From the NCBI RefSeq assembly GCF_036365525.1, contig NC_090376.1, positions 54,783,317 to 54,847,316 on the forward strand: a stretch of 64,000 nt of DNA, given 5' to 3'. The notes under the pieces were generated by a model, which was not told where the DNA came from, did no database searches, and saw only the letters and a list, made by a program, of their open reading frames with translations. A program made the translations under genes and the position numbers. Origin of the DNA: Heterodontus francisci (taxonomy: Eukaryota). Positions 1-64,000 of this stretch are shown piece after piece. Position 1 is the first letter of the stretch. Each line of letters begins with the position of its first letter.

Positions 1-460
1 TCAAATTAAAGTTTTTTCATTTCAAATTGTAATTGTCTGTCTCTCTTATTCTGGTCTTTCTCTTGCCTTTTCCTCTCTTTCCTATTCTCTTCCCAGTTCC
101 AGTTGCTTCTTTTGTAACCGAATTCTAGCTAACTCAATCTGAGTGCTACCAAAATCACACTTATCCTCCTCAAAATTAAAATGCCAAGCAAACATTTCAA
201 TTTCTGCCCTTTTAGCTTTTGATTTTAAAGTAATCCCCATGTGCTCCGCTACAGCCTTTACCGCATCCACTATTAACTGTGTTAAGTCACTGAGAGCCAA
301 ATCTTTTCTCTCTGCTAAGGCTTGAGCATTAAAAGTATACATGCTGACTTTTCTTTATGAGTGCAGCAAAAATAATTGTGAAATCTTGTTCATTTAAATT
401 CTAGAGTTTACCCATTTTATAGCCTAATTATGAACGATTCGAATTCTGGACAAGTCCCCA
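1..460 (-). mobile_element. Ty3/Gypsy LTR retrotransposon internal region: tRNA-Pro-type PBS (443-460) and degraded gag N-terminus (ORF 82-342)
   Basis: Minus strand reads TAACA-AAT-TGGGGACTTGTCCAGAAT, a degenerate TGGGGGCTCGTCCGGGAT (tRNA-Pro PBS) just after an LTR-like CA end. The downstream ORF (LALSDLTQL...KAKRAEI...ELARIRLQKKQLEL) resembles vertebrate Gypsy Gag N-termini. Confidence 0.65.
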
Positions 461-463
461 ATT

Positions 464-2536
464 TGTTAAGACCTCAGTAGAGACCACTGACTTTAAAACA
501 AGAGATATGAACTTCCCAATGACCAATTAAAGACTCTCATAAGATTTTACTCAAGACTTTGATTATAACAATTAAACAAAAAAAAATTAACTAAACAGTA
601 CTAAATAGGTAGCTAATACACTAAATTACAGAGAAAGGTATTTCCCATAAACTCATCAACACACCACATTTATACATTATACAGTGTTCTCATCGAAAAG
701 ATTTCCTTGCAGTTAAAAGTCCCATTCTCCTCCCAGCTTCAGTGGGTTGGATCTCCCACTGTGCTTCTAAAAGCACAAGTCCTTTTTGTTTATTTCTTCT
801 GAGGACATTCATAGAATCATAGAAAGTTTAGGGCACAGAAAGAATCCACTTGACCCATTGTGTCAGTGCTGGCCGAAAAACGATCCACCAATTTTAATCC
901 CACCTTCCAGCATTTGGTTCATAGCCCTGCAGATTACTGCACTTGAGGTGTATATCCAGACTCCTTTCGAATGAGAAGAGGGTTTCTGCCTCAACTACCC
1001 TTTCAGGAAGTGAATTGCAGACCCCACTACCCTCTGGCTAAAAAAGTTTTTCCTCATCGCCCCTCTAATTTTTCTACCAATCACTTTAAATCTATGTCCC
1101 CTAGTCACTAACCTCTTTGCTAAAGGTGAATAGGCCCTTCACCTCCACTTTATCCAGGCCCCTCAAAATTTTGTACATTTCCATCAGATCTCCCCTCAGC
1201 CTTCTCTGTTCCAAGGAGAACAACCCCAGCCCATCCAATCTTTCCTCATAGCTGCATTTTTCCAATCCTGGCAACATCTTCATAAATCTCCTCTGTACCT
1301 TCTCTAGTGCAATTACATCCTTTCTGTAATGAGGTGACCAGAACCGCACACAGTACTCAAGTTGTGGCCTAACCAATGAGTTATACAGTTCCAGCATAAC
1401 CTCCCTGCTCTTATATTCCAAACCTCAGCTAATAAAGGAAAGGATTCCATACGCTTTCTTAACCACCTTATTGACCTGTCCTGCTACTTTCAGGGATCTG
1501 TGGACACTCGCTCCAAGGTCCCTTACTTCCTCTACATTTCTTAGTATTTTCCCATTAATCGTGTATTCCTTTGCCTTGTTTGACATCCCCAAATGCATCA
1601 CCTTACACTTCTCCAGGCTGAACTCCATTTGCCACTTTCCTGCCCATCTGACCAGACCATCAATATCTTCCTGCAGCCTACAACTATCCTCCTCGCTATC
1701 TACCACATGGCCAATTTTTGTGTCGTCTGCAAACTTTTTGATCATGCCCCCCACATTTGTGTCCAAATTGTTAATATATACCACAAAAAGCAGGGGACCC
1801 AGTATTGAGACCTGCGGAACGCCACTGGAAACAGCCCTCCAGTCACTGAAACACCCGTCAAAAATTACCCTTCGTTTCCTGCCACTGAGCCAATTTTGTA
1901 TCCACCTTGCTGTATTTCCCTGGATCCCATGGGATTTTATTTTTTTAAACCAGTCTGTCATGTGGGACCTTGTCAAAAGACTCGCTAAAATCCATGCAAC
2001 CCACATCAACTGCACTACCCTCATCTATCTTCCTTGATACTTCTTCAAAAAAATTTGATCAAGTTGGTCAAACAAGATCTTCCCTTAACAAATCCATGTT
2101 GACTGTCCTTGATTAACCTGTGCCTTTCTAAGTGACAGTTTATCCTGTGTCTCAGAATAGATTTCAATAATTTGCCCACTACTGAGGTTAGACTCACTGG
2201 CCTTTAATTATTCGGTATATCCCGGCTCCCTTTTTAAACAGAGGTAAACATTAGCAGTTCTCCAGTCCTCCAGCACCACACCTGCATCCAGTGAGGACTG
2301 GAAAATGATGGTCAGACCTTCTGTTATTTTCTCTCTTGCCTCTTTTAACAGCCTGGGGTACATGTTATCTGGCCCTGGTGATTTATCAACTTTCAAGGAT
2401 GCTAATCCCATCTGGATTCCTTGTTCTCATGGTAACCAAGACCCCTGGCTTGTCTCTGGGCAGAATTTGAGAGACATCGCATTTTTCCGAATGTCCATTT
2501 TACACTGCATTAAATGTAAAACATGACCGTACTACA
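464..2536 (-). mobile_element. 5' LTR of the Gypsy element, split by a CR1 insertion (LTR parts ~464-808 and ~2411-2536)
   Basis: TGTTAAG at 464 is adjacent to the PBS. Non-CR1 sequence resumes at 2411 and ends ...catgaccgtactaca (TG...CA termini). The right boundary is tentative. Confidence 0.45.
810..2410 (-). mobile_element. CR1 LINE, 5'-truncated, frameshifted RT
   Basis: ORFs 2208-2411, 1425-2024 and 1101-1421 give KSPGPD, SGVPQ, KFADDTK, RPQLEYC motifs. (TTCTATGA)n-type 3' tail at ~810. Confidence 0.95.
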
Positions 2537-2948
2537 AAGTCCATGCGTTTGTAACAGCAGGGAATGCGGAGAAATTTCTCAAATGTGTTCAGGTCAACTT
2601 CCTTGACCAGTATGTTCTCGGTCCAACTAGGAAGGAGGCAATGCTGGAGTTAATGCCAGGGAATGAGGTGGGCGAAGTGTCTGTGGGTGATCACTGTATC
2701 ATAAGTTTTAAAGTAATAATGGAGAAAAGAGCAAGGAACAATGTAAAGTAGAACTTCCAAACTGGAAGAGGGCAAATGTCAATGGGATGAGAGGAGATCT
2801 AGTCAGGGTAAAATGGAACAAAATATTGACAGAAAAAACTGTAACAGAACAATGGATGATCTTTAACAGGGAAATATTTCAAGTACAGGCTCGGCACATT
2901 CTAGCAAGGGCAATAAAGCCAGGGCTGCTTGGATGATGAGGGAGATAG

Positions 2949-3297
2949 ATTTTAGATTTTTAGATTTAGAGATACAGCACTGAAACAGGCCCATCGGCCC
3001 ACCGAGTCTGTGCCGACCATTAACCACCCATTTATACTAATCCTGCACTAATCCCATATTCCTACCACATCCTCACCTGTCCCTATATTCCCCTACCACC
3101 TACCTATACTAGTGGAAATTTATAATGGCCAATTCACCTATCAACCTGCAAGTCTTTTGGCTGTGGGAGGAAACCGGAGCACCCGGAGGAAACCCACGCA
3201 GACACAGGCACTTGCAAACTCCACACAGGCAGCACCCAGATTTGAACCCAGGTCGCTGGAGCTGTGAGGCTGCGGTGCTAACCACTGTGCCACTCCT
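2949..3297 (-). mobile_element. HE1-like tRNA-derived SINE
   Basis: Minus strand: tRNA-like head (GGCACAGTGGTTAGCACCGCAGCCTCACAGCTCCAG...GGTTCAAATC), conserved body, CR1-like tail and (TCTAAA)n end. Same family as 13921, 19175 and 49621. Confidence 0.9.
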
Positions 3298-3431
3298 GTG
3301 GACTTGATATATAGAGAATATAATGAAACAAAAAAAAAAGAGCATGTATTTAATGCATGTCAGGTGAACCATGCCAAATACCATAATTTGACAGGGCAAG
3401 TGAAGAGAAAATAAGATTGGCAAAGACAGAA

Positions 3432-5199
3432 TATAGGAGGAGTAGGCCATTCAGCCCATCGAGCCTGCCCCGCCATTCAATATCATCGCTGATCATCCAC
3501 TTCAATGCCCTTTTCCCCCACACTATCCTCATATCCCTGATGTCATTTGTATTTAGAAATCTGTCAATCTCTGCTTTCAACATATTCAATGACTGAGCTT
3601 CTATAGCCCTCTGGGGTAGAGAATTCCAAAGATTCAAAACCCTCTGAGTAAAGAAATTTCTCCTCATCTCTGTCCCAAGTGCCTTCCCCCTTATTTTGAA
3701 ATTGTGTCCCTGGTTCTAGACTCCCCAACCAGGGGAAATGTCTTAGCTGCATCTACCCTGTCTATCCCTTTAAGTATTTTGTAGGTTTCAATGAGATCGC
3801 AACTCATTCTTCGAAACTCTAGAGAATACAGGCCCAGTTTCCCCAATCTCTCTTCATAGGACAGTCCCGCCATCCCAGGAACAAGTCTGGTGAACCTTCG
3901 TTACATTCCCTCTATAGCAATAATATTCTTCCTAAGGTCAGGGGACCAAAACTGCACACAGTACTCCAAGTGCGGTCTAACCAAGGTTCTATACAATTGA
4001 AGCAAGACTTCATTACTCCTGTACTCAAATCCTCTTGCGATAAAGGCTAACATACCATTAGCCTACCTAATTGCTTGCTGCACTTGCATGTTAGCTTTCA
4101 GTGGCTTATTGACAAGGACACCCAGGTCGTTTTGTACATCTACACTTTCTAACCTCTTACCATTTAAGAAATATTCTGCACATCTGTTCCTCCTACCAAA
4201 GTGGATACCCTTACATTTTTTCACATTATACTCTATCTGCCATGTTCTTATCCACTCACTAAGTCTGTCCAAATCCCCTTGAAGCCGCTTTGCATTTTCC
4301 TCACAACACACATTCCCACTTAGTTGTGTGTCATCCGTTAACTTGGAAATACTACATTTGGTCCCCACATCCAAATCATTGATATATACTGTGAACAGCT
4401 GGGGCCCAAGCACTGATCCCTGCGGTACCCACTAGTCACAGCCTGCCAACGCAAGAATGACTCGTTTATTCCTACTCTCTGCTTTTTACCTGTTAACCAA
4501 TCCTTAATCCATGCCAGTATATTACCTCCTGTCCCATGTGCTTTAATTTTGCTAACCAATCTCTAGTGAGGGACTTTATCAAAAGCCTTCTGAAAATCCA
4601 AGTAGACTATGTCCACCGACTACCCTTTATCAGTTCTGTTGGTAACATCCTCAAAAAACTCCAACAGGTTCGCCAAACATGATTTCTCATTCATAAATGC
4701 ATGTTGACTATGCCCAATCAGATCATTATTAGGCAAGTATCCATTTATCACATCTGTTAGAATAGATTCTAACATTTTCCCTACTACTGATGTAAGGCTA
4801 ATAGGTCTGTAATTCTTTGTTTTCTCTCTCCCTCCCTTCTTAAATAGTGGGATGACATTTGCAACCTTCCAATCTGCAGGAATCGTTCCAGAATCTATAG
4901 AATTTTGGAAGATGATCACCAATGCATCCACTATCTCCATAGCTACCTCTTTCAACACTCTGGAATGTAGAATATCAGGTCCTGGGGACTTATCAACCTT
5001 CGCCCCCATTAATTTCTCCAATGCAACCTTCTTACTAATACTAATTTCCTTCAATTCCTCATTCCCCCTAATCCCTTGGATCTCTAATTCTGTGAGATTT
5101 CTTGTATCTTCCAGTGAAGACAGACACAAAGTAATCATTTAGCTTCTCTACCATTTCTCTATTCCTCATTATAAATTCTCCCGATTCTGACTATAGGAG
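3432..5199 (-). mobile_element. CR1 LINE (RT region) inserted into the plus-strand CR1, 8-bp TSD TATAGGAG
   Basis: ORFs 4620-5138, 4338-4559, 4063-4413, 3691-3873 and 3350-3667 are CR1 RT pieces. TATAGGAG occurs at 3432-3439 and 5192-5199. Confidence 0.93.
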
Positions 5200-6929
5200 A
5201 ATAGAATAGCAGTTAACATAAAAGGGAACTCAAAAATCTTCTCCCAGCAGGTAAACAGTAAGCAGGCAGTAGAGGTGGGTGGGGTTTATTAGGGACAAAG
5301 AAGGTGATACATATGCTTAGAGGCGCAGGACAAGGCAAGAATACTAAATGAGCACTTTGCATTGGTGTTTACTAAGGAAGAGGATGCTGACAAAATATCA
5401 GTAGAAGTGGAGGTGGTAGAGATCATGGATGGGGTGAAAACTGATAGCAAGAATGTTCTAGAAAGGTTGGCTGTGCTTAAGAGTCATTAAGTTACCTGGT
5501 CCAGATGCCTTGCATCCCAGGTTGCTAAAGGAAGTGGGAGTGGAGATAGTGGAAGGGCTTGCCATAATCTTCCAATGTTCCCTAGATATGGGGGAGGTGC
5601 CAAAGTATTGGAGAGTGGCAATCTCTTACTCAAGAAAGGGTGTAAGGACATTCTTAGTAACTATAGGCTGGTCAGTTTATCAGGAGTGGGTAAGGTGTTA
5701 GAAACAATAATCAGAGAAAAAAATATTAACAGGCACTTGAAGAGTTTTGAGTTAATTAAGGAGAGCCAGCACGGATTTGTAAAGGCAGATCGTGCTTGAC
5801 TAATCAAACTGAATTCTTTGATGAAGTAACAGAGAAGGTTGATGAAGGGAAAGCAATGGATGTCATCTATATGGATTTTAAGCAAGTGTTTGACAAAGTA
5901 CCACATAAATGGCTGGTTAACAAAATTGAAGCTCATGGAATTAGAGGGTCAGTGTCAGCTTGGTTGAAAATTGACTTAAGGACAGAAAATGGTGGATCAT
6001 GGTAAATGGTTGTTTTTCAGACTGGAGGATGGTAGACAGTGGTATCCCCCAAGGGTCAGTGCCTTTTTTTGATAAACATAAATTACTTGGATATTGGAAC
6101 ACAGAGTAAAATTTCGAAATTTGCGAATGAGGTATGGCAGACAGTGAGGATGATACCAATCGACTGCAACAGGACATACAGAATAGCAGAATGGGCAGAC
6201 AAGTAGCAGATGGAATTTAATACAGAGAAGTGTGAGGTGATGCATTTTGGCAGAAGAAATAGAGGTACTGAGTACAAAAGCAGGGAAGTTATGCTGAACC
6301 TTTATAAAGCTCTGACTAGGCCACAATTAGAAAGTTACATCCAGTTCTGGACACCACACTTTAGGAAGGATCTGAGGGTTCTTGAGAGGGTGAAAGTAGA
6401 TTTACTAGAATGGTCCCAGGAATGAGGGATTTTAGCTACAAGGCTAGGTTGGAAAAGCTGTATTTGTTCTCCTTAGAACAAAAGGATATAGAAGGGAGAT
6501 TTAATATAATTATGACAGGCTTAGATAAGTTAGACAAGGAAAAACTGTTCCCATTAACTAATAGTATAAGGACTAGAGGACACAGATTGAAGGTTTTGGG
6601 CAAGAGATGCAGGGGAATATGAGGAAGAATTTTTTTGTGCAATGGGTGGTTATGACCTGGAACTCGCTGCCTAAAAGGGTCATGGAAGCAGAGACAACCA
6701 ATGACTTCAAAAGGAAATTGCAAGGCTACGGGGATTGAGCAGGCAAGTGGGACTGACTGAATAGCTCCATGGAGAGTTAGTATGGACACGTTAGCCGAAT
6801 GGCCTCCTTCTGTGCCGTAAATGACTCTGACTCTAACATTGTGATTAAACAGGAGTCATAGAGTTTGAATTGCAACTTATGTTTGAGACCACAGTTGAAT
6901 AATACCGTTGAATTAAAAACACAACTTAC

Positions 6930-7054
6930 CAAAGCCATCGATATCCAAGTTATTATTAACAACAACATCTAAAAGAGAATCGCCTAAATTTCCTTCTGCT
7001 CTAAGTCTCTCCCCATCACGGTTAATAAAATCGACTGTCACTTTATCTTTTGAA
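6930..7054 (-). CDS. FDX1: Ferredoxin 1 (adrenodoxin) exon 2, 125 nt, phase 2 in / phase 1 out
   Basis: Acceptor tttgttctcattttgcag| and donor |gtaagt. Translates (S)[41 protein letters not shown](G), matching human adrenodoxin [43 protein letters not shown]. Confidence 0.97.
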
Positions 7055-8479
7055 CTGCAAAATGAGAACAAATACAAAATAGGTAGGTTTGCTTTGCTGG
7101 CTGAAGTTAAATGAATGACTTATTTTTCACTGACACCAAGTGGAAAGATGCTAACATACATCAACTGAACGGAATTTGTAAAATGTTATAGTAGAGGTTT
7201 AAATGATAAAACAGCATTAAATAAATATTAATATTGAAGGAATTTTGAAGATAAAAATCTTCAAGGTAGCTTTCACCAATAAATCATAAAAACCTTTGTA
7301 GAATTTCAACTTATAACCTTGGAGTTTTAGAAAAACAGTTGTTTTACTGAACACATGAATGAAAGCAATGAAAGAGCTTCACATTACTGAATGCCACCCA
7401 GAAAAGAAAACAGGGAGAAAAAAAAATCAACTGGCTTGTCACTCTTGATGATCCAGCAATTCTTGTGGGAAGAGCATGCACATACCTTAGGTGGGGAAAG
7501 GATCAGGCTTTGCTGTGATATCCTGTGGGAAAACAGCACTCTGACACTCACTGTCAATGCACACACAAATAATAGCCACTTGGATAAAGTACCAGAAATT
7601 AACCATTGCACCTATAAATATTTTTTTAAATGGACTCGAAGCCTACGGGAAAGCAGTGGAGGGGACAAAAGTTGGCAGATCTTTCCAGGCTTATGAAAAA
7701 CATATGTTGGCCTAAGGAATAAATACCACAATGATATTAACTCTATCCACTTGGATGTGACCGGTGTGGTAGCAGCTTGAAAATTGAAGAGATGTACTTA
7801 ACAGCCTGTTCCCACCGCTGCCATTTCGGTTGGGATTTCTGAATGGGTCATCCAGACATCCATTTGTTTCATGCTGGAGCCTAATTCCAATATCCTGGTT
7901 GGTGTTCTATATCATACAAAGGACCCAGACACAATTTTGAGGTAACAATGGGCGAAGCCTGCATCACGCATACCTTACCCATTGATCCATTGATACAGGA
8001 CGTCGAGCAGCCTTGTCAGTGGTCCATAAAGGGGCAACTGCAGGCTGCTTCTGAACAGTTTTTTTTTTAAATTTGTGGGGTCAGGAGCAGCATTAATGCT
8101 GGCACATCCAACCTTTCTCACAGATAAAATTTCCAGCTGAACTCTGTCAGAGCCAACAGAAATCTCACCCCCTGACCACCAAGCTGCTCACTGGGAATAT
8201 GGAAATGATACTTGGGCCTCACATCGAATACACCGCCCACAAAATGCCCACCCAGGATGTAAAATCGACATAGATGTATCATATTTTAATAATGGTGGTT
8301 GCTTTCTGGCAAATTGTAAATTTGGGGAGGAGTTAAGGGATGAAATTACAGGTGCCAATTGTTGTTTAGTAAGTAAGAGTGGTGACGAGAACTAGACACA
8401 TTATCTGATATATATCCAAGTGAAGAGTGTGAAGACACGAAAACAGCAAATCGAGGGAGTCAGGATAAGATCTGAGGAC

Positions 8480-8815
8480 TGTGGAAAGCCTTATGTGGTG
8501 TACCTAGGCTTCCAAAATAGTATTTCACAAAGTTCCACACAAGGGGCTGAGTTCAGAATGGTGGTAATTCAGGATACATCTCGGGAATGGATAAGAAGTT
8601 AGCTGAAGGGTAAAATAAAGGTAGTTATGTCAAGGTGAGGAGAATTGCTTAGTTGAGTGTCACAATGATTGCTGTTGACACCACTGCTGTCGCTATTTTA
8701 CACTGAGCAGGATTCTGAAACTTTAAAGGGTTGTTGATTGAATTAAAGAAAGCATAAACACTGACGGACCAGTTGGACTAAATGGCCTGCTTCTGTGCTG
8801 TAAATCCTATGAACT
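8480..8815 (+). mobile_element. Highly degraded CR1 fragments
   Basis: Remnants of VVYLDFQKAFDKVPH and GVPQGSVL coding sequence, plus a CR1 3' tail (ggactaaatggcctgcttctgtgctgtaaatcctatg). Confidence 0.55.
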
Positions 8816-9639
8816 TTCAATGGCTGAAAGTGTATATAAAGAACATGTATATGATTTTGCTCTAAATAGTGAACATTAAAACTTTTGGCTTTAAGATTTG
8901 CTGTTGAACAGCAGATCATCAGGAAAGAGATTATTAAAATAGGTTTTTTTTTTTAGGGGACTGGGAATAATACCAATGTTGAGATTGAATTGTTTCAGAT
9001 AGATTAAAATGTAACATTGTCTATGACAAGGGCACATTGCAGGTTGCAGGGCAATTTATCTAATAATTACAATTTGCTACACCTCAGTGGGAACCACTAC
9101 TAGTGGTTGTTTCTATTAGTTTAAAAACACTGTTAACCCATCATTAGTACTTCCTGCCTAAATTTAAATAAGCTTAAATATGTACTATGTCTTTAAAAGA
9201 GTACAGAAATACAATTTACATCTGTAAAATTCTGTCTTCAGATTATTAATTGAAAGTTGCTAGTCCTTTTTATTCAGCCTCCATGCCCCATCTTGGTTAA
9301 ATTAATTCCCAGAGACGTGCCCCTATACACATACTACTATGTAAATTGGTTCATTAGCAAAGGGGTCAGATTAAAAAATTGTACATCTTCATATCAACTT
9401 CATTTTGAGATGGCACAAAAATGAAAACATGCAGTCAAGAACTTCAAATAAATTTCCCTTTTTCACTAGCTCTGTATATGTTGGACATTATATTTTCTCT
9501 TTATTATACCATATTTTCATCATTTTCCTCTAACAATAAGAGCCCCCACTTGCTCAAAGCACCAAGATTGCTTTGCCAAAATCCTGAATGCGATCCTTTG
9601 TGACTGTGCATTATCCTGCCTTGTACACCTCAAATTTGT

Positions 9640-10265
9640 CATAGTATTTGATGAAGTTGACTAAACTTTTCTCATCCACTGTCCAAAAAAAGTGGTTTCA
9701 TACTTAGCTGTTCAAAGCCAGCCAGCACATCACCAGCAGTAGCTTTCTTCCCTGCACCATCAATTATGATGTTCCTTAAATGATCTATCTTTGGACTCCT
9801 CCACTGTATGCTCCCCCTGGGCAACATGGTCTGCTAGCATGGGGTCAGCTTCCACAAGCATGTAGGGGATGCCCAAATCCCACCACTTACCTCAAACCTA
9901 CAATCACCTCAGCTGTGTCAGATTGCCTGCCCAGCATCGTCATAGATGAATTAAAATTAGTTCCAAATAAACAAATTGGGAAGATCAAAGCTAGTCTTTG
10001 GCTCGCATCATAAGAATGGCTCCCTTGTCACTAACTCTATCCCCCTCCCCGGTCACTAGTTCAGGCAGAAATAGGCTGCAAAAATGGTATCCTGTTCGAC
10101 CTAGAAATAAGCTTCAAGCCCCATGCCTTACTGGACGCCATGGACAAATATTTCCATCCCTGCAACACCGCTTTCTTCCAAATATACCTCAACTTCACTG
10201 TCACTTATCCATATTTCTGTCATCTCTAGATTCTAATGTCTTCATTGCTGGACCACCATTTCCAC
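9640..10265 (+). mobile_element. Degraded L2-clade LINE RT fragment
   Basis: Decayed YMLPLG..HGVSFH.YADD..LSDCL..WM..NFLQLN.GKT-type sequence at 9805-10000. Confidence 0.6.
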
Positions 10266-10274
10266 ATCACAAAA

Positions 10275-11392
10275 TCATCAAATGATACAGCACGGGGGGC
10301 TGGTATTCAGTACACTGTGCCTGCTCTTTACACGATCCATGTAATTTTCTTCCCTTTGAGTATTTATTCAATTCCCTTTTGAAAGTTATTATTGAATCTG
10401 CTTCTACCAGCCTTCCATTCCAGATTATAACAACTGTGTGAAAAAATTTTTACAACATGTCACCTCTGGTTCTTTTGCCAATCACTTTAAATCTGTGTCC
10501 TCTGATTACGGTCCTTTCTACCACTGGAAACAGTTTCTCCTTATTTACTCTGTCAAAACCATTCATGATTTTGAACACTTCTATCAAAATTTCTCTTGAC
10601 CTTCCCTGCTCTAGGGAGAAAACCCTCTGTTTCACAAGATCGTTACAGTGCAGAAGGAGGCCATTCGGCCCATCATGTCTTCACTGGTTCTCCGAAAGAG
10701 CAATTCCCTCAGTTCCACTCCCCTGCCTTCTCCTCATAACCCTGCACATTCTTCCTTTTCATATAACTGTCTAATTCCCTTTTGAATGCTTCAATTGAAC
10801 CCGCCTCCACCTCGTTCTCAGGCAGCACATTCCATACCTTAACCATTCGCTGCATGAAAAAGTTTTTCTTCATGCCACTTTTGCTTTTCTTATCAAATAT
10901 TTTAAATCTGTGCCCTCTCATTCTCGATCCTTTCAAGAGTGGGAACAGTTTCTCTCTATCTGCTCTGTCCAAACCCCTCATGCTTTTGAATACCTCTATC
11001 AAATCACCTCTCAGCCTTCTTTTCTCCAAGGAAAACAGTCCTAACTTCTCCAATCTATCTTCATAACTGAAATTCCTCATCCCTGGAACCATTCTTGTGA
11101 ATCTCTTCTGTACTCTCTCCAATGCCTTCTTGTCTTTCCTCAAGTGCGTCGCCCAGAACTGGAGGCAATACTCCAGCTGAGGCCAAACTAGTGTCTTATA
11201 CAAGTTTCACCAGTCTCGTCACATAACTGAAGTCCCTCATCCCTGCTCCCATCCTAGTAAATCTCCTCTACACCCTCTCTAAAGCCTTGACATCCTTTCT
11301 AACATGTGGTGTCCAGAGTTGAACACAGTATCCAGCTGAGGCCTAAGCAGCAATTTAAAAAGATTTGGCATGGCCTCCTTTCTTGTATCCTT
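10275..11392 (-). mobile_element. CR1 3' fragment with a younger CR1 3' fragment (10636-11203) nested inside, 7-bp TSD GTTTCAC
   Basis: ORFs 10450-10635 and 10709-11203 are CR1 RT C-termini. GTTTCAC occurs at 10629-10635 and 11204-11210. Confidence 0.9.
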
Positions 11393-11394
11393 TG

Positions 11395-11760
11395 TGGGGG
11401 GAATTTTAATCCCCCAAAAACAGGTGAGTTTGGTTTGTGTGGGAGCTTAAAATGCTAAAAATCTGAAACATGAACACAACCTGCCTCAAAAATGCCCAGT
11501 TCCAGATTTAACGGAAGTGGGATGAGGGGCAGGTGACCAATCTGCTTGCAGCAAGTGGGTTTGTCATTTAAATATTTTAAAAAGGCTGCGTGCTTTCATT
11601 TTAACAGGGCTCCGGAAACCCAGGTGAGAAGGGCTGAATCCTTTACAGGATTGTCTGTGGGCCAAGAGGAATAGGCATGTAACCTCCAGGCCCAACAGGC
11701 TATCTCGTTAAATCACCACCCACCTCCCTGACCTATTTCCAGGTTTCCCGACATCACAAC
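11395..11760 (+). repeat. Non-autonomous DNA-transposon-like repeat (GGGGnAATTTTAA terminus)
   Basis: Related sequence in opposite orientation at ~63270-63633, ending ttaaaattacccc. Confidence 0.45.
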
Positions 11761-11829
11761 AGCAACCCATTCCTACCCCACCTCCAAACTAATATACAGC
11801 CCTCTGCCTCTGCTAATAAAGATTTTTTT

Positions 11830-12487
11830 GAGAGGGCGAGCGGGGGGGGAAGAAAGGGTGAGAGGGCGAGTGAGGGAGGGAGAGGGGGCTGGAGCGAGGA
11901 AGGGGGAGGGCGAGCGAGAGAGAGAGGGCGAGCGAGAGAGAGAGGGCGAGCGAGAGAGAGAGGGCGAGCGAGAGAGAGAGGGCGAGCGAGAGAGAGAGGG
12001 CGAGCGAGAGAGAGAGGGCGAGCGAGAGAGAGAGGGCGAGCGAGAGAGAGAGGGCGAGCGAGAGAGAGAGGGCGAGCGAGAGAGAGAGGGCGAGCGAGAG
12101 AGAGAGGGCGAGCGAGAGAGAGAGGGCGAGCGAGAGAGAGAGGGCGAGCGAGAGAGGGCGAGCGAGAGAGAGAGGGCGAGCGAGAGAGAGAGGGCGAGCG
12201 AGAGAGAGAGGGCGAGCGAGAGAGAGAGGGCGAGCGAGAGAGAGAGGGCGAGCGAGAGAGAGAGGGCGAGCGAGAGAGAGAGGGCGAGCGAGCGAGAGAG
12301 GGCGAGCGAGAGAGAGAGGGCGAGCGAGGGAGCGAGGGCGAGCGAGGGAGCGAGAGAGGGCGAGCGAGCGAGGGAGCGAGAGAGGGCGAGCGAGCGAGGG
12401 AGCGAGAGAGGGCGAGCGAGCGAGGGAGCGAGAGAGGGCGAGCGAGCGAGGGAGCGAGAGAGGGCGAGCGAGCGAGGGAAGAGAGGG
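11830..12487. repeat. GA/GC-rich compound minisatellite (18-bp GGGCGAGCGAGAGAGAGA grading into a 26-bp unit)
   Basis: Directly visible tandem array, with no T on the plus strand from ~11891 onward. It explains the spurious SLARP/EREG ORFs. Confidence 0.97.
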
Positions 12488-14478
12488 CCAGAACTGCAAG
12501 CAATACTCCAGCTGTGGCCTAACCAGCACTCTATACAGCTCCAGCATCACAATCCTGCTTTTGTACTCTATACCTCGGCCAATAAAGGAATGCAATCCAT
12601 ATGCCTTCTTCACTACTATCTACCTGACCTGCCACCTTCAGGGACCTGTGGACATGCAGTCCAAATTCTCTCTATCATCTTCTACACCTCTCAATATCCT
12701 CCCGTTTATTGTATATTCCCTCGCTTTATTTGCCCTCCCCAAATGCATCACCTCACATTTCTTAGGATTGAATTCCATTTGCCACTTTTCCACCCACTCA
12801 ACCAAACGATTGATATCATTCTGGAGTTCACGACTCTCCTCCTCACTATTAACTACACAGCCAATATTTGTGTCGTCAGCAAGTTTCCCAATCATGCCTC
12901 CCACATTTAAGTACAAATCATTAATATATACCACAAACAGCAAGGGATCCAACATTGAGCCCTGTGGAACACCACTGGAAACTGCTTTTCATTCACAAAA
13001 ACATCCGTCGACTACTACCCTTTGTTTCCCGTCACTGAGCCAATTCTGGATCCAACCTGCCACCTTCCCCTGTATCCCATGGGCTTTCATTTTACTGACC
13101 AGTCTGCCATGCGGGTCCGTGTCAAATACCTTACTAAAATCCATATAAACCACATCCACTGCACTACCCTCCTTGTTACTTCCTCACAAAACTCAATCAA
13201 GTTAGTAAGACATGACCTTCCCTTAACAAATCCATGCTGACAATCCCTAATTAATCCATGCCTTCTACGTGACAGTTTATCCTGTCCCTCAGAATAGATT
13301 CTAATAGTTTATCCACCACCGAGGTCAGACTGACTGGCCTATAATTACCTGGCTTATCCTTCGCCCCCTTTTTAAACAATGGTACAACGTTCGCAGACCT
13401 CCAATCATCTGGTACCTCGCCTGTATCTAGTGATTTGAAGATGATCCTCAGCACATCTGCTATTTCCTCCCTGGCTTCCTTTAACAGCCTGGGATGCAAA
13501 ACATCCAGTCCTGGTGATTTATTCACTTTCAGGGATGTCAGACCCTCAAGCACTTTCTCTCTCATTATGCTTATCTCATTTTTCACACTCCTCCTCTTTA
13601 ACTACAATTTCTGCATCAACCTTCTCCTCTGTGAAGACAGAGACAAAAAACTCATTAAGAAGCCTGCCCACATCTTCTGCATCCACGCATAAGTTCTCCT
13701 GTACATCACTGATAGACCCTACCCTTTCTTTAGTTATCCTCTTACTCTTAATGTACTGATAAAACATCTTCAGGTTTTCCTTGATTTTACCTGCTAATCA
13801 TTTTTCATGTCCTCTGTTTGCTTTTCTAATTTCCTTTTTTACTTCACCCCTGCACTTTCTATACTCCTCTATGTTTTTTAAAATATTAAGATTATTGTGA
13901 TCATAAGCTTTTTTTTTGCTTTATTTAGAGATACAGCAATGAAACAGGCCCTTTGGCCCACCAAGTCTGTGCCGACCAACAACCACCCATTTATACTAAT
14001 CCTACATGAATCCCATATTCCCTACCACATCCACTACATTCTCCTACCTACACTAGGGGCAATTTAAAATGGCCAATTTACCTATCAACCTGCAAGTCTT
14101 TGTCTGTGGGAGGAAACTGGAGCACCCGGCGGTCACAGGGAGGACTTGCAAACTCTGCACAGGCAGTACCCAGAACTGAACCCGGGTCGCTGGAGCTGTG
14201 AGGCTGCAGTGCTAACCACTGCGCCGCCCAAATAACTTACCCTGTAAGCTTCTAGATAACCAGGGAGCTCTAGATTTGGCAGTATCGCCCTTTATCTTTG
14301 TGAGGACATGCCTACACTGTGCCTGTAGAATCTTGCTCTTGAATGCCTCCCTCTGGTTTGCCACTGATTTTCCTTCAAGTCATTGTACCCAGTCCACCTT
14401 TGCCAGGTTACCTCTCAGTTTTGTAAAATTTGCCTTCCCCCAATTTAGAACCTTTGCTCCTGCTTTATCTTTGTCCTT
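12488..14478 (-). mobile_element. CR1 LINE, degraded, 3' end lost at the minisatellite, SINE inserted
   Basis: ORFs 13576-13767, 13251-13586 and 12638-12955 (KLADDT, NYRPVSLTS). Ends abruptly at RPQLEYCLQFW where the array begins. Confidence 0.93.
13921..14229 (-). mobile_element. HE1-like SINE
   Basis: Same head, body and tail as 2949-3297. Confidence 0.9.
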
Positions 14479-15042
14479 TTATCAAACCTAACAATTTAGA
14501 GCTCAGCAAGAACAAGGGGCAGGAGGAAATCCCCAATGACTCGTAGGGGCTAAAAAGCAATATATCAATGACTACCTCCCCAGAAATAAGAACTGCCAAT
14601 GTGCCAGAACCTGAATGGTTAATGCCATGTATCGTAGAAGCAGTAGATAAGGGGTTAAAGCTTGTACAAACAGGGAACCTTGCCACATGAGTAGCAGAAA
14701 TTTGCATACTATAAGCTTCACCAACAAATCACATGGTCCTGGAGATTAACATAAAGTAGTACAAACTAGTGTGAGAGAAACTACTTCCCCATTTGGCAAT
14801 ACGCAAGAAAAGAAATGTAATTTTTGATGGTACCTCATCCAGAAGGATGATAAAATTTAAACTTGAACTTCAAATGGCTGTTACAAGCAATGCCAGCTGT
14901 AGCACTTGTAAGACGGAAGAGTGAATAAAATGAATGCGTACCATGGTGTGACCCCAAAATTTCTTAATGTTTCTTTTTTCCATCTTTCTAAACCTATAAA
15001 AATGAAGTCTAAGGAATTTCATTTTTTCCCTTTTGGGGGAGG

Positions 15043-15855
15043 TGTCACGCACACCAGATGTGCGATGATACAAACGATGGACTAACTCTGAAGAGAGTTA
15101 TAAAAAACTGACTTTGTCTTTAAAAAAATGAAACTTGATTTTTTTCTAAAAAGTGAACAATGATCTCAAAATGGCCCCTTTTGTGTATTCCAACTGTCTA
15201 ACAAAGACAAAGGACAAATCCTCAAAGGTAGAAGGTGTCAATTACATCCCAACCTAAAAATATTCCAGAATTGAATGTCTTCCTCTGAAACAAAGAAGGT
15301 GTGAGGTGGCCACATCCTGGGTCATGATGCAATCACCATGCGAAGTAGAGGAGCAGGAGGTGGGAGGTAATACTGCTTTGCCTTAAAAAAAAATCCTAGA
15401 CAGAGACAGATCTAGCAGCTTGTGTTCCAGCAAGCCAGAAGGCACATGCCCTACTGCAGAATCCAGCAGTGACCCATCCTCTTCAATCAATAGGGAAATC
15501 TACAATCATCTCAGGCCTGCACCCATCGAGAACTTGATTTACAAGAGAATCCAACAGGTTTATCATGACCACACACTGCCCACTAAAAGTCACGTTCCTT
15601 TTTTTCCTTCCCTATCTGTCTCCTCTTGCATGTGTGTGCTGGAGCAAATGCATGAGTGGATGTGGTTGCGACAATTTCAGGATAAGGCATATTGATCAAT
15701 AAACAACTGATTTTCTACTAAGAAAAGCTGTCGCTGTCTGTTCATTTGAAAAATAAAACACCAAGGGGTTAAACCCTTATCACAGAATACTTGCTGCGGT
15801 CAGGTGGGGAGTTGAACAGTGGGAACCACCCACATCGCACCACATGGTCGTAACA
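15043..15855. mobile_element. Solo LTR (family A)
   Basis: TGTCACG...CGTAACA termini, flanks GAGG/GTGG (4-bp TSD, one mismatch). Homologous to 34560-36872 and 27487-28164. Confidence 0.85.
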
Positions 15856-16365
15856 GTGGAGATGGGGTAGCTGATCAGTCATGGTCTTACTGGATGGCAG
15901 AGTGGGCTCGAATTGCTGAATGGTCTACTCCTGCTCCTATTGCTTATATTATGAGTCTTTTGATTGTAGTTTATTTTCAAACTTTCTAATTTTTTGAAGT
16001 ATTAAAATTTTAATAAGTGTAATATACCATTTGAAGATGTACTCAAGATGAGAAAAAAATCCAAACCACACCATAAGCTGTCTCAATATGCAGCTAAAAC
16101 ACTGTTGTCCAATGCAAATTACTGCCTTGCTGCACATATGGCTGTCAATACCATTGTAGTCATATGCATATTTTTATTGGAAAATATCCTACATATACTC
16201 ACACAATATAGGTACTTGTATATGTGCTTAACAATGACTACTGAGATCATATGACCACAACATTATTTATTACTGATTTTTAATTTACTAACCAGAAATG
16301 TAATTAACTACCTCTGGATTCCAACTTAGCCACATCTAACATGGGCAACACTGAACTAAAAGAAT

Positions 16366-16764
16366 TTTTTTTTATTTGCTTGTGGATGTGGGCATCGCAG
16401 GCTAAGCCAGCATTTGTTGCCCATCCCTAGTTGCCCTTGAACTGAGTGGCTTGCTAGACCATTTCAGCAGGCATTTTAAGAGTCAACCACATTGCTGAGG
16501 GTCTGGGGTCACAAGTAGGCCAAACCAGGTAAGGACGGCAAATTTCCTTCCCTCAAGGACATTAGTGAACCAGATGGGTTTTTACAGCAATCGACAATGG
16601 TTTCATGTTCATCATTAGACTAGCTGTTTAATTCCAGATTTTTATTAATTGAACTCAAATTTCACCATCAGCCATGGCGGGATTCGAACCCATGCCCCCA
16701 GAGCATTAGCCTGGGTTCTGGATTACTAATCCAGTGACATTACCACTACGGCACCGCCTCCCCC
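16366..16764 (-). mobile_element. tRNA-derived SINE (second family) with CR1-Zenon-like 3' tail
   Basis: A/B-box head (GGTGCCGTAGTGGTAATG...GGTTCGAATCCC). The tail AAGGGCAACTAGGGATGGGCAACAAATGCTGGC...A-rich end matches the LINE end at 45168. Confidence 0.88.
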
Positions 16765-17027
16765 GTAAACCTAAGTGTACTTGGAAAAACTCTCACATTT
16801 TGCAAGCCAAGCAAGAAAATATTGAATCTAATTATTCGAAATTGTAGATAATTGCACCATGTCCACTCAACAATTTAATAAGACGTTTTGATCTCTTCAA
16901 AAACATTGCCCCTATGCCAACTTCCAGAATAGCTGCTGTTGAAAGTATCACTTACATTACAGGAATCAAAGAGGTCACCAAGTGGGAATGTCTCAATTCT
17001 AATCATAAATAAATCATAATTACATAA

Positions 17028-17301
17028 TGCCTGTCATGCATGACCTTAGAACGTCCCAACGCACTTGGCAGTCAATGAACTATTTCCTGAAATAATATTT
17101 ATTGTTGTAATGTGAGCAAGCGTGTCAGCCAAAGTGTGCACAACAAAGGTCGCACAAACAGCCATGAGATCAATCGCCACATACTCTATTTTAATGATCT
17201 TTGTTGAATAATAAACATATATTGGAGATCTCCCTTGGTCTTCGAATAGTGCCATGGAATTTTCACGTTCACCTGAAAGGGCAAAGCAGGGCCTCGGTTT
17301 T
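17028..17301 (-). mobile_element. Deu-domain SINE fragment (SacSINE1/AmnSINE1-like)
   Basis: Minus strand AAAACCGAGGCCCTG...CAGGTGAACGTGAAAATTCCATGGCACTATTCGAAG, the Deu core. Homologous to 60278-60608. Confidence 0.7.
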
Positions 17302-17536
17302 ATATGCTGGTGTCAATGGCCCTGCTAATTTTCTTGGCATAATCCTCCTCCTCTTCTAAAGCTTCAGCTCACCTAAGCAACGTGACATGGGATCTGGCAA
17401 CAGTCAATGGTTTCATGTTCCTTTGTTGCACATTACACAATAATCACCATGATTACCATACTTTCATCAGACACTACCCAGGCCCATCCCGGTACTAGGC
17501 CAGTGCTGGCTATGCTGTTGTCCGGTCGTGTCTCAC

Positions 17537-17751
17537 CTCTGTAATCGGGCGGCAGTGCTCAGTAGACGTCGGTCCGATATCCCGCTGCTGATCGCACCGG
17601 CTCCACCAAGTAGAAACAGCCCGTCCTCTCCTCGGCTTCCGCTCCAGGAAATCCTTGGTCCCCAGTTCCTAAAACAATCTTGGAATCGCAACCGCTTTAA
17701 GGCCACATTTTGGGAAGTCAGCAGAACTCACCTAATGGCCGTGGCTGCCAT
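17537..17751 (-). CDS. FDX1: FDX1 exon 1 coding part (mitochondrial presequence) with an in-frame TGA at 17728-17730
   Basis: ATG at 17751 (gacATGG): MAATAIR*VLLTSQNVALKRLRFQDCFRNWGPRISWSGSRGEDGLFLLGGAGAISSGISDRRLLSTAARLQ(S). Donor AG|gtgaga is phase 2 and joins exon 2 in frame to give RLQSSKDK, like human ARSSSEDK. Confidence 0.88.
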
Positions 17752-17990
17752 GTCAGTATCTGGGACTTTGACTCAGTTTAAAACTTGTTTCCGCTTCTTC
17801 CACGGAACCCGCTGGCCACTACCGCTGCCTCGCGCCGACCTACCTGCGCTAACGTCAGCAGCCGCGCGCCGCAAGGAGTGCCCGAGCCGGCGCCAGAGGG
17901 GCGGGCCATGCGCGTTTCCAGGGCAACTGGAAGACCTGACTTTCCAGCTTCGTGCTGAGGTAACTGCGCATTTACTTTTCAAATCGACAG
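17752..17990. promoter_or_regulatory. CpG-island, probably bidirectional promoter of FDX1
   Basis: CpG-dense. GC box GGGGCGGGCC (17898-17907), CRE-like TAACGTCA (17850-17857), RFX X-box GTTTCCAGGGCAAC (17914-17927), and a plus-strand donor GAG|GTAACT at 17959. Confidence 0.75.
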
Positions 17991-19174
17991 GGCAGGGGGA
18001 AATATTACAGGATAGTCTGGAGCCCGACATTTGGATCAAATCTGCTGCCTTGCTGATGGGTTGTTGCATGTTTAGAATTAGCCTGGTAATAATGGGCTAA
18101 ATTTATGCACTGAGTGTGGTCAATAAGGTTGGTGAGATGCAGAAGCAGATAGCCATGTGGAAATATGATGTTGTGCAGATAATGGAGACCTGGCTCAAAA
18201 AACCTGGCAGGACTGGATACTACATACCCCTGGATACAGGAAAAATAGGGAAGGAAAGAAAGGAGGAGGGGTAGCAGTATTAAGGAGAACATTACAGTGC
18301 TGGAGAGAGAGGATGTAATTGAGCGGTCACGGACAGAATCTATTTGGTTAGAAGTAGAAACAGTAGAGGTACCATTACATTGCTGGGTGTATTCTAGAGG
18401 CAACCAACTAGTGGGAAAGATATAGAGGAACAAATTTGCAAGGAAATTACAGAGATGTACAAGAATTATAGTGTGGTTATAATGGGGTACTTTAATTATC
18501 ATAATTATAGACCGTAATAGTGTAAAGAGCAAAGAGGGGCAAAAGTTTCTAGGGGTGTGTTCAGGAGAATTTTCTACATCAGTATATTTCCAGGCCAACA
18601 AGGAAGGAGGCATTGCTGGATCTGGTTTTGGGGAATGGGGAACATTTAGAGGGCAGTGATCATAGCACCATAAGGTTTAGGTCGCTATGGAAAATGACAA
18701 GGAGCAATCAAGAGTAAACATAATTAATTGGGGGAGGGCCAACTTCAATGGGGTGAGAACAGATCTACCCAAATAAATTGGAATCAAAGATAGGCAGGCA
18801 AAACTGCAATAGGCTGCCTTTAAAGAGGAGATAGTTTGGGTAGAGTCAAGGTACATTCCCAGGAGAGGCAAAGGTAGGGCAAACATATCCAGAACTCCCT
18901 GGATGATGAAAAGGATAGAGTGTAAGATGAAGCAGAAAAAGGGTGCATATGACAGATGTCAGGTGGATAGTACAATTGAGAACCAGGCTAAATATAGAAA
19001 GTTCAGAAGGGAAGTGAAAAACCGAATCAGAGAAGTAAAGAGAGAGTATGAGAAAAGACTGGCAGCTAATATAAAAGGGAATCCGAAAGGAGGAGTGGGG
19101 CCGATTAGGGACATAAAAGGGAATTTATGCATGGGGACAAGGCTGAGGTTCCAATGAATACTTTGGATCTGTCT

Positions 19175-22100
19175 TTTTGGTTCTGGGTACTGCCTGTGCG
19201 GAGTTTGCAAGTTCTCCCTGTGACCGCATGGGTTTCCTCCCACAGCCAAAGACTTGCAGGTTGATAAGTAAATTGGCCATTGTAAATTTCCCCGAGTGTA
19301 CAAAGAACAAAGAAAATTACAGCACAGGAACAGGCCCTTCGGCCCTCCAAGCCTGCGCCGATCCAGATCCTCTCTCTAAACATGTCACCTATTTTCTAAG
19401 GTTCTGTATCTGTTTTCTTCCTGCCCATTCATGTATCTGTCTAGATACATCTTAAAAGACTCCATCGTGCCCGCATCTACCACCTCCGCTGGCAATGCGT
19501 TCCAGGTGCCCACCACCCTCTGCGTAAAGAACTTTCCACGCATATCCCCCCTAAACTTTTCCCCTTTCACTTTGAACTCGTGTCCTCTAGTAATTGAAAC
19601 CCCCACTCTGGGAAAAAGCCTCATGCTATCCACCCTGTCTATACCTCTCATGATTTTGTACACCTCAATCAGGTCCCCCCTCAACCTCCGTCTTTCTAAT
19701 GAAAATAATCCTAATCTACTCAACCTCTCTTCATAGCTAGCGCCCTCCATACCAGGCAACATCCTGGTGAACCTCCTCTGCACCCTCTCCAAAGCATCCA
19801 CATCCTTTTGATAATGTGGCGACCAGAACTGTACGCAGTATTCCAAATGTGGCCGAACCAAAGTCCTATACAACTGTAACATGACCTGCCAACTCTTGTA
19901 CTCAATGCCCCGTCCGATGAAGGAAAGCATGCCGTATGCCTTCTTGACCACTCTATTTACCTGCATTGCCACCTTCAGGGAACAGTGGACCTGAACACCC
20001 AAATCTCTCTGGACATCAATTTTCCCCAGGACTTTTCCATTTACTGTATAGTTCACTCTTGAATTGGATCTTCCAAAATGCATCACCTCGCATTTGCCCT
20101 GATTGAACTCCATCTGCCATTTCTCTGCCCAACTCTCCAATCTATCTATATTCTGCTGTATTCTCTGACAGTCCCCTTCACTATCTGCTACTCCACCAAT
20201 CTTAGTGTCGTCTGCAAACTTGCTAATCAGTCCACCTATACTTTCCTCCAAATCATTAATGTATATCACAAACAACAGTGGTCCCAGCACGGATCCCTGT
20301 GGAACACCACTGGTCACACGTCTCCATTTTGAGAAACTCCCTTCCACTGCTACTCTCTGTCTCCTGTTGCCCAGCCAGTTCTTTATCCATCTAGCTAGTA
20401 CACCTTGGACCCCAAGCGCCTTCACTTTCTCCATCAGCCTGCCATGGGGAACCTTATCAAATGCCTTACTGAAGTCCATGTATATGACATCTACAGCCCT
20501 TCCCTCATCAATCAACTTTGTCACTTCCTCAAAGAATTCTATTAAGTTGGTTAGACATGACCTTCCCTGCACAAAACCATGTTGCCTATCACTGATGAGC
20601 CCATTTTCTTCCAAATGGGAATAGATCCTATCCCTCAGTATCTTCTCCAGCAGCTTCCCTACCACTGACGTCAGGCTCACCGGTCTATAATTACCTGGAT
20701 TATCCCTGCTACCCTTCTTAAGCAAGGGGACAACATTAGCAATTCTCCAGTCCTCCGGGACCTCACCCGTGTTTAAGGATGCTGCAAAGATATCTGTTAA
20801 GGCCCCAGCTATTTCCTCTCTCGCTTCCCTCAGTAACCTGGGATAGATCCCATCCGGACCTGGGGACTTGTCCACCTTAATGCCCTTTAGAATACCCAAC
20901 ACTTCCTCCCTCCTTATGCCGACTTGACCTAGAGTAATCAAACATCTGTTCCTAACCTCAACATCCGTCATGTCCCTCTCCTCGGTGAATACCGATGCAA
21001 AGTACTCGTTTAGAATCTCACCCATTTTCTCTGAGTCCAAGCATAACATTCCTCCTTTGTCCTTTAGTGGGTCAATCCTTTCTCTAGTTACCCTCTTTCG
21101 CCTTATATATGAATAAAAGGCTTTGGGATTTTCCTTAACCCTGTTTGCTAAAGATATTTCATGACCCCTTTTAGCCCTCTTAATTCCTCGTTTCAGATTG
21201 GTCCTACATTCCCGATATTCTTTCAAAGCTTCGTCTTTCATCAGCCGCCTAGACCTTATGTATGCTTCCTTTTTCCTCTTAGCTAGTCTCACAATTTCAC
21301 CTGTCATCCATGGTTCCCTAATCTTGCCATTTCTATCCCTCATTTTCACAGGAACATGTCTCTCCTGCACGCTAATCAACCTCTCTTTAAAAGCCTCCCA
21401 CATATCACATGTGGATTTACCTTCAAACAGCTGCTCCCAATCTACATTTCCCAGCTCCTGCCGAATTTTGGTATAGTTGGCCTTCCCCCAATTTAGCACT
21501 CTTCCTTTAGGACCACTCTCGTCTTTGTCCATGAGTATTCTAAAACTTACGGAATTGTGATCACTATTCCCAAAGTAGTCCCCTACTGAAACGTCAACCA
21601 CCTGGCCCGGCTCATTTCCCAACACCAGGTCCAGTATGGCCCCTTCCCGAGTTGGACTATTTACATACTGCTCTAGAAAACCCTCCTGGATGCTCCTTAC
21701 AAATTCTGCTCCATCTGGACCTCTAACACTAAGCGAATCCCAGTCAATGTTGGGAAAATTAAAATCTCCTATCACCACCACCCTGTTGCTCCTACATCTT
21801 TCCATAATCTGTTTACATATTTGTACCTCTATCTCACGCTCGCTGTTGGGAGGCCTGTAGTACAGCCCCAACATTGTTACCGCACCCTTCCTATTTCTGA
21901 GTTCTGTCCATATTGCCTCACTGCTCGAGTCCTCCATAGTGCCCTCCTTCAGCACAGCTGTGATATCCTCTTTGACCAGTAATGCAACTCCTCCACCCCT
22001 TTTACCTCCCTCTCTATCCCGCCTGAAGCATCGATATCCTGGGATATTTAGTTGCCAATCATGCCCTTCCCTCAACCAAGTCTCAGTAATAGCAATAACA

Positions 22101-22347
22101 TCATACTCCCAGGTACTAATCCAAGCCCTAAGTTCATCTGCCTTACCTACTACACTTCTTGCATTAAAACAAATGCACCTCAGACCACCAGTCCCTTTAT
22201 ATGTAGGTAGGTGGTAGGAGAATTGAGGGACGGTGGGGATGTGGTAGGGAATATGGGATTAATGTAGAATTAGTATAAATGGATGGTTGATGGTCGGCAC
22301 AGACTCAGTGGGCCGAAGGGCCTGTTGCAGTTCTGTATCTCTCTATT
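19175..22347 (+). mobile_element. 5'-truncated HE1-like SINE split by a CR1 (parts 19175-19300 and 22202-22347)
   Basis: The SINE body stops at ...ccccgagtgta and resumes at tgtaggtaggtggtagg. TGTA is duplicated. Confidence 0.85.
19385..22198 (-). CDS. CR1 LINE ORF2 (APE endonuclease + reverse transcriptase), uninterrupted frame; element spans ~19301-22198
   Basis: The 896-aa ORF extends upstream without stops to KGTGGLRCICFNARSV...ITETWL (937 codons). GDFN, SDH, PQGSVLGP and KFADD motifs are intact. (TTCTTTG)n tail. Confidence 0.95.
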   Translation of the reverse strand, partial: KGTGGLRCICFNARSVVGKADELRAWISTWEYDVIAITETWLREGHDWQLNIPGYRCFRRDREGGKRGGGVALLVKEDITAVLKEGTMEDSSSEAIWTELRNRKGAVTMLGLYYRPPNSEREIEVQICKQIMERCRSNRVVVIGDFNFPNIDWDSLSVRGPDGAEFVRSIQEGFLEQYVNSPTREGAILDLVLGNEPGQVVDVSVGDYFGNSDHNSVSFRILMDKDESGPKGRVLNWGKANYTKIRQELGNVDWEQLFEGKSTCDMWEAFKERLISVQERHVPVKMRDRNGKIREPWMTGEIVRLAKRKKEAYIRSRRLMKDEALKEYRECRTNLKRGIKRAKRGHEISLANRVKENPKAFYSYIRRKRVTRERIDPLKDKGGMLCLDSEKMGEILNEYFASVFTEERDMTDVEVRNRCLITLGQVGIRREEVLGILKGIKVDKSPGPDGIYPRLLREAREEIAGALTDIFAASLNTGEVPEDWRIANVVPLLKKGSRDNPGNYRPVSLTSVVGKLLEKILRDRIYSHLEENGLISDRQHGFVQGRSCLTNLIEFFEEVTKLIDEGRAVDVIYMDFSKAFDKVPHGRLMEKVKALGVQGVLARWIKNWLGNRRQRVAVEGSFSKWRRVTSGVPQGSVLGPLLFVIYINDLEESIGGLISKFADDTKIGGVADSEGDCQRIQQNIDRLESWAEKWQMEFNQGKCEVMHFGRSNSRVNYTVNGKVLGKIDVQRDLGVQVHCSLKVAMQVNRVVKKAYGMLSFIGRGIEYKSWQVMLQLYRTLVRPHLEYCVQFWSPHYQKDVDALERVQRRFTRMLPGMEGASYEERLSRLGLFSLERRRLRGDLIEVYKIMRGIDRVDSMRLFPRVGVSITRGHEFKVKGEKFRGDMRGKFFTQRVVGTWNALPAEVVDAGTMESFKMYLDRYMNGQEENRYRTLENR

Positions 22348-23104
22348 TACCAAGGAAGAAGATGCTGCCCCAGTCATAGTGAAAGAGGAGGTATTTAAAA
22401 CGCTGCATGGACTAAAAGTTGATAAAGAGTTGATATTAGATAGGCTGGCTGAACTTAAAGTTGATAATCCATCAGGACCGGATGAGATGCATCTGAGGAT
22501 ACTGAAGGAAGTAAGGGTGGAAATTGCAGAGGCACTGGCCATAATCTTCCAATCCTCCTTCGATACAGGGGTGGTGCCAGAGGACTGGAGAATTGTAAAT
22601 GTTCCACCACTGTAAAAAAAAAAGAGTGTAAGAATAAGCCCAGCAATTACAGGCCAGTCAGTTTAACCTTAGTGGTGGGAAAGCTTTTAGAAATGATAAT
22701 TCAAGACAAAATTAACTGTCGCTTAGACAAATGTGGATTAATTAAGGAAAACCAGCACATATTTGTTAAGGGAAAATCGTGTTTAACTAACTTGCTTGAG
22801 TTTTTTGATGAAGTAACAGAAAGAGTTAATGAGGGTAATGCAGTTGATATGGTGTACATGAACTTCCAAAAGACATTTGATAAAGTGCTTCATAGCAGTC
22901 TTCTAACAAGGTTAGAGCCCATGGAATAAAAGAGACAGTAGCAGCGTGGATACAAAATTGGCTGAGTGGCAGGAAACAGAGAGAACAGTTTTTGGACTGG
23001 AGGAAAGAATATAGTGGGGTTCCCCAGGGTTCGGTGTTGGGACCCCTGCTTTTCTTGATATATATTAATGGCCTAGTCTTGGGTATACAGGGCACACTCT
23101 CTAT

Positions 23105-23319
23105 ACCAGTGGGCAACAGGCATGGCTGCTTGTCCTCGCCCCCATGGAGAAGACAGTGGCCGCTGTCATTGAAGGTGGAAGAATTTCTCTCTGAACACCC
23201 TGTGTGGTTATGACCTCCCATTGAGAGTCTTTCTTCCCCCTCCTCCACCCCCCTGTATTGCTCTGTAATGCCTCTGTTCATTCTCCCTGTCATGCTGTAG
23301 GCCAAGGTGGTTGTGAACT
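23105..23319 (+). repeat. 215-bp direct copy of 26946-27160 inserted in CR1 RT
   Basis: Identical by eye except one C/T. Also seen as duplicated ORFs 22826-23305 and 26943-27146. Confidence 0.95.
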
Positions 23320-24271
23320 GTGAGGAGGATAGTGATAAACTTCAAGAGAACATAAACTGGTGGTATGGGCGGACAAGTGGCAGATGGAATTTAATGCAGA
23401 GAAGTGTGAGATGATTCATTTTGGTATGAAGAAATGAGAAAAGGTAATGTAAAATAAAGGGTACAATTCTAAAAGGGGTTCAGGAGCAGAGGGACCTGGG
23501 GGTATCTGTGCACAATTCATTGAAGGTGGTTGGGCAAGTTGAGAAAGCAATTAATAAAGCATACAGGATCCTGGGTTTTATAAATAGGGGCATGGAGTAC
23601 AAAAGAAAGGAAGTTATGATAAACCTGTAAACAACACTGGTTCGGCCTCAACTGAAGTATTGTGTCGAGTTCTGGGAAGGATGTGAAGATTTTAGAGAAG
23701 GCACAGAAAAGATTCATGAGAATGGTTCCAGGGATGTGAAACTTCAGTTACGTGGATAGATTGGAGAAGCTGGGGTTGTTCACCTTCGAAAAGAGAAGAT
23801 TAAGAGGAGGTTTTATAGAGGCGTTCAGAATCATGCAGGATCTAGACAGTAGATAAAGAGAAACTGTTCCCATTGGTGGAAGGATCGAGAACCAGAGGAC
23901 AGCAATTTAAAGCGATTGGAAAAAAAGCAACGGCGACATGAGGAAAATCTTTTTTACGCAGTGAGTGGTTAGGATCTGGATTGCAGTACCTCAGAGTGTG
24001 GTGGAGGCAGATTCAATTGAGGCCTTCAAAAGAGGATTGGATAATTATATGAAGAGAAAATAATTGCAGGGCTACGGGGAAAAGGCGGGGAAGTGGGACT
24101 AGGTGAGTTGCTCTTGCAGAGAGCTGGCAAGGACATGACGGGCTGAATGGCCTCCTTCTGTGGTGTAATCATTCTATGTTTCTATGATTCTATGAAATCT
24201 GATCACACCATTTGCTTTCATTAGATTGTAATACCATAGTTTGTCGACACGCACGCATATGAATGCATTTT

Positions 24272-24520
24272 GGGGAGATGGTGGCATAGTGTTAATGTCA
24301 CTGAACTAGCAATCCAGAGATGCAGGCCAATGCTCTGGGACATGGATTCAAATCACACCACGGCAGGTGGTGGAATTTAAATTCAGTTAATTAATAAGTT
24401 CAATTAATTTTAAAAATCTGGAATTGAAAGCTAGTCTCAGTAATAGTGCCATGAAACTATAATTGATTGTCATAAAAACCCATCTTGTTCACTAACGTCC
24501 TCCAGGGAAGGAAATCTGCC
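24272..24520 (+). mobile_element. 5' part of tRNA-derived SINE (family of 16366)
   Basis: GGGGAGATGGTGGCATAGTG head and shared body to ...ggaaggaaatctgcc. Confidence 0.8.
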
Positions 24521-24624
24521 GAGATTAGCACTCCTTAAAGCCAGCATCAACTTCTTAAAGGGCGAGTGCATTTTGGCAGGACAAGGTTCTGGACGTCATT
24601 GTAAAAGACGTTTTGAATTGGGAA

Positions 24625-24781
24625 TTTTTTTTTTTGGTTATTCATTCATGGGATGTGGGTGTCACTGGCTAGGCCGGCATTTATTGCCCATCCCTAATTG
24701 CCCTTGAGACGGTGGTGGTGAGCTGGCTTCTTGAACTGCTGCAGTCCATGTGGAGTAGGTACACCCACAGTGCTGTTAGGA
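24625..24781 (-). mobile_element. CR1-Zenon-like LINE 3' end
   Basis: Matches 45168-45320 (NSTVGVPTPHGLQQFKKPAHHHRLKGN, then 3' UTR and A-tail). Confidence 0.8.
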
Positions 24782-24910
24782 ATGATAGAAGAATGGCACA
24801 ACATGGCAGACAGTTGGCTGCAAAATTTTCCGATGCTGCATTGGAGGCTTCGATGCAGGAGGTGAAGAGCAGGAGAGATGTCAACAACGCACAGGGAGGA
24901 CAGCGAATGC

Positions 24911-26560
24911 GGTACCATTATTCAAGAAGGGTAACATAGAAACATAGAAAATAGGAGCAAGAGTAGGCCATTCGGCCCTTCGAGCCTGCTCCGCCATTCA
25001 TTATGATCATGGCTGATCATCCAACTCAGTCACCTGTTCTCGCTTTCTCCCCATATCCTTTGATCCCATTAGACCCAAGAGCTATATCTAATTCCTTCTT
25101 GAAAACATACAATGTTTTGGCCTCAACAGCTTTGTGTGGTAGCGAATTCCACAGGCTCACCACTCTCAGGGTGAAGAAAGTTCTCCTCAGTATTAGGGAT
25201 AAACCAGGTAATTACAGGCCAGTGAGTCTAACATCAGTGATAGGGAAACTGTTGGAAAACATTCTGAGGGACAGGATTAATCTCCACATGGAGAGGCAGA
25301 GATTAATCAAGGATAGTCAGCATAGCTTTGCCAGGGGAAGATCATGCACAACAAATTTGATTGAATTTTTCGAGGAGGTGTCTAGGTGTGTAGCTGAGGG
25401 TAAAGCAGTTGATGTTGTCGACACGGACTTCATTAAGGCTTTTGATAAGGTCCCGCATGGGAGATTGGTCAAGAAGGTAAGAGCCCATGGGATCCAGGGC
25501 AATTTGGCAAAGTGGATCCAAAATTGGCTTAGTGGCTGGAGGCAGAGGGTGACGGTTGAGGGTTGTTTTTGCGAGTGGAAGCCTGTGACCAGTGGTGTAC
25601 CCAGGGATCGGTGCTGGGACCCTTGCTGTTGTAGTGTACATTAATGATTTAGACGTGAATATAGAAGGTATGATCAGTAAGTTCATAGATGACAGAAAAA
25701 TTGGTGGTGCTGTAAATAGTGAGGAGGAAAGCCTTAGATTACAGGCCGATGTAGATGGGCTGGTAAGATGGGCAGAGCAGTGGCAAATGGAATTTAATCC
25801 TGAGAAGTGTGAGGTGATGCATTTTGGGAGGACTAACAAGGCAAGGGAATATACAATGGATGGTAGGACCCTAGGTAGTACAGAGGGTCCGAGGGACCTT
25901 GGTGTACTTGTCCATAGATCACTGAAGGAAACAGCACAGGTAGATAAGGTGGTTAGGAAGGCATATGGGATACTTGCCTTTATTAGCCAAGGCATAGAAT
26001 ATAAGAGCAGGAAGGTTATGATGGAGCTGTATAAAATGCTAGTTAGGCCACAGCTGAAATACTGTGTACAGTTCTGGTCGCCACACTATAGGAAGGATGT
26101 GATTGCACTGGAGAGGGTGCAGAGGGGATTCACCAGGATGTTGCCTGGGCTGGAGCATTTCAGCTATGAAGAGAGACTGGATAGGCTAGGGTAGTTTTCC
26201 TTAGAGCAGAGAAGGCTGAGGGGGATCTGATTGAGTTATACAAAATTATGAGGGGCATAGATAGAGTTGATAGGAAGAAACTTTTTCCCTTAGCAGAGGG
26301 GTCAAATAACCAGGGGGCATAGATTTAAGGTAAGGGGCAGGAGGTTTAGAGGGGATTTGAGGAAAACATTTTTCACCCAGAGGGTGGCTGGAATCTGGAA
26401 CACAATGCCTGAAGGGGTGTTAGTGGCAGGAACCCTCACAACATTTAAGAAGTATTTAGATGAGCACTTGAAACGCCATAGCATACAAGGCTACGGGCCA
26501 AGTGCTGGAAAATGGGATTAGAATAGATAGGCTTGATGTCCGGCGCGGACACGGTGGGCC
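24911..26560 (+). mobile_element. CR1 RT fragment containing a short antisense CR1 3' end (24936-25190)
   Basis: ORFs 25003-25644 and 25592-26194 (NYRPVSLTS, AFDKVPH, SKFIDD). catagaaacatagaaa tail at 24936. Confidence 0.92.
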
Positions 26561-27486
26561 TTCCACAAAAACAAACTTTGAGAAGGCATCTGGACCAGAT
26601 AGCCCCGACAGGAGTCTAGCCCCAAGAACCAGGATGCAGTGCTGCAAGAAGCTTAATGATGTCACACTTGTGGTCAAGTTCAGTGAATGTACCATCAAAT
26701 GTCATTTTCCACCACTAGCTTCACACACTGCTAAATGCACTACACTACCACTTACCAACAATCACTATCAATCAAGACTGATATCTATATGCTTCACCTT
26801 ACCCTCACTGCTGCAAGCCTCACACCCACACACTGCAACTATTCAACCATAACAGCCACATCATCCAAACACATTGCAGCACACTCACTGACACACTTCT
26901 TTCTTGCAGGACACACTTGTGCATAACAGGAGGTAGCAGCATCTAACCAGTGGGCAACAGGCATGGCTGCTTGTCCTCGCCCCCATGGAGAAGACAGTGG
27001 CTGCTGTCATTGAAGGTGGAAGAATTTCTCTCTGAACACCCTGTGTGGTTATGACCTCCCATTGAGAGTCTTTCTTCCCCCTCCTCCACCCCCCTGTATT
27101 GCTCTGTAATGCCTCTGTTCATTCTCCCTGTCATGCTGTAGGCCAAGGTGGTTGTGAACTACTGCACCCAACTTTGGCAGCAAGTGACTTATGCAGAATC
27201 CTTGAAATCAGGACGAAGTCCTTCAACATGTGCCACACTAGTCCCTAGTTTATTTAAAGCAACTTTAAATAAACAACTCTGGATACCAGCAAACACTACT
27301 ACAATCCCAGTAGTAGCCAGTAGAAATCAATCAGCAACTCAACTGAAAGTAGCTCGTGATCCCTTTAAATAGCGCAGGTACAGGGTCCTTCCTACTGCTG
27401 AGTGCGTGTTCAGCTGTGCATGTTTCAGAGCATTAGCTGGAGCATTGAGCTCCAAAATGGCACTGCTGGTGTCAAATCAGCATTAC

Positions 27487-28164
27487 TGTTACGGCCATGT
27501 GGTGCGATGTGGGCGGTTCCCACTGTTAAACTCCCCACCTGACCGCAGGAAGCACAAGAAGAGACAGATAGAGAAGGGAAAAAGGAAGGTTACGATAAAC
27601 CTGCTGGATTCTCTTGGAAATCAAGTTCTCAATGGGTGCAGGACTGAGATGATTGTAGATTTCTCTCTTGATTTAATGTTCAATTGAAGACACTGGGTCA
27701 CTTCTAGTTTTCACTGCTCTATAATATGATGTAGGATTCTGCAGCAGGGCACATGCCTTCTGGCTTGGCTAGATCACAAGCTGTTCGAATGTTGCTTTTC
27801 TCTCTCTCTCGCTGTCTTTTTCTAAGGTAAAACTGTGTCACCTCTCACCTTCTAGTAGGAAACGTTCTCAACTCTTCCCCTCGTGATCACACATTGGCCC
27901 AGGACGTGGCTACTTCGCACCTCCTTTGTTTCAGAAGAATACATTCAATTCTGGAATGTTTTTAGGATGGGGTGCAATTGACAGATCTTAGCTTTGAAGA
28001 TTTGTCCTTTGTCTTTGTCAGACAATTTGAATACACAAAAGGCCAATCCCTTTTTCTTTGGTGGCCATTTTGGACCATTGTTCACTTTTTAAAATAAAGG
28101 TTCATTTTTTATAATTCAGAGTTAGTCCATAATTTGTATAATTGCACTTCCGGTGTACATGACA
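27487..28164. mobile_element. Solo LTR (family A), internally deleted, opposite orientation to 15043
   Basis: TGTTACG...CATGACA termini. Both ends are the reverse complement of the ends of 15043-15855. Confidence 0.8.
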
Positions 28165-29379
28165 ATTCCACACTGATTGACGTTACAATCTGTCTACTCT
28201 GCATACTTCTAGCAGGCAATCTTGCGTGCATTCTAACGCCCTCACCAACATAGCATCCAGTGTGGCTAGCAGCAGAAGTGTGGCCGCATGCTACGGACAC
28301 CATTTTGGAGGCAAAACAACACTTGTCGCGCCAAATATCTGAACACTACAGAGCCAAATTTCGTGGCAAATATATCTTGATAGGTCCCAGAAGATCTCCC
28401 ATGGTTTTGCTCATGGTGAGTTTGGCCTCCCATGACTAAGTACATGGGCCCTTTTGAATTATGTTCGGAGGATTTTGTTCTACCACCTGAAGTGATCTCA
28501 AAGTTGCATTTTTTTTTAAATCTAAAAGCCTGTTTAAAAGCATTGAGCTGAAAATAGACTGCAGCTTGCTTAAATTGCACTATGTACTAACTTTTTTATG
28601 CACTGATCACTTGCTGTGAATTAATTTGCAGTGACTGAATAAATCAAATTTCTGCCATATGCAAGATTTTTAATAATAGATGCAGATATTCTTATGAACT
28701 GAAGCAAGGTAAATTTTCAAACTGCCACAGATAGAGCTATCGATAGTTCATTGGATTGATGGATGGATGGATGGTACTTTTGGCACTGGAAGCAGTTAAA
28801 GGCAATATGTGGACTAGTAGTTATAACCTTGCCCTAAAATGTAGATTTAGGAAGTTTTTGCTAAATTTTGGTTATGGCAATGAAACTTAATTCTTGTTGT
28901 AGAAAACAGACTATAAAGCTCTTTTTGATGCGAATATAAGTAACTTTCTGGATAGTGGGGTTGAAATTGTAAAATCGAGTTGATAAGATAAATACAAGTA
29001 TAATGTTAATGTACATGATCTTCTTTGTTAGGATATCATGGAACATTGGAGGACTCCTCCAGGAGGTCAAGCATTTCTCTCACCGAAAAGGAGGTGAAAG
29101 CAGAGTTCACTAAGCTGTTTCAAGTACCTCCCAGCAACCAGTTACCATGGTATAATTAGATGCCGAGAAACAGATCATCTGCCCCTCCCTCACATACACA
29201 GGAAAGTGAATGCCACAATGTTCCAATTGAGCAATTTTGCATGATTTCTCAAAATAAAGAAAATAAAAAATCGGGACACTATTGGACCAGTCAGTAGATG
29301 ATGAAAAATGTATGGTTGTGTAATAAAATATCAGGTTACTGCAGAATATTTAAGCATAGCACACTTAAAAGTGACTGCT

Positions 29380-29720
29380 GGCAATGCAGCGGGACACTAC
29401 CGTCATCGGAGCGCTGGAATTGCGCGCATGCGCAAACGCTCGCTCTGAGATGCTGTGCATGCCAGTGTACGTCTCGTCTTGCCAGGACTAACTGGCACAT
29501 GCGCAGGTAAATGCTCTCCATCCCACCCGCCCCCCCCCCCCCCCCCCGCCACTCGCTTTCTGGCCGCTCGCTCCCGCTCCCCCCCCCTCCCCCAATCCCT
29601 CCAGACGCCAGCTCTAGAACGCAAGGGGTGACGGAGCGATGGGGGGGTGGGAAGTGAGCGGCTGGAGAGAGAGATGCGGGGAGTGGGGGTGGGCTGAATG
29701 GCCGGAGAGCGGGATGGCAC
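29380..29720 (+). promoter_or_regulatory. Second CpG-rich promoter-like region with NRF1 motif and first-exon-like donor
   Basis: TGCGCGCATGCGCA at ~29421-29434, a second GCACATGCGC followed by CAG|GTAAAT at ~29506, and GC/C-rich tracts. Confidence 0.55.
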
Positions 29721-29933
29721 TGAAACCTCACAGAATTATGGAGGATGTGCAGCACTGTCAGAGTTGCTGTCCTTCTGATGAGACTTGAAACAGCATGATG
29801 TTCTCCATGTCACAAACTTGTCCATTGTTTGCTGCCATGGGTTAAAGTTGTTTTTGTGTGACAAATTGAGCAGCGTCATCTTTAATCCCGGCAGCTGCCT
29901 GAATGTCGCAGACACTGACGTTTAAGTGGATGA

Positions 29934-29997
29934 GGCTGCATTTGCGAATGTGCTGGTACAGCGCCACCTAGTTGTTGCATGGTCAGCAAACGCAGCC
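29934..29997. mobile_element. 64-bp Harbinger-type MITE-like element containing a CTCF motif
   Basis: TIRs GGCTGCATTTGC / GCAAACGCAGCC (11/12), flanks TGA/TAA. Internal CAGCGCCACCTAGTTG (29959-29974). Confidence 0.55.
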
Positions 29998-30124
29998 TAA
30001 AAAATAACCAATTTTTACTTTCAATTCCATGGTTTTATTTGCCAGAGAAACACAGGGAATAATATCCTTGATGTGATGGCCTTGTCCAGCTGCATAAAGG
30101 TGTATTGAATTGTTCTAAGGTTCT

Positions 30125-30228
30125 GAGTTCTGATGAAGGGTCACTGATCTGAAACGTCAACTCTAATTCTATCTCCACAAATGTTGCCAGACTGGCTGAG
30201 TATTTCCAGTATTTTCTGTTCTTATTTT
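30125..30228 (+). ncRNA. Penelope-like element terminus with minimal type I hammerhead ribozyme motif (30125-30163)
   Basis: GAGTT-CTGATGA-A-GGGTC-ACT-GATCT-GAAA-C-GTC-AACTC: intact core, stems I and II, GUC triplet. Confidence 0.75.
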
Positions 30229-30432
30229 TGAATTGTTCTCCCTGTCTGCTTTGTTTGTGTTTCAGTTTGTAACAATATTAGTCTGCCATGCTGCTTGATG
30301 TGCACAAACAGAAAGGGCAGAGCTCCCGAAGGGATACTGCAGGTACCATGAAGCTGCAACTTGCAATTAGCTCTGTGCAGGGTAAAGAGTTCAGATCAGC
30401 CTTCTCTGAGTGGAGGAGAGCATTCTTACTCA

Positions 30433-31090
30433 TTTTTTTAAACTATTCGCGAGATGTGGGCTTCGCTGGCAAGGACATCATTTATTGCCCATCCCTAATT
30501 ACCATTAAGAGAGTGGTAGTGAGACATCTTCGTGAAGTGCTGCAGACCATCTGTTGAAGGTATTCCCACAGTGCTATTAGGTAGGGCGTTCCAGGATTTT
30601 GACTCAGCAATGATAAAGGAATGGCAATATATTTCCAAGTTAGTGATGCGTGACTTGGAAGGGAACATGCAGGTAGTGATGTTCCCATGCGCCTGCTGCA
30701 CTTCTAGCCACAGGTTTGGGAGGTACTGCTGAAGAAGTCTTGGTGAGTTGTTGCAGTGCATCTTGGAGAAGGTACACACTGCAGCCACAGTGCATCGATG
30801 GCGGTGGAGGAAGTGAATGTTTAAAGTAGTTGATAGGGTACCAATCAAGTAGGCTGCTTTGTCCTGGATGGTGTTGAGCATCTTGAGTGTTGTTGGAGCT
30901 GCACCCATCCTGGCAAGTGGAGAGTATTCCATCACACTCCTGACTTGTGCCTTGGACATGGTGGACAGGCTTTGGGGAGTCAGGAGGTGAGTTACTCGCT
31001 GCAGGATTCCTAGCCTCTGACCTGCTCTTGTAGCCACGCTATTTTTATGGCTACTCCAGTTCCGTTTCTGGTCAATGGTAACCCCTAGGT
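30433..31090 (-). mobile_element. CR1-Zenon-like LINE 3' fragment
   Basis: ORF 30495-31142: LGVTIDQK..KAQVRSVMEYSP..IQDKAAYLIG..HRCTVAAVCTFSKMHC. Confidence 0.8.
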
Positions 31091-31619
31091 ATTGTTCCTT
31101 TACATGCTTAGTGGTCAAACTTAGCCACATCAGAAAGGACACATTCAGTGGAAATGTGCTTTCCCACTGGACCGAAAGATGAGCAGGCTCTTGGGTTTCC
31201 TAATAGCAGTTGGAAGGAGACAAAGCTTCCGCCTTTCTTCCTAACACAATCAATGTGGTTAAAAGCACTATAGAGAACAGCACAAGCCAAAACATTGAAT
31301 GAGACTGAATAAATTTTGGGCCCAATTTTAACCTGCACAAACCCACCCACTTGCACTGAATTAAACTCAGGCCCATAGTCTCCAAAAATCTGCTCCCTTG
31401 TTCTGGCCAGAAGAGTACATCAGATGTACTCCCCCATCATAAAGGCATACATCACACCATTCCAAAGGATCAAAGCAGACTTCAAAATCATAATATGAAC
31501 CTCACAGCACCACTGGACCTGAATTTCACTCACATAAGCCAACTACTAGGTTTAGCCAAAAGCCATTTTGATATATTTTCTTACATTTTTCACCATGAAA
31601 TTATCAACAAGTCTTATTT

Positions 31620-32065
31620 ACATTGTGGATAATTGTATTGACACCTTGGCTTTGACTGAAACTTGGTTCATGGGTGGTGAGACCTTGCTCCCCATCAAAG
31701 CCTTCCCATCTGGGTATACTTCCCACTATCTACCCTGCCCAAACTAATATAGTGGTGGTGTGGCCCGTATTAGCAAGTCACATTTCCCCCAACTCCTCTG
31801 GCACCTTACCATTTAAGCACCTCACTCTGTCTCACCCTGCTCACCTCTGCTTTACAATCCTCATTGTACATCATCTATCCCAAGCCCCAGCCTGAGTTTC
31901 TCCACAAGATATCCTCCCTTCTTTCTTCTCTGCCTCTGCACTGAATGACTCCTTCTACATGTTATCAGTCTCAGACTCAGCACCCGTTGCCCTCTCTCTT
32001 TTGAATAAAATGCCTTCCTGCCCTCTCGAAACCTTTCCCTCCTTATAAGCTTTCTTACCTATATT
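31620..32065 (+). mobile_element. L2-clade LINE endonuclease fragment
   Basis: IVDNCIDTLALTETWF...PSGYTSHYLPCPN..SGGV-type decayed APE sequence. Confidence 0.6.
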
Positions 32066-32067
32066 CT

Positions 32068-32270
32068 GAATTTGAATTCAGTTTTAAAAAGTCTGGAATA
32101 AAAAGCTAGTATTGTGACCATGATGCTATTGGATAGTTGTAAAAACTCAACTGGTTCACTGATGTCCTTTAGGGAAGGAAACTTGTCCTCACCAGCTCTG
32201 GCCTAGATCTGCAGCAATGAGGATGACTCTTAATTGCTCTCTGAAATGGCCGAGCAAGCCACTCAGTGTA
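32068..32270 (+). mobile_element. Headless fragment of the 16366-family SINE
   Basis: aatttgaattcag...ctggaataaaaagctagt...ctggttcactgatgtcctttagggaaggaaac...gcaagccactcagt. Confidence 0.7.
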
Positions 32271-32366
32271 TCTAACCAATACAAAGAAGTATAAGAATAA
32301 AATTGGATGGACCACTTGACTTCATCCTGGGCATCAATTCAGATACAACAAAGGTGCACCCAGCTC

Positions 32367-32470
32367 GGTTGTGATGAAAGGTCACAGACTTGAAACATTA
32401 ACTCTGTTTCTCTCCCCACAGATGCTGTCAGACCTTTTGAGTGTTTCCAGCATTTTCTGTTTTTATTTCA
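32367..32470 (+). mobile_element. Penelope-like terminus with decayed hammerhead motif
   Basis: GTGATGA-A-AGGTC-ACA-GACTT-GAAACATTAACT, followed by the same tail as 30164-30228. Confidence 0.7.
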
Positions 32471-33049
32471 ACCCTAATCATGTTGCTATTTGAAGGGAGG
32501 AGATGTGGAAATGAAGTACAAGGTGTCAACAGCTCTCAACATTTTAATCAAGCGATTGAGTGAACATTAACCATCACACAGCTGAAATTGAGAACATTTG
32601 CAGGTTGGATCATTTTGGACATGTGAGCTAATGGGAGTTATTATTCGGATAGAGTCCGACAGCTACTGTTGTGATGAACATGAAGATACACCCAGTTCTT
32701 GTGCTGATGCTGTTTCAGTTAATTGTATTGGTAATTTTGATTTACTACAGATGGCATGTTCGAAAACAAGGACTACAACTGGACAATATTGTTGAACAGA
32801 CTAAAATGACTGTCGAAATGTTATCCAGATAACTCCTGGTGGAAAGGACAGAGAGAAAATGCAGGAGAGTATGGGAATGTGGTTTCACATTACCCGTGTA
32901 CCTCAATGTCTTGGGCTGTTTGTGGGATCAGCACACAATGAGTTAAAACAGCTTTCAGGGATGATTTGTGAAGCAGGCCTAAGACATAAAATCAGTTTAG
33001 ACAGGGTCGACTGCAACTAATATGGTGAATATGTTGCAATTAATTGAGT

Positions 33050-34056
33050 GTAGGATGGAATATAACACACTATTTACATAGCAAAAACACACGATCATGA
33101 CAAGTAGAAAGTACCGATCCCAGTCATACAGGATGGTTGGTTTGAGCGAACAACTCTTGTCTTCTTTTTCCTTTTCTCTTCTCAGTGCCTCATATCTTCA
33201 CGTCTTCTCAAACTACCCAAGAGTGTTAAACCAAAGTCAGCATGGATCCCACGCTAGAGATCCCTCTCCATTGCCTACTGCACTGAGGTCTTCCAAAGTC
33301 TCTTCCTTTATACCCTTTTTCAGGGATGGAGCTGGGGTTCATTCTGATAAGTCTGATAAAAGTTCCCCTTGAGACCAGGGGGAATCCAATGGCATGTCAA
33401 GTTTTTTGTTTAAACCACAGAATAAAAGCCTTCCCTTAAGTTACCCTCCACCTTCCATGGACTGCTATAGCCTTTGCACATACCTTCTGAACTTGATCAA
33501 CCATGTCTTTACAGCATTCTTCCTCATCTCATCCAATGCTGTTCCCTTGATCATTTCCACAATTCCCTCGAAATATCCCATCTCTGGCCTTCAAACTAAC
33601 TTTCAGAGCCTTATTTGTTTTTGCCTGTTATCTGTCATTTATGCCTAGAGCTATTTACAAGGCCTGTTGATGAGCTGTTCATAATGGATATCCAGTCTAA
33701 CCATCCTAATTCCTTATCAAGCTATTGAGCCATAAGGTGATTCACACTGGTGACTCCTATTCTATTTCTACACACTAATTAACTTTCACAGTCCAGCAAG
33801 CATCTTAATTAAGCAAGGTTAAATGAAAAACCTAACACAGCTTTGTAGTATGGTTATCTATTCGTGCATTTAAGGCCCTTCTGAGGCTAACTATCATTAT
33901 CTAAGAATGACCATTCTGCTACTTTTTGCTTCCAGCGAAATGAAACCCACGCAGTTTTCAGTAAAACAAAACTTGCAGCACTAACCTAATTTTCTACCTA
34001 TTTCAAGCAGACTACTAAGTATATGTTTATTCTGAGCATATTTTTAATTTCTAACA
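33050..34056. mobile_element. Probable LTR remnant
   Basis: Ends ttttaatttctaaca (LTR-like CA end) with LTR-like composition. No left terminus or TSD found. Confidence 0.3.
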
Positions 34057-34559
34057 TTAGGCAAGGATAAGGAATTGAAGGAATGTGTGAAGGTCATTCA
34101 TCCATGTCTTGGGGGTCTGGCAGATATTGTTCTGGTCACTGTATTTATAATAATAAAGTGACTGGAACAGCTTAAGCAGACCATATAACCATGGCAACAG
34201 AATGATTAGGAGATGTTGAGATGGGCTGGGTGCATCTTCCTGGCTCCCATGTTGATATATGTCACTTTGTTTCTTCTGATGTGCTGTAATTTAGTGATAG
34301 CATGCATGATATGTAGAGATCAAAGATAAAATTGTTTTAAGAGTTTTGAGCAAATCACTGTATGCTGTAGCCACACTGGATTGTGGAATATGATGTACCT
34401 GAGTTCTTAAAGTGAATTGTGAACTCAATAAAGAATTATGCAATCATATTGGAACCATGTAGTATGATTTACCTCAGTATACGGATTGGATCATGTAACA
34501 AAGACCTGATTCTGTGGTTATTACAACTGATGACTGTGTGCTCTGGTATTTAAAGTAAC

Positions 34560-36872
34560 TGTCACACACACTGGAAGTGCGATGATACAACAATCATGGA
34601 CTAACTCTGAAGAGTTATGAAAATGGACTTTGTTTTTAACAAATGAATCTTTATTTTAATAAGTGAACAATGGTCGAAAATGGCCACCAATGGAAAAGGG
34701 ATTGGCTTTTTGTGCAGTAAAAATAGAAACATAGTAAAAAATAGGAGCAGGAGTAGGCCATTCAGCCCTTCGAGCCTGCTCCGCGATTCATTATCATCAT
34801 GGCTGATCATCCAACTCAGTAGCCTGTTCCTGCTTTTGCCCCATACCCTTTGATTCCTTTAGACCCAAGAGCTCTATCTAACTCCTTCTTGAAAACATAC
34901 AATGTTTTGGCCCAACTGCTTTCTGTGGTAGCAAATTCCACAGGCTCACCACTCTCTGGGTGAAGAAATTTCTCCTCATCTCAGTCCTGAAAGGTTTACC
35001 CCATATCCTTAGACTATGACCCCTGGTTCTGGACTCCCCCACCATCGGGAACATCCTTCCTGCATCTACCCTGTCAAGTCCTGACAAAGAACAAATCTTC
35101 AAAGCTAAGAGGTGTCAATTGAACCCATCCTATATCTATCCTAAAACGTTCCAGAATTGAATGTCTTCTTCTGAAACAGAGGAAGTGTGAAGTAACCACA
35201 TCATGGGCCATTGTGCAATCACCATGGGGAAAAAAACCAGAGTGGCTCCTAACAGGAGGTGAGAGATAACAGCTTTACCATAAAAAAGACAGCCAGAGAG
35301 AGAGAAATGCTTGTGTTCCAGCCAAGCCAGAAAAAGTACATGCCCTGCTGCAGAAGCCGACATCTGCATTATACATCAGTGAGAGCTAGAAGTAACCCAC
35401 TGTCTTCAATTGAACCTTCAATTAAGAGAGAATTCTACACTCATCACAGGCCTGCATCCATCGAGAACTTGATTTCCAAGAGAATCCAACAGGTTTATCG
35501 TAACCTTCCCCCCACTAAAAGTCACCATTCTTTTTCCCTTCTCTATCTGTCACTTGTGCATGTGTGAGCAAATGTGCCAGTGGATATGGTTGCGACAATT
35601 TCGGGATAAGGAATATTGTACAATAAACAATTGACTTTCTGTTTTTAAAACCTACAAGAAAATCTGTTGTTCCGATCAGGTGAGGAGGGGTCAAAGGACT
35701 TGCCTCTTGTCCTCTCCTTGTTTGACCACAACAGGTTTATCACATTTTTAAGATGGATATACTTGCCAATTCAGAGTGTTTAACTATTTATGTACTATGA
35801 TCATAAATTAATCAATCGACAGGTTTTCTTGAGTTTAACAAACAAAGAGGTTAGTTTTAATGTACTTAAACCACTCTAAGTAAAATAATAAACTATGCTG
35901 CAACTTTCACACACGCATACTCGAGGTTCACACACATACACATACACACAAACAGCTTACAGATTGGGGAGGGATAGACTGGTCGAATTAGAGTCCAGAG
36001 AAATAAAAAGGGGTATACAATCTGTGGAGGTTGGAGACTCGGCTGGCTTCAGGCTAAATTCGAAGGTCCTGAGACTTCCGGTTCAAAGATTTGGATGGCT
36101 GATTCAGTGGTTCTCCTGGAGACAGCGATGTGAATGATTTCCTTCCAGGGATCTCTGTCTGCAGCAGTGATATGTGGCCAGCAGGAAGGTTATGAAGCTT
36201 GCAAGGTGGATTGGAGAGAGGGAGGCAGCACCCCACTTGAGTCTTCTCTGGTCAGTTTCTAGCTGCTTGTTTGATTGTTGCAGAGAAAACACCAACTTAA
36301 ACACACAAATGGAGGGCCTGTCACATGACCATCATCCAGTGATTAAACATGATGGTTACCTGTGTGTATTCCCTCTTGTAACTTAATCAGTCCATGTCTA
36401 GGAAACCCTTATCTCAAACAAGGTCCCATTGTTCAAATGATTAGGTTTGAGTGGTTCATCTCCACCAGTTTAATGTCCAAGTGATGGCCTTAATGGCTTG
36501 CTAATAGGAACAAGATAAGTAGTTTACTAAGATTTCCCAGGTCTTTGTTGTTGCTGGGACTGGGCAGACAATCCGTATCCACCTCAATTCACTGGAATGT
36601 GCTGTATAGTGATGCAAATTGGGGTGGCTATCTTAGCTGCTATTAGAATCACTTTTTATCTGTTTCTTTTTCTTTTAAATTTCATTCAGGTTTCCAGCCA
36701 GTGGATTAAAAAATCATCATTCGGCATTGCATGTTTGCGTGACACTGTCACTGTCTGTTTATTGGAAAATGAAACCATCAAGGGGCTAAACTCTAATACA
36801 AATACACTTGCTGTGGTTAGTCGAGGAGTTGAACAGTGAGAACCACCCACGTTACACCACGTGGTCATAACA
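34560..36872. mobile_element. Solo LTR (family A) with perfect TAAC TSD, containing a CR1 3' end (34722-35083, minus) and a second LTR
   Basis: TGTCACA...CATAACA termini. TAAC at 34556-34559 and 36873-36876. Collinear with 15043-15855 outside the inserts. Confidence 0.9.
35668..36744. mobile_element. Solo LTR (family B), 1077 bp, perfect CTGT TSD
   Basis: TGTTCCG...CGTGACA termini. CTGT at 35664-35667 and 36745-36748. Confidence 0.85.
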
Positions 36873-36899
36873 TAACAAAACAAATACCAACGAAAGAGC

Positions 36900-38990
36900 T
36901 GTCCCAACAGTGATCACCCCACAGTCCTGTGGTGACGACGTCCTTCATCATTTTGTTTGGCACTACTACCATAGGAAATGGGATAGATCAAGAACATAGT
37001 AACTCAAAACAGGGCATCCATGACACCTTGTGTGGCATCATCAGCCGCAGAATTGTATTCAACCATAATCTGTAATCCATGTCCTAGTATATCTCTCATT
37101 CTACCACCAACATCACGCCAAGGGGACCAACCCTGGTTCAATAAAAACTGTGCGTGCATGCCAGGAGCAGCACCAGGTGTACCTGAAAATGAGGCACCAA
37201 CCTGGTGAAACTACAACACAAGACTACATGCATGCTATACAGCAAAATCAGCTAGAGACAGAGCTAAGCAATCCCGGAACCAATGCATCAGCTCAAAGCT
37301 CTGCAGTACTGCCTCATCCAGTCGTGAATGGTGGTGGACAGTTAAACAACTAGCAGGAAGAGGAGGGTCCATGAATATCTCCATCTTCAATAATGGCCCA
37401 ACACATGAGTGCAAAATACAAGGCTGAAGCATTCACAACCATCTTCAGCCACAAGTGCCAAGTGGATGATCCATCTTGACTTCCTCCTGAGTCACCACCA
37501 TCACAGGTGCCAGCCTTCAACCAATTCAATTCATTCTACGTGATATAAAGAAATGACTGAGCGCACTGAATACAGAAAAGGCTATGGGCCCCGACAACAT
37601 TCTGGATGTAGTAATGAAGAACTGTACTCCTGAACAAACCGCATTTCTAGCCAAGCTACTGCAGTCCTACTACAACACTGCATCTACTTGACAAAGTGGA
37701 AAATTAACTAGATATGTCTTATCCACAAAAAGCAGGACAAATTCAACCTGGCCAATTACTGCCCCATCAGCCTACTCTCAATCATGAGCAAACTTATGGA
37801 AGGTGTCATCAACAATGCTACCAAGCTTACTCACAAGTAACCTGCTCTACGATGCTCAGTTTGTGTTCCGCCAGCACCAATCAGCTCCAGACCTCATTAC
37901 AGCCTTGGTCCAAGCTTGGACAAAAGGACTAAATTCCAAAGGTGAAGTGAGAGTGGCAGATGAGGTTCAATGCAGAGAAATGTGAAGTGATTCATTTTGG
38001 TAGGAAGAATATGGAGAGACAATATAGAATAAAGGGTACAATTTTAAATGGGGTGCAGGAGCAGAGAACCCTGGGTGTATATGTGCATAAGTCATTAAAG
38101 GTGGCAGGACAGGTTGAGAGAGCAGTTAATAAAGCATACAGTATCCTGGGCTTTACTAATAGGGGCATAGAGTACAAGAGCAAGGAAGTTATGTTGAACT
38201 TGTATAAAACACAAGTTCGGTCTCAGATGGAGTATTGCGTCCAGTTCTGGGCATTGCACTTTAGTAAAGACATGAGGGCACTGGAGAGAGTACAGAAAAG
38301 ATTCATGAGAATGGTTCCAGGGTTGAGAAATTTCAGTTATGAAGATAGATTAGAGATGTTAGGACTCTTTTCCTTGGAGAAGAGAAGGCTGAGGTGATTG
38401 ATAGAGGTATTCAAAATCATGAGGGGTCTGGACAGAGTAGATAGAGAGAAACTGTTCCCACTTGTGAAAGGAATGAAAACAAAAGGGCACAGATTTAAAG
38501 TATTGGGTAAGAGAAGCAAAAGTGACATGAGGAAAAACTTTTTCACGCAGCAAGTGGTTAAGGTCTGGAATGTGCTGCCTGAGAACATGGTGGAGGCAGG
38601 TTCAATTGAAGCATTCAAAAGGGAATTAGACTGTTATATGAAAAGGAAGAATGTGCCAGGTTATGGGGAGAACGCAGGGGAATGGAACTGAGGGAATTGC
38701 TCTTTCAGAGAGCCAGTGCCCACACGATGGGCCGAATGGCCTCCTGCTGCACTGTAATGATTTTGTGATTCCGTGAAGTGGGAAGTAACATTTTTGCCAC
38801 ACGTGCCAGGAAATCACCATTTCGCACAGGGGAGAGTCTAACTGCCTCCAATTGACATTCAATGGCATTACGATCATCAAATCCCCCACTATCAACATCC
38901 TGGGATAACTAATGACCAGACAATTAACTGGTCAGAAGCTGGTTATTCTGTGACAAGTGGCACACCTCCTGACTCTCCACACATAGCCTT
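36900..38990 (+). mobile_element. Degraded CR1-Zenon-like LINE interrupted by a CR1 3' fragment (37955-38770)
   Basis: Reverse-complement similarity to 45168-46912 (KAMGPDNI, NYCPISLLS, QFVFRQHQSAPDLIT). CR1 ORFs 37960-38397 and 38398-38691. Confidence 0.82.
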
Positions 38991-39477
38991 CTCACCATGT
39001 GGGGTAGGTACACCCACAGTGCTGTTATGAAGGGAATTCCAGGATTTTGACCCAGCAACAGTGAAGGAACGGCAATATGGTTCCAAGTCAAGATGGTGTG
39101 TGGCTTGGAGGGGAACTTCTATCCCACACAAAGCCACATTTACCCAACATGCCCACCTTTGCTGCCCTAGATTGTCTCCAGTGCTCCAATGCCTCAAATT
39201 TAAAATTTTTCGTCCTTGTGTTAACTTCCTCCATAGCTTTGCCCTTCTCTATCTCTTCCAGCTCTACAACACAGCACTCCCCCTGCGCACTCCATTCTTC
39301 TTTCTCCCCACTGTTGGCAGCCATTCCATCAGCTGCCCAGGTCCCATTCTCCAGAAATCCCCTCAAACCCCTCTGACTCTACAACCTGTCCTTCTTTGAA
39401 ACCCTCCTGAAAACCGAGCATTTGGTCATTCCTCCAAACATTTCTTTCTTTGGTTCGCTGTCTAATTGGCAGAAGGT

Positions 39478-40425
39478 AACAGATGGTGTTCTCCAGTATT
39501 ATGTACTGGGGCATCAGGATTTCATTATTTTTTAATGATGGGGGAAGGAATAGAGAATTGCATATCCAAGTTTGCAGATGGCAATAAGTTAGGAGGCACA
39601 GTAAGTTGCATCAATGGGAGCAGGAAGTTACAAAGGGACATAATGTGAGCAAATTTATAGCAGATGGGCTTCAATGTGGGGAAGTGTGATGTTATACATT
39701 TTGCATCTGAGAAAGATAAAATCAGATTTTTTTTTAATGGTGAAAGGTTGGAAGAAACTGTGGAGGAGCAAAGAGTTTTGGGAATCTATGTACACAAACA
39801 TTTGAAAGTTGATACACAGGCACGAAAAAATCCAAAAAGTTAATGGAATGTTGGCCTTTAAATTGAGTGGATTGTAGTTTAAAAGTGAAGAAGTGATGCT
39901 TCAGTTCTACAGTGCCTTGGTCCGAGCCCATCAGGAGTACTGCCTTCAGTTCTGGGCACTGCATCTCAGGAAGGATATATTGACCTTGGAAGGAGCAAAA
40001 CACAGATTCACCAGAACCAAACCAGGGCTTAAAGAGTTAAATTCTGATGCTCGGTTGCACAAACTTGGTCTGCAGCCCCTTGGGTTTTGACGCGGAAGAG
40101 GTGATCTAATCAAGGTAGTTAAAATGATAAAAGGATTTGATAAGGGTAGATTAAGAGAAATTATTTCCTCTGGTGAGGGAATCAAAAACAAGAGGGCAAA
40201 ATCTTAACGTTAAATCTAAGCCATTTAAGAGTGAAATCAGGAACACTTTTTCACGCAAAGAGTAGTGAAATCTGGAATTCTCTCTGCCAAAAGGCTATGG
40301 ATGCTGGGTCAAATGAAATTTTGAAGACTGAGATAAATAGATTTTTGTTAGGTAAGGGCATCAAGGAATAAGGATCAAAGGTGGGCAAATGGAATTGAGG
40401 TGCAGATTAGCCATGATCCAATTGA
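39478..40425 (+). mobile_element. Degraded CR1 RT 3' part
   Basis: ISKFADGNKLGG, YSALVRAHQEYCLQFW, ..FFTQRVV remnants. Confidence 0.8.
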
Positions 40426-41237
40426 ATTCATTTGCCATCTGTTTGGCAATCTACACTCTCCACACAAAGCAAAGGGAAAAGGGGCAGAGATCCATAACAT
40501 CAGCCCTTCAAACCCCATTACACTGCCGGGGATTCCCAGAATTTCTCTATGACTGGAAACTGGGCCTAATCCTGTCATGGGGTTAGGCAGAAGGTGTGTT
40601 TCTGTCCTCCCACTTCATTTTTTGGAAGATTTGCTTGTTGGGTATCCTAAAAACATGTCAAAAGCTATTGTGGCCTGCCCTCAGACTCCCGGAGGTCTAC
40701 AGGGTCCCAGCTGATGGCATGGAGGCCAGGTAAGATTCTTCAGTTACTCCCTCCCCCACAGGATGATTTCCAGCACAGAGACTCCTGGCTGCTGATCTCC
40801 ATCAGCAACCAGAAGACCTGGATCTCAAAGACCTGGAGCATAGCCATAGATCTAAAAGCCCTATAATTGGATTCAGACGTCATATCCAATGAACTGCAAA
40901 ACCCAGCCAGGGGGCAGACTAGTTTCTGGGGTTCTTCTGGGAAGGAAAAATGTGGGCAGTTGTCACCCTCAGGTGTCATGCACCTCAGTTGTGCTGTGCC
41001 TATCAGAAACCCAGCAAGAACCCAGAGAAAATGTACAATAATAGTTCTAACTGAAAGTCAACCACCAGCACATTGTGGTAGGAAGAATAGCTTTTTTCTG
41101 TGCTGCAATCTCTATGATTCTTTCATTTTTCTTATCGTTGGGACTATTCAATTCAGATCATTCGGCATATAACTAAAAATGCAATTTTTTTCCCTTTCTA
41201 TGCCATTTCAGAATCACAGTCGCTGTAACAAAGAAAT

Positions 41238-41672
41238 CTTCAATCTTTGGCCTCCTTGTCTCAAGAGACAATGGGTAAGCGCCTAGAGGTGGTCAGTGGT
41301 TTGTGAAGCAGCGCCTGGAGTGGCTATAAAGGCCAATTCTAGAGTGACAGACTCTTCCACAGGCGCTGCAGATAAAATTGTCGGGGCTGTTACACAGTTG
41401 GCTGTCCTTGCGCTTCTGTCTTTTTTCCTGCCAACTGCTAAGTCTCTTCGACTTGCCACTCTTTAGCCCCGCCTTTATGGCTGTCCGCCAGCTCTGGCGA
41501 TCGCTGGCAACTGACTCCCATGACTTGTGGTCAATGTCACAGGACTTCATGTCACGTTTGCAGACGTCTTTAAAGTGGAGACATGGACGGCCAGTGGGTC
41601 TGATACCAGTGACGAGCTCGCTGTACAATGCATCCTTGGGGATCCTGCCATCTTCCATGCAGCTCACATGTC
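41238..41672 (-). mobile_element. RTE-clade LINE 3' fragment with C-terminal C2H2-like finger
   Basis: GHVSCMEDGRIPKDALYSEL..RPTGRP..FKDVCKRDMK..WESVASDRQSWR..CSACGRVCHSRIGLYSHSRRC. Confidence 0.88.
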
Positions 41673-41863
41673 CAAAAAATAAGCAAATCATTACTGCACA
41701 ACTGACTAGTGTTTCATCCAAGTCTTCAGTGGGTGGTTGATACAGTTGTAACCAAGGAAAGAATCACCAGTAGTTCAGGGCATTTATCCAATGAAGAGCA
41801 ACTAAGTAGAGAAAACTACCCATTATAACTTAGCAAGGAGTCAAGTTCTTCAGGACAGGAGGA

Positions 41864-44755
41864 GAACAAAGAACAAAGAACAAAGAAAATTACAGCACAG
41901 GAACAGGCCCTTCGGCCCTCCAAGCCTACGCCGATCCAAATCCTCTATCTAAACCTGTCGCCTATTTTCTAAGGGTCTGTATCTCTTTACTTCCTGCCCA
42001 TTCATGTATCTGTCTAGATACATCTTAAAAGACGCTATCGTGCCCGCGTTTACCACCTCCGCTGGCATTGCGTTCCATGCACCCACCACCCTCTGCGTAA
42101 AGAACTTTCCACGCATATCCCCCCTAAACTTGTCCCCTTTCACTTTGAACTCGTGTCCCCTTGAAATTGAATCCCCCACTCTGGGAAAAAGCTTCTTGCT
42201 ATCCACCCTGTCTATACCTCTCATGATTTTGTACTCCTCAATCAGGTCCCCCCTCAACCTCCGTCTTTCTAATGAAAATAATCCTAATCTACTCAACCTC
42301 TCTTCATAGCTAGCGCCCTCCATACCAGGCAACATCCTGGTGAACCTCCTCTGCACCCTCTCCAAAGCATCCACATCCTTTTGGTAATGTGGCGACCAGA
42401 ACTGCACGCAGTATTCCAAATGTGGCCGAACCAAAGTCCTATACAACTGTAACATGACCTGCCAACTCTTGTACTCAATACCCCGTCCGATGAAGGAAAG
42501 CATGCCGTATGCCTTCTTGACCACTCTATTGACCTGCGTTGCCACCTTCAGGGAACAATGGACCTGAACACCCAAATCTCTCTGTACATCAATTTTGCCC
42601 AGGACTTTTCCATTTACTGTATAGTTCACTCTTGAATTGGATCTTCCAAAATGCATCACCTCGCATTTGCCCTGATTGAACTCCATCTGCCATTTCTCTG
42701 CCCAACTCTCCAGTCTATCTATATTCTGCTGTATTCTCTGACAGTCCCCTTCAGTATCTGCTACTCCAGCAATCTTAGTGTCGTCTGCAAACTTGCTAAT
42801 CAGACCACCTATACTTTCCTCCAAATCATTTATGTATATCACAAACAACAGTGGTCCCAGCACGGATCCCTGTGGAACACCACTGGTCACACGTCTCCAT
42901 TTTGAGAAACTCCCTTCCACTGCTACTCTCTGTCTCCTGTTGCCCAGCCAGTTCTTTATCCATCTAGTTAGTACACCTTGGACCCCATGCGCCTTCACTT
43001 TCTCCATCAGCCTACCATGGGGAACCTTATCAAACGCCTTACTGAAGTCCATGTATATGACATCTACAGCCCTTCCCTCATCAATCAACTTTGTCACTTC
43101 CTCAAAGAATTCTATTAAGTTGGTAAGACATGACCTTCCCTGCACAAAACCATGTTGCCTATCACTGATAAGCCCATTTTCTTCCAGATGGGAATAGATC
43201 CTATCCCTCAGTATCTTCTCCAGCAGCTTCCCTACCACTGACGTCAGGCTCACCGGTCTATAATTACCTGGATTTTCCCTGCTACCCTTCTTAAGCAAGG
43301 GGACAACATTAGCAATTCTCCAGTCCTCCGGGACCTCACCCGTGTTTAAGGATGTTGCAAAGATATCTGTTAAGGCCCCAACTATTTCCTCTCTCGCTTC
43401 CCACAGTCACCTGGGATAGATCCCATCCGGACCTGGGGACTTGTCCACCTTAATGCCTTTTAGAATACCCAACACTTCCTCCCTCCTTATGCCGACTTGA
43501 CCTAGAGTAATCAAACATCTGTCCCTAACCTCAACATCCGTCATGTCCCTCTCCTCGGTGAATACCGATGCAAAGTACTCGTTTAGAATCTCACCCATTT
43601 TCTCTGACTCCACGCATAACTTTCCTCCTTTGTCCTTGAGTGGGCCAATCCTTTCTCTAGTTACCCTCTTGCTCCTTATATATGAATAAAAGGCTTTGGG
43701 ATTTTCCTTAACCCTGTTTGCTAAAGATATTTCATGACCCCTTTTAGCCCTCTTAATTCCTCGTTTCAGATTGCGCCTACAATCCCGATATTCTTTCAAA
43801 GCTTCGTCTTTCATCAGCCGCCTAGACCTTATGTGTGCTTCCTTTTTCCTCTTAGCTAGTCTCACAATTTCACCTGTTATCCATGGTTCCCTAATCTTGC
43901 CATTTCTACCCCTCATTTTCACAGGAACATGTCTCTCCTGCACGCTAATCAACCTCTCTTTAAAAGCCTCCCACATATCAAAAGTGGATTTACCTTCAAA
44001 CAGCTGCTCCCAATCTACATTCCCCAGCTCCTGCCGAATTTTAGTATAGTTGGCCTTCCCCCAATTTAGCACTCTTCCTTTAGGACCACTCTCGTCTTTG
44101 TCCATGAGTATTCTAAAACTTACGGAATTGTGATCACTATTCCCAAAGTAGTCCCCTACTGAAACGTCAACCACCTGGCCCGGCTCATTTCCCAACACCA
44201 GGTCCAGTATGGCCCCTTCCCGAGTTGGACTATTTACATACTGCTCTAGAAAACCCTCCTGGATGCTCCTTACAAATTCTGCTCCATCTAGACCTCTAAC
44301 ATTAAGTGAATCCCAGTCAATGTTGGGAAAATTAAAATCTCCTATCACCACCACCCTGTTGCTCCTACATCTTTCCATAATCTGTTTACATATTTGTACC
44401 TCTATCTCACGCTCGCTGTTGGGAGGCCTGTAGTACAGCCCCAACATTGTTACCGCACCCTTCCTATTTCTGAGTTCTGCCCATATTGCCTCACAGCTCG
44501 AGTCCTCCATAGTGCCTTCCTTCAGCACAGCTGTGATATCCTCTTTGACCAGTAATGCAACTCCTCCACCCCTTTTACCTCCCTCTCTATCCCGCCTGAA
44601 GCATCGGTATCCTGGGATATTTAGTTGCCAATCATGCCCTTCCCTTAACCAAGTCTCAGTAATAGCATTAACATCATACTCCCAGGTACTAATCCAAGCC
44701 CTAAGTTCATCTGCCTTACCTACTACACTTCTTGCATTAAAACAAATACACCTCA
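41864..44755 (-). pseudogene. Young CR1 copy (same subfamily as 19301-22198), ORF2 broken by one in-frame TGA at 43407-43409
   Basis: ORFs 43407-44756 and 41949-43298 are in the same frame. YPR-TGA-LWE here versus YPRLLRE in the sister copy. (TTCTTTG)3 tail. Confidence 0.95.
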
Positions 44756-44796
44756 AGCGATAACATCAGCAAAGAGAAATGGGAGGAAAGAAGTCT

Positions 44797-47700
44797 CTGG
44801 CCAGATTTTTACTGTGCCATTTAGAGCAAATTTGGAGATGAGGGGGCCGTAAAATGGAAGCAGATTGTGATTGGCCTGAAGTCCGAAATCTTGGCATTGC
44901 TTCTGGAGGGCAGACTTCTGACATCGAAGTGGTGGGACACCAATTAAGGTACATTTCTAATTTTATCAATGGCACACGGGGACCACGAGGCTTCAGAGCT
45001 CCACCTGGTGAAATGAGGTGGCAAGGAAGTGGGAGATAATTGCTGGCTCTCTCAGGAAGCCATCGGGAAAGCCAGCGTGTGGTGGCAGGAAGGCTGGTGC
45101 ACACAGGGCACTGCCAGATTTTGGTAGAAGTGGGGAGAAGGTGCCAGGGTGTGTTTCCAGGGTCACATTTTTTTTATTCGTTCATGGGATGTGGGCATCG
45201 CTGGCTAGGACAGCATTTATTGCCCATCCCTAATTGCCCTTGAGAAGGTGCTGGTGAACTGCTTTCTTGAACCGCTGCAGTCCATGTGGGGTATGTACAC
45301 CCACAGTGCTGTTAGGAAGGGAGTTCTGGGATTTTGACCCAGCGACAGTGAAGGAACGGCGATATAGTTCCAAGTCAGGATGATGTGTGGCTTGGAGGGG
45401 AACTTGCAGGTGGTGGTGTTCCCATGCATCTGTTGCCCTTGTCCTTCTCGGTGGTAGAGGTTGTGGGTTTGGAAGGTGCTGTCTAAGGTACATTTGGTAC
45501 ATTTCTGCAGTGCATCTTGTAGATGGTACACTCTGCTGCCACTGTTCGTTGGTGGTGGAGGGAGTGAATGTTTGTGGATGGGGTCCCAATCAAGCGGGCT
45601 GCTTTGTCCTGGATGGTATCAAACTTCTTGAGTGTTGTTGGAGCTGCACCCATACAAGCACATGGAGAGTATTCCATCATACTCCTGACTTGTGCCTTGT
45701 AGATGGTGGACAGGCTTTGGAGTGTCAGGAGGTGAGATACTCGCCGCAGGATTCCTAGCCTCAGACCTACTCTTTTAGCCACAGTATTTATATGGCTACT
45801 CCAGTTCAGTTTCTGGTCAATGGTAGCCCCTAGGATGTTGATAGTGGGGGATTCAGTGATCATAATGCATGAATGTTAAGAGGAGATGGTTAGATTCTCT
45901 CTTGTTTGAAATAGTCATTGCCTGGCACGCGTGGCGTGAATATTACTTGCCACTTATCAGCCCAAGCCTGGATATTGTCCAGGTCTTGCTGCATTTCTAC
46001 ATGGACTGCTTCAGTATTTGAGGAGTCGCAAATGGTGCTGAACATTGTGCAATCATCAGTGAACATCCCCACTTCTGACCTTATGATTGAAGGAAAGTCA
46101 TTGATGAAGCAGCTGAAGATGATTGGCCTAGGACACTACCCCGAGGAACTCCTGCAGTGATGTCCTGGAGCTGAGATGATTGACCTCCAACAACCACAAC
46201 CATCTTCCTTTGCACTAGGTATGACTCCAACCAGCGGAGTGTTTTCCCCCGATTCCCATTGACTTCAGTTTTACTAGGACTCCTTGATGCCATACTCGGT
46301 CGAATGCTGCCTTGATGTCAAGGGCAGTCACTCTCACCTCACCTCTTGAGGTCAGCTCATTTGTCCATGTTTGAACCAAGGCCATAGTGAAGTCAGGAGC
46401 TGAGTGGCCCTGGCGGAACCCAAACTAAGCGTCACTGAGCATCACTGAGCCGGTTATCACGAAGCAAGTGCCGCTTGATAGCACTGTCTATGACATCTTC
46501 CATCACTTTACTGATGATCGAGAGTAGACTGATGGAGTTGGATTTGTCCTGCTTTTTGTGTACAGGCTATACCTGGGCAATTTTCCACATTGCAGGGTAA
46601 ATGCCAGTGTTCTAGCTTTACTGGAACAGCTTGGCTAGGGGCACAGCAAGTTCTGGAGCACAGGTCTTCAGTACTATTGCCGGAATGTTGTCAGGGCCCA
46701 TAGCCTTTGCAGTATCCAGGGCCTTCAGTCGTTTCTTGATATCACGTGGAGTGAATCGGATTGGCTGAAGAAGACTGGCATCTGTGATGCTGGGAACTGC
46801 AGCAGGAGGCCAAGATGGATCATCCATTCAGCACTTCTGGCTGAAGATTGTTGCAAATGCTTCAGCTTTATCTTTTGCACTAATATGCTGGGCTCCCCCA
46901 TCATTGTGGATGCATAGGGGCAGTGGCACTTGCTTCGAAAGATTCCAATAAAGCCTTACCTTTAATCAGTCCTGTTGTTGTACCTTTCATTTTGCATTTC
47001 ATCACCCAGCGCCCAGGTGCACAGTGGCAAGGCTGAGGAGCTGACCAGACATGCCTTTGTCCGTCGCTTCAAGTCTATTAAGGGTACAAGGATGTAGATA
47101 AATTCTCACAGGACAGCAAGAATTAGAATGAGAAGCAGCAACCATGAGTGAAAGATGTATTGAGACGCACAACAAAAACGAGACTTAACATCTACATATT
47201 GTAATCACCAGTGAACGCCAAATGCAGTGAGGTGCTCTTCTTAACTCTCATACAGGTGCTCCCATGAGGTTCTACCTCTACACCTACAGCTGAGGTAGAG
47301 ATAAGCTGCTGATCGGGCTGCCCATGGCTTGGGATGACCTTGGCGGCTGTCCTCTGGCTGCCTGAGGCCTGGAGCACTCCAGCATGCTGACAGGCTCCTG
47401 CACAGGAGCAGGATTCTCCTCTGTTGTTATGGTTTTTGAGGTGATGGAGCCACTGTCCACACCAAGAGCACCCTGAGAGGAGCCCCCATTAGCAAAAGTC
47501 AGCCACTCCTCCTCCCTTGCAAGGCACATTTGTACCTCCCTGCTCGCACGAGAAGGACGAGGACATGGTGGAGAATCCAGGTGTCTCATCTCCCTCTGGC
47601 TTTGCCATTGCTGCACTGAGCTCATGGACGAGGTGATGGCATGCAGGTCTGCGTGCATTTCTGGCATCCACTGAGTATTCTGCTGGATTAGGCTCTCCAT

Positions 47701-49339
47701 GATGGTCACCAATCTCTCGATGGAGGAAGACATGTGCCAGAGACATGGCAGCACTCATGGCCTGGATGGATTCCTCCATTGTCCGCGCATAGGTGCACAT
47801 AGCCTAAGAAGCTCTGCCAGATGTTCCGTCATCTTTCGCTGCAGCTGCAGGAGATGCCATGTTGCGACCAACTCTGGAGGCACATCATCAGCCTGGGACT
47901 CAGCATGGGCCTGGCCTCACACAGTCCTCTGACTGTCAGTGGATTCAGCTGTTACAGCCTCCATCCTCTGCTCGGGTGCGTCTGTGATGTGCTTACCAGC
48001 TTGTGACCATGAATCTAATCGCGACTGCATACCCACCAACACGAGAGTATCTGAGCCGGTGGAGAGTGCGGGGAAATGATATGATGCTGCAACCTCTGAG
48101 GATCCCTCCTCCTCCTCAGAGATGGCTGGCTGGCACCCGGTCCCTTGATGTCTTCTGGCCTCGGCTTGACTCTGACCTGCATGAGAGAGCATAAATATGT
48201 AAAGGTTAAGGGCTTCCCATTTCCTCATCCCAACCATGCTTGCTGTGGAGCTCCATATGTCCATGTCGGTCACACGAGCACTATGCTTTGTGCATGCCAG
48301 ATGCATCTTAACTCTTCATTTTGGTTTGGCGCTCCTGTCTTGCCAGCAGTGATTGCATGGTTGCCCTGATGCCCTGCGAATTGCAAGGCCTCCTCCTCCA
48401 TGGGGGTAGATGTGGAGGTACAGCATCCCTCAACCAGTCTTGGCCCTCTCTTTGTTACTGTGTGTCATCTTCTGCTGCATGCACAAAAAGGAAGACTGTT
48501 AGTTTCCCCATGGAGACGAGAACAACACTTATGCTGGTGGAGCCCAGAGGGCCATGATGGGGGCACACTAATGCCATCTGAATACTGCCACTCTCAAGGG
48601 ACCTTGTGTGAGTCAGCAAAGATAGGCGGGCACCTCTCATCGAGCCACAGCAATGCCTCAGACAGAATATGCTGCTACCTAATGACTGGGCGATCACTCC
48701 CTCTCTACCAAGTGCACCCTATTGTGTTGTGACATGCAAACGCCAAAGGGAAAAGAGGTATAGCAGAGCGAATGAGGTCGTTGACACTCTTGCATCACTG
48801 GATCCAGGTTCAAGGGGTGCCCCCATGGCTGCTGACCTCCTCTGCAATCTCCATCCAGGCTTGCTTAGTCAACGTGGCCCTTTCCTCCCAACCCTGGGAA
48901 AGAGGACCTCCTGACTTGACCTTACAGAGTGGAGGAGAACCTGCAGGGAGGCATCGCTGAACCATGGGCCACCCGGGATCTTCCTTCTGGCATTGTTGAT
49001 GTAACCTTGCGGGGAGCTCCTTGGTTGGTTTAGAGTCTTCAGTCAAGGGAGCAACAGCAGCAACAGCAACAGCAGCAGGATGGCTCAAGGCAGCAGTAGC
49101 AGGAAGGAGTCCTTTGTTCAGGCAGCAATGAATGCAAAGCTGGCAGTCCTCTAAATATGGTGCCAGCACCTGCCGGGACCTCAGCTGATGCCGACCTTGC
49201 TGCCTGGCTTCCTTCCTCGGGCTCGGGATTGGACGGCCTCCACGCCTCGTGTTCCTTAATTCATTAATGGCCAAACGGAAATGGCATTAGCTTCCGGTGC
49301 CACCGCCGTGACTTTCGCCTTTAGGACAAAATTCAGCCC
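44797..49339 (-). mobile_element. PIF/Harbinger remnant with Myb/SANT-like gene, LINE inserted
   Basis: LTKQAWMEIAEEVSSHG..WIQ at ~48770-48900. Terminus AAAATTCAGCCC at 49328-49339 and a similar GGCCAGATTTT at ~44798. Confidence 0.65.
45168..46912 (-). mobile_element. CR1-Zenon-like LINE, RT and 3' end, frameshifted
   Basis: ORFs 46618-46827, 46081-46293, 45890-46072 (MFTDDCT), 45483-45863 and 45230-45589. A-rich tail. Confidence 0.88.
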
Positions 49340-49396
49340 ACCTAATTAAAGGGCTGTCAGCATTATATAAGAAAATGTTGTGAAATATTCACAATC

Positions 49397-49413
49397 GGCC
49401 ACTAGGTGTCACT
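49397..49413 (+). promoter_or_regulatory. Candidate CTCF site
   Basis: GGCCACTAGGTGTCACT fits CCACYAGRKGGCRS with one common substitution. Motif match only. Confidence 0.4.
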
Positions 49414-49620
49414 TAACAGTGGAAAATCTCCATCCTCTGCCATAATGGAATTTGTCAGATAATCAGCATCTCTGGATTTTGGTCCTCTATGTACAGTGCA
49501 GAAAGATCCAGTCATGGCCATAGAGATAAGTAGAATTCAAATAACATAAAATTAATTCAAGCCTTTTGGCTTATTCATTTTGGCAGGGAGAGGTTGATGT
49601 TAGTGGGCTTTGCCATCTTA

Positions 49621-49941
49621 TTTTTTTTATTTTAGAGATACAGCACTGAAACAGGCCCTTCGGCCCACCAAGTCTGTGCCGACCAACAACCACCCATTTA
49701 TACTAACCCTGCAGTAATCCCATATTCCCTAACACCTACCTACACTAGGGACAATTTACAATGGCCAATTTACCTATCAACCTGCAAGTCTTTGGCTGTG
49801 GGAGGAAACCGGAGCACCCGGCGGAAACCCACGCGGTCACAGGGAGAACTTGCAAACTCCGCACAGGCAGTACCCAGAATCGAACACGGGTCCCTGGAGC
49901 TGTGAGGCTGCAGTGCTAACCACTGCGCCACTGTGCTGCCC
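49621..49941 (-). mobile_element. HE1-like SINE, full length
   Basis: GGGCAGCACAGTGGCGCAGTGGTTAGCAC head through CR1-like tail and A-rich end. Confidence 0.92.
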
Positions 49942-50009
49942 TATCTGGCAATATGTCGGAAGAGTTTTTTGTGAAAATTCTGATGGATAATCAGGAAGGT
50001 GGATAACTG

Positions 50010-52190
50010 AAATATAGGGTTACATTTTCTCATCACGCTGCTGGAAGCAGTGGCAGGTGCACAAAATGGTTGCGTTCCTGCTTGTCCTGTAATCGGCCGC
50101 GCTGCCGCAATTATGCAACAGGCGACCATTTTGCATAATGGAGGCGGCTGCCCCCCCCAGTCATGTGGCAGGGGCAGAATTGGAGATGGCATTCACACAT
50201 CATGTGATGCAGGACCAGGTGCTGGTGCCATCTTTAAAAGCCTGCATTCACTATCTCCCTGCATTTTATAGAAGCTCACTGAAGCAACAGTTCTGTGCTA
50301 TTCAAAAAAGTTAAAACTCAGTAAGCTGCCCCACTGGGCATCCTTTTGATCATGTCAGAGGTCCAAGCAATGTTGGCCCCAAGGTTCAGTGATGCCTCCC
50401 TGCTTCTTCTCCTCCAGGCTGCAAGGGAAAGGCTGGAGGTCCTTTTCCCCAGCAATGGTGAGAAAACGTCCTCCCGCCTGACCAAGCAAACCTGGATGGA
50501 GATCGCAGAGGAGGTTAGTAGCCGTGGGGGTCACCAGACGAAACTGGGTGCAATGTCGGAAGTGGGTCAATGACCTCCTGCGTTCAGCAATGTTAAGTGG
50601 CACGTTCCAAAATTGCTTGGTGTTTGGCAGTTATCCAGGGCCTTGGTGAGACCACATCTGGAGTATTGTGTACAGTTTTGGTCGCCTTATCTGAGGAAGG
50701 ATGGTCTTGCCATGGAGGGAGTGCTAAGATGATTTACTAAGCTGATTCCTGGGATGGCAGGATTGACGTATGAGGAGAAATTGGGTCGACTAGGCCTACA
50801 TTCACTAGAGTTTAGAAGAATGAGAGGGGATCTCATAGAAACCTATGAAATTCTAACAGGACTAGACAGGCTAGATGCAGGGAGGATGTTCCCGATGGGT
50901 GGGATGTCCAGAACAAGGGGTCACAGTCTCAGGATATGGAGTGTGCCATTTAGAACCGAGATGAGGAGAAATTTCTTCACTCAGAGATTGGTCAACCTGT
51001 GGCATTCTCTACTGTAGAAGGCAGTGAAGGCCAAGTCATTAAATATATTCAAGAAGGAGATAGATATATTTCTTCATGCCAAAGGGATCAAGGGGAGAAA
51101 GCGGGAACAGGGTACTGAATTAGATGATCAGCCATGATCTTTTTTGAATGGCGGAGCAGGCCCAAAGGGCCAAATAGCCTACTCCTGCTCCTATTTTCTA
51201 TGTTTCTATGATCTGGTTGTCACAGCACGGTATGCCACATGGGTGTCACTGCCATTTCAAAGACAGGGAGATCACAGCAGATTGATTGCAGATGACTGGC
51301 TGCATAAGTGAATCAAGTCTCCCTTGTTAATATCTCAGAGCAAGTGAGACCCATGACAGGTTGAGTTAGTATGCCAGAAAAAGCATCCCCCAGATGGTGA
51401 TGAAGCGCCCATGGTAGTAGAACCATGAGTTGACGTTTGGCAATGTTCAATATCTGCATCCTTGCTCTTTCAGGAGAAGAAGGTCCATAACAGGAGGAAG
51501 ACTGCCAGGACAGGTGGCGGAGTACCCAACCTGTGTCCTTTAAGTCAGGCCGAAGAGGAGGCATTGCAACTAGCCAGGAGTCAAAGAGGATGTGCCATCT
51601 CAGACATGGAGCTCGGAGTCCCAGCGCAAGAGTGTGATTATTGCTGATTAGAATCAAATGCAATAGTCATGGTGCATTAGCTCTGGGATGCTGTACTTAA
51701 TGGGATATGTGTAGCCTAACCCACATATATGTTGTTTGCATTGTATCTTACACGTCGCTGTTCGCAGGAGACCTCAAGTGACTGACGACAACCTCTGAGG
51801 ATGAGGAGCACTCAGAGGATGCACCATCCCATGACTCTAGTGCAGATACCTTCACCTCAGTGGAAATCCACTCAGCGTTACAATCAGGGTCACAGTTTGG
51901 TAAGAGCACAACACGCGCACTCGAGCAGCTGGCTGAGGTTGCCCCAGCTAAAGCCTCTGATAGTTGGAGGACTGTGGGTGTCTAGGCCCAATTGAGTCCC
52001 AGGCTGATGAGCCTCTGGTGTTGGCAGCACAGGGCATGCTGCAGTTGCAGGGAGGGGTAAATCAACATCTGGCGGAGATGCCAGAGGCCAGGCGCAGCCT
52101 TGAGCAGATCATGGGGAAGTCCATCCATGCCATGCCTGTTGCCATGAACCAGGCATAGGAGTGCTTGGCTTCATCCATGAATTGGAAATT
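50010..52190 (+). mobile_element. PIF/Harbinger Myb/SANT-like gene remnant, with a CR1 3' fragment (50627-51211) in its intron-like region
   Basis: APRFSDASLLLLLQAARERLEVLFPSNG..LTKQTWMEIAEEVSSRG, then ttttcag|EKKVHNRRKTARTGGGVPNL..EEEAL (NAIF1/MSANTD-like). Confidence 0.78.
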
Positions 52191-52838
52191 TGCAAATTAC
52201 TTAAGGAGGGAGAGAAGAAGAAAGAAGATAACTACAAACCTGTCAGCTAACATCATTTATGGGGAAGTTAGCGGAATCTGTCATCAGGGACAGAGTGGCT
52301 GTGCAGGAGAAACCTGGAATTTTCACCCCAGAAAAGCTGTGGATACTGGACCAATTAAAATTTTCAATACTGAGGTCAATAGATTTTTTTATGTAAGGAT
52401 ATTGAGGGATATGGAAGGTGGGTAAACGGAGTTGAGGTACAGATCAGCTATGATCCAATAGAATGGCAGAACAGGCTTAATGGACTACTCCTGTTCCTAG
52501 GATCCAAATAGCTGCAGGTGAGCCTCCCTTTCAATACTGATTCAGTAGCTCTGGGAGACTACACCTGCCAGATGGTCTACCCGAAAGAACAGGATGATGA
52601 TTGAGCTCTTTCAGATTTTCATTGGTATGGAGAATTGGATTCAAGGAAGTTCTTCAGTCAGACATTGGTTTCAGGTTTAAAACTAAATGTTTCAAAAGAA
52701 AATAGCAACAAACCATCACAAACACATGGACTGAATGCCACTCCTCACTCCCCCACCCCACCACCACTCTGTGTTGTAAATTTATGCTGCTCTATATGTC
52801 TGAACTGCTATCTTTCTCTCTGCTTTATGCATAAACTC

Positions 52839-53400
52839 TGGGCTGGATTTTATTTCAGTAACGGAGGTCCCAGCGAAGGGCTGGATAACGGGGAGAGTGC
52901 AACCCTACCTCAGACTTTTATCAGGCCCCTGGCCAAATTCAGCGGTGGGCGGGGGGGCAATTAACTGCCCACCATCGGGGAAGTCTTCCACTCTAAGGGA
53001 CAAGATCCCGCCCCGAGCTTCCGACCAATCAGAGGGACTGCAGGAGGCCTGGAGCAACAAGGATGGAGGTGGCGCTAGGACCAAGGTAAGTGAGTCAGGG
53101 TAGTCGGGACCAGTTAGGCATGCCCCTTCGAGCAGTTGAGGGGCTTGTTGGTGAGGGAAGAAGGGGATCTTGCCGCGGGGGCAGCCATCACTGCCGGAGG
53201 CCCCTCCATGGGCCATCGATTGCCCCTGGACGAGAGACTCCCCCCGAGCCTGCTAGGAGGCCATCAGGTCTCAACTAGAGGTGTCTCCACCTGGCAGCAG
53301 GCCCTTCAAACATTGACTAAATGCCAGCAGAGGTAGAAGTTGGCCCTTAAGTGGCTTACTTATCCTCCCAGCAGACTTTCCATTCACCACGGTGCCCGTC
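52839..53400 (+). mobile_element. GC-rich non-autonomous element (GGGCTGGATTTT terminus); related inverted copy at ~54300-54960
   Basis: Shared ccaatcagaggg / ggcccttaagtgg / ggaccaa.gtaagtgag motifs in opposite orientations. Confidence 0.5.
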
Positions 53401-54490
53401 TATCTCCAAGGGCTGTTTCTCCTCACAATTAAGTTTCTCCTAGTGTTGCAGAATTTCGCTCTCTCCTTAACTCTGTCTCCCATATCTGAACTTTCTTTCC
53501 CTGCATATTTGAACTCTCCCCTGTCTGAGCTTTTCTTTCCTCTCTTTGAATTTCTCTCTGCCTGAACTTGTCTTTCATTTTCCCTTTCCTATGTCTGAAC
53601 TCTCTTCTGTCTGAAATTTTTTCTACCATTCGAATTTTTCTCTCTCTATCCAATCTCTCTCTTCCTGTCTGTTTGAATTCTCTTTATCTTTTCCCCATTG
53701 CCTATGGATGAGCTCTCCCTTTCTTCCTTGTGTGAACAGCGGTACGGGAGTAGTGGCATACGTTCAGAAACAATGGCATGAAGTAGTCAGCAACAGTCAG
53801 CTCTGTGTGGGAAATGCATTTAATTGTTTTTACACTGAGTGGCTAGGACACTTGAGCAGGCAGTAAGAATCAACCACATAATGTGGGACTGGAGTTACAT
53901 TCAGGCCAAACCTGAGAGGTTGTTTTTCTTTAAAGTCATCAATAAACTTTTTAACACCAGCCTGCTTATTTTCATGGCTTTTTTTGGTGCAGGCTCACAA
54001 TTATTGTATTATTGGCTATTGGTTGTTCAGGGCTGAAAGGCATTAAGAGTGAGGGAGAGAAGGGGATGGACTGGGGAGAGGGAGGGCATACTGGGGCGGG
54101 CTGTTGATGTCAGGAGAATGTGGAAGAGGAGAGACAACAGGAGAATTAGGGAAAGGAAATGTCATGGAGAGGTGATAGGGGAGGAAATGGAAGCAGGTAG
54201 GTGGTGGTGAGACGGGCGGGCTAGGAGGTGGGGGGGTGTTGCATAGAATTGTGATGGAAGGCGGGTGTCCTTCCATTGTTCCATTGTACCATTGTACCAC
54301 AATTAAGTTGGGGGTGAGAAAGGCCAAAGATGGCCTACCATCCAGAGGCCAACTGAGGCCCTTAAGTGGCCAATCACTAGTCACTGAAGGGCCTCTTTCT
54401 ACCGCTGCTGAAATTAAATCAGCGGTGGAGGAGGCCTCTGCCATGCGGGAGGTTGCGCAGTGAAACAAGGCAAGCTCCCTGCGGGCTTTG

Positions 54491-54755
54491 GAGGGGAGGC
54501 CTTCATTGTGAGCAATCTGTGGCCCACCAAGGGCCCTTGGTGACAAAGACTGCCTCTCCAGTAACAATTACCCCCGCTCCCAATGCCCACCCTCCCACCA
54601 CCCCGCCCCATCACCGAGGCAGGCCGCGGCGATGGGGCGGGGGCGTGGGAGGGTGGGCATTGAGGGCAGGGGTAGTTGCTACTGGAGGGGCAGTCTTTGC
54701 CACCAAGGGCCCTCGGTGGGCCATGGATTGCTCACAATGGAGGTGACTCCGCCTC
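54491..54755. repeat. Long imperfect palindrome (~120-130-bp arms, centre 54621-54622)
   Basis: Arms are reverse-complementary. Mirror ORFs 54414-54614(-) and 54632-54958(+) encode near-identical peptides. Confidence 0.92.
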
Positions 54756-55696
54756 ACTTAACTTTGGTCCAGGGCTCCAGTGCTGGACCTGGTCCCAGTC
54801 CTGCTGTAGTACCGAAAATGGCCACTGTTCCCAGTGGCCTGCCGATACTTCTGCGCTTCCGGCCCTCTGATTGGCTGGCAGCTCTTGGAGGCAGGGTCCC
54901 TGTCCTTGAAGGGATGGGGATCCTGGCGCCGGGCCGTTTAGTGCCCGAGCGCCGTTGAATCATGTCGGGGGAGCTCCGAAGGACTGAAGCAGGGTTCCCC
55001 TTGCCTTTTCAGCCTGGCACCAGGAGCTCCACCAGCACGACTAAATACAACCCATAGAGAACAGAACAGGGAATGAACCAGAAAAGAGGATAAATAGAAA
55101 CAAAATAAGATGGAGGGACAAGTAGAAAAGAATAGAGTCACAAGGAACCAGGAGAGGAACCAGCAACATGAAGAGGACTGTAACAGATAAGAAAGAAAAC
55201 ATAAACTGTGATTTACAGTGAGCAACACGATGGCAGACCCACTTTAAAAAAAAATCTACCAATTAATATTTTATAAACAATCCCTACCCATCTCAAATAT
55301 TTTCCTTTTCCACCAAAACTGTAAATTCTCCACTTACCATCCACACAATGTCCATTTCTTCAGCACCCTACCCTCCACATTAACATAAGCTACACCATGA
55401 GAGAGCCGCTATAGAGAAAATTCAGCAGAAAGTTGGTAGTATTGCCAAGCTGTTTTCTAGTCCACTTCTTTCCTTAGGCCCCCACAATACTACCAGCAGT
55501 GATACACTAGATACTGGTTACCATGAAAAATCATGCCCAAAATAAATACTGCAGCAAGCAAAAGTAAAATAATCACTTATAAACTTGCCTGACTTCTGTG
55601 GATCAAAATTTTTTTAAAAAAGTTCTTTTAGGCAGAGGACTGTTACGCATGAAACACACTGGATCAACTGAGATGAACTGGGATACCCTCGAGCCA

Positions 55697-56428
55697 AAGA
55701 AAGACAATTAGTCTAAGTGAACATGATTCCTCTTGACATAATTTAATACCTGAATATTTTAGAACTGGGCAATAGAGAAGCCTTGTGTGCATTAAATATA
55801 TTTGTACCATAGGTTGCATTGTTTATCTTGTGCGATAATACCCATGAGGTACAATTTTGCCAGAACTATTTTTGCTTCACATAGAATGTGTTCACTGTTT
55901 AAATTCTAATGGATGTCTGCACTAAGCAACAACCATTGCCTTAGCAACCACACTGATACTAATGAGTGGAAAAAATAAATTAATTAATTGAAAAAGCCCC
56001 TCCAAACATACCCATGACAACGATGATAGACAATTATTCATTCCTGCTTTACGAAATATTGAATTTACTGTGCCTTCACCTTTATCAACTGTTAGATTGC
56101 CCTAACTTGATTCCCATTATTTGGCTTTTTCTCAGCTGAAAACAGAAATATCAGGCTAAAATTCAATTTCCCCAGTTTTTGGCTGTGTGGGGTGGTGGAG
56201 GGAGGCAGACATCCATTAGAATTTAAACAGTGAACACATTCTATGTGAAGCAAAAATAGTTCTGGGAAAATTGTACCTCATGGGTATTATCGCATAAGAT
56301 AAATAATGTAGTCTACGTTACAAATATATTTAATGCGCACAAGGCTTCTCTATGGCCCAGTTCCAAAATATTCAGGTATTAAATTATGTTAAGAGGAATG
56401 ATGTTCACTTAGACTAATTGTCTTTCTT
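55697..56428. repeat. 224-bp inverted duplication (55697-55920 / 56205-56428)
   Basis: Manual alignment is ungapped with about 13 mismatches. Confidence 0.95.
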
Positions 56429-59400
56429 GTGCTCACATTTGTGATTCGGCTGCACCTGTTCTGTTGGAGGTGGACAACATGCAATCTTGGTGCTCGTACC
56501 TGATTGTAGTGTGCCCAGGGGGTTGTTCACTGCCAGCATCCTCTTTGTGCTGCCAGCTGCCTTTGCACCCAGCAGGGGGCCGAACAGCATTGCACTGAGA
56601 ACACATGCTGCAGCCTGCAGCAGGCTGTCCCGCTTAAAAGGAAGCTGCACTAAATAATGGTGCTAGAATTTAAAAGATGCAAAATAGAACATCAGGGCAG
56701 AGTGAAGGTTCCAGGGTGACAGATGCAGCACTGGAGGCATTAGTGCCAGAGCTGGGTAGGAAGAAAGAAGCCATGGTTTTACAGGGCGCCAGAGGCCCTA
56801 AAAGACCACCCTCAGAAGGAAGTGGAAGCAGGTGGCCAGGGAGGTCAATTCCCAGCATCTGGCCTGGAGAACCTGGCAGCTGTGCCACAAGAAGTCTAAT
56901 GACTTCACGTGTGTGGTCAAGGTCAGTACAAATCTCCTACCCACTCCACTGCTAACTTCTAATGCTGCTCAATTTACCACTTGCCCATCACTAATGCAAC
57001 AGCACTTCCAGGCTCTCAGGACTTGCGCCTAGCATCCAGAAGCTCCACCTCACCCTCACACACCTACCATTGATGCCAACCTCACACTAAACACTTGCTG
57101 CCTCCACATACCTCTAGCTATTTAGCCATGGCATGCACCTCACCCAAACAAAGTGCTATACAATCACTGACATTCTGCCCTCTCTCTTGAAGAACAAGAT
57201 GGCACACAATTAAAAGGAGAAGAGCAGAACTGACAAGGGACAAGGACATCTGCATCTCCTGAACCCTACAGTGGAGATTGCTCTTATCATCATGGGCCCA
57301 GCAACAACAGAGCCCATGGGATCCAGTATCACTGAGAACATTGAGGATGGTGGTAAGTTCCTGTCTTATGATCCTTCTCAACACCCAGCTCACCCTCATC
57401 CTACTATCTGGCATGATGAGAAAGCAGCAGATGATGTGACCATGGACCACTTGCTTCCCACCCCATCCACCTTCCCTTGTACAAACCTTCCCTTCTGATT
57501 TTCTGTCGTCAGACACCCAAAACGCGCCACCTGCCCATCCACAGCAGCCCAAGGAGGAAGAGGGAAAGCAATAGCACAGCACTGATGAAGAAGCCCTGTC
57601 ACCTGATTTGACACTTACAGCCACCAGCTGATATGTTTGCATGCTAAAATGCTTGGCGCATTGGCAGGCCTGCCTGAAAGTCTGTGGTCGATGTAATGAA
57701 GCATGGAAAAGTCTAGCACCAGGGTGTTGCACAGAGCTTGGAGCCCATCCCCTCCAGCATGAAGGTAGTGGCCAACTCCATGAGAACACTTGCGGATCCA
57801 TCCATGAGGCAGCGTCTGATGGCCAATGTCTCAGCTTCCATTGCAGCACAAGCAGAAGCCACCAAACATCTGGAAGCTCAGACTGAAATCATGCAAGATC
57901 AGTTTGCTGGCATGCAAGCTCAAATTGCTCCCATATAAGCTCAGCTTGCTGCCATGCAGGCTGAGACTGTTGCCATCATAGCTGGGATACCAGTGTTCAA
58001 AGATGCTTACAGGTTGTCACAGCAGTCCAGCAATCTGACCTCCAACACATTGCTAAGATTGTTGAGGTACTACCCCAGTGTGTGGCAGAGACACCGTGGA
58101 ACTCAAACCTGTTGTTCTCTCAGGATGACAGCATTCATGCTCCCACAACTGGCACTCCACCAGTGCCCCTGCCGTTGCCTGTCAGCCAGCCAGACTGCTG
58201 CCACCCATGCTGAGGTGGTGCAGTCCGGAGGCAGACAGCTAGAGGTGGTTGAGAATGTCCAGTGAGGCAATCTGCAGTCTTGCCCACTGAAAGTCAGCAG
58301 CCTTCCACCAGCCATGCTGCACCCACTGGGGTAGCACAGTGTAAGAGTACCAGGACAGCCAAAGGCACACTGAAGACAGGCACAAAGGGAATGCGCAGGA
58401 GTGGTTAGTTGTCTAATGCATGGAATATTGGACAGTTTTCATTCTAAATTTGGTTTAGACTGTTGGATTCATGGTGGCTTTTGTTTTAGCCTGCTGGCAA
58501 AGAGGGCACTGTGATGGTCAGTGGCAGAGGGACAGTAAGGTGTGGGACTGTTGGAAAATGAGGAATTGTGATTGCCGTCACTGATACCACAGTCATATGT
58601 TTCAATCACGGATGGCCGGCCAGAAAGGGAATGTATTGGTTGCCTCCTCCTCCTCTTTCCCCTCCTCTTCCTCAGCTGTTCACCATATATCGGAGGCGAG
58701 GGCTGTGCCCTCATGATGGCGAGGTTATGCTGCATGTAGCAGACCACTATGAGTTTTGACACACGCTTTGCCAAGTACTGAAAGCTTCTCCAGGGCAGTT
58801 CATGCAGAGGAAGCATTGTTTAAGCACTCCAATGGACTGCTTGATCCCATTTTGTGTGACAGTATGGCTTTCATTGTGCATGGGTCTCGTACCAAAGCAA
58901 TGAGTCAGGTGGTCAGCGGATAGCCCTCGTCGCCCAGTAGCCACTCTCTGGATTGTAGTGGTGGCTCAAATGCCGATGGTACAGCGCACCACCGCAGAAT
59001 GAAGGCATCATGTCTGCTGCCAGGCTACCCAGCATTGATCTGCAGTTTGCACTGGGTATGGTCACACACCAGCTGAACACGAAGGCAGTGGAAACAGCAA
59101 ATGTTGGAAATACTCAGCAGGTCAGGCAGCATCTGTGGGGAGAGAAACAGAGTTAATGTTTCAGGTCTGTGCCTTTTCATCAGAACTTTTCAGCTATTTG
59201 AGGTTAAGCTAGGGCATTAGCTGAAGCATTGAGCTCCAAAATAGCAGCATTCGCATCAGATCAGCATTGCACAGATTGACGTCACAATCTGTCTGCTCTG
59301 CATAGTTTTGGCGCATGCTCCCTACACCCATGACAACATCCTACCCAAGATGACATCTGGGGGGAAGTGTGTGCGCACAGCATGGACACCATTTTGGAAC

Positions 59401-59458
59401 AAGAACAGCACCTGTAGCACTGACAAAACGGGTGCTTCACAACTGAACTTTGCAGCAT
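56153..59458. mobile_element. PIF/Harbinger element: Myb/SANT-like gene (+, from ~56677) convergent with HARBI1-like transposase remnant (-, ~58469-59090)
   Basis: VTDAALEALV..RTWQLCHKKSNDFT on +. WLLGDEGYP, NESHTVTQNGIKQSIGVLKQCF and RVSKLIVVCYMQHNLAIMR on -. Confidence 0.82.
59092..59187 (-). mobile_element. Penelope-like terminus with hammerhead motif
   Basis: Minus strand AGTT-CTGATGA-A-AAGGC-ACA-GACCT-GAAACATTAACT plus the family tail. Confidence 0.7.
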
Positions 59459-60608
59459 TTATGTTGTTTTTCTGGACTTTAACAACATAATCTCTACCAA
59501 AGAACAGGAATATATAAGCAGCTTCTAATCAACCAAAATTTCCTTCAGCAATTAAACTTGAATCTACCTCAAGATGCACATATTTAGACTACTTCTCCAC
59601 TCATAATAAATACTAAAGCAACAGACTCAAAGATGCAGGACAGATTGAAGATAGCTAAAACCTTGGCAGCTAAAATCGTAGTTTTGCGTGAAATTCCATG
59701 GGCACTGCTACCAAATATCAGTTAGTTTATATATATTTCTGCTTATTTCAAAGCAACTATAATTTGACACATTGTTTGAAGTAAAAAAACCAAGTCATTT
59801 ATGATGTATTATCAAAGAAACCTTTATCCTTTGGGCTTTGAGAAATTAATATTGAGAATTACGTGCAGAGTTGATAGTGAAAGGCATTGTTTGAGAGTCT
59901 AAGACAGTATTCCAAATCTTTCAACACAAGCCCAAATTATATTTGAATTACAAATCATTGTTGAAAACTGTTCCATGTTTATCATTTAATACAACTGTAA
60001 ATTAACACATGATTACTTTATTCTTTGCAGCCTACATTCATCATACCAACTTTTATACTCCCACACAGCAACTGAGTCATAAGTTGCTGGTTGTATCACA
60101 GCATTTGCAAATCTTCCATAATAGTTTAACTCACAGAGGTTATATCACCAATGACAATTAGCTGCATTCGTTTCTTTGTGAACGTGAGAGGCCCATGAGC
60201 TACATCAGTGGGTCACAATAGTCTTTTACACGTGAAACAAAGGCAGAAATTTACTGTTGCAGAAATAGGAGGCCTGAAAGAAATGAAGACTTGCATTTAT
60301 ATAGTGTCTTTCACAACCACAGGATGTCTCAAAGCACTTTACAGCCAATGAAGTACTTTTGAAATGTAGTCACTGGTGTAACGTAGGAAACACGGCAGCC
60401 AATTTTATGCATAGCAAGCTCCCACAAACAGCAATGTGAAAATGTTTTTGTGATGTTAGTTGAGGGATAAATATTGGGCAGGACACTGGGGATAACTCCC
60501 CTGCTCTTCTTAAAAATAGTGCCATGGGATCTTTTATGTCCACCTGAAAGGGCAGACAGGGCCTTAATTTTAATAACTCATCCGAAAGACAGCACTTCTG
60601 ACAGTGTA

Positions 60609-62801
60609 GCTAATATAAAAGGAAACCCCAAAGTCTTCGATATGCATATAAGTAGTAAAAAAAAAGGTGGTAAAAGGAGGGGTAGGGCCGATTAGGGACC
60701 AAAAAGTGGACTTACACATGGAGGCAGGGGGAATAGCTGAGGTAGTAAATTAATACTTTGCATCTATCTTTACCAAGGAAGAAGATACTACCCAGGCCAA
60801 GATGAAAGAGGGGACAATTAATGCACTAGAATGATTTGAAATTGATAAGGAGGAGGTATTAGATAGGCTGTCTATAATTAAATTGATAAGGTACCAGGAC
60901 CAGATGAGATGCATCCAAGAATACTGAGGGAAGTGAGAGTGGAAATTGCGGAGGCACCGGCCATAATTGTCCAGTCTACCTGCGACTCAGGGGTGGTGCC
61001 AGAGGACTGGAGAATGTAAATGTTATACCCTTGTTCAAAAAAGGATGTATGATAAGCCCAGCAACTACAGGCCAGTCAGTTTAACTTCGGTGGTGGGGAA
61101 ACCTCTAGAAACAATAACTCGGGAAAAATTTATAGTCACATGGACAAATGCGGGTTAATTAAGGAAAGCCAGCACAGATTTGTTAAGGGAAAATCACGTT
61201 TAACTAACTTTCTGGAGTTCTTCGATGGGGTAATGGAGAGGGTTAGTGAGGGAAATTCTGTGTACATGGATTTCCAAAAGGCATTTGATGCAGTGCTGCA
61301 CAACAGACTTGTGAGCAAAGTTATAGCTCATGGAATAAAAGGAACAGTAGCAACATGGATATGAAATCGGCTGTGTGACAAGAAACAAAGACTAGTGATT
61401 AAAGGATTTTTTTGGGCTGGAGGAAGGTTTGCAGTGGAGTTCCCCAGGGGTCAGTGTTGAGACCCTTGCTTTTTCCTGATATACATTAATGACCAAACCT
61501 TGGCGTATAGGGCACAACTTCAAAATTTGCAGATAACATGAAACTTGGAAGCATTGTGAACTGTAAGGAAGATAGTGTAGAACTTCAAAAGGACAAGTTG
61601 GTGCAATGGACGGTCAAATGGCAGATGAAGTTCAATGCGGAGAAATGTGAAGTGATTCATTTTGGTAGGAAGAACATGGAAAGACAATATAGAATAAAGG
61701 GTAGTTCAGTTTGCTTACCCACTGTTTTTTTTTTCAGGTTTGCACTTGCTGCTGTTCAATATTCTGTGTATTAACACCTAATCTGTACTAATGCTTTGTC
61801 TTTCAACACACCATTAACATATTGTTTGCCTTTGCTCCGTGACTTTTTGGTCAGCTATGTGGCCTGGTCCAATCTGGACCTCCTTTGTTATCTCTTGCCC
61901 CACCCCCACCTCACTTGCTTATAACCTGTGACTTTTCTAATATTTGTCAGTTCCGAAGAAGGGTCACTGACCCGAAACGTTAACTCTGCTTCTCTTTTCA
62001 CAGATGCTGCCAGACCTGCTGAGTGGTTCCAGTATTTCTTGTTTTTATTTTAGAATAAAGGGTACATGTCTAAAGTGGATGGAGGAGCAGAGAGACCTAG
62101 GTGTGCATGTGCATAAGTCATTGAAGTTGGCAGGACAGGTTGAGAGCGATTAATAAAGCATACAGTATTCTAGGTTTTATTAATAGGATCATAGAGTACA
62201 AGAGCAAAGATGTTATGTTGAACTTGTATAAGACACTAGTTCGACCTCAGCTGGAGTATTGCGTCCATTTCTGGGCTTCGCACTTTAGGAAAAGATATGA
62301 AGGCACTGGAGAGAGTGCAGAAAAGATTCACAAGAATGGTTCCAGAGATGAGGAACTTCAGTTATGAAGATAGATTGGAGAAGTTGGGACTGTTCTTCTT
62401 GCAGAAGAGAAGGCTGGGAGGTGATTTGATAGAAGTATTCAAAATCATGAGAGGTCTGGACAGCGTAGATAGGGAGAAACTATTCCCACTCATGAAAGGA
62501 TCAAGAACGAGAAGGCACATATTGAAGGTAATTGGCAACAGAAGCAATGGCGACATGAGGGAAAACTGTTTCACACAGCGAGTGGTTAAGTTCTGGAAAG
62601 CACTGCCTGAGAGTGTGGTGCTGGCAGGTTCAATCGAGGCATTCAAAAAGGAATTAGACTGTTAACTGAAAAGGAAGAATGTGCAGGGTTATGGGGAGCG
62701 GGCAGGGGAGTGGCACTATGTGAATTGCTAATTCTGAGAGCCGGTACAGATGCGATGGGCCAAAGGGCCTCCTTCGTGCTGTAACAATTCTGTGATTCTG
62801 T
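60609..62801 (+). mobile_element. CR1 LINE, degraded RT and 3' tail
   Basis: ORFs 60967, 61140, 61538, 62140 and 62297-62665. (TTCTGTGA)n tail. Confidence 0.93.
61704..62050 (+). mobile_element. 347-bp Penelope-like insertion with hammerhead variant, 14-bp TSD TAGAATAAAGGGTA
   Basis: TSD at 61690-61703 and 62051-62064. AGTT-CCGAAGA-A-GGGTC-ACT-GACCC-GAAACGTT-AACT at 61949-61985. Confidence 0.82.
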
Positions 62802-62924
62802 GCAGCAGTCCCCCAGTGTCAGCCTTGATTTTTGTGCTCAAGCCTTGGAGTGGGACCTGAACCCACTACCTTGTGATTCAGTAGTGAGAATGCTACAAAT
62901 AAGCCATGGCTGACACTATATACC

Positions 62925-63633
62925 TGAGGGTGGATGGGAGGCTGGGAGGGGTGGGGGTGTTGGTGGCAGGGGAATCTGGGGCTTGTGGGGGGGAAGTGGA
63001 GGCTTCATGGGGAAGGTCAGAGGCCTTGGAGGGATCAGAATTCTCAGAGGTAGATCAGAGGCCTGGGGCTGGGATTGAAGGTCTTGGTGGGGTGGGGGAG
63101 ATTGGAAGCTGTGGGGGGCGGGATCAGAGGCCAGGGGTGGGGGCTGGGTGCATGATTAAAAGATGGTGGAAGTTGGAGGCCTGGGGGGAATGAAGGCCAG
63201 AGAGGGTAAAGAAGGCCTATTGGGTGGTGTCAGAGGCCTCGTCGGGGAGGTCAGGAGGCAATCAGAAGGGTGGGGGGATATCCAAATGCAGGGTGTTGCC
63301 CAGGCACGTATGCTTTATCCTGCAGGTAAGTAAAAAGGCACTCACCTCCTGGGTCCTTGCTTGGATGTAGCTGCCATGTTTCCTGAGGCTTGGGAAACCC
63401 AGCCATCCACAGTTAAATTTCAAATGCTGAATAACAATGAGGGTAGAAGTCTCATAATATTTTCAGCACCAACTCATCTCCTTAGACTGGGTTCATTGCC
63501 CGCCTCCTGTCCCCCTTCTGTTAAAACTGGAAGTAGGCAGGTTGGAGGCCAGTTTGGGTCGGGATTCAAGTTTTTAAACACTTTAACCTCCCACCCGTCC
63601 TAAACCCACCCATTTAGAGGTTAAAATTACCCC
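62925..63633 (-). repeat. G-rich tract plus DNA-transposon-like repeat related to 11395-11760
   Basis: Ends ggttaaaattacccc. Internal ggaaaccc and ctcat...ttt motifs are shared with 11395-11760. Confidence 0.4.
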
Positions 63634-64000
63634 ACAGAGTTTAAACCAGGAAGTACAAATTAAAATCATTATTTCATTGTACAATCATGTACAGAAAACA
63701 AAATAGAGGAGAGAGAAAGAAAGATGGGATTAAGAGAGAGAGAGATGAGAGAGACAGAAAGAAAAAGCAAAAAAATGCTATTTTTATATCTCTAACAATA
63801 ATTTAAATTCTGAAGGACATGAGACTCCACACTTGTGAAATTACATTTTTAGTGCCAGAGAGATTATTTGGCACTAATTAAGCCTTTTCACACCTTTAAA
63901 AGTTCACTTACACCTAAATGCCCTAACTTTTTCTAGCATATTTAGTACGTAATTAGTGTGTCGGTACTGCAACTTTGCTTGGGAGCATGGATTTGAATGT

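Follow-up and report, generated by a model that had tools for sequence, protein, structure and literature searches.

The assembled sequence of the ferredoxin gene FDX1 very probably carries a recent nonsense allele in the heterozygous state: a C-to-T change at a CpG, at position 17730 of the window (the whole stretch of 64,000 nucleotides analysed here), has replaced an arginine codon by TGA, and the assembly shows the mutant haplotype. The DNA reads T, RNA filed under the same sample label reads C, and the gene has no other lesion. A heterozygous null, listed among the alternatives in an earlier note that had favoured the rescue of a nonsense mutation by the gain of a 63-nt intron, is on these grounds the best reading. 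The likelihoods that we attach to this and to all other readings are judgements and not the outcome of a computation.

Judged by its sequence, the minus-strand gene of the window is orthologous to FDX1 and intact apart from one lesion (Table 1). From the ATG at 17751 the frame reads MAATAIR and then TGA at 17730-17728, beyond which there is no further stop up to the exon-1 donor after 17537; an in-frame stop lies eight codons 5' of the ATG, and no second in-frame ATG was found within exon 1. These coordinates and motifs, together with the GTG at 17706 and the interval of 63 nt, were correct in the earlier note when re-read in the window. The exon-1 product aligns with the N-termini of shark orthologues in the region of the presequence, its coding part being 69% identical over 72 aligned positions to the adrenodoxin of Heptranchias perlo (P0001), to which exon 2 is 88% and exon 4 is 95% identical. 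The best relatives of exon 2 are nine shark adrenodoxins (88-90% identity, against 63% to a second copy on C15, discussed below), and a 100% match to it is absent among the 94 protein matches listed. All four cysteines of the Fe-S cluster are carried by exons 3 and 4 together, as C-x5-C-x2-C in the former and SRLGCQ in the latter. Pfam matches to single exons are weak (Fer2 in exon 3 with an E-value of 0.035, below the cut-off; none for exons 2 and 4), and the full-length orthologue P0001 passes the Pfam ferredoxin test. With vertebrate FDX1, or adrenodoxin (Pfam PF00111), the gene shares its four coding exons, a phase-2 first intron and the cluster motif C-x5-C-x2-C...C; from other shark FDX1 genes it differs in the TGA at codon 8 of the assembled haplotype, where eight of nine orthologues have Arg and P0002 has Gly.

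About 190 kb upstream of FDX1 there is a divergently oriented gene of the ERM family (ERM_C matches were found at C6:54994703 and C15:40609373), the arrangement that RDX has beside human FDX1. Exon 1 has one match in the 6.0 Gb assembly and is single-copy to the extent that unassembled copies did not escape the search; a second exon-1 locus as the source of the C-bearing transcripts was rejected on this count. We also rejected a pseudogene, given that exons 2-4 are open with GT-AG ends, that spliced transcripts exist and that exon 1 is single-copy; no lesion was found elsewhere in exons 1-4. A search with the exon-1 peptide returned no protein at E<=0.001 among 847 candidates of 112-2000 residues and one of 34-111 residues, a weak negative, as known orthologues were missed as well.

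Table 1. Features of the FDX1 locus (window positions unless a contig is given)
Feature	Position	Strand or location	Remarks
FDX1 exon 1, coding part	17537..17751	-	215 nt, phase 2; putative mitochondrial presequence, broken at codon 8 in the assembly
5' untranslated part, exon 1	17752..17864	-	extent is the reach of the X5 contig; CpG-rich
Codon 8, variant base 17730 (G000:C6:54801046)	17728..17730	-	TGA in the assembly and 3/3 DNA contigs; CGA (Arg) in 4/4 transcript contigs
Donor-like site TAG GTGAGT, T allele	17726..17734	-	phase 2, as the real donor; no use seen
Proposed 63-nt intron	17669..17731	-	21 codons retained in transcript contigs of 4/4 runs, coding in shark orthologues
Out-of-frame ATG overlapping in-frame GTG	17704..17708	-	ATG 17708, three codons then stop; GTG 17706
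Intron 1	7055..17536	-	10,482 nt, GT-AG; sole intron seen removed from exon 1
FDX1 exon 2	7054-6930	-	125 nt, open; continues in phase 2 as SSKDKV
FDX1 exon 3	G000:C6:54749600-54749725	outside window, same contig	open, GT-AG ends
FDX1 exon 4	G000:C6:54745088-54745198	outside window, same contig	open, GT-AG ends

The T at 17730 is present in the sequenced DNA and is no slip of the consensus, because three separately assembled DNA runs of sample S1 (X1, X2 and X3, with contig depths of 11.4, 8.1 and 5) read T. Each run gives one contig over 16770-18060 without a letter differing from the assembly, of which they are not independent, S1 being possibly its own source sample; C was read at 17730 in none of the three. 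Eight of the 21 listed runs were compared, with X4, X7, X8, X10, X12-X16 and X18-X21 left out; X4 also contains all sampled words and may be X1 filed twice, and X17, a capture library from another individual, has no reads over the region. At the variant base every DNA contig of X1-X3 reads T, and the base-call error that the earlier note had listed as an alternative is unlikely. In a broader form, T could stem from an error that the sequencing makes systematically, or from a somatic clone limited to the tissue that gave the DNA, as all the DNA evidence comes from one sample, possibly from one library and from the assembly's source. However, the substitution lies outside any homopolymer, and the three separately assembled runs agree on T with no other difference in 1291 bases; an artefact or somatic clone is therefore very unlikely.

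The transcripts read otherwise. Four runs were compared, X5 and X6 from organism A under the label S1, and X9 and X11 from organism B, a related species. None is on record as RNA (the label is a guess for X5, X6 and X9, and X11 is unlabelled), and we take them to derive from mRNA because splicing at 17537 joins their contigs to exon 2: in all four, a contig ends at 17537 with a loose end that carries the first letters of exon 2, running for 125 letters, the length of that exon, in X6 and X11. At 17730 all four carry G on the + strand, so that codon 8 is CGA and encodes Arg, and a T-bearing FDX1 transcript was seen in none of their contigs. In X5 and X6 this base is the sole difference from the assembly over 328 nt, while the organism B transcripts show ten differences, all of them transitions.

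Heterozygosity is the likely reconciliation of a T seen in DNA with a C seen in RNA alone, the attribution of both to one animal being taken from the sample label. Simplified contigs retain the better-covered allele, and when the majority allele wins in a simulation, the probability that all three DNA contigs of a heterozygote carry T is 0.124, or about one in eight. X1-X3 show no other difference over the 1291 bases compared, hence the region offers no local control in the form of a heterozygous site that flips between runs. Both points weigh against heterozygosity, as does the lack of T in the transcript contigs, but the alternatives are costlier still. T-bearing transcripts that escape decay may make up as much as half of the total and be collapsed in the contigs. 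Logan contigs are described as lossy after graph simplification, alternate alleles being kept in the unitigs (bioRxiv 10.1101/2024.07.30.605881).

Another way to reconcile the two letters is that the DNA donor was homozygous for T and that the RNA under the same label came from another, CGA animal, with the T/T animal surviving through the FDX1-like gene on C15 or through some other rescue. All three DNA contigs do read T, the paralogue (G000:C15:40691190-40714017) has open exons 2-4 with canonical splice ends, and in zebrafish fdx1b mRNA is reported to have partly rescued fdx1 morphants, at 47% (PMC4769370). On the other hand, this account calls for two unlikely things at once, mislabelled RNA and a viable homozygous null, and six queries against the 20 kb upstream did not reveal a first exon for the paralogue. 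Mice do not survive the loss of Fdx1: homozygotes die at E10.5-13.5 and heterozygotes are described as developing normally and being fertile (PMC10846857), and the zebrafish report describes a severe effect of fdx1 knockdown, with gastrulation impaired despite the presence of fdx1b (PMC4769370). A homozygous donor paired with foreign RNA is decidedly unlikely.

A homozygous T animal could also yield C-bearing mRNA if the transcript were edited from U to C at this one site, restoring Arg. The same sample label gives T in DNA (3/3) and C in RNA (2/2) with no genomic C seen, and the removal of stop codons by such editing is described for the organelles of ferns and hornworts (PMC12548569). However, about one heterozygote in eight would look just like this, the site is a CpG whose ancestral letter is C, and the papers listed include no vertebrate nuclear mRNA system; editing is extremely improbable. 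To our knowledge, no U-to-C editing system exists for vertebrate nuclear mRNA. Antisense editing by ADAR, which would be A-to-G on the + strand, was rejected: the spliced RNA is from the minus strand, and the change is the only one over 328 nt.

Comparison with relatives bears on how the allele arose. Codon 8 was ancestrally CGA, as the earlier note had supposed, with Arg in eight of nine orthologues and CGA in every transcript run, and its proposal of a C-to-T change at a CpG also holds, the stretch being CpG-rich (observed/expected 0.91 over 17500-17950 versus 0.31 across the window) and C the ancestral letter. We infer deamination because the site is CpG-rich and because two further CpG transitions, at 17646 and 17740, separate organisms A and B in exon 1. 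The 21 codons from 17731 to 17669 are encoded in all nine shark orthologues, at 25-60% identity versus 37-77% for the rest of the presequence, and organism B transcripts retain the segment; by this alignment it is an old coding sequence and not an old intron, the latter being a possibility that the earlier note had allowed for. The presequence tolerates insertions and deletions among sharks. Codon 36 (17644-17646, minus strand) shows a second CpG transition in the presequence, where the assembly and the transcripts of organism A have TGG (Trp) and organism B has CGG (Arg); here organism A has the same letter in DNA and RNA.

The substitution has a second consequence. It creates AG/GTGAGT, with its GT at 17731-17730, and together with TTTTAG/G, whose AG ends at 17669, this bounds 63 nt in frame. 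Against the U1 consensus, the new donor scores seven exact and two wobble matches of nine and the real donor six and one, so that the claim of a consensus-like donor made by C-to-T is borne out. A TGA with AGG before it and GT after it is found in five of the 2472 TGA triplets of the window. The flanking Arg and Val codons are ancestral, and organism B has them unchanged; any C-to-T change at this site would therefore create the donor automatically, as a by-product for which no selection is needed. An in-frame AG is likewise to be expected, as the frame is kept by 7/15 of the internal AGs further down exon 1.

It is on these signals that the proposed intron gain was built, and a weaker form of it holds that the T allele is polymorphic and that its transcripts are partly rescued by removing the 63 nt, an incipient intronization. 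The new donor beats the real one in its match to U1, and the segment is short, a multiple of three and holds the stop, traits that Catania and Lynch are cited as predicting (PMC2586383); a presequence open to indels and contigs that can drop minor junctions would suit it as well. The likeness to intronization as set out in that work extends to latent splice signals: the segment is coding in relatives and has GT-AG ends around a stop. The case departs from it (PMC2586383) in that no spliced product was seen, that C in the RNA shows the species not to be fixed for the allele, and that the internal spacing falls under the human minimum. Of the branch-point motifs, the best stands at nt 34-35 from the donor and the sole strict one at nt 14, distances below a limit that is human and may not be the shark's: 46 nt is given as the minimal productive distance from donor to branch point in human introns, with lengths under 50 nt critical (PMC11291888). 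At 63 nt the segment is also shorter than the roughly 76 nt put forward as the likely vertebrate minimal intron (PMC9438311). Moreover, an AAG stands 10 nt before the proposed acceptor, and removal of the segment would strip three basic residues from the conserved beginning of the presequence, sparing the acidic part. We do not hold the pyrimidine count against the intron, since the cryptic acceptor, with 10/17, equals the lowest of the real acceptors (13, 12 and 10 of 17).

Removal from the mRNA is what defines intronization, and on this point the idea fails. In all four runs the contigs are unbroken across 17669-17731, at depths of 203 in X5, 210 in X6, and 140 and 23 in X9 and X11, and at 17732 and 17668 none of them is joined, gapped or broken. 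A minor branch can be seen in these graphs when it is long: a retained-intron branch at about 5-6% of depth broke the graphs of X5 and X6 at 17537-17566. Short junction paths are removed from contig graphs more readily than long branches. The contigs thus exclude efficient splicing of a common allele and not trace splicing, and the junction 17732^17668, named earlier as the sign of the intron, is absent from the contigs of all four runs, where a minor junction could be hidden. With the segment kept in mature mRNA contigs, all of which read C, and a branch-point spacing that is too short by human standards, the gain of an intron is not supported, and partial rescue of the T allele through the same 63 nt is highly improbable. 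As a separate observation, X5 and X6 each contain a contig over 17350-17566, at a depth of about 11 (5-6% of exon depth), that runs from exon 1 into intron 1 and represents unspliced precursor or DNA in the library.

Initiation at another codon offers no better escape from the stop. The in-frame GTG at 17706, suggested earlier as a near-cognate start, is unlikely to serve as one: the out-of-frame ATG at 17708 overlaps it, and organism B has GCG in its place. Initiation from an upstream ATG was rejected too, since the one at 17909 opens a different frame, which closes ahead of the main ATG. On the minus strand that frame runs for 43 codons to about 17778 with a donor-like GTAGGT inside; it starts where neither the X5 nor the X6 contig reaches (their ends are at 17864 and 17829) and may be absent from the usual mRNA.

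For the heterozygous nonsense allele, the sequence of events would be as follows. Deamination of the CpG turned the CGA of Arg8 into TGA on one chromosome, likely recently. The CGA allele gives normal mRNA, in which the whole of exon 1 is observed joined to exon 2 at 17537, and from which full-length ferredoxin would be made for the mitochondrion. For the T allele a null is predicted, with translation ending after seven residues; re-initiation would be useless, because no in-frame ATG follows until exon 3, past three of the four Fe-S cysteines. The earlier note overlooked that the new donor is in phase 2 like the real one, so that pairing with the exon-2 acceptor keeps the frame. If used at all, the new donor would most likely join exon 2 in this way, deleting 65 codons and with them nearly the whole presequence, and the product would be a ferredoxin without a targeting signal and no rescue. 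A loose end at 17732, as left by such a splice, was found in none of the four transcript runs.

The FDX1 TGA is a new instance of a common type of variant, CGA-to-TGA at a CpG being the commonest class of nonsense change. With heterozygous variants of this kind it shares a CpG transition in an Arg codon, the lack of any other lesion and the presence of wild-type transcript; unlike them, it also makes a consensus-like, in-phase 5' splice site. Its stop stands, in addition, only seven codons from the start, a position from which decay may be escaped, in line with the account for mammals that a stop very near the start can evade it (PMC3273812). No paper on this allele or on shark FDX1 was found among those listed in an open-access search.

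Two neighbouring subjects deserve mention. The FDX1-like gene on C15 lies about 80 kb from another ERM-family gene, and its exon 2 is 73% identical to bird adrenodoxin-like proteins versus 61% to shark FDX1; it probably arose as a duplicate of the FDX1b type in the genome doublings at the beginning of vertebrate history. Beside FDX1 itself, the contig in X9 (organism B) reaches 17960 and then continues in letters identical to those of the window at 29033 on the + strand, where a GAG/GTAACT donor stands at about 17960 and a TTAG acceptor before 29033. This suggests a divergent spliced transcript on the + strand from the CpG-rich promoter of FDX1, with an intron of about 11 kb, seen in this one run and not in X5 or X6; its second exon holds short frames only and is probably non-coding. 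By eye, the stretches on either side of the promoter, at about 16380-16760 and 18060-20500, resemble a short interspersed repeat and decayed remnants of a LINE-like reverse transcriptase.

On the best reading, what the assembly has captured is one recessive null allele in one animal, which in itself matters little. The assembled haplotype nevertheless misrepresents the FDX1 of the species, and an annotation based on it could wrongly call the loss of the gene or invent an intron. Were DNA to prove homozygous for T in an animal whose RNA reads C, this would point to an unrecognised editing activity in vertebrates and be a major finding. If, instead, the heterozygous allele were common, it would provide a natural test both of whether the C15 paralogue buffers the loss of FDX1 and of a new in-phase donor in the first exon.
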